DNA from: Lentimicrobiaceae bacterium
GTDB lineage: Bacteria > Bacteroidota > Bacteroidia > Bacteroidales > UBA4417
Direction: 5' to 3'
Assembly (NCBI GenBank): GCA_031550085.1
Contig: JAVBOY010000015.1
Coordinates: 27,429 to 91,428 of the forward strand
Length of the DNA stretch: 64,000 nt
Shown here: piece after piece, positions 1 to 64,000 of the stretch
Layout: each line of letters opens with the position of its first letter
How positions within the stretch are numbered: the stretch's first letter is position 1
Position numbers and translations under genes: made by a program
Notes under the pieces: generated by a model
Seen by the model: the letters and a program-made list of their open reading frames with translations, nothing else
Told to the model about the DNA's origin: nothing
Database searches by the model: none

Positions 1-995
1 GCAATTTTTTCGACACAGGTGATGGCTTCGTGTGAGGCCACGTGTGCTAAAGCCGGCCCATGCACAATGTCCCCGATGGCATAATAGCCTTCGACATTGG
101 TACGGTAAAAATCGTCAACTACTACTTTCGATTTTTCGGTCTTGATACCGGTTTCTTCCAAGCCAATACCTTCGATATTGGGTGAAACACCAACAGCGGA
201 AAGCACCATGTCGCATTCGATGATTTCTTCTGCTTTTGGGGTTTTTACGGTTACCCTACAAATCTCGCCTTTCACTTCCACTTTTTCAACGGAAGAAGAG
301 GTCATTACTTTCATTTTCATTTTTTTGAAGGAGCGTTCCAATTGTTTCGAAACTTCTTCGTCTTCGACGGGAACAATGTTGGGCATAAATTCTACCAACG
401 TAACTTCGGTTCCGATGGATTGGTAAAAGTAAGCGAACTCCGAACCGATCGCTCCCGATCCGACAATCACCATGCGTTTGGGTTGTTCGGGCAGGGTCAT
501 GGCCTGGCGGTAACCGACTACTTTTTTCCCATCCTGGGGCAAATTGGGCAATTCGCGCGAACGGGCCCCGGTAGCCAGAATAATATGGTTTGCGGTGTAT
601 TCGGCAACGGTACCTTCGGCAGCAGTGACTTCCACCTTTTTACCGGGTTTCACTTTGCCGAAACCGTTAATGACTTCAATGGCATTTTTCTTTAATAAAA
701 ACTGAACGCCTTTGCTCATGCCGTCGGCTACTCCGCGCGAACGGGCAACTACGGATTGAAAATCGATGGCTGCATCGCCGTTCAACTGAACGCCATAATC
801 GGAAGCGTGTTTCATATAATTGAAGACGGAGGCGCTTTTCAGCAAGGCCTTGGTTGGAATGCAACCCCAGTTGAGGCAAATTCCACCTAGTTCGGCTCGT
901 TCTACAATGGCGGCCTTTAATCCCAATTGGGCGGCGCGAATGGCGGCGACATACCCACCGGGGCCGCTGCCTATGACAATTACATCATAATTCAT
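1..995 (-). CDS. lpdA: Dihydrolipoyl dehydrogenase (E3 component), N-terminal ~331 codons; 3' end lies beyond the left window edge
   Basis: Hand translation of the minus strand from ATG at 995-993 gives [55 protein letters not shown] (FAD GxGxxG plus redox-active CxxxxC). The same frame near the edge reads [33 protein letters not shown]. It is absent from the ORF track because it is open at the window edge. Confidence 0.9.
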   Translation of the reverse strand, partial: [331 protein letters not shown]

Positions 996-1158
996 ATAAA
1001 ATCGGGTTTTGCTTTAATTTTCAAAAATACAAATTAACTGATAATCTTGAACTTGGGTAGTTCCTGGATTTTTAAGAAAACAACCATTCAAAAAACAAAA
1101 TCGGCCTCCGACTTTTATGCAAAAACGCAAGACCGATTTTTATAAATAAAACGACTCC

Positions 1159-1716
1159 TTAGCAATTGCAACCGCTGCCGCAATCCGAAGACTCACACGA
1201 ACCACTGTCGCACGAACCTGAGCAATCGCAACCATGCGAATGCCCGTGTTCCAGCTCGGCTTCGGTGGGTTCGCGGACTTCCAGAATTTTTCCGGTAAAA
1301 TGCAGGGTTTTGCCTGCCATGGGATGGTTGAAATCCATTTTTACCATGGTATCGGTAACTCCCATGACTTTCCCTTGCAACATATTGCCCTGATTGTCAC
1401 TCATCGGAATGACGTTGCCCAACGAAAGCATGTTTTCGTCAATTTCTCCGTTGACGCGAAAAATTTCTTTATCCAGGTCAATCACTGCATGGGGATTGGT
1501 TTCACCGTAAGCTTCCTGGGCAGGAAGAATCATCTCGTAACTGTCGCCGGCTTTCAGGTTTTGTAGATGGGATTCAAAGTGCGGAAGCATCATCCCTACG
1601 CCGTACATAAAGGTCAAAGGGGCTGTCTCGTTTGTTATTTCGATTACTTGGCCATTGGCATCATTTTCTTTCAGCGTATATGTAAGAGAAACGATTTTGT
1701 TTTTTTCAATTTGCAT
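1159..1716 (-). CDS. slyD: FKBP-type peptidyl-prolyl cis-trans isomerase, SlyD-like, with Cys/Ser/Gly-rich C-terminal tail
   Basis: 185-aa ORF with ATG start. It has an FKBP fold with an inserted chaperone flap (LTFMYGVGMMLPHFESHL, HPMAGKTLHFTGKILEVREPT). The tail is HGHSHGCDCSGSCDSGSCESSDCGSGCNC. Confidence 0.85.
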   Translation of the reverse strand: MQIEKNKIVSLTYTLKENDANGQVIEITNETAPLTFMYGVGMMLPHFESHLQNLKAGDSYEMILPAQEAYGETNPHAVIDLDKEIFRVNGEIDENMLSLGNVIPMSDNQGNMLQGKVMGVTDTMVKMDFNHPMAGKTLHFTGKILEVREPTEAELEHGHSHGCDCSGSCDSGSCESSDCGSGCNC

Positions 1717-1894
1717 CGAGTTTGTGTTTTAAAAAGGGTTATTATTCTTTTGCTTAATTAACGTGGTTCTAGCGGTTTTGTTTAGCTGCCGGCCCACAAT
1801 TTTGCAAATTTACGGCTTTTCCTTTTTATGGAAATGGGAATCAGAGAGTAGGTGTGAATTATTATCATAAAAATATGTAATGCGCACCTTACCA

Positions 1895-2485
1895 AAGGTT
1901 TGAAAAAATTCAACAGTTGATGCCCCACGGGCAAATGATTGTCGTGAAATATTCTGCCTATTGATGTTCATGTCCCATGGACAATGAAATAATGGTAACA
2001 AGAATTTCCCGTTAGGAGAAGAATATCCATAAACACCGGACAAATGGGAAATTATATTGCCCGTCAGGACAGGAATCGCTCAAAAAATTTGAGTTGGTTC
2101 TCTCTGATAGTCGTCATATATTCGTTGATACCCCACGCAAATGATTGTCATGGAATATTTATCTATCGATGTGGTTGTACGAACTTAAATAATGATAACA
2201 TACACACCGGTTGGGAAGAATCCTCTCTATAAAATCGGTGTGGATCTCGTACAACAACTGCAATAGCACCTGTCAGGTGAAAAACATCAATAAACAGGAC
2301 AGGAAGATAGAAACAAATTGCCCGTCAGGGCATGAAGCATTCAAAAAAATTTGAATAGCTTCCAACGGCCATAATTTCCTCGTTGATGCTCTACAGGCAA
2401 ACAATTGTCGGAATATTTATCTATTGCTGTAGTTATCCTACGGACGATAGTGGTAGCGTAATTCCTCTGTCGGGAAGAAACTTAC
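1895..2485. repeat. Three diverged tandem copies (A, B, C) of a non-coding unit of roughly 200-260 bp
   Basis: The GTTGAT cores start at 1916, 2124 and 2382 (spacing 208 and 258 bp). Aligned cores: A gttgatgccccacgggcaaatgattgtcgtgaaatattctgcctattgatgt; B gttgataccccacgcaaatgattgtcatggaatatttatctatcgatgt; C gttgatgctctacaggcaaacaattgtcggaatatttatctattgctgt. Second block: A ataatggtaaca..tttcccgttaggagaagaat; B ataatgataaca..caccggttgggaagaatcc; C gatagtggtagcg..cctctgtcgggaagaaac. Each copy is preceded by an A/T palindrome (1900-1913, 2079-2093, 2339-2356). Indels between copies break every reading frame. Confidence 0.7.
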
Positions 2486-2557
2486 TGCTTATTTCCTTTC
2501 CTCAGTTATTCATAACAAATAAGGATAATTGTTTGTAACCCACCACTAAACAGAATT

Positions 2558-3805
2558 TTAAACCTCCACACAGAGTTTTTCAACGGCCTCCAGATTTTCC
2601 AAACGACTCAACAAAGGAGGATGTGAATAATGGACATAAACATACCAGGGATGGGGCGTAAGGTTACTCAGGTTCTTGACCGAAAGCTTTTTCAATGCAT
2701 TTGCCAGTGCCGGGCCGCTAAAAGTTTCGGCAGCAAAGCGGTCGGCTTGGTATTCGTGCCTGCGCGAAACGACATTGGATACAACTCCCAAAATCATGGA
2801 TATGGGCGAATAAAGTAATCCAAAGGCGATGACGCCGATGTGAAAACTTGTGTTTGTTGTTCCCAACGCTTCCGACAACAACGGATTGCCCAGCAGCAAC
2901 GAAAGGACATAGAACATGATGCCGGTTTGCACCACACTGGAAATTAATCCGGTAAGGATGTGTTTCTTTTTGTAATGCCCGATTTCGTGCGCCAGTACAG
3001 CAACCAATTCTTCGGTAGTGTGTTCTTTGATCAGGGTGTCGAAAAGGACGATCTTTTTTTGTTTCCCAAAGCCGGAAAAATAGGCATTGCCTTTCGTGGA
3101 ACGTTTGGAACCATCCATGACAAAGATATTTTTCAGGTTAAAGCCTGCTTTTCCGGCAAATGCGGCAATGGCTGAACGCAACCCGCCTTCTTCCAATGGG
3201 ATTAGCTTGTTGAACAGGGGTAAAATCAAAACGGTATAAAAATAACTGAGAAAAATCGAAAAGAAAGTAACCGCCATCCAAGCCCAAAACCAAAACCAGG
3301 AAGCGGTTTCGGTGTAAATCCAAACCAAAAAAGCGATAATTCCTCCTCCCAATAACGCTGCCATCAGCCAGCCTTTGAGTTTGTCCAGCATGTATGTTTT
3401 CACTGTGGTGGTATTGAATCCGAAGCGTTCCTCAATGACAAAAGTGTGGTATGCATCAAAAGGAGTGGAAAGTAAATCGGAGGCGAAACCTAAAATTCCG
3501 AAAAACAACAGGGCCTGCCAAACAGGCGATGGAGTAATTCCCTGAACCCAATGATCCAAATAAGCAAAACCCTGTACAAAAAGCATGGCCAGAATAAGTG
3601 CAAAGGAAAGGGTTTGGGTGTACATGGCAAACCGGAAATTTGCCTTTTGGTATTTTTGTTGCAACAAGTATTTTTCTTCGTCGTAAATTCCTTTTAGCTT
3701 TTCGGGAACCGTATTGCTCCAAGTGGTCGTATTCAGGTAGTCTAAAAAAATATCGATTAAAAATCCGGCAACAACAAAGGATAGGATCAAATAATAGAGG
3801 AACAT
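2558..3805 (-). CDS. M48 family zinc metallopeptidase (Ste24/CAAX prenyl protease-like), polytopic membrane protein
   Basis: 415-aa ORF with ATG start. It has several N-terminal hydrophobic helices, the HEIGH zinc motif (LAHEIGHYKKKH) and a downstream EYQADRFA glutamate motif. Confidence 0.85.
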   Translation of the reverse strand: MFLYYLILSFVVAGFLIDIFLDYLNTTTWSNTVPEKLKGIYDEEKYLLQQKYQKANFRFAMYTQTLSFALILAMLFVQGFAYLDHWVQGITPSPVWQALLFFGILGFASDLLSTPFDAYHTFVIEERFGFNTTTVKTYMLDKLKGWLMAALLGGGIIAFLVWIYTETASWFWFWAWMAVTFFSIFLSYFYTVLILPLFNKLIPLEEGGLRSAIAAFAGKAGFNLKNIFVMDGSKRSTKGNAYFSGFGKQKKIVLFDTLIKEHTTEELVAVLAHEIGHYKKKHILTGLISSVVQTGIMFYVLSLLLGNPLLSEALGTTNTSFHIGVIAFGLLYSPISMILGVVSNVVSRRHEYQADRFAAETFSGPALANALKKLSVKNLSNLTPHPWYVYVHYSHPPLLSRLENLEAVEKLCVEV

Positions 3806-3871
3806 AAATCTGAAAAAGGTTATTTAAAATAAAGGATCGGATGCATTTCCAACAACCAAAACGACAGATTG

Positions 3872-4354
3872 TTATTCTTCTTTCTTCGCTTTTTGCGCTT
3901 TAGTCACGACAATACCTACTTCAGAAATACCGGGATTGTCATATTTTTGGCTTACACTTTCTATTTTTAAATGACAGGTTCCTTTTTCGGTAACGACCAG
4001 ATTGGACCACAAAAGGCTCGTAATTTCATACATGCCGTTGTCCATCGCTTCTCCTGCAAACTTGAGGTCCTTCTTTAGGATCACTTTTTTTTCCATATAC
4101 CGTTTTTCACCGGAAGGCAGATTCAGAACAGCGTAAATCGGAAAGTCATCAAAAGGAGTCTCGTTGGTAACACGCATTTTGAAGTAAATGGCTACTTCTT
4201 CTCCGGCTCTTTGAATGGGGATATCAAATTCCTGGTTGCTAAACCGTAGCCAATTGTTATTTTCTTGTTTGTGGTACTTTTCAAAAATGGGTTTTGAAGT
4301 ACAGGCCGTAAAAACAAATACACTGATCAGAAAAATAGATAAATACCTCATCAT
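3872..4354 (-). CDS. gldH: Small lipoprotein, GldH-like (gliding motility/T9SS-associated)
   Basis: The lipoprotein signal is MMRYLSIFLISVFVFTAC. The pattern C..KP.FEKY...W, ..PFDDFPIY, P.G, then ..PGISEVGIVVTK near the C-terminus matches my recollection of the GldH family. The assignment is by pattern only. The ORF-track start at 4357 is TTG, and the ATG at 4354 is preferred. Confidence 0.55.
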   Translation of the reverse strand: MMRYLSIFLISVFVFTACTSKPIFEKYHKQENNNWLRFSNQEFDIPIQRAGEEVAIYFKMRVTNETPFDDFPIYAVLNLPSGEKRYMEKKVILKKDLKFAGEAMDNGMYEITSLLWSNLVVTEKGTCHLKIESVSQKYDNPGISEVGIVVTKAQKAKKEE

Positions 4355-4381
4355 CAATAATTTTTTGATTATAAAATTTCT

Positions 4382-5464
4382 TTATTCGGTAATGACGCCG
4401 CTTCCAAAACAAATTTTGCTTTCGGCATCGTAAATTACGCCGAATTGTCCGGCCGCAATGCCCGAAATGGGTACATCGCTTTGGATGGTCCACAAATCGG
4501 GGGCATTTTGTACCAAGGTTCCCTGGTTAAACTCAGGCGAATGGCGGTTTTTAAACGTAATCATCGAAGGCTTTGTTGAATCGGGAAATGGATTTTCGGT
4601 AATGAAATTCATATCCGTTAAACGGATTTCGGTTCCGTATTGCGCAATGGGATCGTAACCATTTGATACATAAATAATATTTTCAGTAATGTTTTTTTTC
4701 ACCACAAACCAAGGTCCCAGGCTCAATCCCAGACCTTTGCGTTGTCCGATAGTATGATACCAGTACCCTTTGTGTTTCCCCAGTATTTTCCCGGTTTCCA
4801 ATTCCACAATCGGGCCTTCTTTTTCACCCAAATATTGTTTTAAAAAATCATTGTAATTGACTTTTCCCAAAAAACAGATTCCCTGGCTGTCACGCCGGTG
4901 TGCACTCGGGCTGCCTACTTTGCAAGCAATTTCGCGGACCTGGGGTTTCAGCATTTCGCCTATCGGAAACATCAGTTTGGAAAGTTGTGCATAGGTAATT
5001 TGTGCTAAAAAATCGGTTTGGTCTTTCACCGGATCTTTGGCGGTTCCTAACCAGATTTTACCGGATTGTTCAAGCGTAGTGGCATAATGTCCGGTGGCAA
5101 TTTTATCAAAATCGCGGCCCCAGTATTCTTCGAATTTGCCAAACTTGATCAGGCGGTTACACATCACATCGGGATTGGGAGTCAATCCTTTGCGGACTGC
5201 AGATAAGGTATAATCCATGACATTGTCCCAATACTCCTGGTGCAAAGGCACAATCTCCATTTTCAATCCGTAGTGGCGCGCCAACCAAGTAACCAGCTCA
5301 ATATCTTCTTCGGACGAACAATCCATAAAATGTCCGTCTTCTTTCATGCCAATGCGAATGTAAAAAATGGTCGGATCAAAGCCGTATTCTTTGAGCAAAT
5401 GCAACATGACCGAACTGTCGACTCCCCCCGAAACCAAGGCTGCAATTTTCATGTTTTTAATCAT
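4382..5464 (-). CDS. mnmA: tRNA 2-thiouridine(34) synthase MnmA
   Basis: 360-aa ORF with the PP-loop motif VSGGVDSSV and typical MnmA length and C-terminal barrel region. An alternative ATG at 5452 (MKIAALV) is possible. Confidence 0.9.
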
Positions 5465-5618
5465 TGGGTGGCAGATAACGGGTGACGCATCCGTTTCTTT
5501 CGATCTTTTTACCGTTCACCATTTACCTCTCACCGTTAGGTCTGCAAAGTTCCAAAAAAATAGTTTATCCTCCGCTGGGATTAAAATGTGTTGTGATTTT
5601 TTAATAGGCTGAAAACCG

Positions 5619-5626
5619 TACTTTTG
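5619..5626 (+). promoter_or_regulatory. Bacteroidota -7 box TActTTTG upstream of anmK
   Basis: tacttttg lies 42 nt upstream of the anmK ATG. The -33 region is only T-rich (tttt-N18). Confidence 0.45.
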
Positions 5627-5667
5627 CAAGCGGTTGTTCAATCAAATCCAATTTTTATCGTTACACT

Positions 5668-6726
5668 ATGCATACAGTCATCGGATTAATGTCAGGGACT
5701 TCTCTCGATGGGGTCGACCTGGCTGCTTGTGATTTTTGGGAAGAAAGCAGGGGGTATCAATTTAGCATCCGGCAGGCGGAAACAATTCCTTACAGTCCGG
5801 AATGGAAAAGCCGCTTGTCGAATTTGTTTTCGGCAACAGCATTGGAATTTGCCCGGACACATACCGAATATGGTCGCTACTTGGGCGAACTGGTACGGAT
5901 TTTCGCATCCCGGCATCAATTGAAACCGGCAGTAGTGGCTTCGCATGGGCATACGATTTTTCATCAACCACAGCAACATTTCACCACACAAATCGGTGAA
6001 GGAGCCGCCCTGTCAGCCGAATGTGATTTTCCGGTGGTTTGTGATTTCCGCACCGGCGATGTGGCGCACGGCGGACAAGGAGCCCCGCTGGTTCCCATCG
6101 GTGATGCTTTGTTGTTTGGGGAATATGATTTTTGTTTGAATTTGGGTGGTTTTTCAAATATTTCATTCGAAAAAAACGGGCAACGGGTGGCGTTCGACAT
6201 TTGCCCGGTAAATATCGTGCTGAATGAGTTGGCGCAACAATTAGGTTTTTCGTTTGATGAAAATGGAAACGGAGCGAAAAAAGGAGAGTTGGATCCAGTT
6301 TTGTTTTCAAAACTGAACGCCTTGCCGTTTTACCGGCAAGAACCTCCTAAATCCTTGGGACGTGAATGGGTTGAAACTATTTTTATGCCTGTTTTAACGG
6401 CATCCTCCGCTCCCATTCGCACTCAGCTTCGCACAGCAACGGAACATATGGCTTTTCAAATTGCCGCCGTACTGAATGACAGCCAAAGTGAAGGGAAAAA
6501 GATGTTGGTTACGGGTGGCGGAGCTTTCAATGCATTTTTGATAGATTGCATCCGAAAGCAAACGGCCACTACTGTGATTATCCCCGACGAAGTGATTGTA
6601 AATTATAAAGAAGCGCTCATTTTTGCATTCCTTGGTTTTTTGCGGATGCACGGAAAAGAAAATTGTCTGGCTTCAGTGACCGGAGCTACAAAAAATGTTT
6701 GCAGCGGCGCGGTTTATTTGCCATAA
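5668..6726 (+). CDS. anmK: Anhydro-N-acetylmuramic acid kinase
   Basis: 352-aa ORF with the N-terminal signature GLMSGTSLDGVDLA and the internal GGQGAPLVP motif typical of AnmK. Confidence 0.9.
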   Translation: MHTVIGLMSGTSLDGVDLAACDFWEESRGYQFSIRQAETIPYSPEWKSRLSNLFSATALEFARTHTEYGRYLGELVRIFASRHQLKPAVVASHGHTIFHQPQQHFTTQIGEGAALSAECDFPVVCDFRTGDVAHGGQGAPLVPIGDALLFGEYDFCLNLGGFSNISFEKNGQRVAFDICPVNIVLNELAQQLGFSFDENGNGAKKGELDPVLFSKLNALPFYRQEPPKSLGREWVETIFMPVLTASSAPIRTQLRTATEHMAFQIAAVLNDSQSEGKKMLVTGGGAFNAFLIDCIRKQTATTVIIPDEVIVNYKEALIFAFLGFLRMHGKENCLASVTGATKNVCSGAVYLP

Positions 6727-6738
6727 CCTATAAGCAAA

Positions 6739-6766
6739 GGGGCTGTCCAAAAAGCCGGATAGCCCC
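6739..6766 (+). terminator. Hairpin after anmK (10-bp stem with one G-U, no U-tract)
   Basis: ggggctgtcc-aaaaagcc-ggatagcccc lies 13 nt after the anmK stop, between convergent anmK and gcvH. There is no T-run, so confidence is low. Confidence 0.4.
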
Positions 6767-6806
6767 CAATGCAGAAATAAAATTCTTACAGTTCCCGGTT
6801 CGTTTG

Positions 6807-7187
6807 TTATGCTTCTATTAGTTTTTTGTACTCATCTGCACTCAATAAAGCGGAAACTTGTTCAGGGTTCGTAAGGCGCACTTTTACAATCCAACCTTTT
6901 CCGTAAGGGTCCGTGTTTACGTTTTCGGGATTGTCGGCAAGTTCTTCATTAAATTCGATAATCTCTGCAGAAACCGGGATAAAAAGGTCTGAAACGGTTT
7001 TTACCGCTTCAATGGTACCAAATGTAGCGCCTTCTTCAATGGTTTCTCCAAGGGTGTTTACTTCAATAAAAACGATATCACCCAATTGATGTTGTGCAAA
7101 ATCGGTAATCCCGATGATGCCCTCATTTCCTTCCACTTTTATCCATTCGTGGTCTTTGGTGTAATGCAAATTAGCAGGAATATTCAT
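6807..7187 (-). CDS. gcvH: Glycine cleavage system protein H
   Basis: 126-aa ORF containing [12 protein letters not shown] and the lipoyl-lysine motif EAVKTVSD. Confidence 0.93.
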
Positions 7188-7211
7188 GTTTGTGTTTTTT
7201 TATTTTCGTGT

Positions 7212-7241
7212 CAAAGGTAGTGAATCCTTTTTAATTTCAAA
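7212..7241 (-). promoter_or_regulatory. Candidate gcvH promoter TTTG-N18-TAccTTTG
   Basis: The plus strand has caaaggta at 7212-7219 (reverse complement TACCTTTG) and caaa at 7238-7241 (reverse complement TTTG). The -7 box lies 25 nt upstream of the gcvH ATG. Confidence 0.5.
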
Positions 7242-7274
7242 GCAATTTTACAGGCTTCCTAAAAGATTTGGGTA

Positions 7275-10200
7275 CTATTGCGCTAATAAGAAACTTAAAG
7301 TAATACCTGCTGCCGTGTTTGAGGTCGATACCTGAATTTGCGGCCTGTTAATAGATGTTTGGACAAATGCCCGGGCGCTTATGATCGCACTTAAGACGTA
7401 ATCGGCAGAAAGATTGATTGTATACTTTTTAAATCCGGCTGAAACTTCGGTATGGTTGTCCTCAATACTCCGCAAAAGCGTAATGTTGTCCATAATCGAG
7501 AAATCGGCCCGTATATTCAAATCGCTGCTGATTTTCTTTGCTTTCTTCGTCGGATCCAGCGACAGGATCCTAAAAGGAACATTTTTGAAACGGTATCCAA
7601 ATCCGGTAACGTATTCGCTGCTTCCCAATTCCGTGATTTGATTGTTCACAAAGCTCAGGGTAAGCGTCCGGGTCTTTTTATACTCCAAAACGATTTTCAT
7701 ACTGTTTTTCAGCGTCATATCAACACCAATCAATGGCGAAAATTGTTCCGAAAGTACCACCACATCCATCCGCTGGTACGGGATGAAGTCGTTAATTTCG
7801 TCGCGCTCCGAGGGATACCCATTTATAGCTTTGTAATTGATATCCGAAATAAATGACCCGATCGTATACGTTGAACGGTAATTATGCCTTAGAGTAACCG
7901 ATTGGAAGTTTTTCTGCAACGATTTGATTCCTTGATGCAAATTGTACGTTAAATTCCAGTTGGGCAGCGGAATTTTTTTAAACGGACTAAGATTCATGCT
8001 CGACGCATCACGTCCCGAATATCCGGAAAGGAATGAGCCCAAAAGAACTTGTGCCTGCGTATTGCTATATCCAACCGGGAATCCTAATGAATCCCGTTCT
8101 CCTGTATAATTCGGGTTTTGGCTTGCCAAGCGGTTTGCTACGACAATCCGGTTGTCCAACATGGTTGTAAACGCTTTATTACTGTAGTCCGAGTATGTTT
8201 TCGCAAAAGCCGTGGGCCACATGAAATAGGAGATCGTAAAACTTCCCGTTTCCTGCGGTATCGAAGAATTGATATTCCCGAAAGCATCAACGGTAAACAA
8301 TTCTTGGCTTCCTTTCCGGTAAGTCCGGTCAAAATTGACGGTAATTTTCAGGTTTTTAATGGGCTCCACGTTTGATCGCAGTTGAAATGCGTTTTGCGCA
8401 TTAACGATATACGGATTATTCAGAAGCGAATCCGTAGTGAGCCAACCTCTTTGGGCCGCCTTTTGCCGAATGTCTTTTTGACTTCCCAAAATAAAACCAA
8501 AACCCGGAGCCTGTGTATTATTCCAGTCATTTCCAAGCAAGCCCGGTTCAGGCATAAAGCCGGGTAAAGAAATTGTATTCGACTGGTTATAGGTAAAGCT
8601 CAAATCTTTCACCGACATCAAAACTCCCAGGAAATAGGTGGATGCTATTTTAAGATAATTCGGCTTGGGTTTTGGAACCGTGTCTTGTGGATTTTTTGCC
8701 GCCGTATTGCTAAGGCCCTGTTTTTGTGTATCTGCGGTTCGTTGTTGTCCTCTTTGACCCTGATCGGTTCCCATTTTTTGCAAGTCCTGAGTGGCTTTTT
8801 TCAGAAATCCGACTTTATCATACAATTTGGTCAGTGTGGCAGAACCCGAGAAACCCATTTCCCTTGAGTTGTCAATGGTATTCCCTAATTGTGATTGGAC
8901 CGACTTGGGCGAGGCAACCCAACGGTATGCCGCTCCATATTGCGCGGTTCCCGTAAACCAATCCAACGCTTTGACCTTATTAAAAGGCAAAATATAATTA
9001 ATCGAATAGGTTTGAGTAAAGTTGTTGGGTGATCCGAAACTGCGGATTGAGTTCCATACGGTATCGCGGTAAGCGCTTGATCCTTTATCAACTCCTCCGG
9101 AAGGTTCATCAATATAGGCATCCATCCGGGCGTTATACTTAAAGCGGATGGATTGTGCAATTTTATACTGCAAATCGTAGGAACGGGTCCAATCCCAGCG
9201 CTTCATATACGTCGGTTCCAAAATAATAAGGGCATCGCTCTTATTTCGCAGCATCCGCCGCTGATAATCGCGCCGCATATCGGTTTGAAATGAAAAAGAT
9301 TCCGGTAAGTAGTAAAAATTAAAATCGTTTATCAATGCAGGTAGCTTGGTTGCCGATTTAAACGGCTTCACAACTTTGGGACTTATGGCAAACATATAGC
9401 CCAAGGCGCCATTGTAAGATTTTGTCTTATCGGACTCGACGTCCACATTGTGTTTTTTGATTTCACTATAGGAATAGGATACATTAAAGTTTTCAATGTC
9501 CCATGGGTAAACTTTTTTAGGGGATCCCGCCACCCGCTCCTTCCGCACATTCATAAAGTTGATGCTCTGCCGTTGCACCACATCTTGGGTACGTTCGCGC
9601 AAGGAATCTCTTTGGGATTTCTGCAAATTATCGAGCTGCTTGCTGTATTTGACATCAGGATCCAATGGGTTGTACTCCGGATTCATTACAGTTTGCGTAT
9701 AATCGTAATGCAAAGGCAAACGGAGCCCGACGTTCTCTGGTAAGAATTTCCCCAACTCCAGATTTGTGGCTACATCAATTTGCTGGATGCTTTCTTTTTG
9801 GCGTTGGTTTATTTTTTCCTCAATGCTTCCAAATCCGGCAGTGCTGTATGAACCGGCAAGTACGATATTTCCCAAATCGGACAAAGTGGTGCTCAGCCGA
9901 CCTGTTGCAGCAAAGGCCGAATTTTCTTTAAAGTTGGTCAAACGCAACTCGTTGACCCAAATTTCGGCACATTTGGGCTGCCCGTCATCATCACTCTGCC
10001 CTCCGGTATATTTCGGATTTCGGACTCCAATCATAAACACACGTACATCGCTCAGGCTGGGCATTCCCAATATCGTTGTTTTCTTTCCGTTTTCCACAGT
10101 TACCCAAGGTAAAGTCGTGTTTGTGCTTCCTCGCTCCAATTTGGTATTCACCAATTCTTCAAGGTCTAAATCGATCATATTCGCATCCGGCCAAATGGCG

Positions 10201-13200
10201 TTAGCGTCGCTAGCTCCATATGTTCCCCAAGGTGTGAACTCGAGCGGAACTTCATACTCGTAATAGTTATTCGTAAAATCCGACCCGAAACGGATAAAAA
10301 CAGTCAAGTCGCCTTTTTTTAATTCCTGATTGGCAATGGATTTTTCGGCATGAATATACATTTTCAACCTTTTGTAATTCCGGAAATCGTAATCGGTTGT
10401 TTTGTAAGCTCCCCGAGCATCACCATCCAGCAAATTGCAAACTTTCAATACCATCGATTGCTCGTTTTGAGCAATGTAGCTTGTACTTCCAACCAATTGT
10501 TCGCGATCAACGCCCGGAGGCAACACATAAGGAACATTGGCGCGTTGGCTGTTTTCCTCAATGTTTACAGTTGAAATATCGAACGTTGTTGTGTTGTTAC
10601 CCGGATCCGGAACGTATTCACCGGGAGCCAGAAGCGAATTATTGTATTTCCGCCATTCTCCACGTTCCAATTCAAACGTCGCGAAGCGGCATACGATGGG
10701 GGTTTCAAAATTCTTGACAAGCATCCGCATAAAACGGACCGAACGGAAATCCTGAATGCTACCAACCACTTTTGTGGGCTGCTGAATGGGAATTTTAAAC
10801 TGGTACCATTTTACATTCCGTTTTTTCCCGTTTTCAAGTTCAACATCCATCGCCGTATACATATCCGTGATGTAATTCTCGCCGACAATCATTTTTTCAG
10901 GCCTTAATTGTAAGCGGTATTGGAAATAGCGTTCTTGATCGCTCAAGGTATTGTCGTTATTGATGTCCTCGACATTGGGGTTGAGGGTAAAACCCTGCGA
11001 CGTTCCGACAGGTGAGTTACCTTCTGGATTTGTATATTTTTTATATCGTTCTATGACACTGCTATACGTGGGATCGTTGTCGTAATCACCTCCCAAATAG
11101 TAGTGAAAATCGTCAGACCCAGGGTCATCGAAAGCATTCCGGTAAGCATCAGTATTTGTCCCATTGAATAAACTGTCGATCCTGCGTAAATAATTTGCAA
11201 AAAAGGAACGCTCATCTTCTGTGGAAAGTCCGTCGTAACCAATATCCTGATATTTCCTGGAATCCGCGTTGTTGTCGAACGAATTGGTAAGGGCCTGACG
11301 GCTCGGAACACGTCCCCAAATGGTTGTATCAACATCTTTTACTACTTCCGAGGTTGGAAAGCCGTTTTCAAACGATTTCCGGCCATCCCGTAAAATATCT
11401 TCCGAAATATCCCCCAGTTGGAAATAAAGGTCTCCCCCTCTTTGCGACGGATCTTCATCGAAAGGGTCCATCAGCCAGAATGTGATGTACTCGATGTTTG
11501 CTCTTTCAAAATCCGGATTGTCCATCTTTCGCATAATGCCCGCCCACCGTGAACTCGGCTCATTCAATCTTCCCGAAGGCGCAATGCCTTCCGAGTAAGA
11601 GGTGGGTTCTACGTCGTAATTGTAGGGGCCTCGTTCATCGGGGAAATAGGCTAAATTGAATACGGGCAAAATGGAAGGCCGGTTATTTTCAATCGATTTT
11701 TCAGGGAAAAGTTCCTTTTCATACACAATACGTGTTGAGTTTTTTGAAACTTCGTCGACCGAGATGTTGCCGGGTCTCCGGGTACTCCCGCTTGATCCGT
11801 AAAACAGGTCGTCAATATAATACCACGAAAGTCTTGCCCGGTTATACCCATAAATCAATCCGGTGCCCGGCGCCCCTTCGGGGAACATATCCCGGCTTGT
11901 TTGCCCTTGAGGTGTACTGGCAACACTCCAAGTTGTAATGGATTGCAAATTGATGCTCGTTTTTGCTCCCTCAAAATCATCAATGAACGATGTACCGGCT
12001 TTCCCAACCGAGCGGGAATGGCCCGGTATAAAATGAGCAAATTCTCCATCGAAACGTAATTTAGAAGGGGTAGCCGAGTTGGAATAAATTACTTTGTTTA
12101 CAATTTTTGTAATCCAACTAACATCTTTTTGGTAATTGACACTGGCACCCCAAATCACGTTATTGATCGGCTCATCTCCATAATTCGTCTTTTGCGTGAG
12201 CGGCCGTTCGTACATATTCATGATGGTGGCACCGATCAAAAGGTCGTTATTAACTTTATAATCCAAATGAGCTCCCAGCATGGTTTGATTATACAAGTTA
12301 AAGTTTGCATTGTTCTCCAACGAAATGTTGATGGGCGTCCCTGAATTTAAAATGCCCGGATTGATGATTTTAACGGTTCCCATCAAATAATCAACCGTGT
12401 AGTCGACATTCTCGGTAAGCTCAATTCCTCCTGCGCGCACTTTTACCGATCCTTGCGGGATGTTATTGGCATTTAAATGATACTCGCTTCCGGTTTCCGA
12501 CTTGTACTGGCCTTCGATGGTGTATTTGTTTTTTTCGGGGTATTGTTGTGCCCCGGTTTTTGTCAAGGTATAAAGTGAATCATAGCAATAACGGTCAGCC
12601 AACGATTTATCCCCGATTTTCTGTCGCAAATAACTGCCGAATGGTTCCAAAACCGTGAAATACACGCGGCCGTTTTTGGTGCTGATCGTTCCTCCTTGTG
12701 TCGGAGCATTGTCGATAAAATCGAAAATCCCATCGTGCGGAGGATTCATTTGTTGGTCCAAATTGTCCAATCCCATTAATTGCAAAAGAGGAACACCTTT
12801 CACTCCATCAGGGCCTTCCGTAAAATAACCGGTTGGGACGGCATTGTCATTCCCCGAATACAAAATGTTTAAGATGAAATCTTCTTTATTGAGCTGATAG
12901 GCGCCAATATTATAGACGTTTTTCATCATCAAATTCCACATCGGGATCCGGGTATTGGTAGCCGAACTTTTTAACAGTTTCACAATTAACGTACTGTTAA
13001 CCGGAATTCCCGCATCGGAAAATTCACCGACTTGATATACCTTGTCACTCCCAATCACGGTATACTGGTAAGCAACGGCCAGCGTTTGGTCTGCATTCAG
13101 ATAGGTATTTAACGAAATAAATCCCAACCTGCTGTTAAACGAAAACTCATCAGCGCGCAGTTTACGGGCCAATTCTATTTTTTCAAAATCGACTCCGGGA

Positions 13201-14459
13201 GTAAAGCCTTTCTGGGTTAAGTATTCATTGACCAGGTTTTTATTGCGGATATAACTGGTATCCAAATTTTTCAAAAGAGTATTTGAATTATTGGAAGGGT
13301 AAGTTCCACCGGCAACCGGAAGGACGGTTTTGTTGTAAGGGTCGTTTTCACCTAAATCTTGAAAACCAACGATGGTACGGTTTTCATAAACCGGAGCGCC
13401 GATATTGGTAATCCAGACTTCAATTTTCGTGATGTTGATGTTTGACGAAACGATCGGAAGCTTGGCCAACCCTTGTTCGAAATTGTTGCGGTGGTATTGC
13501 GCCAAGAAGAAGTGCCGGTTTTCTTCGTAGTCCAGCGCAGCAACTTTATATTTCGTGGTTTGGGCGCCGCCTTGGAACGTCATATTTTCCATTTGGCTCC
13601 TTTGTTGTGAAAAGACTGCCGTTACGGTTGCTTTCCCGAACTGCAACTGGGTTTTTAACCCAAACAAACTTTGACTCCCGTTGATAAGCGAACTGTTAAG
13701 CGGCAGCGTTACATCGCCCGCTTCGACCAGTTTGATGATTTCGTCTTCTTTCCCTTCGTACTTCAATTTTGTCTTGTTCTCAAAATCGAAGCTGGCGGCC
13801 GAACTGTAATTCATATTGAATTCAATCTTATCGCCGATTTTCGCCAAAGCATTCAGTTGGATGTTGGATGCGAAATCAAAGTTTCCCTGTTTTCGTTGCC
13901 TCTCCGGCAATGAAGGATCATTCCGGCGGTTGTGTAAGTACTGAAAGGTCAGTTCTGCACGGCCTTGTAAACGAATATCAATGGTGTTGGAGCCAAAAAT
14001 CGGCTCTAAAAAATCCAATTTTATCTGTGGGATAATTCCTTCTTGTGCCGATTTGGCGGTAGTTTTGGAACGCTCAGCCCAATAACTGTCCACGGCCCGT
14101 TTCAGATCCCAGTTTTTATACTCGTCAAATGAGAAAGAGGCGGGATTGAGGTAATCAAAATTTCCGATTTTTCTTTTGATGGTATATTCGTTGGTAACCG
14201 GATCGTATTCCAACTCCGTTTTCATATTCGGAGGATCCTTCATATACAAGCCCCCCGTAGGTTTGGGGTCATAGGGATTGGTAGTTTGAGGAATTGGGAA
14301 AACAGTCGTTGTATCATCTCCGGGAGGTGGAACTGCTGCCGAGTACCCTGTTTCCTGTTTTCCTAATGAAGAACCGAAACTGAAAGCTATGCCCACAGTT
14401 GTGAAGACAACCAAAGCCACTAAAGAAATCCTGGAAGTGTATTTTGTAACCTGATTCAA
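7275..14459 (-). CDS. sprA: T9SS outer-membrane translocon SprA (Sov homologue)
   Basis: A single 2394-aa ORF with a signal-like N-terminus (RISLVALVVFTTVGIAFSF). Its size and composition are typical of SprA, and the gcvH-sprA-ruvA neighbourhood fits Bacteroidota. The only in-frame start near the N-terminus is TTG at 14459, so the exact start is uncertain. Confidence 0.9.
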   Translation of the reverse strand: MNQVTKYTSRISLVALVVFTTVGIAFSFGSSLGKQETGYSAAVPPPGDDTTTVFPIPQTTNPYDPKPTGGLYMKDPPNMKTELEYDPVTNEYTIKRKIGNFDYLNPASFSFDEYKNWDLKRAVDSYWAERSKTTAKSAQEGIIPQIKLDFLEPIFGSNTIDIRLQGRAELTFQYLHNRRNDPSLPERQRKQGNFDFASNIQLNALAKIGDKIEFNMNYSSAASFDFENKTKLKYEGKEDEIIKLVEAGDVTLPLNSSLINGSQSLFGLKTQLQFGKATVTAVFSQQRSQMENMTFQGGAQTTKYKVAALDYEENRHFFLAQYHRNNFEQGLAKLPIVSSNINITKIEVWITNIGAPVYENRTIVGFQDLGENDPYNKTVLPVAGGTYPSNNSNTLLKNLDTSYIRNKNLVNEYLTQKGFTPGVDFEKIELARKLRADEFSFNSRLGFISLNTYLNADQTLAVAYQYTVIGSDKVYQVGEFSDAGIPVNSTLIVKLLKSSATNTRIPMWNLMMKNVYNIGAYQLNKEDFILNILYSGNDNAVPTGYFTEGPDGVKGVPLLQLMGLDNLDQQMNPPHDGIFDFIDNAPTQGGTISTKNGRVYFTVLEPFGSYLRQKIGDKSLADRYCYDSLYTLTKTGAQQYPEKNKYTIEGQYKSETGSEYHLNANNIPQGSVKVRAGGIELTENVDYTVDYLMGTVKIINPGILNSGTPINISLENNANFNLYNQTMLGAHLDYKVNNDLLIGATIMNMYERPLTQKTNYGDEPINNVIWGASVNYQKDVSWITKIVNKVIYSNSATPSKLRFDGEFAHFIPGHSRSVGKAGTSFIDDFEGAKTSINLQSITTWSVASTPQGQTSRDMFPEGAPGTGLIYGYNRARLSWYYIDDLFYGSSGSTRRPGNISVDEVSKNSTRIVYEKELFPEKSIENNRPSILPVFNLAYFPDERGPYNYDVEPTSYSEGIAPSGRLNEPSSRWAGIMRKMDNPDFERANIEYITFWLMDPFDEDPSQRGGDLYFQLGDISEDILRDGRKSFENGFPTSEVVKDVDTTIWGRVPSRQALTNSFDNNADSRKYQDIGYDGLSTEDERSFFANYLRRIDSLFNGTNTDAYRNAFDDPGSDDFHYYLGGDYDNDPTYSSVIERYKKYTNPEGNSPVGTSQGFTLNPNVEDINNDNTLSDQERYFQYRLQLRPEKMIVGENYITDMYTAMDVELENGKKRNVKWYQFKIPIQQPTKVVGSIQDFRSVRFMRMLVKNFETPIVCRFATFELERGEWRKYNNSLLAPGEYVPDPGNNTTTFDISTVNIEENSQRANVPYVLPPGVDREQLVGSTSYIAQNEQSMVLKVCNLLDGDARGAYKTTDYDFRNYKRLKMYIHAEKSIANQELKKGDLTVFIRFGSDFTNNYYEYEVPLEFTPWGTYGASDANAIWPDANMIDLDLEELVNTKLERGSTNTTLPWVTVENGKKTTILGMPSLSDVRVFMIGVRNPKYTGGQSDDDGQPKCAEIWVNELRLTNFKENSAFAATGRLSTTLSDLGNIVLAGSYSTAGFGSIEEKINQRQKESIQQIDVATNLELGKFLPENVGLRLPLHYDYTQTVMNPEYNPLDPDVKYSKQLDNLQKSQRDSLRERTQDVVQRQSINFMNVRKERVAGSPKKVYPWDIENFNVSYSYSEIKKHNVDVESDKTKSYNGALGYMFAISPKVVKPFKSATKLPALINDFNFYYLPESFSFQTDMRRDYQRRMLRNKSDALIILEPTYMKRWDWTRSYDLQYKIAQSIRFKYNARMDAYIDEPSGGVDKGSSAYRDTVWNSIRSFGSPNNFTQTYSINYILPFNKVKALDWFTGTAQYGAAYRWVASPKSVQSQLGNTIDNSREMGFSGSATLTKLYDKVGFLKKATQDLQKMGTDQGQRGQQRTADTQKQGLSNTAAKNPQDTVPKPKPNYLKIASTYFLGVLMSVKDLSFTYNQSNTISLPGFMPEPGLLGNDWNNTQAPGFGFILGSQKDIRQKAAQRGWLTTDSLLNNPYIVNAQNAFQLRSNVEPIKNLKITVNFDRTYRKGSQELFTVDAFGNINSSIPQETGSFTISYFMWPTAFAKTYSDYSNKAFTTMLDNRIVVANRLASQNPNYTGERDSLGFPVGYSNTQAQVLLGSFLSGYSGRDASSMNLSPFKKIPLPNWNLTYNLHQGIKSLQKNFQSVTLRHNYRSTYTIGSFISDINYKAINGYPSERDEINDFIPYQRMDVVVLSEQFSPLIGVDMTLKNSMKIVLEYKKTRTLTLSFVNNQITELGSSEYVTGFGYRFKNVPFRILSLDPTKKAKKISSDLNIRADFSIMDNITLLRSIEDNHTEVSAGFKKYTINLSADYVLSAIISARAFVQTSINRPQIQVSTSNTAAGITLSFLLAQ

Positions 14460-14540
14460 TCGATTTTTGTTTTTACTTACACATTAAGAAGAAATCTGCT
14501 GTAAAGGGTTCCGCTAATGGTTTCTTTCTGAATATAAAAG

Positions 14541-15125
14541 TTATAAAAGCTTCAAAGCCGCTTTGATCAGTTTATCGACCGATAAATTGGCGCCATCGGT
14601 TTCGATTACTTTATCAAGGGCTTTGTTCGCCGCATTTTTTTGAAAGCCTAACATAACTAAAGCAGATAACGCCTCATTCTTTTCTGTATTGTGTTTTGGG
14701 ACAAAAAATTCTTTGCTCAAATCCTCCCGGTTTATTTTGTCTTTTAAATCCACAATGATGCGTTGGGCCGACTTGGCCCCGATGCCTTTTACGGCTTGTA
14801 AAACGTATATATTTTCACCAATAATGGCATCGATTACTTCCGAAGATGTCAACGACGATAAGATCAATCGTGCCGTATTGGGGCCCACGCCCGAAACGGT
14901 GATCAATTGTTGAAAAACATGGCGTTCGGATTCGTCTGCAAAACCAAACAGGATCAATGCGTCTTCACGCACAACAAGGTGCGTATGCAACTTGCACTGT
15001 TGGCTTCCTTTAATCTGGCTGTATGTTTGTAAAGAAATTTGTAATAAATAACCCACTCCATGGCATTCAACCACTGCAGTTGCCGGAGTGAGTCCGACAA
15101 GATTTCCTTCAAAAAATGAATACAT
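14541..15125 (-). CDS. ruvA: Holliday junction branch migration protein RuvA
   Basis: 194-aa ORF. MYSFFEGNLV...VECHGVGY is an OB-fold N-terminus. Two HhH motifs follow (LITVSGVGPNTA, LQAVKGIGAKSAQRI). Confidence 0.9.
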   Translation of the reverse strand: MYSFFEGNLVGLTPATAVVECHGVGYLLQISLQTYSQIKGSQQCKLHTHLVVREDALILFGFADESERHVFQQLITVSGVGPNTARLILSSLTSSEVIDAIIGENIYVLQAVKGIGAKSAQRIIVDLKDKINREDLSKEFFVPKHNTEKNEALSALVMLGFQKNAANKALDKVIETDGANLSVDKLIKAALKLL

Positions 15126-15338
15126 TGTTATTTTGTTGAAATATAATTATTTGTAAGAAGGTGATGCGTTTCATCAAAAACGGAAAATTTTGTCAATTGC
15201 CTGAGGTTGATAAAAGTTTGCAAAAATACGATTTTCCCAGCAAGTTTTATTTATATTAAAAAAACATGATAGAAGCAAACTCAACCCTCGAAGTTGGTTT
15301 CCCAAAAACCATCAGCATTTCTTCTCAGGCGTTAAAAG

Positions 15339-16451
15339 CTAATTTTCAATTGCGCTGCAAAAACAGGATCCACAATACTCAAACTGCTGATCTCGCTGCT
15401 GCGGCTTAAAGCCTGCTTCTTCAATGGCTTTCCGGATTCCGGTTTGGTCAAATTTGTGATTGGCGCCGGCAGCCGAAACTACATTTTCTTCGATCATGAT
15501 GGAACCAAAATCGTTGGCGCCACTATGAAGGCACAATTGGCCGGTCTCTTTTCCAACCGTAAGCCAAGACGCCTGTATGTTCGGAATATTCGGAAGCAGG
15601 ATACGGGATATGGCAATCAACCGGATATAAGCCTCTGCCGACAATGTTCGTATTGGATATCGCTTGCTCAAAACTGTATTCTCGCCTTGAAAAGGCCATG
15701 GAATAAAGCTTATAAATCCTTTGGAGCCTTCCGGTTTTTCGGATTGTACTTCGCGTAGCCGGATCAAGTGTTCCATTCGTTCTTCAGCAGTTTCTACATG
15801 CCCGCACATCATGGTAGCCGAAGTGGTGATGTTGAGTTTGTGCGCTTCGCGCATGACATCCAACCATTCCTGCGTTGTACACTTATTGGGTGAAATTTCC
15901 TTCCGAACACGATCTACCAGAATTTCCGCTCCTGCTCCGGGCAAACTGTCCAAACCCGCTTTTACTAATTCCTCAAGTACTTTCCGGTAATTGATCCGGT
16001 CTAATTTTGCAATATGTACGATTTCGGGAGGCCCCAACGCATGGAGTCTGAGGTTGGGATGGATGGATTTGAGATTTTTAAACAACTCTGTGTAAAATTG
16101 TAAGCCAAATTCGGGATGCATGCCTCCTTGCAACAAAAATTGGTTGCCTCCGGCCGCAAACAATTCCTCAATTTTTTGCCGGTACTCATTTGATGAAGTT
16201 ACATAAGCCTCCTGATGATTTTTGGCCCGAAAAAAATTACAAAACTTGCATCCCGACACACAAACATTGGTATAATTCACATTGCGGTCAATAATCCAGG
16301 TCACAAGCCCATGCGGATGCAATTTTTTACGCAGTTCATTCCCCGCAAACATCAAAAGTGATGTAGGTGCATTTTTATACAGATAAGTTCCTTCTTCAAG
16401 AGAAAGAAATTCCTGATTTAAAGCCCTTTGAATAAGAATATCCATTTCCAT
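15339..16451 (-). CDS. Radical SAM menaquinone (futalosine pathway) enzyme, MqnC/MqnE family
   Basis: It carries the CxxxCxxC cluster motif NYTNVCVSGCKFCNFF, plus GGMHPE, GAGAEIL and FISFIPWPFQGENT, typical of the CofH/MqnC/MqnE clade. I cannot separate MqnC from MqnE by eye. ATGs occur at 16457, 16451 and 16445. A -7 box at 16461-16468 argues for one of the two later ones. Confidence 0.75.
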   Translation of the reverse strand: MEMDILIQRALNQEFLSLEEGTYLYKNAPTSLLMFAGNELRKKLHPHGLVTWIIDRNVNYTNVCVSGCKFCNFFRAKNHQEAYVTSSNEYRQKIEELFAAGGNQFLLQGGMHPEFGLQFYTELFKNLKSIHPNLRLHALGPPEIVHIAKLDRINYRKVLEELVKAGLDSLPGAGAEILVDRVRKEISPNKCTTQEWLDVMREAHKLNITTSATMMCGHVETAEERMEHLIRLREVQSEKPEGSKGFISFIPWPFQGENTVLSKRYPIRTLSAEAYIRLIAISRILLPNIPNIQASWLTVGKETGQLCLHSGANDFGSIMIEENVVSAAGANHKFDQTGIRKAIEEAGFKPQQRDQQFEYCGSCFCSAIEN

Positions 16452-16460
16452 GTGCATGCA

Positions 16461-16468
16461 CAAAAGTA
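16461..16468 (-). promoter_or_regulatory. -7 box TActTTTG directly abutting the mqn start codons
   Basis: The plus strand has caaaagta (reverse complement TACTTTTG). It overlaps the TTG start used by the ORF track. No clear -33 TTG is present. Confidence 0.4.
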
Positions 16469-16642
16469 GTTATTCGAGTTCGAATCGGGCAGAAATATTC
16501 CGTGTTTTTGTTTTGAAAAACGGGAAATTATGTTGTGTAGCGCCTGTCATCACAATATCGTAGTACATTGGAATTTTTGCCGGATGGATAAGCCTGATCC
16601 GGTTTCATTATTCAAAAAGGTCCATTATTTTATCTGTTTCCA

Positions 16643-16685
16643 GAAAGCAGCCAGAGTAGGGAGTGTTCGCCTGCTTTCTTTTTTT
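16643..16685 (+). terminator. Orphan plus-strand intrinsic-terminator-like hairpin in a divergent intergenic region
   Basis: gaaagcag (16643-16650) pairs perfectly with ctgctttc (16671-16678) around a 20-nt loop, followed directly by 7 T (16679-16685). No plus-strand gene lies upstream. Confidence 0.4.
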
Positions 16686-16698
16686 ACCGGAAAAAAAT

Positions 16699-16706
16699 TA
16701 CCTTTG
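16699..16706 (+). promoter_or_regulatory. -7 box TAccTTTG upstream of the LptF/G-family gene
   Basis: tacctttg lies 21 nt upstream of the GTG start at 16727. Confidence 0.45.
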
Positions 16707-16726
16707 TTGCATCAAAATTACTCTCC

Positions 16727-18175
16727 GTGAGGAAGCTGTATTCTTACTTATTACGTTCATTTCTGGGGCCTTGGGTTGCCACCTTTTTCATTTCCTTATT
16801 CGTGCTTTTTATGCAATTTATATGGAAATGGGTCGACGAATTGGTAGGAAAAGGACTGGATTGGAGCGTACTGGGGCAATTGTTTTTTTACATATCGCTG
16901 ACTTTTGTCCCCATGGCATTACCGTTATCGCTTTTGCTTTCGTCGTTAATGATGTTTGGGAATTTGGGAGAACGCTACGAATTGGTTGCCATGAAGGCTG
17001 CCGGTATTTCCATGCAAAAAATGATGCTCCCTCTTTTTGTGGTGATCTTTTTCGTTTGTGTCGGCACATTTTTCTATTCCAACATCGTCCTTCCGCTTTG
17101 CGAATTGAAATCCCGGTCTATTTTATGGGATGTGCGCGAAAAAAAACTGGTTTTTAATATCCCCGAAGGCATCTTCTATTCGGGGATGGACGGATATGTT
17201 ATTAAGGTGGATAAAAAGAAAAAGGATCTGCTTTATGGGGTTATGATCTATGATCACATGGGGATTTCGGGAAACAAAAAATTAACGCTTGCCGATTCGG
17301 CCAAAATGGCCCAAAGCAGCGACAATAATTTTCTGATCCTCAACCTTTTTAATGGAATCAATTACGAAGAACTGGATAACAACAACCCAAAACGGGGATT
17401 CCAGCGAACCAGTTTTTCCGAGCAAACCATTCGCTTCGATTTATCCCAATTTAAGTTTTCGCGTACGGACCAAGATATGTTTCGGAACAACTATCGCATG
17501 TTGAACCAAAAAAGGTTGAAGCACAACATCGATTCTTTAACTTCAAATATCCAGAAACGGGTGGAGGATACCCGCACCATGTTGAGCGGTTCGTTCCGTT
17601 GTTTGAGTTCAAAAGTATGCAACGACAGCTTATTCAAACTGGATACAGCGAAAAGTATGGTGGTGTTCCCGGATAGCATCCCCAATGCCACAAAACTGGC
17701 TTATGTGAACAGTGCACTGGAAATCCTCCGGCAAACAAAATCCAATGTCGAGTTTAATAAAACCTCCATCAAGGAACAACGCGAATTTCGCGCAAAACAT
17801 GAAATCGAGTGGCACCGGAAACTGACGCTGGCGCTAGCCTGTTTAGCCCTGTTTATGTTGGGTGCCCCTTTGGGAACGATTATTCGCAAAGGGGGACTGG
17901 GGATGCCTTTAGTCGTATCGGTACTTTTGTTTGTTTTGTACCATACCCTGTCGTTTACCGGAGAAAAAATTGTGCGTACCGGAAATGTTCCGGTTTGGGA
18001 AGGAATGTGGATTCCGACTACTTTGTTTTTATTTGTCGGTATTTTTCTGACTTACAAAGCATCGACCGACTCGCCGATCATGGATTCGGACATTTACAAC
18101 CGGTATATTCGCAAAGCAATCTCTGTTTTCAAAAAGAAATCTAAACCCCATGAAGATCCTCCTGCTTTGCAATAA
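16727..18175 (+). CDS. LptF/LptG family (YjgP/YjgQ) LPS export permease
   Basis: 482-aa ORF. The N-terminus RKLYSYLLRSFLGPWVATFF is typical of the family. It has three N-terminal TM helices, a large periplasmic domain and C-terminal TM helices. The GTG start has no nearby ATG. Confidence 0.8.
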   Translation: MRKLYSYLLRSFLGPWVATFFISLFVLFMQFIWKWVDELVGKGLDWSVLGQLFFYISLTFVPMALPLSLLLSSLMMFGNLGERYELVAMKAAGISMQKMMLPLFVVIFFVCVGTFFYSNIVLPLCELKSRSILWDVREKKLVFNIPEGIFYSGMDGYVIKVDKKKKDLLYGVMIYDHMGISGNKKLTLADSAKMAQSSDNNFLILNLFNGINYEELDNNNPKRGFQRTSFSEQTIRFDLSQFKFSRTDQDMFRNNYRMLNQKRLKHNIDSLTSNIQKRVEDTRTMLSGSFRCLSSKVCNDSLFKLDTAKSMVVFPDSIPNATKLAYVNSALEILRQTKSNVEFNKTSIKEQREFRAKHEIEWHRKLTLALACLALFMLGAPLGTIIRKGGLGMPLVVSVLLFVLYHTLSFTGEKIVRTGNVPVWEGMWIPTTLFLFVGIFLTYKASTDSPIMDSDIYNRYIRKAISVFKKKSKPHEDPPALQ

Positions 18176-19352
18176 ATCGCCCTGGCCTGCCAACGAAGGA
18201 GGTTCCATCGGAATGTATTTCATGATCAACGGGCTGCTGGATGCAGGGCATGAATTAAAAATTCTGGCCGCCAACACCAACAAAAGCTGGGTGGATCCCA
18301 ATCACCTTCCGAAGAGTTTTCAGGAAAGGACAAATATCGAATTGGTTCCCGTTAACCTCTCCATCAATCCGGTGACGGCTTTCTTTAATTTGTTTTCCCG
18401 GAAATCGCTTCATATCACCCGCTTCAAAACCAAAGCGTTGGAAAATCAATTGATCCGGATTCTGAAAAACGAGACCTTTGATATTGTCCAACTTGAATAC
18501 CTTTCCATGGCTTGCTATTTGGATACGATCCGAAAGTACAGCCGGGCAAAAGTAGTGTTGCGCGCCCACAACGTGGAATATCTGATTTGGGAACGGATTG
18601 CCCAAAATTGTAAAAATCCTTTGAAAAAATCATACCTCAAGCACCTTTGCCGTACTTTGAAACGGTTTGAAATACAAACGTACCGTCAAGTGGACGGAAT
18701 TGCTTGTATTACACCTGTGGATGAGATGATTATCAAAAGCCATGCGCCTAAAACACCATTGGTCGTGATTCCTTTTGGCATTCAACCGGATAAAATACCA
18801 GAACGGCCCGCTGCTTTGCCGGAAAATCCGACTTTGTTTCATTTGGGTTCCATGAACTGGCAACCCAACCTGGAAGGAATCAGTTGGTTTTTGAAAGCTG
18901 TTTGGCCGGATTTTTCCAAGCGGAATCCCGCAGTTATCCTTCATCTGGCAGGACGTGAAATCCCGGCATGGCTTACCCAATCGTCTTTCCTCAATGTGGT
19001 CGTGGATGGAGAAGTTCCGGATGCTTGGGCGTATATGCAATCCCACCATATTATGGTGGTTCCATTGCTTTCCGGAAGCGGAATCCGTGTTAAAATCATT
19101 GAAGGGATGGCCATCGGAAAACCGATTATTACGACTTCCATCGGAGCGGAAGGAATCCAATATACAAATGGGGAAAATATCCTGATTGCCGATAGCGCCG
19201 TTGAATTTATCGAGGCAATGGAATGCCTGATTTCCGATGAAAAACTTCGCATTTCGCTGGGGGAAAACGCCAAAAAGCTGATTTTCGAAAAGCACAATAC
19301 GCCAAAGTTAATGGCAACGTTGGAAAGGTTTTACCAGAATTTGAACTTTTAA
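18150..19352 (+). CDS. Glycosyltransferase family 4 (GT-B fold)
   Basis: 400-aa ORF with ATG start. The C-terminal half has the GT1/GT4 pattern (VVPLLSGSGIRVKIIEGMAIGKPIITTSIGAEGI). It overlaps the preceding gene by 26 nt. Confidence 0.8.
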   Translation: MKILLLCNKSPWPANEGGSIGMYFMINGLLDAGHELKILAANTNKSWVDPNHLPKSFQERTNIELVPVNLSINPVTAFFNLFSRKSLHITRFKTKALENQLIRILKNETFDIVQLEYLSMACYLDTIRKYSRAKVVLRAHNVEYLIWERIAQNCKNPLKKSYLKHLCRTLKRFEIQTYRQVDGIACITPVDEMIIKSHAPKTPLVVIPFGIQPDKIPERPAALPENPTLFHLGSMNWQPNLEGISWFLKAVWPDFSKRNPAVILHLAGREIPAWLTQSSFLNVVVDGEVPDAWAYMQSHHIMVVPLLSGSGIRVKIIEGMAIGKPIITTSIGAEGIQYTNGENILIADSAVEFIEAMECLISDEKLRISLGENAKKLIFEKHNTPKLMATLERFYQNLNF

Positions 19353-19475
19353 TCCTGCGAACATCAGCAAAAATTTTTCTACACCAAAAGAAATTTCCTT
19401 TTGTCATTTGTAGTTCTAATTCCTTCGCATAAGAAAAACGGCGTATTCCGCTAAACAAACCCTTTTCTTTTATAT

Positions 19476-19522
19476 CCTTTCCGAATCAACTTGTTTGCGC
19501 TCGGAAAGGAGTTTGTTTTTTC
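19476..19522 (+). terminator. Intrinsic terminator downstream of the GT4 gene
   Basis: cctttccga (19476-19484) pairs with tcggaaagg (19501-19509) in a 9-bp perfect stem, followed by agtttgtttttt. Confidence 0.6.
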
Positions 19523-19597
19523 TAAAACGAGATTCCGATGCTCCGTATGTAAAAACAAGCAAGATTCAATGTTTGAATATTTTCTCTCATTACTTAA

Positions 19598-19627
19598 TTG
19601 GAAAATTGGATTTTTACACTACTTTTA
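19598..19627 (+). promoter_or_regulatory. Candidate promoter TTG-N19-TActTTTa for the M28 peptidase gene
   Basis: ttg at 19598-19600 and tactttta at 19620-19627, 28 nt upstream of the ATG at 19655. The last position is A instead of consensus G. Confidence 0.5.
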
Positions 19628-19654
19628 CATGGAGCATTTTAGTGTTAAGTAGTT

Positions 19655-21880
19655 ATGAAAAAAAATTTACTGTTTTTTGCATTGTTGATAACCGTTACGT
19701 TGCAAGCTCAAATTATCGACAACGACGGAAACCGTACCCAAACCTATCCGAAGGTTACTCAAGCCAATCCGGCTATCCAAGCCCTTGTGAATCAGGTTTC
19801 CATTCCCAACCTGGAAGCTAAAATTCGTTGGATGCAGAATTTGGGCTGCCGGGGATCTGCCGATCCGCAGGCTTTGCAAACTCAAAACTGGCTGGTCGAT
19901 CAATTTGAAACCATGGGGTTGGATGTTTCCATTCACCACTTTCCTTGCAACAGTGGAATCTTTTGGTATGGTCAATGTGCTCAAATCAAACAGTGTGTAT
20001 CGGATACATTTGCTGCCGGCAATGTAGTGGCTGTTCAACGGGGTACCGAATTCCCGGATGAATATATTTTTGTCACCTCCCATTACGATCATCCTGACGG
20101 ACCGGGCGCCGACGACAATGCGTCCGGTACTTCCGGAGTGTTGGAAATCGCCCGCATTTTAAGTCAGTACCAGTTTAAACGATCCATCGTATATGTGCCG
20201 TTTAACGCGGAAGAAAGCTGGATGGATGGAAGCCTGCCTTTTGTGATGGATTGTGCAAGTAAAAACAGGAAGATTTTGGCTGGCTTCAACTTGGATATGA
20301 TTGGATTTTTCCCAACCACGGTTGGCTCATTAGCCATGTATTCCGGCTCCTCTTACATTTCCGACCGCTTGTTTGAATATTACAAAACGGTTGCCAACAT
20401 TTATGTGCCAACGATTCCCACAGGCCGGTTTTCGACAGGCGATTCGTATGGGGGTGATCATATGCCTTTTAACATGTATGAGTATCCGGCTTTGTATATT
20501 GGTGATATTGAATATCACAATCCTTGTTACCACAAAGCTTGTGATACCTTGGGCAGTGGTGTTAATAGCCTGGAATTAGCACAAGGATTTACGAAAGCGA
20601 CTTTGGCCGCTGTAGCCGAATTGGCAAACGGCTGGTTGGCTCCACAGCACTTAAGCGCCGTTCCAGGCAACGGAAAAATTACCGTAAGCTGGGACAAAGC
20701 CCCTGAGACCGCAAAATATAAACTCTTTCGCGATAATCAGCTTTTAGTGGAAACTACGGATACGTTGTATATCGACACCCAAGTAATCAATGGGGTTGAA
20801 TACCAATATTATGTAAAAGGCCTGCGACAAGGAAGTTTGGAAGAAAGCGCCGAATCAAACCGTGATACGGTGGCGGCTTCCAATCCGTTAGCATTACCCT
20901 ACTTCAATGATTTTGAGCTAAATAATAATGAATGGCGTTTGAATCCGGGGTGGGAAAGAACAACCATAAACAAATATTCGGGAAGTTATTCGTTTGCAAA
21001 TAGCCGAAATACCGCCGACTCAGAAAATTATTTGACGATTGCCGAGTTAAATTGGTTTTCGATTCCCGATACAACGACCCATATTTCTCTTTCTTTTTAT
21101 TTGAAAGGAAATCTTCAGAGTTATTGGAGAGCTCCTAAAGCGGTTGTTGAAATTACGACTGATCGAAAGGTTTGGAACACCCTCTTTGAAGTCGATGTAA
21201 GACACCCTTTCACAACCTGGACTCCTTGTAAGGTTTCATTAAATAACTATATCGGAAAACCATTTGTACAATTGCGGATTCGAGTCGAATGTTCCGGCGA
21301 AACTCCCGGTGCATATTATCCGAAAAGAATTTTCATCGATGATATTGCCGTCTCATTTGCTCCAGCTCCTTCACAGGCTGCCCCTACGAATGTAAAGATT
21401 TTAAGTTTCAACACGCAAAACCGTACGGCAACGATCACTTGGAAAGCTGTTACCAATTATTTTTGGGGATACAACATCTACCGAAATAGCGTAAAACTTA
21501 ATTCACTACCTCTTACTGCGGTTCAATATATTGATGTGGCTGTACCATCGGGCGATGCCGTTTGTTATCAGGTTACGGCCATTTACCCTGGAGGCGAAAG
21601 CGACTTTTCGGAAATGGCCTGCATTCCAAATCGTATAGAGGATCTTCCGTTTAACAGCATTCAAATTGCTCCCAACCCATCAAATGGGAAATTCGAACTA
21701 ACCACCGGATTAACAAGCCGCTATAGTGTAGCCGTTTACAACGGTTCGGGAGTAAAAGTTTATCATCAAAAGGATTTTTCGGATGGCTCCATCGATTTGA
21801 CCCAGCTTCCCAAAGGTTTTTACTTTGTCAATATTTCCAATAATCAAATGAGCGTTTCAAAAAAGATTGTCATTCAATAG
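19655..21880 (+). CDS. Secreted M28 family aminopeptidase with FN3-like domains and a C-terminal T9SS sorting domain
   Basis: 741-aa ORF with signal peptide MKKNLLFFALLITVTLQAQ. The M28 metal-ligand region is HYDHPDGPGADDNASGTSGVLEIARIL. The C-terminus is IAPNPSNGKFEL...LPKGFYFVNISNNQMSVSKKIVIQ, a type A T9SS CTD pattern. Confidence 0.85.
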   Translation: MKKNLLFFALLITVTLQAQIIDNDGNRTQTYPKVTQANPAIQALVNQVSIPNLEAKIRWMQNLGCRGSADPQALQTQNWLVDQFETMGLDVSIHHFPCNSGIFWYGQCAQIKQCVSDTFAAGNVVAVQRGTEFPDEYIFVTSHYDHPDGPGADDNASGTSGVLEIARILSQYQFKRSIVYVPFNAEESWMDGSLPFVMDCASKNRKILAGFNLDMIGFFPTTVGSLAMYSGSSYISDRLFEYYKTVANIYVPTIPTGRFSTGDSYGGDHMPFNMYEYPALYIGDIEYHNPCYHKACDTLGSGVNSLELAQGFTKATLAAVAELANGWLAPQHLSAVPGNGKITVSWDKAPETAKYKLFRDNQLLVETTDTLYIDTQVINGVEYQYYVKGLRQGSLEESAESNRDTVAASNPLALPYFNDFELNNNEWRLNPGWERTTINKYSGSYSFANSRNTADSENYLTIAELNWFSIPDTTTHISLSFYLKGNLQSYWRAPKAVVEITTDRKVWNTLFEVDVRHPFTTWTPCKVSLNNYIGKPFVQLRIRVECSGETPGAYYPKRIFIDDIAVSFAPAPSQAAPTNVKILSFNTQNRTATITWKAVTNYFWGYNIYRNSVKLNSLPLTAVQYIDVAVPSGDAVCYQVTAIYPGGESDFSEMACIPNRIEDLPFNSIQIAPNPSNGKFELTTGLTSRYSVAVYNGSGVKVYHQKDFSDGSIDLTQLPKGFYFVNISNNQMSVSKKIVIQ

Positions 21881-21887
21881 GAGAGAT

Positions 21888-22640
21888 TTATTGTTTAAAA
21901 ATCCGCAGAAATCCGTCTTTGTAACTGGGTGAAATGTCCACTTCCGATTTGTCGGTAAGCGTGACATAACCTCCGGTTCCTTTGTGGTACGATTTTACAT
22001 GGTTCACATTAATAATATGCGATTTGTGTACCCGCACAAAAGGATACGGAAGAATTTCGGCAAAATGTTTCAGAAAACGGCAGACCATTTTCCGGCTCCC
22101 GTTGGTCAGATACAAATCCGTGAAATTGCCGTTGCCTTGCAGGCGGATGATTTCCTCCATTTTGACCACTTCAAAGCCTTCCAATGTAGGTAGAATGATT
22201 TGACGCTTTTCGATGCGTTCTTCCCGGAAGTTATCGATAATAATTTGGTTACGGTTAAAGGCTTCGTTGCGTAAAATATGTTGCTGCACTTTGTTTACCG
22301 CCATAATCAGTTCTTCAATACTGATGGGCTTTAACAGGTAATAGGCCGCGCTCAGGTTCAAGGCTTTTAGAGAGTATTCCGAAAAGGCGGTAACAAAAAT
22401 GGTTTCGAACGGCAGTTCTTTGCAAGCGTCCAATACATCGAATGCATTGCCGAAAGGCATTTCCACATCCAAAAACACCAATTGGGGTGACAATTCGTGT
22501 AAAAGCGGAACCGCTTCCTTAAAATTTCCGGCTTCGCCCACCAACAGTATCTGGGGACAATATTTTGCCAGATAATTTTTCAACACTTCGCGGGCCGCCG
22601 GTTCGTCTTCGACAATCACACTGCGTATTTGCTGCAACAT
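21888..22640 (-). CDS. LytTR-family two-component response regulator
   Basis: 250-aa ORF. The receiver domain is IVEDEP...VFLDVEMP. The C-terminal LytTR DNA-binding domain is FVRVHKSHIINVNHV. Confidence 0.9.
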   Translation of the reverse strand: MLQQIRSVIVEDEPAAREVLKNYLAKYCPQILLVGEAGNFKEAVPLLHELSPQLVFLDVEMPFGNAFDVLDACKELPFETIFVTAFSEYSLKALNLSAAYYLLKPISIEELIMAVNKVQQHILRNEAFNRNQIIIDNFREERIEKRQIILPTLEGFEVVKMEEIIRLQGNGNFTDLYLTNGSRKMVCRFLKHFAEILPYPFVRVHKSHIINVNHVKSYHKGTGGYVTLTDKSEVDISPSYKDGFLRIFKQ

Positions 22641-22641
22641 A

Positions 22642-24351
22642 TTAAGTCTGGTTTCGGTTGGTTAAAGGAATTTTCAGTTCGACGACCACCCCAGACTCGG
22701 GGCTTTGTTGATCGGAAATTTTCAATTCGATATTCAGTTTGTACAATTCGTTCAGCAATTTGATGCGTTCGTTGATGTTGGTCAAGCCGCGCGAGCGGTG
22801 AACTTTCTGGTGTTCTGTTTTCAAGGCCTGGCTTTGAATCCGCCCGATTCCGTTATCCTCAATTTTTACAATCAATTTATTCCCCTTTTTTTGAAAACTC
22901 AAATGCAAGCATCCCTTGGCTTCTTTGTACCGCAATCCGTGCCAAATGGCATTCTCCAAATGCGGTTGGATCAACATGTTGGGAATAAAAACGGATTCGG
23001 GATCCAAGGTTTCGTCTATCTGTATTTTGTAATCAAATTGATCGCTAAAGCGCAAATGTTCCAAATCCAAATACTCCCGCATCTGTTCGATTTCGTTGCT
23101 CAACTTGACAAAATCTTTGCTCGAGTTTTCCATCACATTGCGCATCAAACGCGAATAAGAGGTTAAGTATTTATTGGCTTCCAATTCATTGTTGCGGGCA
23201 ATAAATTGATTGACGCTATTTAAACTGTTGAAAATAAAATGAGGGTTCATTTCACGCCGCAACGACTGCAAAGCGATTTTCCGGTTTTTATTTTTGATGG
23301 AAATCAATGCTCGGACAATTAGCATGAGCAACAGCAACATCAAGGCGATAAAACCGATCAGCGCATAATTGAAAACATTTTTTTTGCGGATCAATTCGTC
23401 TTTCAGAACCCGTTCTTTTTCCAAACGAATAATTTTTTCTTCGGTGGCTTGAAACCATTTTATATCCACCAGCGAACTGTCGGCTTGAATCAGTAATTCC
23501 AAATGACTTAAAAAATCGCGGTAAAGCTCAACGGCTTTTTGGGTTTTGCCTTCTTTTTGAAAAGCACCGGCAAGCAATTCCACACTTTTTTTGGCTTCGA
23601 GTGTTTGATTATCAGCTAATGCCTGCCGATAAACTTCTTGCAAAGTTTCAATTCCTTTTTCAGCCTGCGGTGAAGCAAGGTAGGCTTCGGCCAAATCGCG
23701 TTTTACTTGAAAATCCTCTGCTTGCCGGGAATTCAAAGTATTCACCGCTTTCTCATAGTTTTTAACCGCCGCCTCGCTTTCGTTCAATTTCATTTTGGTT
23801 TCGGCCATTTGCTTGTAGGCATCCGCCTTGTCGTCCACAGCCTTGGTGTTTTCCAAGAGTTGGATGTTGTCCTTGATATAGCTTTCCTGTGAAACGGGAT
23901 TATTTACATTCCGCAGGCGATTGGCATCGTTTTGGTTTACCTGTTTCAACACTTCGTCGGAGGTTGCTTTTTCCGCTTCCTCGTAATGCAGGATTGCGCC
24001 TTTGTAGTTTTTTTGGGCTTCCTGCAATTTGGCGATCTCGCGGTTCAGCTTCGATACCTTGCTTGTTTTGTTTTTCGAAAGATAAATTTGCTTGGCTTTA
24101 TTCAAATAATCTTCCGCTTTTTGATATTCGCCTCTATTTGCCAACTCTTTGGCCAAATCCTCATAATTCTCAGCTACTTTCAGGCTTCCGGCATCGGTTT
24201 CCAGCGATTTGGAAAGTTTTTTGGTTGCACTTTGAATGCTATTGCTGCTCTTTTTGTCCATTTGGTATACGCTACCCGTATCGCTCCCCTTTTGGGCCAG
24301 CACAGACCCACTCACAATCAAAAGGAAAAAGAGGTAAACAAAGCGTTTCAT
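22642..24351 (-). CDS. Sensor histidine kinase (LytS/YehU-type His_kinase) with N-terminal TPR-like region
   Basis: Signal peptide MKRFVYLFFLLIVSGSVLAQ, then a repetitive helical TPR-like region of about 300 aa and one TM segment (ALIGFIALMLLLLMLIV). The H-box is NPHFIFNSLNSVNQFI, followed by a HATPase C-terminus. The ORF-track start at 24375 is TTG, so the ATG at 24351 is used. The stop lies 1 nt from the response-regulator start. Confidence 0.85.
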   Translation of the reverse strand: MKRFVYLFFLLIVSGSVLAQKGSDTGSVYQMDKKSSNSIQSATKKLSKSLETDAGSLKVAENYEDLAKELANRGEYQKAEDYLNKAKQIYLSKNKTSKVSKLNREIAKLQEAQKNYKGAILHYEEAEKATSDEVLKQVNQNDANRLRNVNNPVSQESYIKDNIQLLENTKAVDDKADAYKQMAETKMKLNESEAAVKNYEKAVNTLNSRQAEDFQVKRDLAEAYLASPQAEKGIETLQEVYRQALADNQTLEAKKSVELLAGAFQKEGKTQKAVELYRDFLSHLELLIQADSSLVDIKWFQATEEKIIRLEKERVLKDELIRKKNVFNYALIGFIALMLLLLMLIVRALISIKNKNRKIALQSLRREMNPHFIFNSLNSVNQFIARNNELEANKYLTSYSRLMRNVMENSSKDFVKLSNEIEQMREYLDLEHLRFSDQFDYKIQIDETLDPESVFIPNMLIQPHLENAIWHGLRYKEAKGCLHLSFQKKGNKLIVKIEDNGIGRIQSQALKTEHQKVHRSRGLTNINERIKLLNELYKLNIELKISDQQSPESGVVVELKIPLTNRNQT

Positions 24352-24541
24352 TTTCGATAATTTTTTAAAGAACAACTTACTAGAAGCTGTGAATCAGCAC
24401 CTTTCACCTTAAAGAGTCATCTCCAATTTGTTCTTTTTTGATACAACAAAGTAAATCATTTTTAAAACAGTACGCTATCCTTTTCACCAAGTCAAAAAGA
24501 GGCTTCACCCATTCTTGTAAAAAATACTGTTTCCGGCAGGT

Positions 24542-24549
24542 TACTTTTG
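24542..24549 (+). promoter_or_regulatory. -7 box TActTTTG upstream of the vWA lipoprotein gene
   Basis: tacttttg lies 25 nt upstream of the ATG at 24574. The ORF-track TTG start (24547) lies inside this box. The nearest TTG for a -33 element is at N24, which is long. Confidence 0.45.
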
Positions 24550-24573
24550 CTTCATCATCAAAAAACAAGTATC

Positions 24574-25728
24574 ATGAAAACCTTCATCACCACCCTCAGC
24601 ATTTTATTCTTTTTTACGGCTTGCCAAGCGGGAAGTGCAAGCAACAAGCCCGCAGAAGTAGTTGAACCGCCCGTATCGCAACCCGCCGACGAAACTTGTA
24701 TTCAATTGGCGCTTTTACTGGATACTTCAAACAGTATGGATGGATTGATCGATCAAGCCAAATCGCGCCTTTGGAATATCGTAAATACCCTGACCACCTT
24801 AAAGTATCAAGGAAAAAATCCGACAATCGAGATTGCGCTGTATGAATATGGGAACGACTGGCTTTCGCAAAAGACGGGGTACATCCGCCAGGTAGCGCCT
24901 TTTACAACGGACCTGGATTTGATTTCCGAAAAATTGTTCTCGTTGCGAACCAATGGGGGAAGCGAATACTGCGGCGCCGTTATCAGGGATGCGCTTCAAG
25001 AATTGAAATGGAAAGACGGCAAAGTGGATATGAAACTGATTTACATTGCGGGCAACGAAAGTTTCGACCAAGGGAATGTCAGCTACAAAACGTCGATCCG
25101 TAATGCGCTCGAAAAAGGGGTTTATGTAAATACCATCTATTGCGGAAACCACGAAATGGGAATCCGGGAATTTTGGAAAGACGGCGCCGACCGGGCTCAG
25201 GGCAAGTATTTCAACATTGATTCCGACGCCAAAGTACGCTACATTGCAACGCCTTACGACGATCAGATTTACCGCTGCAACGAGCGTTTGAACAAAACCT
25301 ATGTCAGCTATGGCGAACGGGGTTATGAAAAGCAAGCCAATCAAGCGGTTCAGGATGAAAATGCGAAGTCTATTTCCAAGTCGAACTACACTGAGCGGGT
25401 GGTGAGCAAATCGAAAGCCGTTTACAAAAACGATTCGTGGGATCTGGTGGATAAGGTGAAAGAGGATGCGGGCGCTGTTTCGAAAATGGATAAAAAATCC
25501 CTGCCCAAAGAGTTGCAAGGAAAATCGGATAAAGAAATCGAGCAATATGTTCAGGAGAAATCAAAGGAACGCGAAGAGGTTCAAAAGGAAATCTCGGAAT
25601 TGGCCGCTAAACGTCAGGCTTATATCGATGCCGAATTAAAAAAGAATCCGGATCAGGACGATTTGGGCAATGCCATCAACACATCCATCCTTGCTTTTGC
25701 AAAAACCAAAGGGTATCTCACGGAATAG
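24574..25728 (+). CDS. vWA (von Willebrand factor A) domain lipoprotein with Lys/Glu-rich helical C-terminal region
   Basis: The lipobox signal is MKTFITTLSILFFFTAC. The MIDAS motif is LLLDTSNSM (DxSxS). The C-terminal ~90 aa are charged and helical (KEREEVQKEISELAAKRQAYIDAELKK). Confidence 0.8.
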   Translation: MKTFITTLSILFFFTACQAGSASNKPAEVVEPPVSQPADETCIQLALLLDTSNSMDGLIDQAKSRLWNIVNTLTTLKYQGKNPTIEIALYEYGNDWLSQKTGYIRQVAPFTTDLDLISEKLFSLRTNGGSEYCGAVIRDALQELKWKDGKVDMKLIYIAGNESFDQGNVSYKTSIRNALEKGVYVNTIYCGNHEMGIREFWKDGADRAQGKYFNIDSDAKVRYIATPYDDQIYRCNERLNKTYVSYGERGYEKQANQAVQDENAKSISKSNYTERVVSKSKAVYKNDSWDLVDKVKEDAGAVSKMDKKSLPKELQGKSDKEIEQYVQEKSKEREEVQKEISELAAKRQAYIDAELKKNPDQDDLGNAINTSILAFAKTKGYLTE

Positions 25729-25753
25729 GAAAAAATAATCTAATACGGTTTGG

Positions 25754-25814
25754 GCCTGAAAGCGAAAGTGTTTTCAGGCTTTTTTCTTTGCTTGCGACGA
25801 CAAGCAAGATTTTT
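25754..25814 (+). terminator. Tandem intrinsic terminators after the vWA gene
   Basis: Hairpin 1: gcctgaaa (25754-25761) pairs with tttcaggc (25772-25779), followed by tttttt. Hairpin 2: ttgcttg (25788-25794) pairs with caagcaa (25801-25807), followed by gattttt. Confidence 0.65.
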
Positions 25815-26044
25815 AATAAAATATTGTTTATCAGCACAATCGACATGAATTAAGGCGTTCTTTTCGATTTTTTCTTCATCAAATCAAAAATCTCGGAATT
25901 TTTCCAGTACTTTGCTTTGAATATCGCTCAATTAATAATCAAATGAATAACAAAACTTTGTTTGAATGATCCTTCTGTCTAATTTTTTCAAAATCACAAA
26001 AATCATATTTCCATAAAAATCAATCATTTAACAAACCAATCCAA

Positions 26045-28042
26045 ATGAAAACAAGCTACCTTTTTACGATTCTTTTCACATTCTTACTAAGCAATTTTAC
26101 TACCTATGCCCAGTTTGGCGGAGGCGACGGAAGCCAAGGGAATCCTTACCAAATCAGTACGGCTGTGCATTTAGCCTCTCTAGCAGCCAACGTTAATAAC
26201 GGAAATGCATATGCAGATACGTATTTCCTGATAACCCAGGATATTGACCTGACGTCATGGATTGATGCCAACAGCCCGCAGGAAGGTTGGAATCCGATCG
26301 GGTATTATAATTCTGATTCCGACAACAGGCCATTCTGTGGGAATTTTGACGGAAATCGCCATACAATCAGCGGTATGCGTATTGACCGTCCAACAGCCAT
26401 TTCAGCCGGATTGTTCGGCCATATTTATACCGGAGCGGTTATAGCAAATATCCGTTTAACCGGTAGCCTGATTACCAACGGAGCGAATATCAGTGGCACC
26501 GAAAGTGTTAGCTATACCGGTGGTATTGTCGGATACAGTTATTGTTATCAGCAAAAAGGTTGGGGGAGTGTATGGATTCAGGGTTGTTCAAACGCAGTGC
26601 ATATTGTTGGAGGAAGCGGAGAAACAGCTTATACTGGGGGGATTATTGGGTATGGCGAAGCTTACGGAGGCTATTACAATGCTCCACAACCAGAAAGCGG
26701 TTACGCCAAGATCACAATTTATGAATGCTTTAACAATGGGTTTGTAGAAGGAAGCTCCTGTGTTGGAGGAATTGTTGGTGCCATCGAATCTACTAATTAC
26801 GCTGGGGGCACATCCGATATCATGCTATTCTCGTGTATCAATGCAGCTAATATTATAGGAAATAAAGTAAAAGTGCATACAGGTGGAATTTGCGGAACAG
26901 GACATGCAAGTTACCGCTGCGGTCTAACGATTGATGGTTGTTCAAACAGTGGTAGTATTTTGTCAAAAGCAATTTTATATAATGGTGCTACCGGCGGCAT
27001 TATCGGTTTCGTCAGTGGTGGTGATTTGGATCTCTCCACCTGTAGCAACGGAGGAAATATTGAAGGAAGTGTTTATGTCGGAGGAATTATCGGCCGTGTT
27101 GATGCTGACTATACACCTCCCATGTCAGGCTATTTTTACATCGAGCGATGTTATTCAACTTCATTTTTGAAGGGATTCGATTATAGTGGCGGGATTGTCG
27201 GTTTTGCAGAACATACCTACTCATCCGAGGTTACATTTTATATAGAAAATAATTATTCATCCATGAGTATTGATTGTTATAATCCCGGACTGTATGGCGT
27301 CGGAGGCATATTAGGATATAAGGATGGGGCCCGAATTCAATTAAACAAAAACTATTTTGATTACGATTTCTGCAATTACGATGGAGTAGGGAACCAAAGT
27401 TCTGCAAGCGGAGTAATGGGTAAGCCGACCGACCAAATGATGCAAAAATCTACGTTCACCGGTTGGAATTTTTCTCCCTCTGCCAATATGTGGGCTATTT
27501 GGAATGGAAAATCGTATCCCTATTTCCAATGGGAAAGTGCACCCGTAACAAACGTGACCAAAAACGGGAGTAATTTGGATTTTGAGTTGTGCAATCCGGC
27601 TGACAGCATAGTGCTTTTCAAACTTCATAACAACTTAAAGGTACGAAAACAAGCCTCGGCTGCATTTAATTCCGGCTCACAAAGTTTCCCGATAACTGCT
27701 ACGCTCAGCAAAAACGATACGGTTTTTTTAGTCGTTTACGAGCCGGAAAAAACCGAATCCTATCCGGTCTTTTTAGATGATTTTCCGGTCGGTATTTCAC
27801 AAAAACCTGTTCCTGGTTTAAACGTTCAACTTTATCCGAATCCTGCTACAACCGAGTTGCATATAAAAGTAAGCGAATTGTTGCCGGTAATTTATACGGT
27901 TTACAATGTAACTGGGCAAAAAGTTATACAAGGGAGTATTCAGAATTCCGAAATATTGGATTTGCAGAACCTTTCAAAAGGAATTTATTTCTTAAAAGTG
28001 GATGGAAAAGAATCGAATACGTTGAAATTTGTTAAGAAATAA
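26045..28042 (+). CDS. Secreted GLUG-motif repeat protein with C-terminal T9SS sorting domain
   Basis: 665-aa ORF with signal peptide MKTSYLFTILFTFLLSNFTTYAQ. It has at least 8 spaced GGI(V/I/L/C)G motifs (GGIVGYS, GGIIGYG, GGIVGAI, GGICGTG, GGIIGFV, GGIIGRV, GGIVGFA, GGILGYK). The C-terminus is LYPNPATTELHI...LSKGIYFLKVDGKESNTLKFVKK. Confidence 0.75.
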   Translation: MKTSYLFTILFTFLLSNFTTYAQFGGGDGSQGNPYQISTAVHLASLAANVNNGNAYADTYFLITQDIDLTSWIDANSPQEGWNPIGYYNSDSDNRPFCGNFDGNRHTISGMRIDRPTAISAGLFGHIYTGAVIANIRLTGSLITNGANISGTESVSYTGGIVGYSYCYQQKGWGSVWIQGCSNAVHIVGGSGETAYTGGIIGYGEAYGGYYNAPQPESGYAKITIYECFNNGFVEGSSCVGGIVGAIESTNYAGGTSDIMLFSCINAANIIGNKVKVHTGGICGTGHASYRCGLTIDGCSNSGSILSKAILYNGATGGIIGFVSGGDLDLSTCSNGGNIEGSVYVGGIIGRVDADYTPPMSGYFYIERCYSTSFLKGFDYSGGIVGFAEHTYSSEVTFYIENNYSSMSIDCYNPGLYGVGGILGYKDGARIQLNKNYFDYDFCNYDGVGNQSSASGVMGKPTDQMMQKSTFTGWNFSPSANMWAIWNGKSYPYFQWESAPVTNVTKNGSNLDFELCNPADSIVLFKLHNNLKVRKQASAAFNSGSQSFPITATLSKNDTVFLVVYEPEKTESYPVFLDDFPVGISQKPVPGLNVQLYPNPATTELHIKVSELLPVIYTVYNVTGQKVIQGSIQNSEILDLQNLSKGIYFLKVDGKESNTLKFVKK

Positions 28043-28077
28043 TCAAATATTTTCTTCTTCTGGTAGAGAAAACCTAA

Positions 28078-28134
28078 ATCATTCCTTGTAGAGTTTCCGT
28101 ACACAAGAGGTGTTCTACAGGAATGATCTTTTTT
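28078..28134. terminator. Bidirectional terminator between convergent GLUG-protein gene and glmS
   Basis: atcattccttgtaga (28078-28092) pairs with tctacaggaatgat (28114-28127) as 14 bp with a 1-nt bulge, followed by cttttttaag on the plus strand. Confidence 0.7.
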
Positions 28135-28137
28135 AAG

Positions 28138-29976
28138 TTATTCCACCGTCACTGATTTGGCCAGATTGCGGGGTTGGTCTACATTGCACCCGCGCATAAC
28201 CGCCATATGGTACGAAAGCAATTGAAGCGGAATTACGGTTAAAAGAGGCGTCAATATTTCTTCTGTTTCCGGAATTTCAATCACGTGGTCAGCAATGTTG
28301 GCAATGGTTGTATCGCCTTCGTTGACCACGGCAATTACTTTCCCTTTGCGTGCTTTTACTTCCTGGATGTTGGATACGATTTTTTCGTAAGCGCTTTGGT
28401 TGGTTGCCAAGACGACAACGGGCATGTACTCATCGATGAGTGCAATGGGGCCGTGTTTCATTTCAGCGGCAGGATAGCCTTCGGCATGGATGTAGGAAAT
28501 TTCTTTCAGTTTCAAAGCGCCTTCCAATGCCACGGGGAAATTGTACCCGCGCCCCAAATAAAGGAAATTCGAAACGTCTTTATACAGTTTGGCAATTTGT
28601 TTCACTACTTCATTGGTTTGAAGGGCTTTTTCCATTTTTTGCGGAATTTGTTCCAATTCACAAAGAATTTGGTGTAGCTTGTTGTTGGAGAGCGTACCTT
28701 TTTTCAACGCGGTTTCCAAAGCAATCAACGAAAGAACGGCGACTTGGGTGGTAAACGCTTTGGTCGATGCAACCCCGATTTCCGGACCGGCATGAGTATA
28801 GGATCCTGCATTTGCCATACGGGCAATGGAGGAACCGATTACGTTGCAAACTCCGTAAATAAAGGCATGATTCTTTTTTGCCAATTCCATAGCAGCCAAA
28901 GTATCGGCTGTTTCGCCCGATTGGGATATGGCCAGCAAAACGTCACCGGATTGAATTACCGGATTCCGGTAGCGAAATTCGGAGGCATACTCCACTTCCA
29001 CCGGAATACGTGCCAAATCCTCGATCAAGTATTCGCCGACCAAACCGGCATGCCACGAAGTTCCGCAAGCGGTAATCAAATAGCGTTTGGCTTGGGTCAT
29101 TTTAGATTCGTATTCCCGGAAAGCGCCCAGATTAATCCAGTTCTGGGAAGCATTAAAACGCCCACGCAAAGCATCTATCAAAGCGCGGGGTTGTTCGTAA
29201 ATTTCCTTTAACATGAAATGGGGAAAGCCGCCTTTTTCGATTTTTTCCAAATCCATGTCCAGTTTCTGAATGTAGTGGTTTACCGGGACATTGCTTAAAT
29301 CCTTTATTTCGTACGTTCCTTTGCGGTCCAGAACCACGTATTCGTTATCGTCCAGATAAATGACATTTCGCGTGTATTCAATAATGGAGGAAGCATCGGA
29401 GGCCACAAAAAATTCATTTTCGCCCAGGCCGATCACCAACGGGCTGCTTTTCCGCGCAGCAACCAACAGATTCGGTTGCTGGTTGTCGAGCAAGGCAATG
29501 GCATAAGCTCCAACCACTTTGTTCAATGCGATACGGACGGCATTCTCGATGGTGGTATTATTTTGGATCAACGCATCTTCGATGAGATTTACCAGCACTT
29601 CGGTATCAGTTTCGGAGTAAAAGGTATAGCCGCGCTTGCGCAATTCTTCTTTTAAGGAATTGTAATTTTCAATGATTCCGTTGTGAATCAGCACCAAGCG
29701 CCCCGACATGGAGGTATGTGGGTGCGCATTTGTGTCGTTCGGCAAGCCGTGGGTTGCCCAACGCGTATGACCGATTCCCAAGGTTCCCGACACATCTACA
29801 TTGGAAAGAATTTTTTCCAGATCCGCCACCTTTCCGGCTTTTTTAAATACTTTCAGTTCCGAATTCAACACGGCAATCCCGGCACTGTCGTATCCGCGGT
29901 ATTCCAAACGTTTCAATCCTTTAAGCAAAATGGGAGATGCTTGCTTTTCTCCAATGTATCCGACAATCCCACACAT
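28138..29976 (-). CDS. glmS: Glutamine--fructose-6-phosphate aminotransferase (isomerizing)
   Basis: 612-aa ORF. The N-terminal MCGIVGYIG carries the Ntn Cys. Two SIS domains follow, and the C-terminus is KSVTVE. Confidence 0.95.
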   Translation of the reverse strand: MCGIVGYIGEKQASPILLKGLKRLEYRGYDSAGIAVLNSELKVFKKAGKVADLEKILSNVDVSGTLGIGHTRWATHGLPNDTNAHPHTSMSGRLVLIHNGIIENYNSLKEELRKRGYTFYSETDTEVLVNLIEDALIQNNTTIENAVRIALNKVVGAYAIALLDNQQPNLLVAARKSSPLVIGLGENEFFVASDASSIIEYTRNVIYLDDNEYVVLDRKGTYEIKDLSNVPVNHYIQKLDMDLEKIEKGGFPHFMLKEIYEQPRALIDALRGRFNASQNWINLGAFREYESKMTQAKRYLITACGTSWHAGLVGEYLIEDLARIPVEVEYASEFRYRNPVIQSGDVLLAISQSGETADTLAAMELAKKNHAFIYGVCNVIGSSIARMANAGSYTHAGPEIGVASTKAFTTQVAVLSLIALETALKKGTLSNNKLHQILCELEQIPQKMEKALQTNEVVKQIAKLYKDVSNFLYLGRGYNFPVALEGALKLKEISYIHAEGYPAAEMKHGPIALIDEYMPVVVLATNQSAYEKIVSNIQEVKARKGKVIAVVNEGDTTIANIADHVIEIPETEEILTPLLTVIPLQLLSYHMAVMRGCNVDQPRNLAKSVTVE

Positions 29977-30086
29977 AAATTTTTATTTGATTTTTATAAC
30001 TTCGTTTCTTTTGTATTAGTTTGGTTTTTAGAAATATTATAAAACCAACCCGTCTACAAGGCGGTTTTCAAGTTTTTTGCCTGTTT

Positions 30087-32570
30087 TTATTCTTCGAAAT
30101 ACACCCGCTTCACCCGCCGGGAAATTCCGGTTAAAATCTCGTATGGAATGGTTTGCAACGCTTCCGCCATTTTTTGGACCGGCAATTCTTTCCCGAAAAC
30201 AATCACCGGGTCCCCTTCGTTTGCGGGTACGCCCGTGATATCCACCATGCACATGTCCATGCAAACATTTCCGATAAAGGGAACCAATTGCCCATGGATC
30301 CACACATGACCTCTTTCGTTACTCAGACGACGGTTCAATCCGTCGGCATAGCCAACCGGCAAGGTAGCTACTGTTGTTTTGCGCGTAGCTTTCCAAGCCT
30401 GGTTGTATCCAACCGTTTCTCCGATGTCAATTTGCTTTATTTGGGAAATGATGGTGCGCAACGTACTCACGTTTTGCAGTTGTTCCTGTTCTTTTTCCAG
30501 TGGCGCTACACCATAAAGGCCGATTCCCAAACGGATCATATCCCATTGTGCTTCCGGAAAACGGCTGGCTCCGGCCGTATTGGCAATGTGACAAAGGATT
30601 TTGTAATCGAATTCGCTGCAAAGGGTCCCGGCCATTTGCGTAAACAACCTGATTTGATGACGCGTAAATTCATCCCGTTCGGGATTATCGGCTGCAGCCA
30701 GATGCGAAAAAACCGATTGGATGCGAAGTTGCGGAATATTTTTCAACGCCGGCAGCAATCCCGGTAAATCTTTTTGCTCGAATCCCAACCGCTTCATTCC
30801 GGTATCCAGTTTTAAATGAATACCGAATTCTCCTTCTTCGGGCGGAATCCTTTTTAAAACATCCGCCAGCAACTTCAACACGCGGAAGCTGTATATTTCC
30901 GGTTCCAGACGGTATTTTATCATGCTTTCAAAACTTGCTTCATCAGGATTCATGACCATAATGGGCATGGTAATCCCGGACTGCCGCAATTCAACGCCTT
31001 CATCGGCATAGGCAACCGCTAAATAATCCACCCGGTGAAATTGTAACTTGTTGGCAATCTCAAACCCTCCGCTTCCATACGAGAACGCTTTCACCAAAAC
31101 CATGGTTTTCACTCCCGGCTTTAACAGGGAATGGTAATAATTGAGGTTCGCGATCAAGGCATTCAGATCGATTTCCAGAACCGTTTCATGCGTTTTTTGT
31201 TGCAACACTTCAAAAATGCGCTCAAATTCAAACCGGCGCGATCCTTTCAATAAAACGGCTTCGTTCAAAAAAGAATTCGAAGCGGGGGAATCCAAAAAAG
31301 CCTGGGTTGATTCGTAAAAGGATTTTTCCATGGAAAAACAACTGCGTTGCCCGCTGATTGCTTCGCCAATACCAATCAAGCGGTCAATTTTTTTATTGAC
31401 CAACAGGGTGTTGATATAGTTGTAAAGCAGTTCATCCGGTTGGCCGCTTTGGAAAATATCGCTTAAAATGATGGTTTTTTTCGGGTGTTGATTTTGTTGG
31501 TTCAACAGGTCAATTGCAATAGCCAAAGATTCCAAATCGCTGTTATAACTGTCATTTATAATGGTGCAGTTGTTTTTCCCTTCTTTCATTTCAAGGCGCA
31601 TTGCAATCGGTTGGAGTTCCGCCATCCGACTGGAAATGAAATCATTCGAGAAGCCTAACAAAAGCAAAGTGGCCCAACAATGCGTTGCATTTTCAACGGA
31701 AGCTTCGTCGGTAAACGGAATTTTCATGGAAATTTGACTTCCGTTAAACCGGGCATCAAGGATTGTTTCTGTTCCGTTGAAATGGGCTTTAATCAGTTGC
31801 AGGTTGCTTTGTAAAGAATACCCCCAGGAAAAAACAGGGATCTTTTTTTTCGCGTTTTGGATGAATTCCGCGATCCATGGATGATCGGAACAATAAATCA
31901 AGGTTTCAACATCCGAAAAAAGTTGCATTTTCTCGGAAATTTTTTGCGTCATGCTTTCAAATCCTTCGTCATGAGCATGTCCGATGTTTGTGAAAATCCC
32001 GATTGTCGGTTCAATGATCCGCTGTAAGTTTCGCATTTCATGAGGTTGCGAAATTCCCGCCTCAAAAATTCCAATTTCATGTCCGGCATCCATTTTCCAA
32101 ACAGAAAGGGGTACTCCGATTTGCGAATTGTAACTTTTGGGGTTTCGAATCACTTTTTTGACCGGGCACAGCATCTGAAAAAGCCATTCTTTCACAATGG
32201 TTTTACCATTGCTCCCTGTGATGCCGATAACGGGTATCTGAAACTGTTTGCGATGAACAGTGGCCAAATGTTGTAATGCAGCCAACGTATCGTCGACCCG
32301 CAGCACATTCACATCATCGTAGGGGAATAAAATTTCAGGCTGTGTTTGCACCACAAAATTGCGGATTCCTTTTTGATAGGCTTCAAGGAGGTATCTTGCT
32401 CCGTCGTTGCGGAAAGTTTTTATCGCAAAAAACAAATCGCCCAGTTGCAATCCCACTTTGCGGCTGTCGGTGACCAGATTGGTTATCCGGCAATCTTTAT
32501 TTGCCGATTTTTTAAAGTCTCCTTTAATAATCGCCGCAATTTGCGCTATGGTATAATTTGTTTCCTGCAT
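30087..32570 (-). CDS. Bifunctional UDP-N-acetylmuramoyl-tripeptide--D-alanyl-D-alanine ligase (MurF) / alanine racemase (Alr) fusion
   Basis: 827-aa ORF. The N-terminal half has the Mur ligase P-loop GITGSNGKTIVKEW. The C-terminal half has the PLP-lysine region VLVKAFSYGSGGFEIA and an alanine racemase C-terminal barrel (VGYADG). Confidence 0.9.
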   Translation of the reverse strand: MQETNYTIAQIAAIIKGDFKKSANKDCRITNLVTDSRKVGLQLGDLFFAIKTFRNDGARYLLEAYQKGIRNFVVQTQPEILFPYDDVNVLRVDDTLAALQHLATVHRKQFQIPVIGITGSNGKTIVKEWLFQMLCPVKKVIRNPKSYNSQIGVPLSVWKMDAGHEIGIFEAGISQPHEMRNLQRIIEPTIGIFTNIGHAHDEGFESMTQKISEKMQLFSDVETLIYCSDHPWIAEFIQNAKKKIPVFSWGYSLQSNLQLIKAHFNGTETILDARFNGSQISMKIPFTDEASVENATHCWATLLLLGFSNDFISSRMAELQPIAMRLEMKEGKNNCTIINDSYNSDLESLAIAIDLLNQQNQHPKKTIILSDIFQSGQPDELLYNYINTLLVNKKIDRLIGIGEAISGQRSCFSMEKSFYESTQAFLDSPASNSFLNEAVLLKGSRRFEFERIFEVLQQKTHETVLEIDLNALIANLNYYHSLLKPGVKTMVLVKAFSYGSGGFEIANKLQFHRVDYLAVAYADEGVELRQSGITMPIMVMNPDEASFESMIKYRLEPEIYSFRVLKLLADVLKRIPPEEGEFGIHLKLDTGMKRLGFEQKDLPGLLPALKNIPQLRIQSVFSHLAAADNPERDEFTRHQIRLFTQMAGTLCSEFDYKILCHIANTAGASRFPEAQWDMIRLGIGLYGVAPLEKEQEQLQNVSTLRTIISQIKQIDIGETVGYNQAWKATRKTTVATLPVGYADGLNRRLSNERGHVWIHGQLVPFIGNVCMDMCMVDITGVPANEGDPVIVFGKELPVQKMAEALQTIPYEILTGISRRVKRVYFEE

Positions 32571-32631
32571 CTTCTTTTAAAACATGAGCTTTTTGCAATC
32601 AAACTCAATTATTGTTGCTCCATTCAATAAC

Positions 32632-32660
32632 AAAAAAACAGCTTGGCATGGTATGCGCTG
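32632..32660 (-). terminator. Hairpin plus U-tract downstream of the YitT-family gene
   Basis: On the plus strand, cagc-ttg-gcat-ggt-atgc-gctg (32639-32660) forms 8 bp with a 3-nt bulge. It is preceded by 7 A (32632-38), which read as 7 U after the stem on the minus transcript. Confidence 0.45.
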
Positions 32661-32668
32661 GCGTTTTT

Positions 32669-33595
32669 TTATTTTTCCACTTTGGTTGCCAGAGATTTAA
32701 ATCCTTTGCCCAATATCTCATAAGAATCCAACACAGCAATAAAAGCTTCCGGATCAATTTCGTGGATGTATTCCTGCAACATGGAAAGCTCGCGGGGCGA
32801 TACCACCGTAAAAATAATTTTTTTCTCCGCCTGGCTATACATTCCTTCTCCTTGCAAAAAAGTACCGCCCCGCTGAATTTTGTATACCAACCGCTCCCGG
32901 ATTTCTTCATACTTCTCGGAAACGATAAACAATGTTTTTTCGTATGAAAAGCCATGCAGAGCGGTGTCAATCACCTTGCCCATCACATAAATGGTAATCC
33001 AGCTATACAAAGGGACCTGCCAGTCGGCAAAAGCCACAAACCCGATAATTACAATGCAAGCATCGACAATCATCATCATTTGCCCGATCGGGCGGCTTAA
33101 GAATTTTGACAAAAGCATGGCAATAACATCGCTTCCGCCGCTTGTGGCTTTGGCTTTGAAGGTCATGGCCACTCCCAACCCAATCAATAATCCGCCGAAA
33201 ATGCATGAGACCAGCACATCCTTTACCAAAGGGGTATCCCCATTATAATATTGTATCAAATCGACATAAACGGAAGTTAAAATAAAGGCAGTTACCGTTT
33301 TGGCGCCGAACTTGGGTCCCAAGATCCGGGTTCCGATAATTGTAAGCGGTATATTGAAACACAACGCTGTAATCCCCAAAGGCAATCCCTCGGGCGCCCA
33401 GGAAAAGACTCCTTTCGACAAATGGTGAATCACAATGGAAATGCCGTAAATACCGCCGGGTACAATTTTATTCGGGTTTACAAACAGGACATATCCCAAC
33501 GATATCAGAAAAGTTCCTACAACGACCAACAAATAATCGCTAAACCAGCGGGCTGAGAATATTTTTTCACTCTTTAATAAAATGGAAGGAGCCAT
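32669..33595 (-). CDS. YitT family membrane protein (DUF2179 C-terminal domain)
   Basis: It has multiple TM helices followed by a soluble C-terminal domain (RGGTFLQGEGMYSQAEKKIIFTVVSPRELSMLQEYIHEIDPEAFIAV). The ORF-track start at 33604 is TTG, so the ATG at 33595 is used. Confidence 0.8.
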   Translation of the reverse strand: MAPSILLKSEKIFSARWFSDYLLVVVGTFLISLGYVLFVNPNKIVPGGIYGISIVIHHLSKGVFSWAPEGLPLGITALCFNIPLTIIGTRILGPKFGAKTVTAFILTSVYVDLIQYYNGDTPLVKDVLVSCIFGGLLIGLGVAMTFKAKATSGGSDVIAMLLSKFLSRPIGQMMMIVDACIVIIGFVAFADWQVPLYSWITIYVMGKVIDTALHGFSYEKTLFIVSEKYEEIRERLVYKIQRGGTFLQGEGMYSQAEKKIIFTVVSPRELSMLQEYIHEIDPEAFIAVLDSYEILGKGFKSLATKVEK

Positions 33596-33799
33596 CGGAC
33601 ACAATAAGTAAAGTCAAAATACAGTTATAAATTTTGCTTCCAACGAGTAAGAATTAGTTTGAATCGGTTGCAAATATCCAAAAAAAAAAGACCCTAAGCG
33701 AAGGATCTGGATAAAAATACAAAGCATTTTTACACTTCGAAAATGGTGTGAAGGGATTATCATTAAAAAAAATATTTCAAAACATTATTTTCAATTATC

Positions 33800-33830
33800 T
33801 TGTTTATCTGGTTTGCAATTAATACTTTTG
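33800..33830 (+). promoter_or_regulatory. Candidate porP promoter TTG-N20-TActTTTG
   Basis: ttg at 33800-33802 and tacttttg at 33823-33830. It overlaps the ORF-track TTG start at 33813, which is therefore unlikely to be real. Confidence 0.55.
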
Positions 33831-33881
33831 CGAGTTCGAAACATGTTATACTTTTTTCAAAAATTACTTTTGGCGATATTT

Positions 33882-34856
33882 ATGCGGCAACGGGTACTTT
33901 GTCTTAAAATATTTCTTTTCATTCTTTCCGTAATCCCGCTCGGAAAATTACAAAGCCTGTTTGCGCAGCAAGAACCCCATTTTACCCAAAACATGTTCAA
34001 TTATTCGTTCATCAATCCGGGACATTACGGCTTATCAGATGCAATCTGTGTCACGGGACTCTACCGGGAGCAATGGGTCGGTTTTAAAGACGAAGATGGG
34101 AATAATGTAAGACCGAGGACCTTGGCCGTCACCCTTGATTCTCCGATCCGGGTTTTACATGGCGGTGTCGGCCTGGCAATTCTTCAGGATCAATTGGCTT
34201 TTTTCAAAGACGTTGGCGTCCGGTTGGGATACTCTTACCATCTTCCCATTGGCAGCGGAAAACTTGGAATCGGTGCGAATGTGAGTTTTTTGAGTAAAAG
34301 TACCGACTTTTCGAAATTTATCCCGGTGGATGAAGGTGATCCATCCATAGCTAGTGGTACTGCAAAAGGAATCATGTTTACTGATTTTTCCATCGGGGCT
34401 TTTTACAACGCACAAAATTTTTATGCCTCCTTTTCGTCCACGCAAATGCTTGAAACCGAAAAATCGCTGAACAATGAAGGGACAAACAACTCGTACTACA
34501 AGTTAAGAAGGCACTTTTTTTTAGGCAGCGGTTACAGTTTCCCCTGGAAAGGAAATCCGGCCTATATGGTTACTCCATCGGCACTCTTGACAACAGACGG
34601 TTCCAGCCTTCAGGTGGATTTCAATGCCATGCTTACCATCAACCAAAAAGTTTGGACAGGCGTCGGTTACCGTTTAAATGAGTCGGCATCTTTGATGGTT
34701 GGCTGGATGATTAAAGACTTTGACATCGGTTACTCGTACGACATCCCAATGTCTCGCGTAGCAGTGACGGGAAGCCATGAAATAATGGTTCGTTACCGGT
34801 TTAAAATAGAACGGGAAAAAACAAAAAGTGGATACAGAAATACAAGATTTTTATAA
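33882..34856 (+). CDS. porP: T9SS membrane protein PorP/SprF family
   Basis: From 33882 the signal peptide is MRQRVLCLKIFLFILSVIPLGKLQSLFAQ. It is followed by the family signature QEPHFTQNMFNYSFINPGHYG and ends in a beta-barrel-like GYRNTRFL. An alternative ATG at 33843 cannot be excluded. Confidence 0.8.
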   Translation: MRQRVLCLKIFLFILSVIPLGKLQSLFAQQEPHFTQNMFNYSFINPGHYGLSDAICVTGLYREQWVGFKDEDGNNVRPRTLAVTLDSPIRVLHGGVGLAILQDQLAFFKDVGVRLGYSYHLPIGSGKLGIGANVSFLSKSTDFSKFIPVDEGDPSIASGTAKGIMFTDFSIGAFYNAQNFYASFSSTQMLETEKSLNNEGTNNSYYKLRRHFFLGSGYSFPWKGNPAYMVTPSALLTTDGSSLQVDFNAMLTINQKVWTGVGYRLNESASLMVGWMIKDFDIGYSYDIPMSRVAVTGSHEIMVRYRFKIEREKTKSGYRNTRFL

Positions 34857-34861
34857 TAATA

Positions 34862-34891
34862 TTGTCCAGGTTTCTATTTTTTTTATATTTG
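34862..34891 (+). promoter_or_regulatory. Candidate gldK-operon promoter TTG-N19-TAtaTTTG
   Basis: ttg at 34862-34864 and tatatttg at 34884-34891. This implies a leader of about 200 nt before the gldK ATG (35095). Confidence 0.55.
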
Positions 34892-35094
34892 CGGCGGATT
34901 AAAAAAAGTTAAATTCTGGACAAGTAATTTATATAAATGTTGGTATCCTGTAAAATAAAGAAAGCTACTTGACGTTATTTTTTACCAAGCTAGTTCATTG
35001 AAATAAAACATATAGCCCTCAAATGGAGCGAATTACTTTCGCGGCCATACTGAATTACACAAACTTAACTTGAAAGCAAATAAAATATTTTGAA

Positions 35095-36459
35095 ATGAAA
35101 AAATTGCTTTTTTTGTCTTTTGCGACAATGCTTATCATTAGTAGTTGCCAGAACAATGGTAACGGACAATTAACCGGCGTTCAAAACAGAGAACGTTTTA
35201 GTCAGCCCGACCCATATGAAATGGCCTACGTGCCTATGGGAAGTTATGTGATGGGAGCAGGAGATCAGGATATTACCTATGCCCAATTAAATGCTCCACG
35301 GACCATCACCATATCGGCTTTTTGGATGGATGAGGCAGAAATCACAAACAACAAATACCGGCAATTTGTCTATTGGGTTCGCGACTCCATTGCCCGGAGG
35401 TTGGCCGGAGATATAAGACCCGATGATTTCCTCGTCAGTGAAAACACAAAAACAGGCGAAACTTTTGATCCTCCTTACCTGAACTGGGAAACGAAATTGA
35501 ATTGGAAAGATCCGGATTTGATTGAAACGTTGGATCAAATGTACGTACCCGAGCATGAGCGGTATTTCCGCAAAAAAGATATCGATGCCCGTAAATTATT
35601 TTACGAGTATTATTATGTAGACCTTCAGGAAGCGGCCAAAAAGGACGGGGAAGGCGGCCAGCATGATTCAAAAAATGCTGCATTCGCAAACCGTACGCAA
35701 GGTTTGAAAGACCGTTCTGTTTTTGTACACAAAGAAACAATCAATGTGTACCCCGATACGCTTTGCTGGATCAGTGATTATGCGTATAGTTACAACGAGC
35801 CGAAAGCAAAAGAATATTTCTCACATCCGGCTTTTGACCATTACCCGGTTGTCGGCGTAAACTGGAGACAAGCCAATGCATTCTGTATTTGGAGAACCCG
35901 TTTGTTGGAAGGCGCCAAAACAAAGAGAAAAACGGCTGAACCGTCCGAATTCCGCTTACCTACCGAAGCAGAATGGGAATGGGCGGCTCGTGGAGGAAAT
36001 TCGCGTAGTCCGTATCCATGGGGAGGACCGTATACCACCAATGACCGGGGTTGCTATTTGGCGAATTTCAAACCGTTGCGCGGAGACTATGCAGCTGATG
36101 GCGGAGCCTTCCCGTTAGTGGTTGGACATTATCCGGCAAATGATTTCGGCTTGTATGATATGGCCGGCAACGTATCCGAATGGTGTAGAGACGCTTATGA
36201 CGAATCCGTTAGTTCCTATGCATGGGACATGAATCCTTCCTATATTTATAATGCCAAAGACGACGATCCCATTTCCTTGAAACGAAAAGTAATCCGCGGT
36301 GGATCTTGGAAAGATATTTCTTATTATTGCCAAGTAACTACCCGCCACTATGAATACCAAGACACGGCAAAATGCTATATCGGTTTCCGCTGCGTGCAAG
36401 ACTTTATGGGCCGTCAACGAAACGATAATCCGTCAAAAGCTTCAAGAATTTATAATTAG
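35095..36459 (+). CDS. gldK: T9SS/gliding lipoprotein GldK (PorK), SUMF1/FGE-fold
   Basis: 454-aa ORF with lipobox LIISSC. MAYVPMGSYVMG and RGGSWKD are FGE-sulfatase-like motifs. It sits in the conserved K-L-M-N order. Confidence 0.9.
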   Translation: MKKLLFLSFATMLIISSCQNNGNGQLTGVQNRERFSQPDPYEMAYVPMGSYVMGAGDQDITYAQLNAPRTITISAFWMDEAEITNNKYRQFVYWVRDSIARRLAGDIRPDDFLVSENTKTGETFDPPYLNWETKLNWKDPDLIETLDQMYVPEHERYFRKKDIDARKLFYEYYYVDLQEAAKKDGEGGQHDSKNAAFANRTQGLKDRSVFVHKETINVYPDTLCWISDYAYSYNEPKAKEYFSHPAFDHYPVVGVNWRQANAFCIWRTRLLEGAKTKRKTAEPSEFRLPTEAEWEWAARGGNSRSPYPWGGPYTTNDRGCYLANFKPLRGDYAADGGAFPLVVGHYPANDFGLYDMAGNVSEWCRDAYDESVSSYAWDMNPSYIYNAKDDDPISLKRKVIRGGSWKDISYYCQVTTRHYEYQDTAKCYIGFRCVQDFMGRQRNDNPSKASRIYN

Positions 36460-36501
36460 TAACCATAAAAAATAGTAACTACCTTTTAAAATTGACCAGA
36501 T

Positions 36502-37548
36502 ATGAGCGTTTTAAGCGTTTTAAGCAGTAAGCCGTACAAAAGATTTATGTCGATGCTCTACGGATTAGGTGCATCAGTAGTAATCATTGGAGCCCTTTTC
36601 AAAATCGTTCACATCGAAGGGGCAAATCAAATGTTATTTATTGGATTGATCACCGAAGCTGTTATTTTCTTCTTCTCCGCATTCGAACCCCCTCATGTTG
36701 AACCCGATTGGAGTTTAGTATATCCGGAACTATCCGGGATGTACCATTCTGAAGGAGAAATAAAAGCAGGCGGACGTAAAAAAGCTGGCGCTCCGAATAA
36801 AACGGTTACGCAAGAATTGGATGAAATGTTGGATAAAGCAAAAATTGGCCCTGAATTAATCGAAAGCCTTGGCCAAGGAATGCGCGCCATGAGTGAAAAC
36901 GTAAAACAACTCAGCAACGTTTCCAACGCCGCACTTGCTACGGATCAATTTGTAAAGAATGTAAGCGACGCAGGTAAATCCGCTCAAGAACTTTCCGGAT
37001 CCTATAAAAAAGTTTCCGACATTTTAAATCAAGATGCTACTTCGGCAACCGACTTTTCGAATAGCATGAAAACCGTAGCTTCCTCTGCCGGAAGTTTAGC
37101 TACGGCATATACGGAAGTTGCCGGATCCATCAAGAAAGAAATGGCTGCCACCGAAAAATTCAATACAAGCATTGCATCGGCATCTGAAACATTCGGAAAA
37201 CTTGCCGAAAATTACAACAAAGCAATCGACTTAATAAACAAATCGGCTGAAAAGCTTGATTCCTCAGCAACTAGTCATAATTCCTATCAAGAACAACTAC
37301 AAAAAGTTTCTAAAAACCTTTCTGCCCTGAATGCCCTTTACGAATTACAAATGAATACGGCAACACAACAAACGGAAGCTACGGAAAAACTTCGTAAAAC
37401 CGTAGATTCTTTTGTGTCGAACTTGTCTGATTCTTCTACAAACATGGCAAAATACAAAGAAGAGGTGGATAATTTAACCAAACGCGTATCGGCATTGAAC
37501 CAGGTATACGGTAACATGCTGGCAGCAATGAATTATTCTCAAAAATAA
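36502..37548 (+). CDS. gldL: T9SS/gliding motor protein GldL (PorL)
   Basis: 348-aa ORF. The N-terminus has two TM helices (MLYGLGASVVIIGALFKIVH, MLFIGLITEAVIFFFSAFEP). A long Ser/Ala/Lys-rich helical cytoplasmic region follows. Confidence 0.88.
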   Translation: MSVLSVLSSKPYKRFMSMLYGLGASVVIIGALFKIVHIEGANQMLFIGLITEAVIFFFSAFEPPHVEPDWSLVYPELSGMYHSEGEIKAGGRKKAGAPNKTVTQELDEMLDKAKIGPELIESLGQGMRAMSENVKQLSNVSNAALATDQFVKNVSDAGKSAQELSGSYKKVSDILNQDATSATDFSNSMKTVASSAGSLATAYTEVAGSIKKEMAATEKFNTSIASASETFGKLAENYNKAIDLINKSAEKLDSSATSHNSYQEQLQKVSKNLSALNALYELQMNTATQQTEATEKLRKTVDSFVSNLSDSSTNMAKYKEEVDNLTKRVSALNQVYGNMLAAMNYSQK

Positions 37549-37590
37549 AATCATCTATCATCTTTTTTTGATATAACATAAACAGTAATT

Positions 37591-39150
37591 ATGGCAGGAT
37601 ATAAAGAAACGCCTCGGCAGAAGATGATAGGTATGATGTACCTCGTACTTACCGCTTTGCTGGCATTAAATGTATCTGTAGAAATCCTGAATTCATTTGT
37701 TGTCGTAAATGAAAGCATGGAAACTACAAATGCGACATTAAACAGCAAAACAGATTTATTATATCGGCAGTTTGAGCAAGCCAATGAACGCGACCCGGCT
37801 AAAGTCGGACCCTTTTGGACAAAGGCTCAAGAAGTTCAAAAACTATCCCAGGGAATCAAAGACTATATCACCCAAATGAAATGGGAGATCATTGCCAAAG
37901 AAGATAAAAAAACCATTGAGGAAGCAAAAACCCTTCCTCTTTCACAAGTAGAAGCTAAGGATAAGTACGACGAATGTACCAACTACTTCTTTGGGATGTC
38001 GCAAGACGGATCGGGTGGAAAGTCAAGCGAACTAAAAAAGAAAATTGATACCTACAAACAGGCCGTGATGGATTTGCTGCCCGAGAATTCCCGTGGAAAA
38101 ATCCGCCATGGATTAGATACCAAAGGCCCCTATAAAGACAAAGACGGGCTAACTCAAAACTGGGAGCAACACAACTTTTATCACACCATTTTGGCTGCTA
38201 ACGTTGTTATTTTGAATAAACTGGTTGCCGATGTTTCCAATTTGGAAGTGGATGCCGTAATGGAACTGCAAAACTCGATCTCCGCTGCCGACTTCAAAAT
38301 CGACCAAGTGGATGCAACCATCGTACCCAAGAGTCAGTACGTATTTACCGGAGAAACTTTTGAGGCAGATATTTTCTTAACTGCAAAAGATACCAAATCG
38401 ACATTTACGGCAAATCTTGGCGGCCGCGGACTGGTTAGCAACATGGGTATTGCAAAATATACCGCAGTAGCGACCACACCTGGACCTGTTTCGTTAACCG
38501 GTTCGGTAAATGTAAAAGCGCCCGACGGCGAGCTCAAAAGCTATCCGATTAAAGTCGAATACATGGTTGCCCAACCTTCTGCAACCATTTCCGCAACCAA
38601 AATGAACGTTTTGTACATTGGTGTGGATAACCCGATCGAAATTTCGGCAGGCGGTATTTCCAAATCACAAATTTCAGCCGCGATTACCGGAGGAGGAAGC
38701 ATTGCCCGCGAAGGTTCCGACTGGGTTGCAAAAGTCAGCCAACTTGGAAAAGTATCCATTTCAGCATCTGCAAACCTAGGCGGTAGTTCGAAATCCCTTG
38801 GTTCGCGCGAATACCGTGTAAAAAGAGTTCCGCCACCTGTTGCTTACATTGCCAATGCAACCGGGGGGCCTGTTTCCAAAGAAGTACTTTTGGCTTCAGG
38901 AGCCATTATTCCGAAAGCATCCCAGGATTTCGAGTTCGATGTAAACTTTGTAGTGACAAGTTTCTATTTTTCAACCAATGTTGCAGGAGATTTTAAAGGA
39001 GAGCCAGTAAGCGGGAACCGCTTCAACGATAAAATACGGCAAATTATTTCTAACGCAAAAAGAGGCCAAAAGCTGATGTTTGAAGACATTGTTGCTACCG
39101 GTCCCGGAGGAAGTCAAAAGTTAAATTCCGTAGTGCTTACAATACAATAG
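37591..39150 (+). CDS. gldM: T9SS/gliding motor protein GldM (PorM)
   Basis: 519-aa ORF. The N-terminus is MAGYKETPRQKMIGMMYLVLTALLALNVS, the conserved single TM. A long periplasmic region follows. Confidence 0.88.
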   Translation: MAGYKETPRQKMIGMMYLVLTALLALNVSVEILNSFVVVNESMETTNATLNSKTDLLYRQFEQANERDPAKVGPFWTKAQEVQKLSQGIKDYITQMKWEIIAKEDKKTIEEAKTLPLSQVEAKDKYDECTNYFFGMSQDGSGGKSSELKKKIDTYKQAVMDLLPENSRGKIRHGLDTKGPYKDKDGLTQNWEQHNFYHTILAANVVILNKLVADVSNLEVDAVMELQNSISAADFKIDQVDATIVPKSQYVFTGETFEADIFLTAKDTKSTFTANLGGRGLVSNMGIAKYTAVATTPGPVSLTGSVNVKAPDGELKSYPIKVEYMVAQPSATISATKMNVLYIGVDNPIEISAGGISKSQISAAITGGGSIAREGSDWVAKVSQLGKVSISASANLGGSSKSLGSREYRVKRVPPPVAYIANATGGPVSKEVLLASGAIIPKASQDFEFDVNFVVTSFYFSTNVAGDFKGEPVSGNRFNDKIRQIISNAKRGQKLMFEDIVATGPGGSQKLNSVVLTIQ

Positions 39151-39183
39151 CCTATCAACCCGTTAAAAGAATTAAAAGTGATT

Positions 39184-40038
39184 ATGAAAACCCTGAAATT
39201 GTTCGTTTTATTTGTAGTGGTATTGCTTGTTGGAAGCGCTGCCGCCCAACAAATAACCAATACGCCCCCCCGGGATGGAGCTTATGATAAAATAGCTACG
39301 CCTGAGAAAAAACCCATTGCTTACCCTTACCTCCGGCAGGCAGATGTTATGTGGGAGAAAAGGGTATGGCGGATTATCGACGTGGAGCAAAAAATGAATC
39401 AGTCGTTCTTTTATCCGGAAGTGCCGCACAATAATTGGAAGAATTTTATGACGGTCATTATCGATGCGTTAAAGGAAGGAACAATCACAGCCTACGAAGC
39501 CGGAACGCCGGGAGATGATTTCTCGGTTCCGTTGACCTATAAGGGGTTACTGGAAAAAATCGAGAAGGCGGATACACAACAACTCCAAAGGCCTTATCCT
39601 CCCTACGATTGGTACGATACAATCATTCAAAAAAAACTTAATTCTGCAGAAGTGAAGCGTTTCCGTATCAAGGAAGATATGATTTTTGATGCACAACGTT
39701 CACAAATGATTTTCCGGATTATTGGTGTTTGTCCCGTACGCCAACGTTATTCCGATGCAGGTGAATACCGCGGTGATGAAGAACTGTTCTGGATAAATTT
39801 TGCGGAAGCCCGTCCGGTTTTTGCGAAAGCGGAAGTATTCAACCGCCAAAATTCCGCATCGAAAATGACTTACGACGACCTCTTCTGGAAACGGTTTTTC
39901 AGCAGTTATATTTACAAAATAGATAACGTGTACGACCGGCGTATCGCAGAATATGCCACCGGCATTGATATTATGCTGGAGTCGGAACGCATCAAAGAAG
40001 AACTCTTTAATTTTGAACAGAATCTTTGGGAGTACTAA
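39184..40038 (+). CDS. gldN: T9SS/gliding periplasmic ring protein GldN (PorN)
   Basis: Signal peptide MKTLKLFVLFVVVLLVGSAAAQ. It is the last gene of the K-L-M-N set. WEKRVWRIIDVEQKMNQSFFYP is typical of GldN. The ORF-track start at 39178 is GTG, so the ATG at 39184 is used. Confidence 0.85.
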   Translation: MKTLKLFVLFVVVLLVGSAAAQQITNTPPRDGAYDKIATPEKKPIAYPYLRQADVMWEKRVWRIIDVEQKMNQSFFYPEVPHNNWKNFMTVIIDALKEGTITAYEAGTPGDDFSVPLTYKGLLEKIEKADTQQLQRPYPPYDWYDTIIQKKLNSAEVKRFRIKEDMIFDAQRSQMIFRIIGVCPVRQRYSDAGEYRGDEELFWINFAEARPVFAKAEVFNRQNSASKMTYDDLFWKRFFSSYIYKIDNVYDRRIAEYATGIDIMLESERIKEELFNFEQNLWEY

Positions 40039-40066
40039 GCCTCTCGGATTTTTGAAAACTAATAAA

Positions 40067-40100
40067 AAGGCTGTAAGTACCTTCATCTTACAGCCTTTTC
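40067..40100 (+). terminator. Intrinsic terminator ending the gldKLMN operon
   Basis: aaggctgtaag (40067-40077) pairs with cttacagcctt (40087-40097) in an 11-bp perfect stem with a 9-nt loop, running into ttttc. Confidence 0.75.
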
Positions 40101-40200
40101 TCATTCTTAGCCTCGTTCAGCCGGCGTTTAAACTTAGCTCAATTCTCTTCGATCAAGCATTTGCCTTTTCCCTCTAACTTTATGCCTTTTAAAACAAATT

Positions 40201-40836
40201 ATGGCGAAATCGAAAAATAAGTTTTACGTAGTTTGGGAAGGATTCGAACGGGGGATTTTTACCTCATGGGATGATTGCAAAAAACGGATTGAAGGGTACC
40301 AAGGGGCCAAATACAAAGGATTTGAAACGCTGTCCGAGGCCAAACTGGCATTTTCCCGTACCTATATCGATTATTACGGAAAAACAGAACCGACCGCAAA
40401 ACAAGTTGTATTAAAGCAAAAAGTGGGCAAGCCGATTATCCCCAGTATTAGCGTGGATGCCGCTTGCAGTGGGAATCCCGGAGCATTGGAATACCGAGGG
40501 GTTTACACTCAAACCGGAAAAGAGATTTTCCGGCAAGGCCCATTCCCTTTAGGAACCGTCAATATCGGAGAGTTTCTGGCCATTGTCCACGCATTGGCCT
40601 GGATGAAACAAAACAACCTGGACCTGCCGCTTTACAGCGATTCGGTCAATGGAATGCTATGGGTAAAATTGAAACGGGTAAACACCAAACTGGAACGGAA
40701 TGCCAAAAACGAACAACTGTTCCAATTAATCGAACGTGCTTTGGTTTGGCTGCATAACAACAGCTATTCAACTAAAATATTGAAATGGGAAACCGAAGCC
40801 TGGGGAGAAATTCCCGCTGATTTCGGGCGGAAATAA
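40201..40836 (+). CDS. RNase H1-type ribonuclease with N-terminal hybrid-binding (viroplasmin/Cauli_VI-like) domain
   Basis: 211-aa ORF. The N-terminal hybrid-binding domain is KFYVVWEGFERGIFTSWDDCKKRIEGYQGAKYKGFETLSEAKLAF. The RNase H core follows, with acidic residues in VDAACSGNPG, GEFLAIVHAL and LYSDS. Confidence 0.8.
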   Translation: MAKSKNKFYVVWEGFERGIFTSWDDCKKRIEGYQGAKYKGFETLSEAKLAFSRTYIDYYGKTEPTAKQVVLKQKVGKPIIPSISVDAACSGNPGALEYRGVYTQTGKEIFRQGPFPLGTVNIGEFLAIVHALAWMKQNNLDLPLYSDSVNGMLWVKLKRVNTKLERNAKNEQLFQLIERALVWLHNNSYSTKILKWETEAWGEIPADFGRK

Positions 40837-40849
40837 AGTCTTTCCCTTC

Positions 40850-42595
40850 TTACAAGGTTACTCTCAGGTTCAATTCTTTCAATTGTTCGTCGGTGATGGC
40901 TGAAGGGGCATCCATCATCACATCGCGGCCCGAATTGTTTTTCGGAAAGGCAATGCAATCGCGAATGGAATCCAATCCGGCAAACAGCGATACAAACCGA
41001 TCCAAACCAAAAGCAATTCCACCATGCGGCGGAGCGCCAAATTTGAAGGCATTCATCAAAAATCCGAATTGTGCTTGCGCCATCTCGTCCGTAAATCCGA
41101 GCACCTGGAACATTTTCTTTTGCAACTCGCTGTTGTGAATCCGGATGGATCCTCCTCCTACTTCCACACCGTTGATAACCAAATCGTACGCATTAGCTCG
41201 TACGGCTGCCGGATTGCTATCCAACAAAGCAATGTCCTCGGGTTTGGGGCTGGTAAACGGGTGGTGTTTGGCAAAAAAACGGTTTAGCTCTTCGTCTTTT
41301 TCCAACAAAGGAAAATCCACAATCCACAAACACTGGTAATTGTTTTTATCTCGCAAGCCCAAGCGTGAAGCTATTTCCAAGCGAAGTTCGCACAGTTGTT
41401 TCTGTGTTTTTTCGGTTTCCCCGCACAAAACGAAAATCAAATCACCCGGCTTGGCTTGACAGCGTTCCGCCCATTTCTTCAGGTCATCTTGTGCGTAGAA
41501 CTTATCCACCGACGACTTTAAACTTCCATCGGCTTCGTATTTTACATAGACCAAGCCTTTGGCGCCAATTTGTGGACGTTTTACAAATTCAGTCAGCTCA
41601 TCCAACTGCTTGCGTGTATAGTTAGCACAACCTTCGGCGCAAATAGCAGCAACGTATTCAGCGCTATCAAAAACCACAAAATTTTTGCCTCCGGTTAGCT
41701 CTTTTATCTCGACAAACTCCATCGCGAAACGGGTATCAGGCTTGTCCGAGCCGTATTTCTGCATGGCATCGGCATAACTCATCCGTGGGAACTCGGGCAG
41801 GTCGACATTTTTTATTTGCTTGAATAAATGCTTAGTCAATCCTTCAAATAGTTGCAATACATCTTCTTGCTCCACAAACGACATTTCACAGTCGATTTGG
41901 GTAAACTCGGGTTGACGGTCGGCGCGTAAGTCCTCGTCGCGGAAGCATTTTACAATCTGAAAATAGCGGTCAAATCCCGAAACCATCAATAGCTGCTTAA
42001 ACATTTGCGGCGATTGCGGGAGGGCATAAAATTCTCCGGCATTCATGCGAGACGGCACGACAAAATCGCGGGCACCTTCGGGCGTGGAGCCAATCAACAC
42101 AGGGGTTTCCACCTCCAAAAATTGTTTTTCGTCCAAATAGCGGCGTGTTTCGAACGCCATTTGGTGGCGAAGTTCCAAATTTTGGCGCACGGTATGGCGG
42201 CGTAAATCCAGGTAGCGGTATTTCATGCGTAGTTCGTCGCCTCCATCAGTATTGTCCTCAATGGTAAAAGGAGGAAGCTGTGAACTATTCAGGATTTCAA
42301 ATTGATTGACGATTATCTCAATTTCGCCCGTTGAAATTTTCAGGTTTTTATTGCTCCGTTCGGCAACCTTTCCGGTAATGGAAATCACAAATTCACGCCC
42401 CAATTTGCGTGCCGACTCGCAAAGCCCGGCTTGGGTATCCATATTAAAAACCAATTGCGTGATCCCGTAACGGTCACGCAGGTCGATAAAGGTCATTCCA
42501 CCCAAATCGCGCGAACGTTGGACCCATCCGGATAAAATAACTGTTTTCCCTGCATCAGCCAGGGTTAATTCTCCACAAGTGTGCGTACGAAGCAT
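40850..42595 (-). CDS. aspS: Aspartate--tRNA ligase
   Basis: 581-aa [14 protein letters not shown]...[22 protein letters not shown] is the anticodon-binding OB fold. Class II motifs are present ([34 protein letters not shown]). Confidence 0.95.
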
Positions 42596-42684
42596 AATAA
42601 AAGATGAGGTAAAATAAATAACTTTCCGGTAATAAACTATTTCTCAAATTATTAATAGTAATTTCTTTGAGAATCAAGAACAGG

Positions 42685-42715
42685 CAAAAGTACGAAGGAA
42701 ATAACAATTTGGCAA
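42685..42715 (-). promoter_or_regulatory. Candidate aspS promoter TTG-N20-TActTTTG
   Basis: The plus strand has caaaagta at 42685-42692 (reverse complement TACTTTTG) and caa at 42713-42715 (reverse complement TTG). The leader is about 80 nt. Confidence 0.6.
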
Positions 42716-42807
42716 TGAAAGAGGCTTGACAGGTTCAAGTTTTACTTCATACCTTTTCTTGTGAATACGGAAACGGAAATCGTTCCTGTGTTTTGAATCT
42801 AATTTTC

Positions 42808-42815
42808 TAAATTTG
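42808..42815 (+). promoter_or_regulatory. -7 box TAaaTTTG upstream of the NdpA-like gene
   Basis: taaatttg overlaps the ORF-track GTG start (42815) and lies 21 nt upstream of the ATG at 42836. Confidence 0.45.
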
Positions 42816-42835
42816 TGGAATATTCTTTACCATCC

Positions 42836-43873
42836 ATGCACTTATTTACCGAATCATCCATCGACAAAATTGCGTTACACCGGGTCGGCAACAAGCTGAA
42901 CAACGAGAATTTACGTATTTCCAAATCGTTGTTGCCGCAGGACGACGAGGTCTGCGAATTGCTTTCGTTGTATTTTTTAACTCCCTTCAAATCCAATGAA
43001 TATTTTAACTTTCACCACGACAGCGATTTGAAATATAACGAAGTGTATGGTTTTGTGTCGGAAATTTTTGAAAATCCGGAAACGCTTTTGGAACAATCCG
43101 GAAATCTTGCCAAGCATTTATTTGAACAAAGTGTTCACCCCAAAATCAAAGGAGGCGAATTTTATACCGTATATTTCAAGGATTGTGTACTTGAGGGCGA
43201 AACGGTGGATGCCGTCGGGCTATTTAAATCGGAAAACAAAGATACATTTCTGAAAGTCCTGCAATCGGATGGTAATTTTGCGATCGAAAGTGAGCAAGGG
43301 ATCAATATTCATAAGTTGGACAAAGGTTGTTTGGTTTTTAATAAAGAGCATGAGAACGGGTATGTGGTGGCTGTGGTGGATAATACCAACAAAGGTATGG
43401 AAGCGCAATACTGGATGGATGATTTTCTGCATGTGCGCCAACGCAAAGACGAATATTACAACACCCAGAATCTTTTGTCGTTGACCAAACATTTTATCAA
43501 AGACGAATTGCCGCAGCAATTTGATATTTCCAAGGCTGATCAGGTAGATTTGATGAACAAGTCGGTGAGATTTTTCAAGGAAAACGACAATTTTGATCTG
43601 GATGATTTTGCCAACGAAGTGATTGCACAGCCTGAAGTAATCGAAAGTTTCCATAAATATAAGAAAGACTTTCAGGAAAATTACGATCTGGAAATTGCCG
43701 ACAACTTTACCATTTCGGAAAGTGCGGTAAAAAAGCAGGCACGTGTTTTGAAAAGCGTGATCAAATTAGACAAAAATTTCCATATTTACGTACACGGCGA
43801 CCGCAACCTGATTGAGCAAGGCGAAGATCAAAAAGGAAAATTCTATAAAGTATATTATAAGGAAGAAATTTAA
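42836..43873 (+). CDS. Nucleoid-associated protein, NdpA/YejK-like (tentative)
   Basis: The protein is about 345 aa from the ATG at 42836. The N-terminal IDKIALHRVGNK resembles the YejK INQIALHQL start. The overall length and the GGEFYTVYF block are compatible. The assignment is from memory of the family pattern only. Confidence 0.6.
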   Translation: MHLFTESSIDKIALHRVGNKLNNENLRISKSLLPQDDEVCELLSLYFLTPFKSNEYFNFHHDSDLKYNEVYGFVSEIFENPETLLEQSGNLAKHLFEQSVHPKIKGGEFYTVYFKDCVLEGETVDAVGLFKSENKDTFLKVLQSDGNFAIESEQGINIHKLDKGCLVFNKEHENGYVVAVVDNTNKGMEAQYWMDDFLHVRQRKDEYYNTQNLLSLTKHFIKDELPQQFDISKADQVDLMNKSVRFFKENDNFDLDDFANEVIAQPEVIESFHKYKKDFQENYDLEIADNFTISESAVKKQARVLKSVIKLDKNFHIYVHGDRNLIEQGEDQKGKFYKVYYKEEI

Positions 43874-43980
43874 TAACAGGGAAAAATCCAAGAACTGTTT
43901 AAATTTACTATACCTACAAAGTTCACAAAGAAAATGATAAAGGGCAACTGAAAAATGTGTCGATACTAAAATAAAATCGA

Positions 43981-45168
43981 TTAGTAAAGCGCAGCTAATC
44001 CGCCTTCAGAAGTTTCTTTGTAGATATCGGGCAAATCGTGGCCGGTTTCCTTCATGGCAATGCAAGTTTTGTCAAAACTAACACGGTGTTTCCCGTCCGA
44101 CAAAACAGCATAAGCGCTGGCATCCATTGCACGGCTGGCTCCGATGGCATTCCGCTCGATGCAGGGAATTTGTACCAATCCGGCAACAGGATCACAGGTA
44201 AGTCCCAAATGGTGTTCCAATCCCATCTCGGCGGCATATTCTACCTGATAGGGCGTCCCTCCGAAAAGTTGCGCCAAAGCGCCCGATGCCATGGCACAGG
44301 CGGTTCCCACTTCGCCCTGGCAACCGACTTCCGCCCCGCTGATGGATGCATTGTGTTTTACCAAATTTCCGATCAATCCGGCCGTTGCCAAGGCGCGTAA
44401 AATTTTTACATCGGAAAAACCGTAAGCGATCTGGGCGTGGTACAATACGGCCGGAACCACTCCACATGAACCGCAAGTGGGCGCCGTCACAATAATTCCC
44501 CCCGAAGCATTTTCTTCGGAAACGGCCAAAGCATAGGCAAAAAGTAACGCCCGTTTCTGCAACGTGCCTTGCGAACTTCTGGCTTTGATATGGTATTGGG
44601 AAGCTTTGCGCGGTAAATGGATAACTCCGGGCAATACACCCTCGTTTTCCAATCCCCGGACAATACTTTCTTTCATGGCAATCCAAATTTCTTCGAGAAA
44701 TTTCCAAATGTCGGAATCTTCCTGTTTTTCAACGTATTCCCAAAGCGAAATTCCGTGCTGGTCGCACCATTTCAAAATAGCAGCCATTTTGTCATGGGGA
44801 TAAATGGAAACAACCTGCGAGGGACTGTTGGCGTCTACGATATCGCCACCGCCTACACTATACACTTCCCAACGATCCGTAACCCGGTCTTTTTCATCCA
44901 AAGCCTCAAATTTCATTCCGTTGGGATGGAAGGGCAAGGATTCGTCCTTCCAAACAATGCTCACTTTACCCGGCTCCCACGAATCTTTTAAGGCTTTATC
45001 GGTCAAGTGGCCTCTCCCCGTTGCCGAAAGACTGCCGTAAAGCGAAATGCGGATGTGGGCAGCTCCGGGATTGCGTTGCTTGAAGATTTCGGCGGCATAA
45101 CGCGGCCCCATGGTGTGGCTGCTCGAAGGGCCCACGCCAATCTTGTATATCTTACGGATGGTTTCCAT
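43981..45168 (-). CDS. sdaA: L-serine ammonia-lyase (iron-sulfur dependent L-serine dehydratase, single chain)
   Basis: It contains METIRKIYKIGVGPSSSHTMGP and a C-terminal Fe-S region (APTCGSCGVVPA, GAEVGCQGEVG). The ORF-track start at 45183 is TTG, so the ATG at 45168 is used. Confidence 0.88.
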   Translation of the reverse strand: METIRKIYKIGVGPSSSHTMGPRYAAEIFKQRNPGAAHIRISLYGSLSATGRGHLTDKALKDSWEPGKVSIVWKDESLPFHPNGMKFEALDEKDRVTDRWEVYSVGGGDIVDANSPSQVVSIYPHDKMAAILKWCDQHGISLWEYVEKQEDSDIWKFLEEIWIAMKESIVRGLENEGVLPGVIHLPRKASQYHIKARSSQGTLQKRALLFAYALAVSEENASGGIIVTAPTCGSCGVVPAVLYHAQIAYGFSDVKILRALATAGLIGNLVKHNASISGAEVGCQGEVGTACAMASGALAQLFGGTPYQVEYAAEMGLEHHLGLTCDPVAGLVQIPCIERNAIGASRAMDASAYAVLSDGKHRVSFDKTCIAMKETGHDLPDIYKETSEGGLAALY

Positions 45169-45196
45169 GCTTTTTGATTTCAAAGGTTAGAATCTA

Positions 45197-45226
45197 TGCA
45201 CAATGACAAAACGAAATCATTGTGCA
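45197..45226 (-). promoter_or_regulatory. Perfect 10-bp-stem hairpin between queA stop and sdaA start
   Basis: tgcacaatga (45197-45206) pairs with tcattgtgca (45217-45226) around a 10-nt loop. It lies 29 nt upstream of the sdaA ATG and 52 nt downstream of the queA stop. No U-tract is present. Confidence 0.5.
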
Positions 45227-45277
45227 AAAGGTATGTGTTGCACCTGTATTTTGATAAAATTGGGATTTTGTTGATTT

Positions 45278-46333
45278 TTAAACAATCAACATGGCATCGC
45301 CGTAGGTGAAAAACTTATATTTCTGCTGAACGGCTTCCTTGTATGCTTTCATCAGGAAATCATACCCTGCAAATGCAGCCACTTGCATCATCATGGGCGA
45401 TTGAGGCAAGTGCAGGTTGGTAATCATCCGGTTGGCAACACTAAAATCGTAGGGAGGGAAAATAAATTTGTTACTCCAGCCTACATAGGGTTTCAACATT
45501 CCGTTAATGGATACGGAGGTTTCGATCGCTTTCATCACTGTAGTGCCCACTGCACACACATTCTTCTTGTTTTCTTTGGCGCGGTTGACAATGGCGCATT
45601 GGTTTTCTTCAATGATCACTTCTTCCGAATCGATCTTGTATTTTGTCAGGTCTTCCACATCAATCGCCCTGAAATTACCCAATCCGGAATGTAAGGTCAA
45701 TTCGGCAAATTCAACACCTTTAATTTCCAAACGTTTCAATAATTCGCGGCTAAAATGTAATCCGGCCGAAGGAGCCGCCACAGCACCAATGTTTTTCGCA
45801 TAAATCGTTTGGTAACGGTCTTTGTCTTCCGGCTCAATTTCGCGCATGCGTTGCAATTCTTCTGGAAGCGGCGTTTTTCCCAATGTTTCGATGGCTTTTT
45901 TAAATTCTTCGTAAGTTCCATCGAACAAAAACCGCAAGGTACGGCCCCGCGATGTCGTGTTGTCAATAACTTCAGCCACCACCGAATCGTCATCGCCAAA
46001 ATAAAGCTTGTTTCCGATACGGATTTTGCGTGCCGGATCTACTAAAACATCCCATAGACGGGCCTCAGCGTTGAGTTCGCGAAGTAAAAAAACGGTAATT
46101 TTCGCTCCGGTTTTTTCCTTCTCTCCCACCAAAAGCGCCGGGAAAACCTTGGTATTATTCAACAAAAAAACATCTCCTTCGTCAAAATAGTCAAGGATAT
46201 CCTTAAAAATTTTATGCTCGATGGTTTGTTCTTTGCGGTTTAAAACCATTAACCGGGCTTCGTCGCGATTTTCGGTTGGATATTGAGCAATAAGATCGTT
46301 GGGTAAATGAAATCGGAACTGTGAAAGTTTCAT
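45278..46333 (-). CDS. queA: S-adenosylmethionine:tRNA ribosyltransferase-isomerase
   Basis: 351-aa ORF. The N-terminus [31 protein letters not shown] and the internal AAPSAGLHF are typical of QueA. Confidence 0.93.
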
Positions 46334-46371
46334 GTCTTTTCTTGGGGTAGATCTTTATGAGAAATAAAATG

Positions 46372-46402
46372 CAAAATTAGTGCATTTTTGTGCGGTTGTC
46401 AA
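46372..46402 (-). promoter_or_regulatory. Candidate queA promoter TTGAC-N-TAatTTTG (N20 between TTG and TA)
   Basis: The plus strand has caaaatta at 46372-46379 (reverse complement TAATTTTG) and gtcaa ending at 46402 (reverse complement TTGAC). The -7 box lies 39 nt upstream of the ATG at 46333. Confidence 0.6.
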
Positions 46403-46566
46403 GTGATTTTTTGAATCCATTGCCAATTGGAGAAAGCTAGTTTTCTTTTATATTACAAATATTCTTGCCATTTATAAAAAATATAATGTGGGCTTGCATG
46501 TATCATATGGTGCGCAAAAGTCCGGAAGAAAAAGAAAATTGCAAAAATTCTTCCAAAAGACAGGGC

Positions 46567-46923
46567 TTAAAGGGCTTTTGTATTTTCTTTTACCCGGTAT
46601 TTTACAATCCGGGTAATCAATTCCCAAGGTAAGGGTTGACCGATGGGAAACTGAATACTGCCTTTTGCCCATTTGTAAGGAATTAGCTCTTTTTCGAAAT
46701 TTGCCACTCCGGACGCGCCGGGATAAAATCCGATGTGTTGTTTGAATGCGGCAAAATGCACCAGATTTTTACCCAGAAAAAATGTAGGCATTCGGTAGCT
46801 GATTTTTTCCGTAGCCGTGGGTGCGGCTTGATGGATTGTTTCACGCAACCGGGTTAAAATTGTTTGTATTTCCTGGGGGAATTGGGCAATGTATTCGTCA
46901 ATATTTTTTGCAGGATTGTTCAT
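46567..46923 (-). CDS. DUF1801 (YdhG-like) domain protein
   Basis: From the ATG at 46923 it reads MNNPAKNIDEYIAQFPQEIQTILTRLRETIHQAAP...YRMPTF...KQHIGFYP, the typical DUF1801 pattern. The ORF-track start at 47025 would overlap the next gene. Confidence 0.65.
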   Translation of the reverse strand: MNNPAKNIDEYIAQFPQEIQTILTRLRETIHQAAPTATEKISYRMPTFFLGKNLVHFAAFKQHIGFYPGASGVANFEKELIPYKWAKGSIQFPIGQPLPWELITRIVKYRVKENTKAL

Positions 46924-46940
46924 CGCAACAGATTTTGAAG

Positions 46941-47252
46941 TTATAATAAGCCGCCAATATATTTGGCTGCCTCGCAGGCAAAATCGAACCACTTTTCTTT
47001 GTAATGAGAAGGCACCTGAACCCATTCTTTCATGGCGCGGCCTTTTCCCGAGGGATCAAACAGCCGGGAACCGTCAAAGCCCAAAGCTTCCTGATGGGTT
47101 TCCCCCTTTAATTTGAACACCATTTCATTTTGAAAAAAACAAATGAACGCTTTCCCGTTTATTTTAAAACAAGGTTTCCCGAACATTTGGCTTTGCTCAG
47201 CTCCGGGGATTTTTGTCCCAATGGCAATATAGAAGCTTTCTTCGTCTGACAT
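46941..47252 (-). CDS. Small conserved hypothetical protein (possibly TfoX N-terminal-like fold)
   Basis: 103-aa ORF with ATG start, packed 17 nt from the DUF1801 gene. MFGKPCFKINGKAFICFFQNEMVFKL resembles the TfoX_N MFGG..+..+G..FA pattern. The functional call is weak. Confidence 0.5.
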   Translation of the reverse strand: MSDEESFYIAIGTKIPGAEQSQMFGKPCFKINGKAFICFFQNEMVFKLKGETHQEALGFDGSRLFDPSGKGRAMKEWVQVPSHYKEKWFDFACEAAKYIGGLL

Positions 47253-47285
47253 GCGAAACGGATTTAATTTTGAAAAATTCTACGG

Positions 47286-47921
47286 TTACCGGATAAAATG
47301 GGTGGAAATTTTCGGTTCTATTTCAGGTCGCTCGACTTTGTCTTTGCCAAGTTCCAGGACTTGCAACAACCAGGCCATGTTTTTCCCGAGATTTCGCATA
47401 ATTTGCATTCCTTCCTCATCTTGCAGGACTTCGCCCGGCGTACGTCCGTGAATGATGTTCCAATAATTGGAGGATGGAATAATCATTCCCGAAAGAGTAA
47501 GGTAATTGTTTAATTCATGGAACGCACCGATTCCTCCCGAACGGCGCAAAGCAACCAGCGTCGCCCCCACTTTAAAACGTAACAGCCCCTGTTTTCTGCT
47601 TAGGACATAAAAAGCACGGTCTAAGAACGACTTGAATGTCCCATTGATACTTGCACAATAAACGGGGGAAGCCAATAGGATGCCATCGGCTTCTTTGATT
47701 TTTTCGATCCAACGGTTCACTTCATCTTTGTCATTTACACAACGGTCGTCCAGTTTTTGTGCACAGGTTCCACAACCGGTACAGCCGTAAATTTCGTTGT
47801 TGCCTACTTGAATGATTTCGACTTCGATGTTTTTTTTCTCCAGTTCATTGGCAACCAGACGTATGGCATGGGAGGTATTACCTTCTTTTCTGGGGCTTCC
47901 GTTAAATGCAATTACTTTCAT
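47286..47921 (-). CDS. Iron-sulfur flavoprotein-like NAD(P)H-dependent FMN reductase (flavodoxin fold)
   Basis: 211-aa ORF. MKVIAFNGSPRKEGNTS is the FMN-reductase N-terminus. The compact cysteine motif is CTGCGTCAQKLDDRC (Cx2Cx2Cx8C). Confidence 0.75.
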   Translation of the reverse strand: MKVIAFNGSPRKEGNTSHAIRLVANELEKKNIEVEIIQVGNNEIYGCTGCGTCAQKLDDRCVNDKDEVNRWIEKIKEADGILLASPVYCASINGTFKSFLDRAFYVLSRKQGLLRFKVGATLVALRRSGGIGAFHELNNYLTLSGMIIPSSNYWNIIHGRTPGEVLQDEEGMQIMRNLGKNMAWLLQVLELGKDKVERPEIEPKISTHFIR

Positions 47922-48067
47922 TGGTGTTTATGAGTCGCCTTTCGGCCTTTTTTATGAGGATCGGTCAATTTATATAAAAAATCTGTTGCCATGCTGTTAG
48001 CCTTCCTTTTCAATACCGTAATGGGCTGCAATTTTAATCTACGAAATAAATTCAAAGTGTTTGGGAT

Positions 48068-48835
48068 TTAAATTTTCTGCATGGCAGCGCTTTCAACCCA
48101 ACCTTCGCTTCCGTTTGCGATACGGATTTCCACCCAACTACCCACTTGATCGAGTATTTTGACTTTGGTTCCTTTGTGAAGTACAAACAATATGGAGCTG
48201 GCGGGATCCGGTGAACTTCTGGCATCGACTACCGCTGTCATTAAAATGGCTTCCGCAGGATTTTTCAGCGCCGCATAATTTTTTTGAGCAAAAAGGAGTG
48301 CGGAAACAGCAAACAAGAAAATGATGATGCTTGCCCAAAAAGCAGATTTTCGAATCACAGTCCGCTTGAAAATCAGAAATGAGGCAAACAGGCCAAAAGC
48401 CACCGTAAACAAAACAATTGCCCAGACGGCAAACGAATCGGCGCTCATAGAATTCCGAATGGTTAAAATCCATTGGCTGTAAAACAAAAGGGGAATGGGC
48501 TCGATTTTATCGACTACTTTTGAATTTGCTAATTCCAGATTAAACCGGGCGTTGGCATTGGAGGGGTCTAATTTCAATGCTTTTTCATAATACAAAATGG
48601 CAGATGGAATGCTATCCATTTTATAGTAGGTATTTCCCAGATTGTAATACAAATCAGCCGACTCGAAACCTTTTGCATGAATTTCAGAATAGGCTTTTAA
48701 GGCATCCGGATAGTTTTTCAACACATATGCCATATTGGCTTGTTGTTCCAGCTTATCAACGGATTGGGGAAAAGCCGTGGCGAAACTTCCGACAAATACC
48801 AAAAAACAGAATAGCTTTTTTATATGGGATTTCAT
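48068..48835 (-). CDS. batE: BatE-like protein: TPR repeats, TM segments and C-terminal SH3-like domain
   Basis: 255-aa ORF and the last gene of the Bat operon. It has a signal peptide, TPRs (YYNLGNTYYKMDSIPSAILYYEKALKLDP), two TM helices, and a C-terminal GTKVKILDQVGSWVEIRIANGSEGWV (bacterial SH3). Confidence 0.7.
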   Translation of the reverse strand: MKSHIKKLFCFLVFVGSFATAFPQSVDKLEQQANMAYVLKNYPDALKAYSEIHAKGFESADLYYNLGNTYYKMDSIPSAILYYEKALKLDPSNANARFNLELANSKVVDKIEPIPLLFYSQWILTIRNSMSADSFAVWAIVLFTVAFGLFASFLIFKRTVIRKSAFWASIIIFLFAVSALLFAQKNYAALKNPAEAILMTAVVDARSSPDPASSILFVLHKGTKVKILDQVGSWVEIRIANGSEGWVESAAMQKI

Positions 48836-48836
48836 G

Positions 48837-50684
48837 TTACTTTCCTCCTATTTGTTCTTCCGTTTTTACAATTACCTGCAGGGTTTCCTGATAAATCGCC
48901 GACATCAAAGTAGCTTTGTCGCCCGGGGCAAAGCGTGCATATTCGCAATTATGCAAAGCCTCTATAAACCGGGATGTAATTTGGGGATCAACCGCTTTCC
49001 GGTTCAAACTGTTTTCGGCCGTTTCTATAGAAAGTTCCGAAAGCGGAATGTTGAATTTATCGCTGATATATCCCCAGATAGCCTGCGAAATTTCTTCATA
49101 AAAAGCTTCTTGTTTCTGCTGGTCGAGCAATACTTTGGCATTTTTCAGCCTCCGGGTCGCTATCCGTGTTGCCCTGCGATTCCGCATCAACCCAATGTTT
49201 TGGTTGTCGCGTAGTTTTTTTTGCCAAATAATAATGAAAAGGGCAAATAGCAAGAAGGGTAACAGTAGAATCACATAGAACAACCAGGAAGCATAAAAAT
49301 GAACTCCCACGGCATACAGGTTCAATGATTTGTTTTGAATGTACCGGATGTCTTTCCCCGTGTACTTTATGTCTTCTTTCGCATTCCCGCCTCCTGAAAT
49401 CTCGGCATTGCCTTTGAATACACGAACCGTGACTCCGGAAGTTTCTATAAGCTTGTATTTCCCTTCACCGGGACTATAAAATGCAAAACGTGCCGGCTCT
49501 ATGGTATACTCGCCTTCCACGCGGGGAACAATCAGGTATTCAAAAGTCCTGGATCCGCTAACTCCGGACGTAGAAGAGGAATAGTTATCCGTAATCTTGG
49601 GGTCGTATACTTCAAAATCCGATGGGAAATCGGCAACGGGTTTTTCGAGCAAATTCAAATTTCCGCTTCCGGAAATGGTGTATTTCAGCGTTAATGCTTC
49701 GCCCGCCCGGAGGATATTCCTGTCGTAATCACTTTTTATCGTGAAATTCCCGATTCCCCCGTTAAATTCTACGGGCTTCCCTTGGGTGGGAAGCGGCCTT
49801 ACGTTGATTTCGATGGGATTCGTTTGTAAGGTCTTTTTTATTTCTTGGTATTCAAACGAGGAAAAAGCGTCTTCAAAGAAACTTTTAAAAAACGGATCGT
49901 TGGCAAACGTGCTGTTGAAAAATGGATCGTTGGCAGGACGGTTTCGCGTTTTTACAGCAATCCTGTACTGCACGTCAATGTCGTTCGATTTAATCGTAAT
50001 TTTTCCTGTCTTTTGTGGGAAAAGCGCTGTTTTCCGGATTTCAGCAACAATGTATTTCCTGCCGTTCACTACTTCTACCTTTTGAGGTAGTTGCTTGGCT
50101 CCTTTCAGCAAATCGTGTGCCCAAAAATTCTGGTAATCGGGCATAAAATCGTAGTCCCATTTGATGGCAGAAGTTGGGGTATATAATTTATAGGTAATCA
50201 CGATTTGTTCTCCCAGCACGGGATTCGAATTACTCACGGAAGTCCGGATGTAAACATTGGCGTTGTCGTCCGAATTCTTTTGAGGTTGTTCTTCCTGTTC
50301 ATTTCCCGTAACCGAAATCGTTACGGTATTGGATTGGACTTTATTCCCTTTCACTGTCAGGCTTGCAGCTGGAATCGTGAAAGTTCCGGGTTTTGTTGCC
50401 TGCAACACAAAGGAGAATTGCGTGTAGCGCGTTTGGGTAACCTGGCCGTTGTTGTCGAAGGTTGAAAAACCATTCATCGCATCAGGACCCGAAAGTACCG
50501 AAAAATCCTTGATTTCCGGCGAAACAAATCCCTTCCATTCCTGGCTATTAATGGTATACTGTAAATAAAACCGTTGCCCCACCATCATTTGGCGTGGAGC
50601 TTGGGCTGTAAATGTTACTTGCTGGGCAAAAGTTCCAAAAGTAAATGCAATTACAAATATCAAAAGAGAAAATACCCGTTTCAT
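48837..50684 (-). CDS. batD: BatD-like oxygen-tolerance protein
   Basis: 615-aa ORF. A signal peptide is followed by a long beta-rich ectodomain, a TM helix (LFYVILLLPFLLFALFIIIW) and a cytoplasmic helical tail. It occupies the fourth Bat position. Its stop lies 1 nt from the batE start. Confidence 0.75.
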   Translation of the reverse strand: MKRVFSLLIFVIAFTFGTFAQQVTFTAQAPRQMMVGQRFYLQYTINSQEWKGFVSPEIKDFSVLSGPDAMNGFSTFDNNGQVTQTRYTQFSFVLQATKPGTFTIPAASLTVKGNKVQSNTVTISVTGNEQEEQPQKNSDDNANVYIRTSVSNSNPVLGEQIVITYKLYTPTSAIKWDYDFMPDYQNFWAHDLLKGAKQLPQKVEVVNGRKYIVAEIRKTALFPQKTGKITIKSNDIDVQYRIAVKTRNRPANDPFFNSTFANDPFFKSFFEDAFSSFEYQEIKKTLQTNPIEINVRPLPTQGKPVEFNGGIGNFTIKSDYDRNILRAGEALTLKYTISGSGNLNLLEKPVADFPSDFEVYDPKITDNYSSSTSGVSGSRTFEYLIVPRVEGEYTIEPARFAFYSPGEGKYKLIETSGVTVRVFKGNAEISGGGNAKEDIKYTGKDIRYIQNKSLNLYAVGVHFYASWLFYVILLLPFLLFALFIIIWQKKLRDNQNIGLMRNRRATRIATRRLKNAKVLLDQQKQEAFYEEISQAIWGYISDKFNIPLSELSIETAENSLNRKAVDPQITSRFIEALHNCEYARFAPGDKATLMSAIYQETLQVIVKTEEQIGGK

Positions 50685-50726
50685 TTCAATAAGTCGGTTC
50701 TAAAGTCATGGAACAATGTGCCTCGA

Positions 50727-51377
50727 CTACCAATCTTGTTCGGGTTGGTTTTTTGAAGGCACTGATTGGCTTTTCTTAACTTTCTCCTGTGTTCTTTTTT
50801 CGTTGTTATTCAACGCATTCAACATGCGTTCCGCATCTTGTTTTGAAAGTTGTTGTTTCGGTTTTGGTTCTTGCTTGGGTTGTTGTTGCTGCTGATCTTG
50901 TTTGGGTTGCTGCTGTTTTTGCTGTTGCTGATTGTTCTTTTGTTGCTGTAATTTCGAAAGGGCATAAGAAAGATTGTAGCGGGTGTCCTCATCTTTCGGA
51001 TTCAGGCGAAGCGCATTTTTATATGCTTCAACGCTTTTGTCGTATTGTTTATTTTGCATAAACACATTTCCCATGTTGTGATAAATTTTTGCCAAATCGG
51101 ATTTGGATTTCGCCACTTTCCCCGCTTTTTGGTAGCGTCCCAACGCTTCCGAATAATTTTTCTGTTTATACAACGCATCTCCCAAGTTGAATTGTCCCTT
51201 CAGCGAAGTTGAATCTTTTTGCAATGCTTTCCGATAACTTATTTCGGCTTCTTTAAAACGATTGCTGTTGTAGTCCTTATTTCCCGCACGGATTTGTTTC
51301 GGGGCATTTTGCGCAAGCACAAAACAGCCCGGAACCAAGAGCAGTACCATAAGTAATATGGAGCAAAATCGTTTCAT
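50727..51377 (-). CDS. batC: BatC-like TPR protein with Gln/Lys-rich low-complexity tail
   Basis: 216-aa ORF with a signal peptide and TPR units (FNLGDALYKQKNYSEALGRYQKA, YHNMGNVFMQNKQYDKSVEAYKNALRLNP). A tract QQQKNNQQQQKQQQPKQDQQQQQPKQEPKPKQQ follows. Confidence 0.7.
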   Translation of the reverse strand: MKRFCSILLMVLLLVPGCFVLAQNAPKQIRAGNKDYNSNRFKEAEISYRKALQKDSTSLKGQFNLGDALYKQKNYSEALGRYQKAGKVAKSKSDLAKIYHNMGNVFMQNKQYDKSVEAYKNALRLNPKDEDTRYNLSYALSKLQQQKNNQQQQKQQQPKQDQQQQQPKQEPKPKQQLSKQDAERMLNALNNNEKRTQEKVKKSQSVPSKNQPEQDW

Positions 51378-51385
51378 CAGTATTT

Positions 51386-52426
51386 TTATTTATTATTGGA
51401 AGGTTTGAAAATTTTAATTCTGTCAGCCCAACGGCTTTTTCTTTTTACGATTGCAATCTCAAAGATAAGGATTATCAAGGCAATCAGTAAAAAAATCTGA
51501 AATTTGTCATCGTAATCCGAAAAAAAGCGGGCATCATATTCGGTCTTATCCATGGTGCTCAATTTCCGGAACACTTCCTTCACTCCCACGCTGGTGTTGT
51601 TCGCTCTTACATAAATACCTTTTCCGGCCGCAGCAACACTTTGCAATAAACTTTCATCCAATCTCGAAATAATGGTGTTTCCGTTACGGTCCTTTTTGTA
51701 TCCGATTTGTGTATTCCCATTGTAAATCGGAATAGGGCTTCCTTCGGGCAATCCGACCCCAATGGTAAACACATGAATCCCTTTATCAGCAGCACGGGCG
51801 GCTGCATCAACGGCATCGCTTTCATGATTTTCACCATCGGTAATTACAATAATTGCCTTGCTTTGCTTGCTGTTGCCAAAACAATTAACGGACGTTGAAA
51901 TAGCTTCGCTTATATTGGTGCCTTGGGTGGGAACCAAATCAGGACTTATGGACGATAAAAACAGCTTTGCGGCCTGAAAATCATTTGTAATGGGCATTTG
52001 GACATAAGCCTTCCCGGCAAACACAACCAATCCAACCCGGTCGTCGCCCAAATTATCAAGCAATCTGCTAATCGCTTGCTTGGAACGCTCCAAACGGTTA
52101 GGGGAAATATCCTGCGCCAGCATGGAATTTGAAACATCCAACACAAAAACCATATCGATCCCTTTGCGCTTGATTTTTTCAAGTTTTGAGCCGACCTGGG
52201 GATCCGCCAATCCGATCACCAAAAAAGTCCATGCCAGTAACAGCAAAATAAATTTCAACTTTTCACGAAAACTCGAATAATCCGGCATAATCCGGGAGAA
52301 AAGGCGTTCATCGATCGCTTTTAACAAGTTGATGCGCTTTTGCCGCCGCATGAGGACATACAATGCCGTAAACACCAAAATGCCCCAGAGCAAATTCAAG
52401 AAATATGGATGCGCAAATTTGAACAT
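51386..52426 (-). CDS. batB: BatB-like vWA domain membrane protein
   Basis: 346-aa ORF. N-terminal TM helices are followed by a vWA domain with MIDAS motif VLDVSNSM and a C-terminal TM helix. Confidence 0.8.
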   Translation of the reverse strand: MFKFAHPYFLNLLWGILVFTALYVLMRRQKRINLLKAIDERLFSRIMPDYSSFREKLKFILLLLAWTFLVIGLADPQVGSKLEKIKRKGIDMVFVLDVSNSMLAQDISPNRLERSKQAISRLLDNLGDDRVGLVVFAGKAYVQMPITNDFQAAKLFLSSISPDLVPTQGTNISEAISTSVNCFGNSKQSKAIIVITDGENHESDAVDAAARAADKGIHVFTIGVGLPEGSPIPIYNGNTQIGYKKDRNGNTIISRLDESLLQSVAAAGKGIYVRANNTSVGVKEVFRKLSTMDKTEYDARFFSDYDDKFQIFLLIALIILIFEIAIVKRKSRWADRIKIFKPSNNK

Positions 52427-52446
52427 GAGAGTATTTATTCCTTGGT

Positions 52447-53439
52447 TTACGGATAACTTTTAAAAACAGTGGTTTTCAATATGAGTTCCAACGCCAGTAA
52501 AATCAAGGCTACAAGTGCAAAGATTAAAAATTCTTCGTTTTTACGGGCATATTCGGTCACGTCTAATTTCGTTTTTTCCATTTTATCAATGTCCTGATAA
52601 ATGGATTCCAGTTTTTGCTTGTTGGTAGCACGGAAATATTGTCCGTGGGTCATTTGCGAAACTTCTTTCAACAGCGCTTCATCGATTTTCACTTCAACTT
52701 GTTCGTACTGAATCCCAATGGGCGTTTGAAACGGATACGGAGCTTTTCCTATGGTTCCCACGCCAATGGTGTAAATACGAATCCCGTACATGCCTGCAAT
52801 TTCCGCCGCCGACAACGGATCCAAAGAACCTGCATTGTTAACGCCATCCGTCAACAAAATAATGATTTTACTCTTTGACTTGCTGTTTTTCAGGCGGTTG
52901 ATTGCAGCAGCCAATCCATCTCCAATCGCAGTTCCGTCATCGATCATTCCGCTTTCAATCGTTTGGTATTGATTGATCAAAACGCTGTGGTCTGTGGTCA
53001 GCGGGCATAAAGTAAAGCTTTCGCCGCTAAAAATAACCAGTCCCATTCGGTCGTTGGGACGGCTGTTGATAAACTGGATTCCGACTTCTTTTGCCGCTTC
53101 CAGACGATTGGGTTTAAAATCTTCCGCCAGCATGGAGGTTGAGATATCTGTTGCCAGCATGACATCAATTCCTTCCACACTAATGTCTTTGCTGCTTATA
53201 CGGGTTTGCGGCCTGGCGAGGGCTAGTATCAAAAAAATAAGAGCCAGCAGGCGGATTGCAAAAATAATGTACCGCGAATATTGGCGCAAGCTTGTTTTGG
53301 GAATGTTGAATCCATCAAAATGCGAAACTGCTACTTTTGCATGAATGTATTGCAAGCGATACCAATACCACGCTATTGCCGCAGGAATCAGCAGCAATAA
53401 CCAGAGGTATTCAGGATTTGCAAATTCAAAGTTCCGCAT
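52447..53439 (-). CDS. batA: BatA-like vWA domain membrane protein
   Basis: 330-aa ORF. N-terminal TM helices are followed by a vWA domain with MIDAS motif ATDISTSM and a C-terminal TM helix. Confidence 0.8.
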   Translation of the reverse strand: MRNFEFANPEYLWLLLLIPAAIAWYWYRLQYIHAKVAVSHFDGFNIPKTSLRQYSRYIIFAIRLLALIFLILALARPQTRISSKDISVEGIDVMLATDISTSMLAEDFKPNRLEAAKEVGIQFINSRPNDRMGLVIFSGESFTLCPLTTDHSVLINQYQTIESGMIDDGTAIGDGLAAAINRLKNSKSKSKIIILLTDGVNNAGSLDPLSAAEIAGMYGIRIYTIGVGTIGKAPYPFQTPIGIQYEQVEVKIDEALLKEVSQMTHGQYFRATNKQKLESIYQDIDKMEKTKLDVTEYARKNEEFLIFALVALILLALELILKTTVFKSYP

Positions 53440-53441
53440 AA

Positions 53442-54425
53442 TCAGCTTGTTTCTGTTTTTAACGGTTCATGGGTTTCCGCAGGTTTTGTATCCATCACAA
53501 AACCGGTGGCATTGGTCATGCTGCGGGCATTTTCATCGTCCAACGGTTGTTCTTTGGCAAATTTTACCAAATCGGCCAAATAAAGTACCTGGCTCAATTT
53601 TTCACGGGCTGCCTGACTCAGGTTAAGTGTATCAAAAGCTTCCAAAATTTCATCCGAGGTCATTTCAATGGCTGCGACGTCGTGTTGTTTGCTAAGATAC
53701 ACCCGCAAAGCATCCGTAATTTCAGTATAATATTGTTTCAGTTTTCCCGAAGCCGGAAGTTTTTTATTCGAAGTTTCCTGCAACGAATTCAAAGCTTCTT
53801 GCCAGGCGGGAAGTTTCGGCTTGTGCTCAAACGAAATGAGCGGTTTATTGTTCCGCCGGCGCCACCAAATATACCAAACCAATGCTCCGATAAGGCATAC
53901 GCCGATACCGATCAATAAATAAGGCAGTATTTCGCGGAACGTCAAAGGCTGCTTCATGGGCGCTTTGATATCCCGGATATTGGCAGTTGTATCCACCGGA
54001 ACAGATAAAACCTTTAGCGTAAGTGAATCGGTATAAAGTTTATAAACCGTTGCATCTTTCGGCTTGAGGTATGAAAACTCAAATGCAGGAATTACATGCA
54101 CTCCGCTGTCGAATGAGGTAATGGTCAGCGTTTGGGTATAATCGGTAAGGCCCTCTGCCGATGCCCTTTTTGAGGTATCGATTTTCGAGCGGTTTAGTAC
54201 TTCGATCGACTTCGAAAGCGTATCCGAAAAGACCCAGCTGGTTTTTGCATTTTTCGGAAAACTGACCTGAAACGTCAAATGAATTTGTTCTCCGATACGT
54301 ATTTGCGCCGTATCCAGTTTTGCTACTGCTTTTTGGGCAACAGCAGCCGGAGCCGATAAAAGCATCATCCAAACACATAGCTTAAAAACAAGTGTCCTGA
54401 AAATTTCTAATGTGCTTTTTTTCAT
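53442..54425 (-). CDS. Bat-operon membrane protein: signal peptide, beta-rich ectodomain, TM helix and DUF4381-like cytoplasmic helical domain
   Basis: 327-aa ORF with ATG start. The TM is ILPYLLIGIGVCLIGALVWYIWW followed by RRRNNKP. The tail ends ..VLYLADLVKFAKEQP, parallel to the BatD tail ..HNCEYARFAPG. It lies 2 nt upstream of batA. Confidence 0.6.
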   Translation of the reverse strand: MKKSTLEIFRTLVFKLCVWMMLLSAPAAVAQKAVAKLDTAQIRIGEQIHLTFQVSFPKNAKTSWVFSDTLSKSIEVLNRSKIDTSKRASAEGLTDYTQTLTITSFDSGVHVIPAFEFSYLKPKDATVYKLYTDSLTLKVLSVPVDTTANIRDIKAPMKQPLTFREILPYLLIGIGVCLIGALVWYIWWRRRNNKPLISFEHKPKLPAWQEALNSLQETSNKKLPASGKLKQYYTEITDALRVYLSKQHDVAAIEMTSDEILEAFDTLNLSQAAREKLSQVLYLADLVKFAKEQPLDDENARSMTNATGFVMDTKPAETHEPLKTETS

Positions 54426-54479
54426 AAAATTATCGTATCGGATTGCCCTATTTCTGCAAAATAAAAAAGTACTGAACGC

Positions 54480-55427
54480 CTACATCCGGGCTTCACGCCG
54501 TTTAAACAGTTTCATCAACGGACGTGCGTAATCTTCGTCCGTACAAATCGAGGCAACGTCCGTACCGCTTCTCAAAAAAGTTTGTTTTAAATAATCATCA
54601 TGCCGCAACCACCACTGATGGTAACTCCGGCGCACCGTTTTATTGGATAAATCAATCCAAAGGCTTTTCCCGCTTTCTTTATCGTAAACTTGCGTGATTC
54701 CCAAAGGGAGAGCCTCCGCATCGTGTTTGTCATATACGCGCAAAGCCACAATATCATGTTTGTTCGACGCAATTTGTAAGGCTTTCTCAAAATTTTGGTC
54801 CAAAAAATCAGAAACAATAAATGCCGTGCACCTTTTTTTCAATGCATTTGTCAAAAAACGAAGCGCTTCGGCAATATTTGTTTTTTGGCTTTCGGGTTTA
54901 AAATCGATGAGTTCCCGAATAATCCGCAAAATATGCGAGGACCCTTTTTTAGGCGGAATAAATTTTTCAATCCGGTCGCTAAAAAAGATAACCCCAACCT
55001 TATCGTTATTTTGGATAGCCGAAAAAGCCAAAACGGCTGCAATTTCCGTCATCTGCTCTTCTTTCAACTGGACGCGTGTACCAAACTCATTCGATCCGCT
55101 TACATCCAGTAAAAGCATAACCGTCAATTCACGCTCTTCCTCAAAAACTTTCACATAGGGATGATTGAATCGCGCCGTAACGTTCCAGTCAATATTCCGG
55201 ATATCGTCGCCGTATTGGTATTCGCGCACCTCGCTGAAAGCCATGCCCCGCCCCTTAAAAGCACTGTGATACTGCCCGCTGAAGATGTGCTGCGACAACC
55301 CACGGGTTTTTATCTCTATTTTCCGTACTTTTTTTAAAACTTCTGATGTTTCCACAAACAAAAAACTTTGGAACTTTGCAATCGATTTAAACTGGATCTC
55401 TTGTTGTTTCAATAAGACAACAAGCAA
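54480..55427 (-). CDS. DUF58 domain protein (MoxR-associated)
   Basis: It carries the signature KKVRKIEIKTRGLSQHIFSGQYHSAFKGRGMAFSEVREYQYGDDIRNIDWNVTAR. No in-frame ATG lies upstream of that block. The start is probably the TTG at 55427, 8 nt after the moxR stop, but it is uncertain. Confidence 0.8.
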   Translation of the reverse strand: MLVVLLKQQEIQFKSIAKFQSFLFVETSEVLKKVRKIEIKTRGLSQHIFSGQYHSAFKGRGMAFSEVREYQYGDDIRNIDWNVTARFNHPYVKVFEEERELTVMLLLDVSGSNEFGTRVQLKEEQMTEIAAVLAFSAIQNNDKVGVIFFSDRIEKFIPPKKGSSHILRIIRELIDFKPESQKTNIAEALRFLTNALKKRCTAFIVSDFLDQNFEKALQIASNKHDIVALRVYDKHDAEALPLGITQVYDKESGKSLWIDLSNKTVRRSYHQWWLRHDDYLKQTFLRSGTDVASICTDEDYARPLMKLFKRREARM

Positions 55428-55435
55428 ATGAATGC

Positions 55436-56428
55436 TTAGGGCACTTCAACAGCGTTTAAAATTTCGTTAATAATATCTTCCGTCGTGATATTTTCAGCTT
55501 CCGCTTCGTAGGTCAGGCCGATGCGGTGGCGCATCACATCGTGAGCAATGGCACGGACGTCCTCGGGGATCACATAGCCGCGACGCTTGATAAACGCATA
55601 CGATTTTGCCGCCAATGCCAAATAAATGCTGGCCCTTGGAGAAGCGCCGTAACGAATTAAACCGTTAAATTTTTGAAGTTTGTAATCATTTGGAAAACGG
55701 GATGCAAAAACAATATCTGTGATGTAGTTTTCTATTTTTTCATCCAAATAGACTTCCCGGACCACCGAGCGAGCCTTTAAAATACTCTCAGGCTTCAAAA
55801 TGGCACGCGTTTGCAGGCTTTCTTCATTAATATTCTGGCGAAGAATTTGTTTCTCTTCTTGTTTTTTGGGATACGTAATTATTACTTTCAGCATAAAGCG
55901 GTCAACTTGTGCTTCAGGCAGCGGATACGTTCCCTCCTGCTCAATCGGATTTTGTGTTGCAAGTACCAAAAAAGGTTCGGGAAGTTTGTAAGTTGTTTCC
56001 CCGATTGTAACCTGGCGTTCTTGCATGGCTTCCAGCAAAGCGCTTTGCACTTTGGCTGGAGAACGGTTGATTTCGTCGGCAAGAATAAAATTTGCAAAAA
56101 TGGGGCCTTTGCGGACCTGAAATTCTTCGGTTTTTTGACTGTAAATCAATGTCCCCAAAAGGTCGGCCGGTAATAAGTCGGGAGTAAATTGAATCCGGCT
56201 GAATTTCAGGTCAATGGTATTCGCCAGTGATTTAATGGCCAACGTTTTTGCCAAACCGGGAACCCCTTCCAATAAAATATGACCATTGGCCAGCAATCCA
56301 ATCATTAAGCGCTCCACCATGTGCTTTTGCCCGACAATAACACGCTGGAGTTCCATCGTCAACATATCAACAAAAGCGCTCTCCTGCTGGATTTTATCAT
56401 TCAATTCTTTTATATTTTCATCAAACAT
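55436..56428 (-). CDS. MoxR-family AAA+ ATPase
   Basis: From the ATG at 56428 it reads MFDENIKELNDKIQ. Walker A is LEGVPGLAKT and Walker B is ILADEINR. ATQNPIEQEGTYPLPEAQ.DRF is typical of MoxR. The ORF-track start at 56476 lies inside the promoter. Confidence 0.9.
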   Translation of the reverse strand: MFDENIKELNDKIQQESAFVDMLTMELQRVIVGQKHMVERLMIGLLANGHILLEGVPGLAKTLAIKSLANTIDLKFSRIQFTPDLLPADLLGTLIYSQKTEEFQVRKGPIFANFILADEINRSPAKVQSALLEAMQERQVTIGETTYKLPEPFLVLATQNPIEQEGTYPLPEAQVDRFMLKVIITYPKKQEEKQILRQNINEESLQTRAILKPESILKARSVVREVYLDEKIENYITDIVFASRFPNDYKLQKFNGLIRYGASPRASIYLALAAKSYAFIKRRGYVIPEDVRAIAHDVMRHRIGLTYEAEAENITTEDIINEILNAVEVP

Positions 56429-56444
56429 AGTCCAAAATTTTAAG

Positions 56445-56476
56445 CAAATGTAGGAAGTCAAAACGCTTATAGACAA
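56445..56476 (-). promoter_or_regulatory. Candidate Bat-operon promoter TTG-N21-TAcaTTTG
   Basis: The plus strand has caaatgta at 56445-56452 (reverse complement TACATTTG) and caa at 56474-56476 (reverse complement TTG). The -7 box lies 17 nt upstream of the moxR ATG. Confidence 0.55.
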
Positions 56477-56486
56477 TGTATTGTCT
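56471..56486. promoter_or_regulatory. Palindrome AGACAAT-GT-ATTGTCT overlapping the -33 element of the Bat promoter
   Basis: agacaatgtattgtct has perfect 7-bp arms and a 2-bp spacer. It sits in the moxR/capA divergent intergenic region. Confidence 0.4.
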
Positions 56487-56641
56487 GTTAAAAATTGTTA
56501 ACCTTATTGGTAAAATGTGTTAAACAAAAAGCTATTCAGCAGCATGGCCCTGCCAGACCCCCAATCAACACTGCAATAGCAATTTGGAACCCCGACAAAA
56601 CAAAGAATCTACAAGGTTTATATGTGCAGCCTTGTATTTTG

Positions 56642-56649
56642 TATTTTTG
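56642..56649 (+). promoter_or_regulatory. -7 box TAttTTTG upstream of capA-family gene
   Basis: tatttttg lies 23 nt upstream of the ATG at 56672. No good -33 element is present. Confidence 0.4.
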
Positions 56650-56671
56650 TCGAAATATTTGTTTAAAAAAA

Positions 56672-57826
56672 ATGCACTTGCACAAAAAGTACGGCCTTTT
56701 AATTTGCGCTGCGATCCTCCTCGCTTTTATCATCCTTTCATTTCAAAAAACCGAACAACCGCAGCTAGCTGCTAAAACCGATTCCATTCCCCAGGAAATC
56801 ACCCTTTTGTTTATGGGCGATATCATGCAACACATGCCTCAAATCGATGCTGCCTGGGACGAAAATTTGAACCGGTATGTATACGATTCCTGTTTTCGCT
56901 ATGTACAACCGCTGATTAGCAGCGCAGATCTTGCAATCGCAAATTTTGAAACAACATTAGCCGGAAAGCCCTACAGCGGTTATCCGCAATTTTGCGCACC
57001 CGATGAATTGGTCCAGGCAATGCTCAATGCCGGAATTGATTTGGCAGGAACTTGCAACAACCATTCGTGCGATAAAGGGAAAAAAGGCATCGAACGAACC
57101 ATCTCCGTGATGGACAGCCTGGGGTTACAACATTTCGGGACCTATAAAGATTCGCTTTCCTACCGGAAACAAAACCCTTTGTTGCTAATGAAGAAAGGAT
57201 TCCGCCTGGCTTTCTTGAATTATACCTACGGAACAAATGGAATCCCTGTACCCGCCGGAAACATTGTAAGTCTGATTGATACCAACACCATTTTTAAGGA
57301 TTTAAAGGCCGCCAAAGATTCTATCCCCGACAAAATCATCGTATTTATCCATTGGGGAGAAGAATATCAACGGGAACCCAATGATTTTCAAAAAACCATC
57401 GCCCGGTTTTGCTTTGCAAACGGAGCCGATTTTATCATCGGGTCGCATCCGCATGTGGTTCAGCCTATGGAATGGGAAAAAGCTTCTGCTTCGCAAAAAG
57501 ACCGGATTGTGGTTTGGTCAATGGGAAATTATGTTTCAAACCAACGCAAACGGTATACCGACGGCGGAGCTATGTTTTCGCTGACATTGGAAAAGAAAGG
57601 CAATTCGGTTTCCGTCAAAGATTGCGGATATCACCTTACCTGGGTTTACAATCCCATTAAAAACGGGAAACGAAATTACTACATCCTTCCGGTTACACAG
57701 TTTGAAACCGATTCCCTGTTTCTGGATAAAGAATCGAAAGCAGCTTTCAATCTATTTACCAGCGATTCGCGTGAGTTATTGCAAAAGAACAAGCAGGTGA
57801 ACGAGCTTCCCGCTTTTTCAAAATAG
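56672..57826 (+). CDS. CapA family (PGA_cap metallophosphatase-like) protein
   Basis: From the ATG at 56672 it reads MHLHKKYGLLICAAILLAFIILSF, a signal anchor. ITLLFMGDIMQH, GTCNNHSCD and FIHWGEEY motifs follow. The ORF-track start at 56495 adds 59 non-signal residues and spans the promoter. Confidence 0.8.
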   Translation: MHLHKKYGLLICAAILLAFIILSFQKTEQPQLAAKTDSIPQEITLLFMGDIMQHMPQIDAAWDENLNRYVYDSCFRYVQPLISSADLAIANFETTLAGKPYSGYPQFCAPDELVQAMLNAGIDLAGTCNNHSCDKGKKGIERTISVMDSLGLQHFGTYKDSLSYRKQNPLLLMKKGFRLAFLNYTYGTNGIPVPAGNIVSLIDTNTIFKDLKAAKDSIPDKIIVFIHWGEEYQREPNDFQKTIARFCFANGADFIIGSHPHVVQPMEWEKASASQKDRIVVWSMGNYVSNQRKRYTDGGAMFSLTLEKKGNSVSVKDCGYHLTWVYNPIKNGKRNYYILPVTQFETDSLFLDKESKAAFNLFTSDSRELLQKNKQVNELPAFSK

Positions 57827-57854
57827 AAGCCAGACCTTTTACTGTTTCAAATAG

Positions 57855-58820
57855 TTACTTCTTTTTTACCGTTTTTTTCACAAATTCCGCCACATCAAAG
57901 GCAACTTTTCCATTGATGGGAATGTCCGGGGACGTGTAGGAGGGCATCTGTTTTGCCATATCCTTACTCACACAATCTTTTAAGACATGATTCATACCTT
58001 CCAGAATCTTCAATACGGATGCCGGATTGGCCTCGTGCAACCGATTGGCATCGTCCTCGCTCACCTGGATATCGGATGTCCCCTGAATAATCAAAACCGG
58101 AATTGTTAAAGATGCAATTTCTTGGGCAGGATCATACCTGAACCAAGAAATCATGTAGGGCTGCACACTGTTTCGAAACAAGGCTTCAAAACCAAAAGGT
58201 ACTTTTTCACATAATTTTCCGGCTTTGAGGCTATCGATGATGGGGAAAGCTATATTTTTAACCGGATCGGGTTGGGAAGCCAGTTGCTTTTTCAAAATTT
58301 CATCGGCAGGAAATCCCGCCCCTTCCAACGAAACAAAGCCAGACACGGCAGTATTGTCCCGGCAGGCAATCATGCCGATCAACGAACCTTCGCTATGGCC
58401 TGCAACAACCACTTCTGAGAACCGCTGATCAGCATGCAACTGCGCAATCCAGTCTTTCGCATCGTTCACATAATCCTCAAAACGTAAATCGGCCTCCGAT
58501 CTTCCGGCAGCTTCACTGGATGCAATGCCGCGTTTGTCATAACGGAGTGTTGCAATACCTTCAGCACAAAGATTTTCGGCAAGCATTTTCAACGAATTGT
58601 TTTTCATTTGGGGATTGTTTCCATCCATATCGGTTGGGCCCGATCCCGCAATTAGCAAGACTACCGGACAAAGAGCACCGGAATGTTCCGGCAAACGTAT
58701 TTTCCCGTGAATAACGCCCGTTGCCGTTTGCAAGGTAACCGGAACTTCATGCGGATCCTGTGCTCCTGCTGTTAACAGCAGCAAACACATTGCCCATGTC
58801 AAGATTGTTGCTTTCATCAT
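57855..58820 (-). CDS. Secreted alpha/beta hydrolase
   Basis: From the ATG at 58820 the signal peptide is MMKATILTWAMCLLLLTAGAQD. The nucleophile elbow is VAGHSEGSLIG (GxSxG). The ORF-track extension to 59072 precedes an obvious signal peptide. Confidence 0.75.
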   Translation of the reverse strand: MMKATILTWAMCLLLLTAGAQDPHEVPVTLQTATGVIHGKIRLPEHSGALCPVVLLIAGSGPTDMDGNNPQMKNNSLKMLAENLCAEGIATLRYDKRGIASSEAAGRSEADLRFEDYVNDAKDWIAQLHADQRFSEVVVAGHSEGSLIGMIACRDNTAVSGFVSLEGAGFPADEILKKQLASQPDPVKNIAFPIIDSLKAGKLCEKVPFGFEALFRNSVQPYMISWFRYDPAQEIASLTIPVLIIQGTSDIQVSEDDANRLHEANPASVLKILEGMNHVLKDCVSKDMAKQMPSYTSPDIPINGKVAFDVAEFVKKTVKKK

Positions 58821-58889
58821 TATATCAAAATTTAGCATTGGAAAAACAGTTCTACCAAAGGTTTTGCAAAGAACCAGATGATTGTAAAG

Positions 58890-58922
58890 CAAAAATAAGC
58901 AATTTCCGGTTTGTGTTTTCAA
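58890..58922 (-). promoter_or_regulatory. Candidate hydrolase promoter TTG-N22-TAttTTTG
   Basis: The plus strand has caaaaata at 58890-58897 (reverse complement TATTTTTG) and caa at 58920-58922. The spacer is slightly long. Confidence 0.4.
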
Positions 58923-59242
58923 CGACCTCTTTCGTTTTCGGCAATTTTCCTGTTTGGAGTGTTTGTATTTTACGGTGACATCCCGGTAAGGTGTTTGAAG
59001 TACTTCCCAAAAAACGATTGGGATAAAACCGGTTTCATTAGTATCAATAAATAAACAATGGCCGCGGTTCATTTGGGATCAATCTTAGACAAAATAATAC
59101 CGGGGAAACAAAATTGCGTTTTGCGGGTTATTTTATGAAAATCATGCCGTTTTTCAGTTTGATTTTTTTGGTATTTCACAGTAAAATCCCCTTTGAAAAA
59201 CTATTTTTTGATCTTTTTTCAACCTAAACTGAGTAAAATAGC

Positions 59243-59254
59243 GAACAATTGTTC
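59243..59254. promoter_or_regulatory. Palindrome GAACAATTGTTC, putative TetR operator copy 1 (upstream of tetR)
   Basis: The same 12-bp core recurs at 60101-60112 and 60215-60226. This copy lies about 95 bp upstream of the best tetR promoter match. Confidence 0.5.
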
Positions 59255-59324
59255 ATTTTTAATTGTTGATTATCAGTTAAATAAAAATTATTTCGAAAAA
59301 ATATCGAATTTTTTCATGAAAAAG

Positions 59325-59356
59325 TTTGGTCAAAATAAAAAAGGACCATACTTTTG
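59325..59356 (+). promoter_or_regulatory. Candidate tetR promoter TTTG-N20-TActTTTG
   Basis: tttg at 59325-59328 and tacttttg at 59349-59356 give a full consensus match. The leader before the ATG at 59478 is about 115 nt. Confidence 0.6.
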
Positions 59357-59477
59357 CTGCGTGAATGAACGTTTATTTACTTCGATTGAAAATATAAAAT
59401 TGACCGGAAACAAAATTTACAAATTTTAAACTACATCTATAACAAAGCGAATAGCCAACAAAACATCTGATACGATA

Positions 59478-60077
59478 ATGGCATACGACACCAAAGAATA
59501 TATTTTGCAAAAAGCATTCGAGGTTTTCTTGACAAAAGGCTTCGACAGTACGTCCATGACGGTGCTGCAACAGGAATTTAAAATGTCGCGTGGAGCCATG
59601 TACCGTTACTTTGCCAGTAAAGATGAATTGTTTCGAGCCGTTATAGATAAATTTTTCTGGGGATTGGTTGATTTTATGCGTCCACGGGTCGAAAAAGGAG
59701 CAGGGCTGCCGGAACTTATTGAAGCCAGATGCCAAAGCATGGAGAATCTGGTTATGTATCTGAATAAGATAGAAGGTATTGACATGGTTTTCTTGAACTA
59801 TACCGCCTTAATTATTCAGGCTGCGAAACATTATCCCGGATTTTTTGAAAAATGGGAAATCAATAAAGTTTCCGAAGTGAAACAGTGGGAAACGGCGGTT
59901 CAGAATAGCATTGACAAGGGTGAAGTGCGTAGCGATGTAGACGTAAAAATGATGGCACGAATTTTCTCAAAAGCACTGTTTGACGACAATGACACAACGC
60001 CTATGAAAAGCTTTTCAAGCGTAGCAAAACTAACTAAAAAAATGATGAATTACGTTTATTCATTAATCCAGGTATAA
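59478..60077 (+). CDS. TetR/AcrR family transcriptional regulator
   Basis: 199-aa ORF. The N-terminal HTH is FDSTSMTVLQQEFKMSRGAMYRYFASKDELF. Confidence 0.88.
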   Translation: MAYDTKEYILQKAFEVFLTKGFDSTSMTVLQQEFKMSRGAMYRYFASKDELFRAVIDKFFWGLVDFMRPRVEKGAGLPELIEARCQSMENLVMYLNKIEGIDMVFLNYTALIIQAAKHYPGFFEKWEINKVSEVKQWETAVQNSIDKGEVRSDVDVKMMARIFSKALFDDNDTTPMKSFSSVAKLTKKMMNYVYSLIQV

Positions 60078-60080
60078 TCG

Positions 60081-60117
60081 ATTTTTTTTATTTCGCAAGT
60101 GAACAATTGTTCAAAAA
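60081..60117. repeat. 37-bp direct repeat copy 1 containing the 14-bp palindrome TGAACAATTGTTCA (putative operator)
   Basis: attttttttatttcgcaagtgaacaattgttcaaaaa is identical to 60195-60231. It begins 4 nt after the tetR stop. Confidence 0.65.
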
Positions 60118-60194
60118 GAATTACAAATCAAAATATGATGGGAACCCTCCTGCAATACAATGGTCGAAAAAACGAGGGAAATCTTAACTAAAAC

Positions 60195-60231
60195 ATTTTT
60201 TTTATTTCGCAAGTGAACAATTGTTCAAAAA
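60195..60231. repeat. 37-bp direct repeat copy 2 containing the 14-bp palindrome TGAACAATTGTTCA (putative operator)
   Basis: An exact copy of 60081-60117, offset by 114 bp. It lies 43 nt upstream of the metallophosphoesterase ATG (60274). Confidence 0.65.
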
Positions 60232-60273
60232 TCAAAATAATTTCATAAAATTTTTAAAATCAATTATACGCAA

Positions 60274-61128
60274 ATGCCTTTATTTTCGCTGACAACTGGG
60301 AAGACTTATCGTTCACAAAACATAAGAAAAAGGCAATTACTGCTTCTGGTAGCTGTTGTGTTTCTTAGCGGATGCAAAGATGTGTTTGAAATGCATCCTT
60401 ATGACGGGCGCGTTACGGGCGAGTGTGGAATGAACGATAAAAACATTGAAAAGATAGAACAAGCCTGCTCGAATAAAACAACCCTCCGCTTTATCATGAT
60501 GGGCGATTCACAAGATGCTTACGATGAGTTGGAAGATTTTGTAAACGCCGTAAATCAACGGGATGATATTGATTTTGTCATTCATGGGGGCGATATCTCC
60601 GACTATGGACTTACGAAAGAGTTTGAATGGGGGCGCGATATGATGAATAAGCTTAAAGTTCCCTATGTCGTCAACATCGGCAACCATGATTGTGTCGCAA
60701 CCGGAAAACATGTGTTCCAGAAAATATTCGGTACGGAGAATTTTTCCTTTGTAGCCGGTAATGTAAAATTTATTTGCCTGAATACCAATGCAATTGAATA
60801 TGACTACTCGAACCCCATCCCCGATTTTGCTTTTATCGAATCGCAACGCAACGACCCGGAAAGCGGATATGAAAAAACCGTCTTCGTGATGCATGCACCG
60901 CCTTACAACGAACAATTTAATAATAATGTAACCCGCTTGTTTTTGAAGACCCTTGAAGACTTTCCGAAAGTACAATTTTGCCTGAATGCACACAGGCATC
61001 GTATTTCAGTCGACGACTATGGAAATGGGCTGCTATTTTACGGCTGCGCCAGTATGAAAGACCGCAACTACCTTTTATTCACCATAACCCCTGATGATCA
61101 GTATACCTATGAAGCAGTGGGCTATTAA
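60274..61128 (+). CDS. Calcineurin-like metallophosphoesterase lipoprotein
   Basis: 284-aa ORF with lipobox VVFLSGC. The phosphoesterase motifs are MMGDSQD, GGDISD, GNHD and VMHAPP, plus a histidine block NAHRH. Confidence 0.8.
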   Translation: MPLFSLTTGKTYRSQNIRKRQLLLLVAVVFLSGCKDVFEMHPYDGRVTGECGMNDKNIEKIEQACSNKTTLRFIMMGDSQDAYDELEDFVNAVNQRDDIDFVIHGGDISDYGLTKEFEWGRDMMNKLKVPYVVNIGNHDCVATGKHVFQKIFGTENFSFVAGNVKFICLNTNAIEYDYSNPIPDFAFIESQRNDPESGYEKTVFVMHAPPYNEQFNNNVTRLFLKTLEDFPKVQFCLNAHRHRISVDDYGNGLLFYGCASMKDRNYLLFTITPDDQYTYEAVGY

Positions 61129-61750
61129 AATTCTCGGATTATTCATGCTATCTGTTTTTTCCTTGACTGTGGCAGCACAAGATACGAAATACGAGAAACG
61201 GATTGAAAACCGCAAAGAAAGGTGGAACAAGCTAATCCCCAGGTACAGCAAAGTGCAGTTTGCCGGTTCCATGGGATTGATCTCTGCCGGAAGTGGGTGG
61301 AGTTATGGAAAAAATGATTGCTGGGAAACCGATTTCTTGATTGGCTATGTTCCCAAGTACTCAACCAACGAAGGACATTTGACTTTAACCTTAAAACAAA
61401 ATTTTATACCGCAAAGCATTGTGCTGAAAAGAAACGGCTTTTTTTTGGAACCCTTCACAAGCGGATTGTATTTAAATGCCATATTCGGAGAGCATTTCTG
61501 GAGCAAACAGCCCGAGCGTTACCCAACCGGATATTATGGTTTTACGAGCAAATTCCGGTTTAACATTTGCATCGGCCAACGCATCGGATATGTCATTCCT
61601 GAAGAAAAAAGGCATTTTGCTAAATCCTACTCGGTTTTCTACGAAATAAGCACTTGCGACCTTTATCTTATTGAGGCGGCCAATAACCGGTCGCTTCCTG
61701 TGACAAACTTTTTGCACTTATCCTTAGGCCTGAAAATACAGCTATTCTAA
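61109..61750 (+). CDS. Small putative outer-membrane beta-barrel protein, unknown function
   Basis: From the ATG at 61109 the signal peptide is MKQWAIKILGLFMLSVFSLTVAAQ. The sequence shows alternating hydrophobic beta-strand periodicity. The C-terminus is LSLGLKIQLF, with the terminal Phe typical of OM barrels. It overlaps the upstream gene by 20 nt. Confidence 0.55.
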   Translation: MKQWAIKILGLFMLSVFSLTVAAQDTKYEKRIENRKERWNKLIPRYSKVQFAGSMGLISAGSGWSYGKNDCWETDFLIGYVPKYSTNEGHLTLTLKQNFIPQSIVLKRNGFFLEPFTSGLYLNAIFGEHFWSKQPERYPTGYYGFTSKFRFNICIGQRIGYVIPEEKRHFAKSYSVFYEISTCDLYLIEAANNRSLPVTNFLHLSLGLKIQLF

Positions 61751-61914
61751 ATCATTTACTGAAACATTAACGGTTTAAAGAAATTTATTAATATAAAAGT
61801 CACGGATACATTTTGAACAAATGCTATAAAAAAATTATCATACAAAATAACGGATCTATTAACCTTTTCCGGAAGAAAAACGAATCAATAAAATAGCCTC
61901 ATCAAGTAAAATCT

Positions 61915-63267
61915 ATGAAATCAACCATTTTATCCACCGCTCTTGTTTTACTCAGCATGCCGATGCTTTGGGCGCAAACCGGCAAAGTTACCAACTTGTC
62001 GCTCAACCAATGCGTACAAACAGCCATTGAAAAAAACATCAACGTACAAAATGCGCGCATCGAACAAGAAAAAAGCGGTTACAAAATTTCGGAAACCCGG
62101 GCAGCCTTGTTACCTAAAGTCAGTATCAGCGGAAGCTTTCAGGACAACCTGAAATTACCCACCACCATGCTTCCGGGTATTATTATCGGAGAACCGACGG
62201 ACATTCCCGTGCAAATGGGCTCTGTTTACAGTACCACCGCCGCCGCAACGGTAAATCAGGTTTTATTCAGTCAAACGGCCATAAGTGCACTGCGCCTCTC
62301 GCAAAAAGCACAAACACTGAGTGGACTGGCCGTTGAAAAAGCCAGCGAAGAATTGGCAACCGAAGTGTCAAAGCTTTACTTTATTGCCCTGACCACCTCG
62401 GAACAAGTAAAACTGGTCAACGAAAACATCAGCCGCATCCAACATCAGCGCGATATTACCAAGTTATTGGTCGATAACGGCATGGGTAAAAAAGTGGATT
62501 ACGACCGTATCAATGTGAATCTGGAAAATCTTTACACCCAACTGAGTAATACGCAAGCCGCTTACGAACAGCAACTGAACATGATCAAATACATGCTGGA
62601 TATTCCCCTTCGCGATAGCATTGTGTTAACCGGCAATGCCGAAAGTCCCCTGGTACAACAAGTGGTGGGAGAGAAAAACGATTTTTCGGAACATATTGAT
62701 ATCCGCATGATGGAATCGCAAAAAGAAATCAACGTATTGAATCAGAAAGTAATTAACAGCGGGTACCTCCCCACGCTTGCATTTACGGGACAATATATGT
62801 ACCAGGGGATGCGAAATGATTTCGGAAACTACTTCAAGGAATCGCCCGAGAACAAATGGTTCAATTCGGCATCCATCGGTTTGAACTTATCGATTCCCAT
62901 TTTCGACGGATTCGAAAAACGGTCGAAACTGCGTCAAACTCAACTGGATCACCGGAAAACGGTCGCCAACATCGAAGATACACAGGAATCCTTCCGCGTT
63001 AATTACCTGAATGCGGCAAACAACTACAAAAACAACCAAAATAATGTAACACGCCAAAAACAAAACATCGAACTGGCAGAAAACGTATATGCCGAAACAT
63101 CGCTGAAATACCGCGAAGGCCTGGCATCCATGAGCGACCTGTTGCAAGACGAAATGGGCCTGAGCAATGCGCAAGCAGGTTATCTGAATGCACTTTATAA
63201 TTTCAAAGAAGCTGAATTAAAAATCATGTCCCTCAACGGACAAATTAAATCCCTCATGAAGAATTAA
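61915..63267 (+). CDS. TolC-family outer membrane efflux protein
   Basis: 450-aa ORF with a signal peptide and two OEP repeat halves. LSLNQCVQTAIEKNINVQNARIE is typical of Bacteroidota TolC-like proteins. Confidence 0.88.
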   Translation: MKSTILSTALVLLSMPMLWAQTGKVTNLSLNQCVQTAIEKNINVQNARIEQEKSGYKISETRAALLPKVSISGSFQDNLKLPTTMLPGIIIGEPTDIPVQMGSVYSTTAAATVNQVLFSQTAISALRLSQKAQTLSGLAVEKASEELATEVSKLYFIALTTSEQVKLVNENISRIQHQRDITKLLVDNGMGKKVDYDRINVNLENLYTQLSNTQAAYEQQLNMIKYMLDIPLRDSIVLTGNAESPLVQQVVGEKNDFSEHIDIRMMESQKEINVLNQKVINSGYLPTLAFTGQYMYQGMRNDFGNYFKESPENKWFNSASIGLNLSIPIFDGFEKRSKLRQTQLDHRKTVANIEDTQESFRVNYLNAANNYKNNQNNVTRQKQNIELAENVYAETSLKYREGLASMSDLLQDEMGLSNAQAGYLNALYNFKEAELKIMSLNGQIKSLMKN

Positions 63268-63378
63268 AGATGAAGCAGTTTCAATAAAAAATTCATAATT
63301 CGGCATTTATCATTTAAAACACGCATTATTTAAAAATCCATTTTTAATTTTCCTCTTTTAATTCTTAATTTAAAAAAA

Positions 63379-64000
63379 ATGAAACGTAACACCGTAATAA
63401 CCACCGTGGTTTTGATTGCCTTGTTTGGCGCCATCATCTTTACTTTGGCAAAGAACAAAAAAGAAGTCGAAAGTCAAAAGCAACTGAAAACCGATGTTTC
63501 GGAAATCGCGACAACCACTGCATTGGCAGAGATGAAAGAAACAAATAGTATCCTGAATCTGGTGGGTACAGCCATGCCCGATAAAGAAGTAACTGTGGCC
63601 TCAGAATCGGCAGGAAAAATTGTACAGCTCAATTTTAAAATCGGTGATTTTGTGAACAAGGGAACTGTGTTGGCAAAAATTGACGACACCTATAAGCGTT
63701 TGTCTCTCGAAAATGCCCAGTTAAACTACAACAAATACAAAGAAGATTACGAGCGTTTCCAGGTGTTACGCAAAGGCGACGCCGTATCGGAAACCCAATT
63801 GCGCGATATGAAAGTAGCTTACGAAAATGCAAGCATCCAATTGGAAAATGCTAAAAAACAATTGGAAGACACCAAAGTAGTGGCTCCTTTCAGCGGGTTT
63901 ATTACTTCGAAAAACACGGAACTGGGCGCTTATGTCAATGTAAACACAGCCATCGCCGGAATAGCTGACATTGCCCAGTTGAAGGTAACGTTGGCCGTTT
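63379..64000 (+). CDS. Efflux RND-type periplasmic adaptor (membrane fusion protein), 5' portion; continues beyond right edge
   Basis: Hand translation from the ATG at 63379 gives MKRNTVITTVVLIALFGAIIFTLAK...VASESAGKIVQLNFKIGDFVNKGTVLAKIDD...VVAPFSGFITSKNTELGAYV, a biotinyl-lipoyl-like hairpin with coiled coil. It is open at the window edge, so it is absent from the ORF track. Confidence 0.85.
   Translation, partial: MKRNTVITTVVLIALFGAIIFTLAKNKKEVESQKQLKTDVSEIATTTALAEMKETNSILNLVGTAMPDKEVTVASESAGKIVQLNFKIGDFVNKGTVLAKIDDTYKRLSLENAQLNYNKYKEDYERFQVLRKGDAVSETQLRDMKVAYENASIQLENAKKQLEDTKVVAPFSGFITSKNTELGAYVNVNTAIAGIADIAQLKVTLAV

Follow-up and report, generated by a model that had tools for sequence, protein, structure and literature searches.

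Three diverged tandem copies of a non-coding unit with a conserved 52-nt core lie between an M48 peptidase gene and slyD in an uncultured Bacteroidota lineage

Introduction

Tandem paralogous small RNA (sRNA) loci are known from several bacteria, such as LhrC1-4 in Listeria, PrrF1/PrrF2 in Pseudomonas and OmrA/OmrB in E. coli. There, every copy comes with its own promoter and an evident intrinsic terminator, the fold is reproducible and the sequences are conserved across species. Other sRNAs, for example CpxQ from cpxP, SroC and DapZ, derive from 3' untranslated regions (UTRs) and share the terminator of the parent mRNA. Intergenic repeats may also represent type I toxin-antitoxin systems, as do the LDR (ldr/rdl) and QUAD (ibs/sib) repeats of E. 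coli, where a conserved small hydrophobic ORF is accompanied by an overlapping antisense RNA, or they may belong to REP/BIME clusters and MITEs, which are dispersed and present in many copies per genome. To our knowledge, the Bacteroidota are a phylum without Hfq and their small-RNA biology is poorly known; a literature search on tandem Bacteroidota sRNAs yielded nothing useful.

Here we describe a gene-free gap in a 64-kb stretch of DNA (the window) that contains three tandem copies, units A, B and C, of one non-coding unit. The array is restricted to this uncultured Bacteroidota lineage. It resembles the LhrC, PrrF and OmrA/OmrB loci in that diverged head-to-tail copies share one intergenic region, a short core is constant and a hairpin ends each copy; unlike them, it has no exact promoter box, no significant consensus fold and no homologue elsewhere. 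As in the case of CpxQ, SroC and DapZ, the predicted terminator of a coding gene is preceded, at a distance of some tens of nucleotides, by a conserved segment. Unit C directly follows the stop codon of the M48 gene, which encodes an envelope quality-control protease and offers a context functionally akin to that of cpxP. Whereas CpxQ, SroC and DapZ are single modules, the array comprises three tandem copies. With the LDR and QUAD repeats (200-500 bp) it has in common that the copies are intergenic, tandem, diverged and rich in structure, but its three units share no conserved ORF. Like REP/BIME elements and MITEs the units are hairpin-forming non-coding intergenic repeats; unlike these, they have no other copy in the 64 kb and no match to plasmid or phage sequence. 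The array also looks like ordinary decaying tandem duplications and higher-order spacer repeats, since a 52-nt duplication is nested in units of ~190-260 nt, unit length varies, indels are many and the mosaic similarity suggests gene conversion. What sets it apart from a purely neutral repeat is a single 52-nt block that is significantly more constant in all three copies.

If the core acts as an RNA, the locus would exemplify the tandem amplification of a 3'-UTR regulatory module, here attached to the gene of an envelope quality-control protease. If, on the other hand, the array is a decaying duplication, it would be an ordinary by-product of a local rearrangement in which a conserved M48-PBP1A-slyD order lost its PBP1A, and it would matter only as a warning against reading function into repeats.

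Results

A tandem array in the largest gap of the window

The gap between slyD and the M48/STE24 peptidase gene (Table 1) is the largest intergenic stretch of the window; the runner-up measures 405 nt according to a crude gene call. A first-pass annotation had already singled out this gap as the largest non-coding stretch and had proposed that it harbours three diverged tandem copies of one unit. Both points hold. When the units were compared with the 64-kb window by blastn, they matched one another far beyond chance (A-B, E=2e-10; B-C, E=8e-10; A-C, E=1.5e-6), and the core pattern given in that annotation matches inside the gap only (0.00 expected by chance). The array is thereby confirmed as real, yet it is larger than the extent of 1895-2485 originally assigned to it: it starts at ~1862 and reaches as far as the M48 stop codon at 2557. 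The unit-against-window search revealed no fourth copy in the 64 kb, and no further unit copies were found in the window or in the other retrieved loci.

The three copies are old. Pairwise global alignments show 69-72% identity; they contain 46-105 gap columns, and the ratio of transitions to transversions is near 1. The mean column identity of the three-way alignment is 66%. The divergence is too great for Tandem Repeats Finder, which did not detect the array. Over 5,232 compared bases, among them the entire gap, a 23.5-kb contig of a separate sequencing run is 100% identical. Since this second assembly is independent and identical, the array sequence is real and not an assembly artefact. Two positions at which Logan contigs end, 1786 and 2303, most likely reflect breaks in coverage.

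Table 1. Features of the gap and its flanking genes (positions in the window; description and source as far as given)
Feature	Position	Strand	Description	Source
slyD	1159-1716	minus
Gene-free gap	1717-2557		841 nt, between slyD and M48/STE24 peptidase gene	ORF list
Exact Bacteroidota -7 box TAAATTTG	1805-1812	minus	96 nt upstream of slyD start; putative slyD promoter
Unit A	1862-2055		194 nt; shortest; without ~62-nt insert found in B and C	alignments, blastn
Delta-like end, unit A	1886-1913	minus	palindrome TTGAAAAAATTCAA 1900-1913 and hairpin ACCTTACCAAAGGT 1886-1899
Unit A counterpart of -7-like box, AAGGTTTG	1895-1902	plus
Alpha core, unit A	1916-1968		plus-strand consensus GTTGATRCYCYAC(NN)GCAAAYRATTGTC(NN)GRAATATT(N)TRYCTATYGMTGT
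Beta block, AAATAATGGTAACA	1987-2000		in A; homologues 2187-2200 in B, 2446-2457 in C	repeat search
Gamma block	2004-2038		in A; homologues 2265-2297 in B, 2534-2553 in C	repeat search
Unit B	2056-2316		261 nt	alignments, blastn
Delta block A/B	2056-2093	minus	hairpin TGCCCGTCAGGACA 2058-2071 and A/T palindrome 2079-2093
Near-consensus -7-like box AAAATTTG	2084-2091	plus	inside A/T palindrome; homologue 2346-2353 in C
Alpha core, unit B	2124-2176
Hairpin CACCTGTCAGGTG	2267-2279		inside gamma block of unit B
Unit C	2317-2557		241 nt; adjoins M48 stop codon	alignments, blastn
Delta block B/C	2317-2362	minus	12-bp hairpin 2362-2334, GC hairpin 2332-2319, then AUUUGUUUCU
Alpha core, unit C	2382-2434
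M48/STE24 peptidase gene	2558-3805	minus

Internal architecture and the conserved core

The most conserved 50-column window of the array is the alpha core, in which 37 of 50 columns are invariant (null maximum 30.2 +/- 1.7, p=0.0008); when B and C are taken alone, 42 of 50 are invariant (p=0.0024). Indels of 1-2 nt break up the core between its conserved blocks. Its similarity is mosaic, as A is like B in the 5' half and B is like C in the 3' half, and the conservation may reflect gene conversion between neighbouring copies. The 52-nt core is kept unusually well; any function of it is speculative.

The gamma and delta blocks proved to be related, i.e. each unit contains an internal duplication of ~52 nt, which adds to the earlier description of the array. 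In nhmmer comparisons gamma versus delta reached 4.2-5.5 bits, all above the 95th percentile of the shuffled controls, with a top score (5.5) that is higher than the null maximum. A single ~50-nt sub-repeat behind the whole array was considered and rejected: only the gamma-delta relationship is significant, alpha-beta is borderline, and alpha shows nothing with gamma or delta.

The motifs described in the first-pass annotation lie where it had placed them, namely the hairpins at 2319-2332 and 2267-2279, the palindromes at 2079-2093, 2339-2356 and 1900-1913, and the -7 box on the minus strand at 1805-1812. The hairpin at 2071-2058 is fully paired only on the minus strand, by way of a G-U pair, and a U-rich tail follows; the 12-bp hairpin of the B/C delta block contains the A/T palindrome. 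While the sites of the A/T palindromes were given correctly, the compensatory change that had been read from them amounts to a single base pair. Likewise, the 'swapped' palindrome of unit A is present, but its aligned homologue may be 1865-1881 instead.

Relatives, RNA families and mobile elements

No true homologue of the core pattern was found in 185,579 species genomes, a collection without the source genome, which the pattern scan did not return, nor in metagenomes or viral contigs. Matches of the pattern scan were single chance hits confined to the seed, with at most 22 bits. As there is no homologue in another genome, metagenome or viral contig, no cross-species constraint is available. 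The three relatives whose flanking sequence could be compared (L003, L005 and L166) have a PBP1A gene after M48, and in L003 and L005 slyD is next after PBP1A. The array occupies the PBP1A place between M48 and slyD; in the relatives the spacer after M48 has only 70-120 nt. The unit is thus not conserved in related genomes, a finding that the first-pass annotation had named in advance as speaking against its proposal and that weakens the functional readings, although the test is weak because even the nearest relatives are only ~64% identical at the protein level.

The statement that no known RNA family or mobile element is recognisable agrees with our comparisons. At the gathering threshold Rfam 15 gave 0 matches in the whole window, and the best matches in E-value mode scored 16-18 bits as compared with gathering scores of 36-80. 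ARAGORN found no tRNA or tmRNA, the units matched no plasmid or phage sequence, and terminal inverted repeats with target-site duplications were not seen. There is no GC-skew inflection in the window, and DnaA-like boxes occur only as 7/9 matches at non-homologous positions, which does not make an origin. A dif-like stretch on the minus strand (1888-1861) needs a 7-nt spacer to fit the consensus. Fur, FNR and DnaA boxes gave weak partial matches, and no known operator consensus was matched. The motifs inspected by eye (oriC, dif, Fur, FNR and sigma-54) were all dismissed as weak partial matches, and a GC-skew switch is missing.

The units are non-coding

No ORF is common to the three units. 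Reading frames are destroyed by indels between the copies, as had been pointed out before, and the ORFs 1810-2043 (minus) and 2044-2232 (plus) exist but are not conserved from unit to unit. Each of the ORFs of 62 and 77 aa is confined to its unit and matched no family. For the 77-aa ORF a phmmer search against 1.84 billion representative proteins returned two matches, both artefacts inflated by internal repeats of the targets, and the publicly annotated 62-aa 'gene' at 2044-2232 is probably spurious.

It is very improbable that the units are decayed coding sequence, whether pseudogenes of receiver domains, a piece of the PBP1A gene, or genes for small hydrophobic peptides that would be type I toxin-like or copied from the N-terminus of a lipoprotein. 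The core, which reads IFHDNHLPVG on the minus strand, resembles the phospho-acceptor motif of a receiver subfamily reached via L014, and a crude receiver HMM, which had the L014 protein among its sequences, is collinear with 1952-1728 (p ~0.01-0.03). However, the L014 match of the genome scan, located at the DNHLPDG motif within a response-regulator gene, goes back to the search pattern, which had seeded it. Nothing was found in Pfam, in PDB or in a search of 5.8 billion proteins, the HMM of the receiver subfamily gave 4.6 bits that come almost wholly from the seeded motif, and frameshift-tolerant profile alignment of the flanks resulted in p=0.05-0.75. Receiver similarity beyond the D-x-x-L-P-x-G motif (beta1, beta4 and beta5 at correct spacing) was not found, and with all these searches failing, pseudogenes of receiver domains (REC, PF00072) were discarded. 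A PBP1A relic fared no better, as tblastn gave nothing better than E=0.03, scattered over the strands, and frameshift-tolerant alignment on the minus strand gave p=0.39-0.62. Small peptide genes are suggested by plus-strand frames of B and C that have EYLSI and hydrophobic residues in common, the gaps being 3 nt long; this reading resembles the N-terminus of GldH, including a 12-nt identity. Yet the small plus-strand ORFs have 9, 15 and 18 codons, their frames, starts and stops are not kept between units, and there is no excess of synonymous changes, so that conserved small ORFs or a type I toxin were rejected. A copy of the GldH N-terminus was likewise abandoned, as beyond the 12-mer the similarity to gldH is at random level; the duplex energy with the gldH start region is not outstanding.

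Promoters, terminators and RNA folding

The exact -7 box at 1805-1812 is taken to be the putative slyD promoter. It is the sole exact box of the gap, for TAnnTTTG is absent from both strands of 1813-2557. Exact boxes were found upstream of 15 of the 45 genes in the window; they are exact by construction, and the use of near-matches is not thereby supported.

A terminator scan of the gap gave matches on the minus strand only, at 2332-2319 and 2071-2058; a weaker minus-strand hairpin with a U-rich tail is located at 1899-1886. The scan detected no terminator-like site on the minus strand between the M48 stop codon and 2332. It is important to note that terminator-like sites occur in the window at chance frequency (29 vs 24.9 +/- 4.6 in shuffles); the calls were therefore dropped as evidence for the strand. 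In unit C the 3' module consists of two adjacent hairpins followed by AUUUGUUUCU and has -24.4 kcal/mol in context, and this double hairpin of the B/C delta block is likely the M48 terminator, as far as can be predicted. Units B and A have weak 3' modules (-11 kcal/mol), the hairpins becoming weaker from C to A.

The gap as a whole folds better than dinucleotide shuffles, with z -4.7 on the minus and -5.9 on the plus strand. For the individual units A, B and C the folding z is -2.1, -3.5 and -1.8 on the plus strand and -0.7, -3.4 and -0.5 on the minus strand. Gamma and alpha pair, on the minus strand, in a 14-bp long-range helix that all three units retain with G-U pairs. Against column-shuffled alignments the consensus fold of whole units gave z -1.67 (p=0.067) on the minus strand and z -0.4 to -0.83 on the plus strand, i.e. 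for three sequences there is no significant consensus fold on either strand.

Discussion

Among the readings considered we tentatively favour one, as a possibility, in which the array is a triplicated 3'-UTR/terminator module of M48 that acts as an RNA on the minus strand. A lineage-specific non-coding module would have been triplicated in tandem at the place where relatives carry PBP1A between M48 and slyD. Read along the minus strand, on which both flanking genes lie, every unit consists of a variable 5' part, then the conserved 52-nt core and finally an A/U hairpin, a GC hairpin and a U-rich tail; the distance from core to hairpin is ~50 nt, and 16 nt in unit A. Since unit C begins directly at the stop codon of M48 and the strongest double hairpin forms its end, we infer that it is transcribed as the 3' UTR of the M48 mRNA and includes its terminator. 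Units B and A would be older tandem copies of the 3'-UTR module, situated downstream of the M48 terminator and ahead of the slyD promoter (1812-1805), and they could be reached via read-through of weak hairpins, which in the absence of an internal canonical promoter fits better than separate genes. The module would act as an RNA, given that the core stays the same from copy to copy and the remainder decays, and the 1-2-nt indels within the core would be tolerable for RNA modules, not for coding sequence. Candidate roles are those of a 3'-UTR element or of a 3'-UTR-derived sRNA with the core as interaction surface. RNA function, targets and the transcription of B and A are speculative.

Nearly as likely as the 3'-UTR module is a functionless relic, in which a ~260-bp piece of spacer with the M48 terminator was duplicated twice in tandem after PBP1A had been lost or moved, and then decayed. 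Patchy gene conversion would keep tracts alike, and only the M48 terminator and the slyD promoter would be functional. The relatives that have PBP1A here, together with a short spacer after M48, are in line with such a history, as are the lack of a homologue elsewhere, of an internal canonical promoter and of a significant consensus fold. Unit lengths of 194, 261 and 241 nt, the many gap columns, a transition/transversion ratio near 1 and 3' hairpin modules that weaken from C to A likewise point to decay, and the most similar pair of units varies along the alignment, as gene conversion predicts. What a relic explains less well is that the core is significantly better conserved in all three copies and not in one pair alone, that copies diverged by ~30% have escaped deletion although the other intergenic gaps have at most 405 nt, and that the region folds much better than shuffles.

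The remaining readings are clearly less probable. The first-pass annotation had considered independent tandem sRNA genes, a proposal that is weakened as internal promoter box, significant consensus structure and a homologue outside the genome are all missing. It is improbable that the units are three paralogous sRNA genes on the plus strand, divergent from slyD and converging on M48, each driven by a near-consensus AAAATTTG box and forming nested helices around the core. Boxes of the type AAAATTTG or AAGGTTTG do occur at homologous unit positions, the z-scores per unit are better on this strand, 96% of the cells pair in the nested-helix model (82% on the minus strand, and 35-61% when the 3' partners are slid) and RNAalifold counts 6 of 25 pairs changed on both sides. 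However, the initial T of TAnnTTTG is missing from the box, the upstream TTG is 23-24 nt off, and the scan found no plus-strand hairpin with a U tail in the gap. The helix model was eventually rejected in spite of its appealing pair counts: it has 2 compensatory pairs, but the consensus fold is insignificant against column-shuffled alignments, the shuffle control (163/500) is not significant either, and unit B, when folded by itself, does not take up this structure (z +1.2). An equally improbable option, likewise raised in the first-pass annotation, is an array that works at the DNA level, in which a regulator or a nucleoid protein would bind the three cores upstream of the slyD promoter. It would account for cores that are kept as sequence rather than as structure and that lie directly upstream of the gap's only canonical promoter, and the blocks contain short partial palindromes, e.g. 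AAATGATT and ACAATTGT. On the other hand, the cores are 104 nt (nearest) to >570 nt (farthest) away from the -7 box, the 1-2-nt indels shift the helical phasing of the conserved blocks, the centre of the palindrome is not the same between units, and the operators compared (Fur, FNR and DnaA) gave only the weak partial matches described above.

A bolder version of the M48 3'-UTR module is unlikely, although less so than the plus-strand and DNA-level options. According to it, the array would represent a new lineage-restricted regulatory RNA family, i.e. a triplicated 3'-UTR sRNA module of an M48/HtpX-like mRNA, from which graded terminator read-through would yield up to three sRNAs (<=3) with one 52-nt interaction core.

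In weighing the RNA-module reading, the persistence of the copies to ~30% divergence in an otherwise tightly packed window was counted in its favour, together with the terminator-scan matches and the hairpin at 2071-2058, both of the minus strand, the 14-bp helix and the better consensus fold of that strand. Counted against it were the z-scores per unit and the nested-helix pairing, which favour the plus strand, the chance-level terminator sites, the insignificant consensus fold, the weak 3' modules of B and A, the missing homologues elsewhere and possible gene conversion in the core. The conserved 52-nt core and the assignment of unit C to the M48 3' UTR are both additions to the first-pass annotation.

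An orphan tandem repeat between slyD and the M48 gene

According to a crude gene call, no other intergenic stretch of the window is as long as the 841-nt gap between slyD and the gene for an M48/STE24-type peptidase (the next largest has 405 nt). The gap harbors three homologous units in head-to-tail orientation. In blastn searches of a unit against the window the copies retrieved each other (A-B, E=2e-10; B-C, E=8e-10; A-C, E=1.5e-6) and nothing else in the 64 kb. Core patterns were found in the gap only, at a chance expectation of 0.00-0.03 matches (window pattern scan). Both the three diverged tandem copies and the shared core pattern described in the first-pass annotation are thus corroborated. 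The repeat is indeed present at 1895-2485, where that annotation had placed the array, but its extent is larger, with a phasing from 1862 to 2557, up to the M48 stop codon.

Global alignments of the units gave pairwise identities of 69-72% with 46-105 gap columns, and transitions were about as frequent as transversions. Because the copies are too diverged, Tandem Repeats Finder did not report the array. An independent 23.5-kb contig (run SRR23967709) agrees at each of the 5,232 bases compared, the complete gap among them, and therefore the gap sequence is real. What the gap contains is a genuine tandem repeat that is both orphan and non-coding. Two contigs from run SRR23967707 break off within the gap, one at position 1786, ~12 nt past the point where slyD transcription is predicted to start, and the other at 2303, 16 nt beyond the hairpin at 2332-2319. 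Since the remaining contigs of this run are short and the neighboring genes incomplete, these ends are most likely low-coverage breaks.

Features of the slyD-M48 gap and of the corresponding loci in relatives (blocks of a unit in plus-strand order)
Feature	Position	Strand	Remark
slyD	1159-1716	minus
M48/STE24-type peptidase gene	2558-3805	minus
Unit A	1862-2055
Unit B	2056-2316
Unit C	2317-2557		reaches M48 stop codon
Delta block, GC hairpin	2058-2071; 2319-2332		TGCCCGTCAGGRCA
Delta block, A/T palindrome	2079-2093; 2339-2356		follows GC hairpin
Spacer, delta to alpha			~30 nt, weakly conserved
Alpha core	1916-1968 (A); 2124-2176 (B); 2382-2434 (C)		52 nt
Beta block			ATARTGRTARC
GGGAAGAA block			after beta block
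Insert			~62 nt, B and C only
Gamma block			last in unit; diverged copy of delta
Sole exact -7 box of gap	1812-1805	minus	96 nt upstream of slyD
Putative M48 3' UTR end	2362-2334; 2332-2319	minus	12-bp A/U-rich hairpin; GC hairpin, then AUUUGUUUCU
M48-PBP1A region, L003	5001-9274		relative
M48-PBP1A region, L005	5001-9249		relative
M48-PBP1A region, L166	2997-5211		relative

The relatedness of the gamma and delta blocks is reflected in a lag of 52 nt in a repeat search and in cross-type nhmmer scores of 4.2-5.5 bits, above the 95th percentile of shuffles. Among the 50-column windows of the three-way alignment the alpha core is best conserved, with 37/50 invariant columns versus a null maximum of 30.2 +/- 1.7 (p=0.0008, column permutation); the B-C pair alone reaches 42/50 (p=0.0024, same procedure). 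Indels of 2, 2 and 1 nt interrupt the core between its blocks.

Rfam yielded nothing credible in E-value mode and zero families at the gathering threshold for the whole 64-kb window, which also lacks any tRNA or tmRNA. Plasmid and phage collections gave no match to the array. In line with these blank searches, the earlier statement that no known RNA family or mobile element is recognizable holds for the collections searched. Core-pattern scans of 185,579 species genomes (the source genome not among them) and of viral contigs gave only single, seed-confined matches that scored at most 22 bits in nhmmer, and the same applies to the matches listed for metagenome contigs.

The locus in relatives

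Among 5.8 billion proteins, the best relative of the M48 protein shares at most ~65% identity, and therefore a comparison of orthologous non-coding sequence is impossible. In three relatives with flanking sequence (loci L003, L005 and L166) M48 is followed by PBP1A (transglycosylase plus transpeptidase), and the spacer 3' of M48 measures just 70-120 nt. The next gene in L003 and L005 encodes an FKBP/SlyD protein that is 59-61% identical to SlyD of the window; the L166 sequence stops inside PBP1A. PBP1A is missing between M48 and slyD in the window (1159-3805), and the array is found there instead. No PBP1A occurs anywhere in the 64 kb, and neither translated search nor frameshift-tolerant alignment detected a remnant in the gap. 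It follows that the array is new to this lineage and postdates a local rearrangement.

SlyD itself carries a Cys/His-rich C-terminal tail (HGHSHGCDCSGSCDSGSCESSDCGSGCNC, 1162-1250, minus strand). The 168-aa orthologues of L003 and L005 align with residues 1-155 of this SlyD only, suggesting a metal-binding extension that is specific to the lineage.

Coding potential

A comparison of the ORF lists of A, B and C revealed no ORF common to the units, in agreement with the first-pass annotation, which regarded the ORFs in the gap as not conserved from copy to copy. The small plus-strand ORFs in the core vary in start, length and stop. A 62-aa ORF (2044-2232, plus strand; product P0167) is a gene call in public data (NCBI and Logan). 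The ORF extends over portions of A and B, no equivalent exists in the other units, and a Pfam search assigned it to no family; the call is probably spurious. Two phmmer matches of a 77-aa ORF were discounted, as their scores are inflated by repeats within the target proteins.

A core-pattern scan of the genome collection gave 17 scattered single matches. One of them, in locus L014, falls in a gene for a 138-aa single-domain response regulator (7240-7656, minus strand), at its DNHLPDG motif. The minus strand of the core translates as IFHDNHLPVG, LDNHLPDG is invariant in the regulator subfamily (43 members retrieved, alignment A3), and the DNA of this motif matches the repeat core. A receiver-domain relic was nevertheless rejected, since the L014 match had been picked by the search pattern itself and all independent tests failed: the Pfam search was empty, a word search of 5.8 billion proteins gave no candidates, the PDB contained nothing, an HMM of the 43 subfamily proteins scored 4.6 bits, nearly all from the motif, and frameshift-tolerant profile alignments of the flanks, motif excluded, yielded p=0.05-0.75. 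The case illustrates how a search pattern can seed a false lead.

Transcription signals and RNA folding

An exact TAnnTTTG lies within 150 nt upstream of 15 of the 45 genes in the window; the canonical -7 box of Bacteroidota is thus in use in this organism. Inside the units there is no exact copy on either strand, and the plus strand has near-matches only (AAAATTTG), within the A/T palindromes. Because a terminator scan of the minus strand found no terminator-like site between the M48 stop codon and 2332, we infer that unit C would be transcribed as the M48 3' UTR; in the same scan, terminator-like sites occur in the window at chance frequency. The double hairpin of unit C with AUUUGUUUCU has a predicted energy of -24.4 kcal/mol in context. 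Homologous modules, predicted to be weaker, lie at the ends of B and A, and the hairpin 2071-2058 is fully paired on the minus strand only, via G-U.

Taken as a whole, the gap outperforms its dinucleotide shuffles in folding (z -4.7 on the minus and -5.9 on the plus strand), values that are inflated by repeated inverted segments. A nested-helix model of the plus strand has 96% of cells paired and two compensatory pairs; pairing is 35-61% when the 3' partners are shifted and 82% for the minus strand. The latter has a 14-bp long-range helix of its own, G-U pairs included. The decisive control was alifold against column-shuffled alignments, with three sequences only: z was -0.43 (plus) and -0.04 (minus) for the core, and -0.83 and -1.67, respectively, for the whole unit, so that a consensus fold is not supported on either strand and the folds do not discriminate between the strands.

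Possible origins of the array

We tentatively rank first a tandem triplication of an M48 3'-UTR/terminator module that would act as RNA on the minus strand, because unit C is read as part of the M48 transcript, every unit ends in a minus-strand hairpin module, canonical internal promoters are absent, and the 52-nt core is constant in all three copies although the units differ overall by ~30% and small indels occur. Nearly as likely is a duplication that has no function and is decaying, with gene conversion in patches; these two readings are close in probability. The other three rank lower. Plus-strand sRNA genes, on the strand favored by the per-unit folding z-scores, seem unlikely, as does, to the same degree, a DNA-level binding array for slyD; that the units are decayed coding sequence is very improbable.

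Minor observations

Over 12 nt, a segment of the unit C core (TATTTATCTATT, 2414-2425) is the exact reverse complement of gldH codons 5-8 (4334-4345). This minus-strand gene lies two genes upstream, and a minus-strand core RNA could pair with its start region. Given a BLAST E of ~0.65 and an unremarkable RNAduplex rank among 45 gene starts, the match is probably due to chance. On the minus strand, GGTGCGCATTACATATTTTTATGATAAT (1861-1888) resembles the E. coli dif site, GGTGCGCATAATGTATATTATGTTAAAT. The XerC end agrees in 9/9 positions, but a 7-nt spacer is required to fit the XerD arm; neither a GC-skew switch nor a change in gene orientation occurs nearby. Finally, the 6.9-kb ORF at 7275-14243 (minus strand), which adjoins gcvH and is close to gldH, encodes SprA, a component of type IX secretion.
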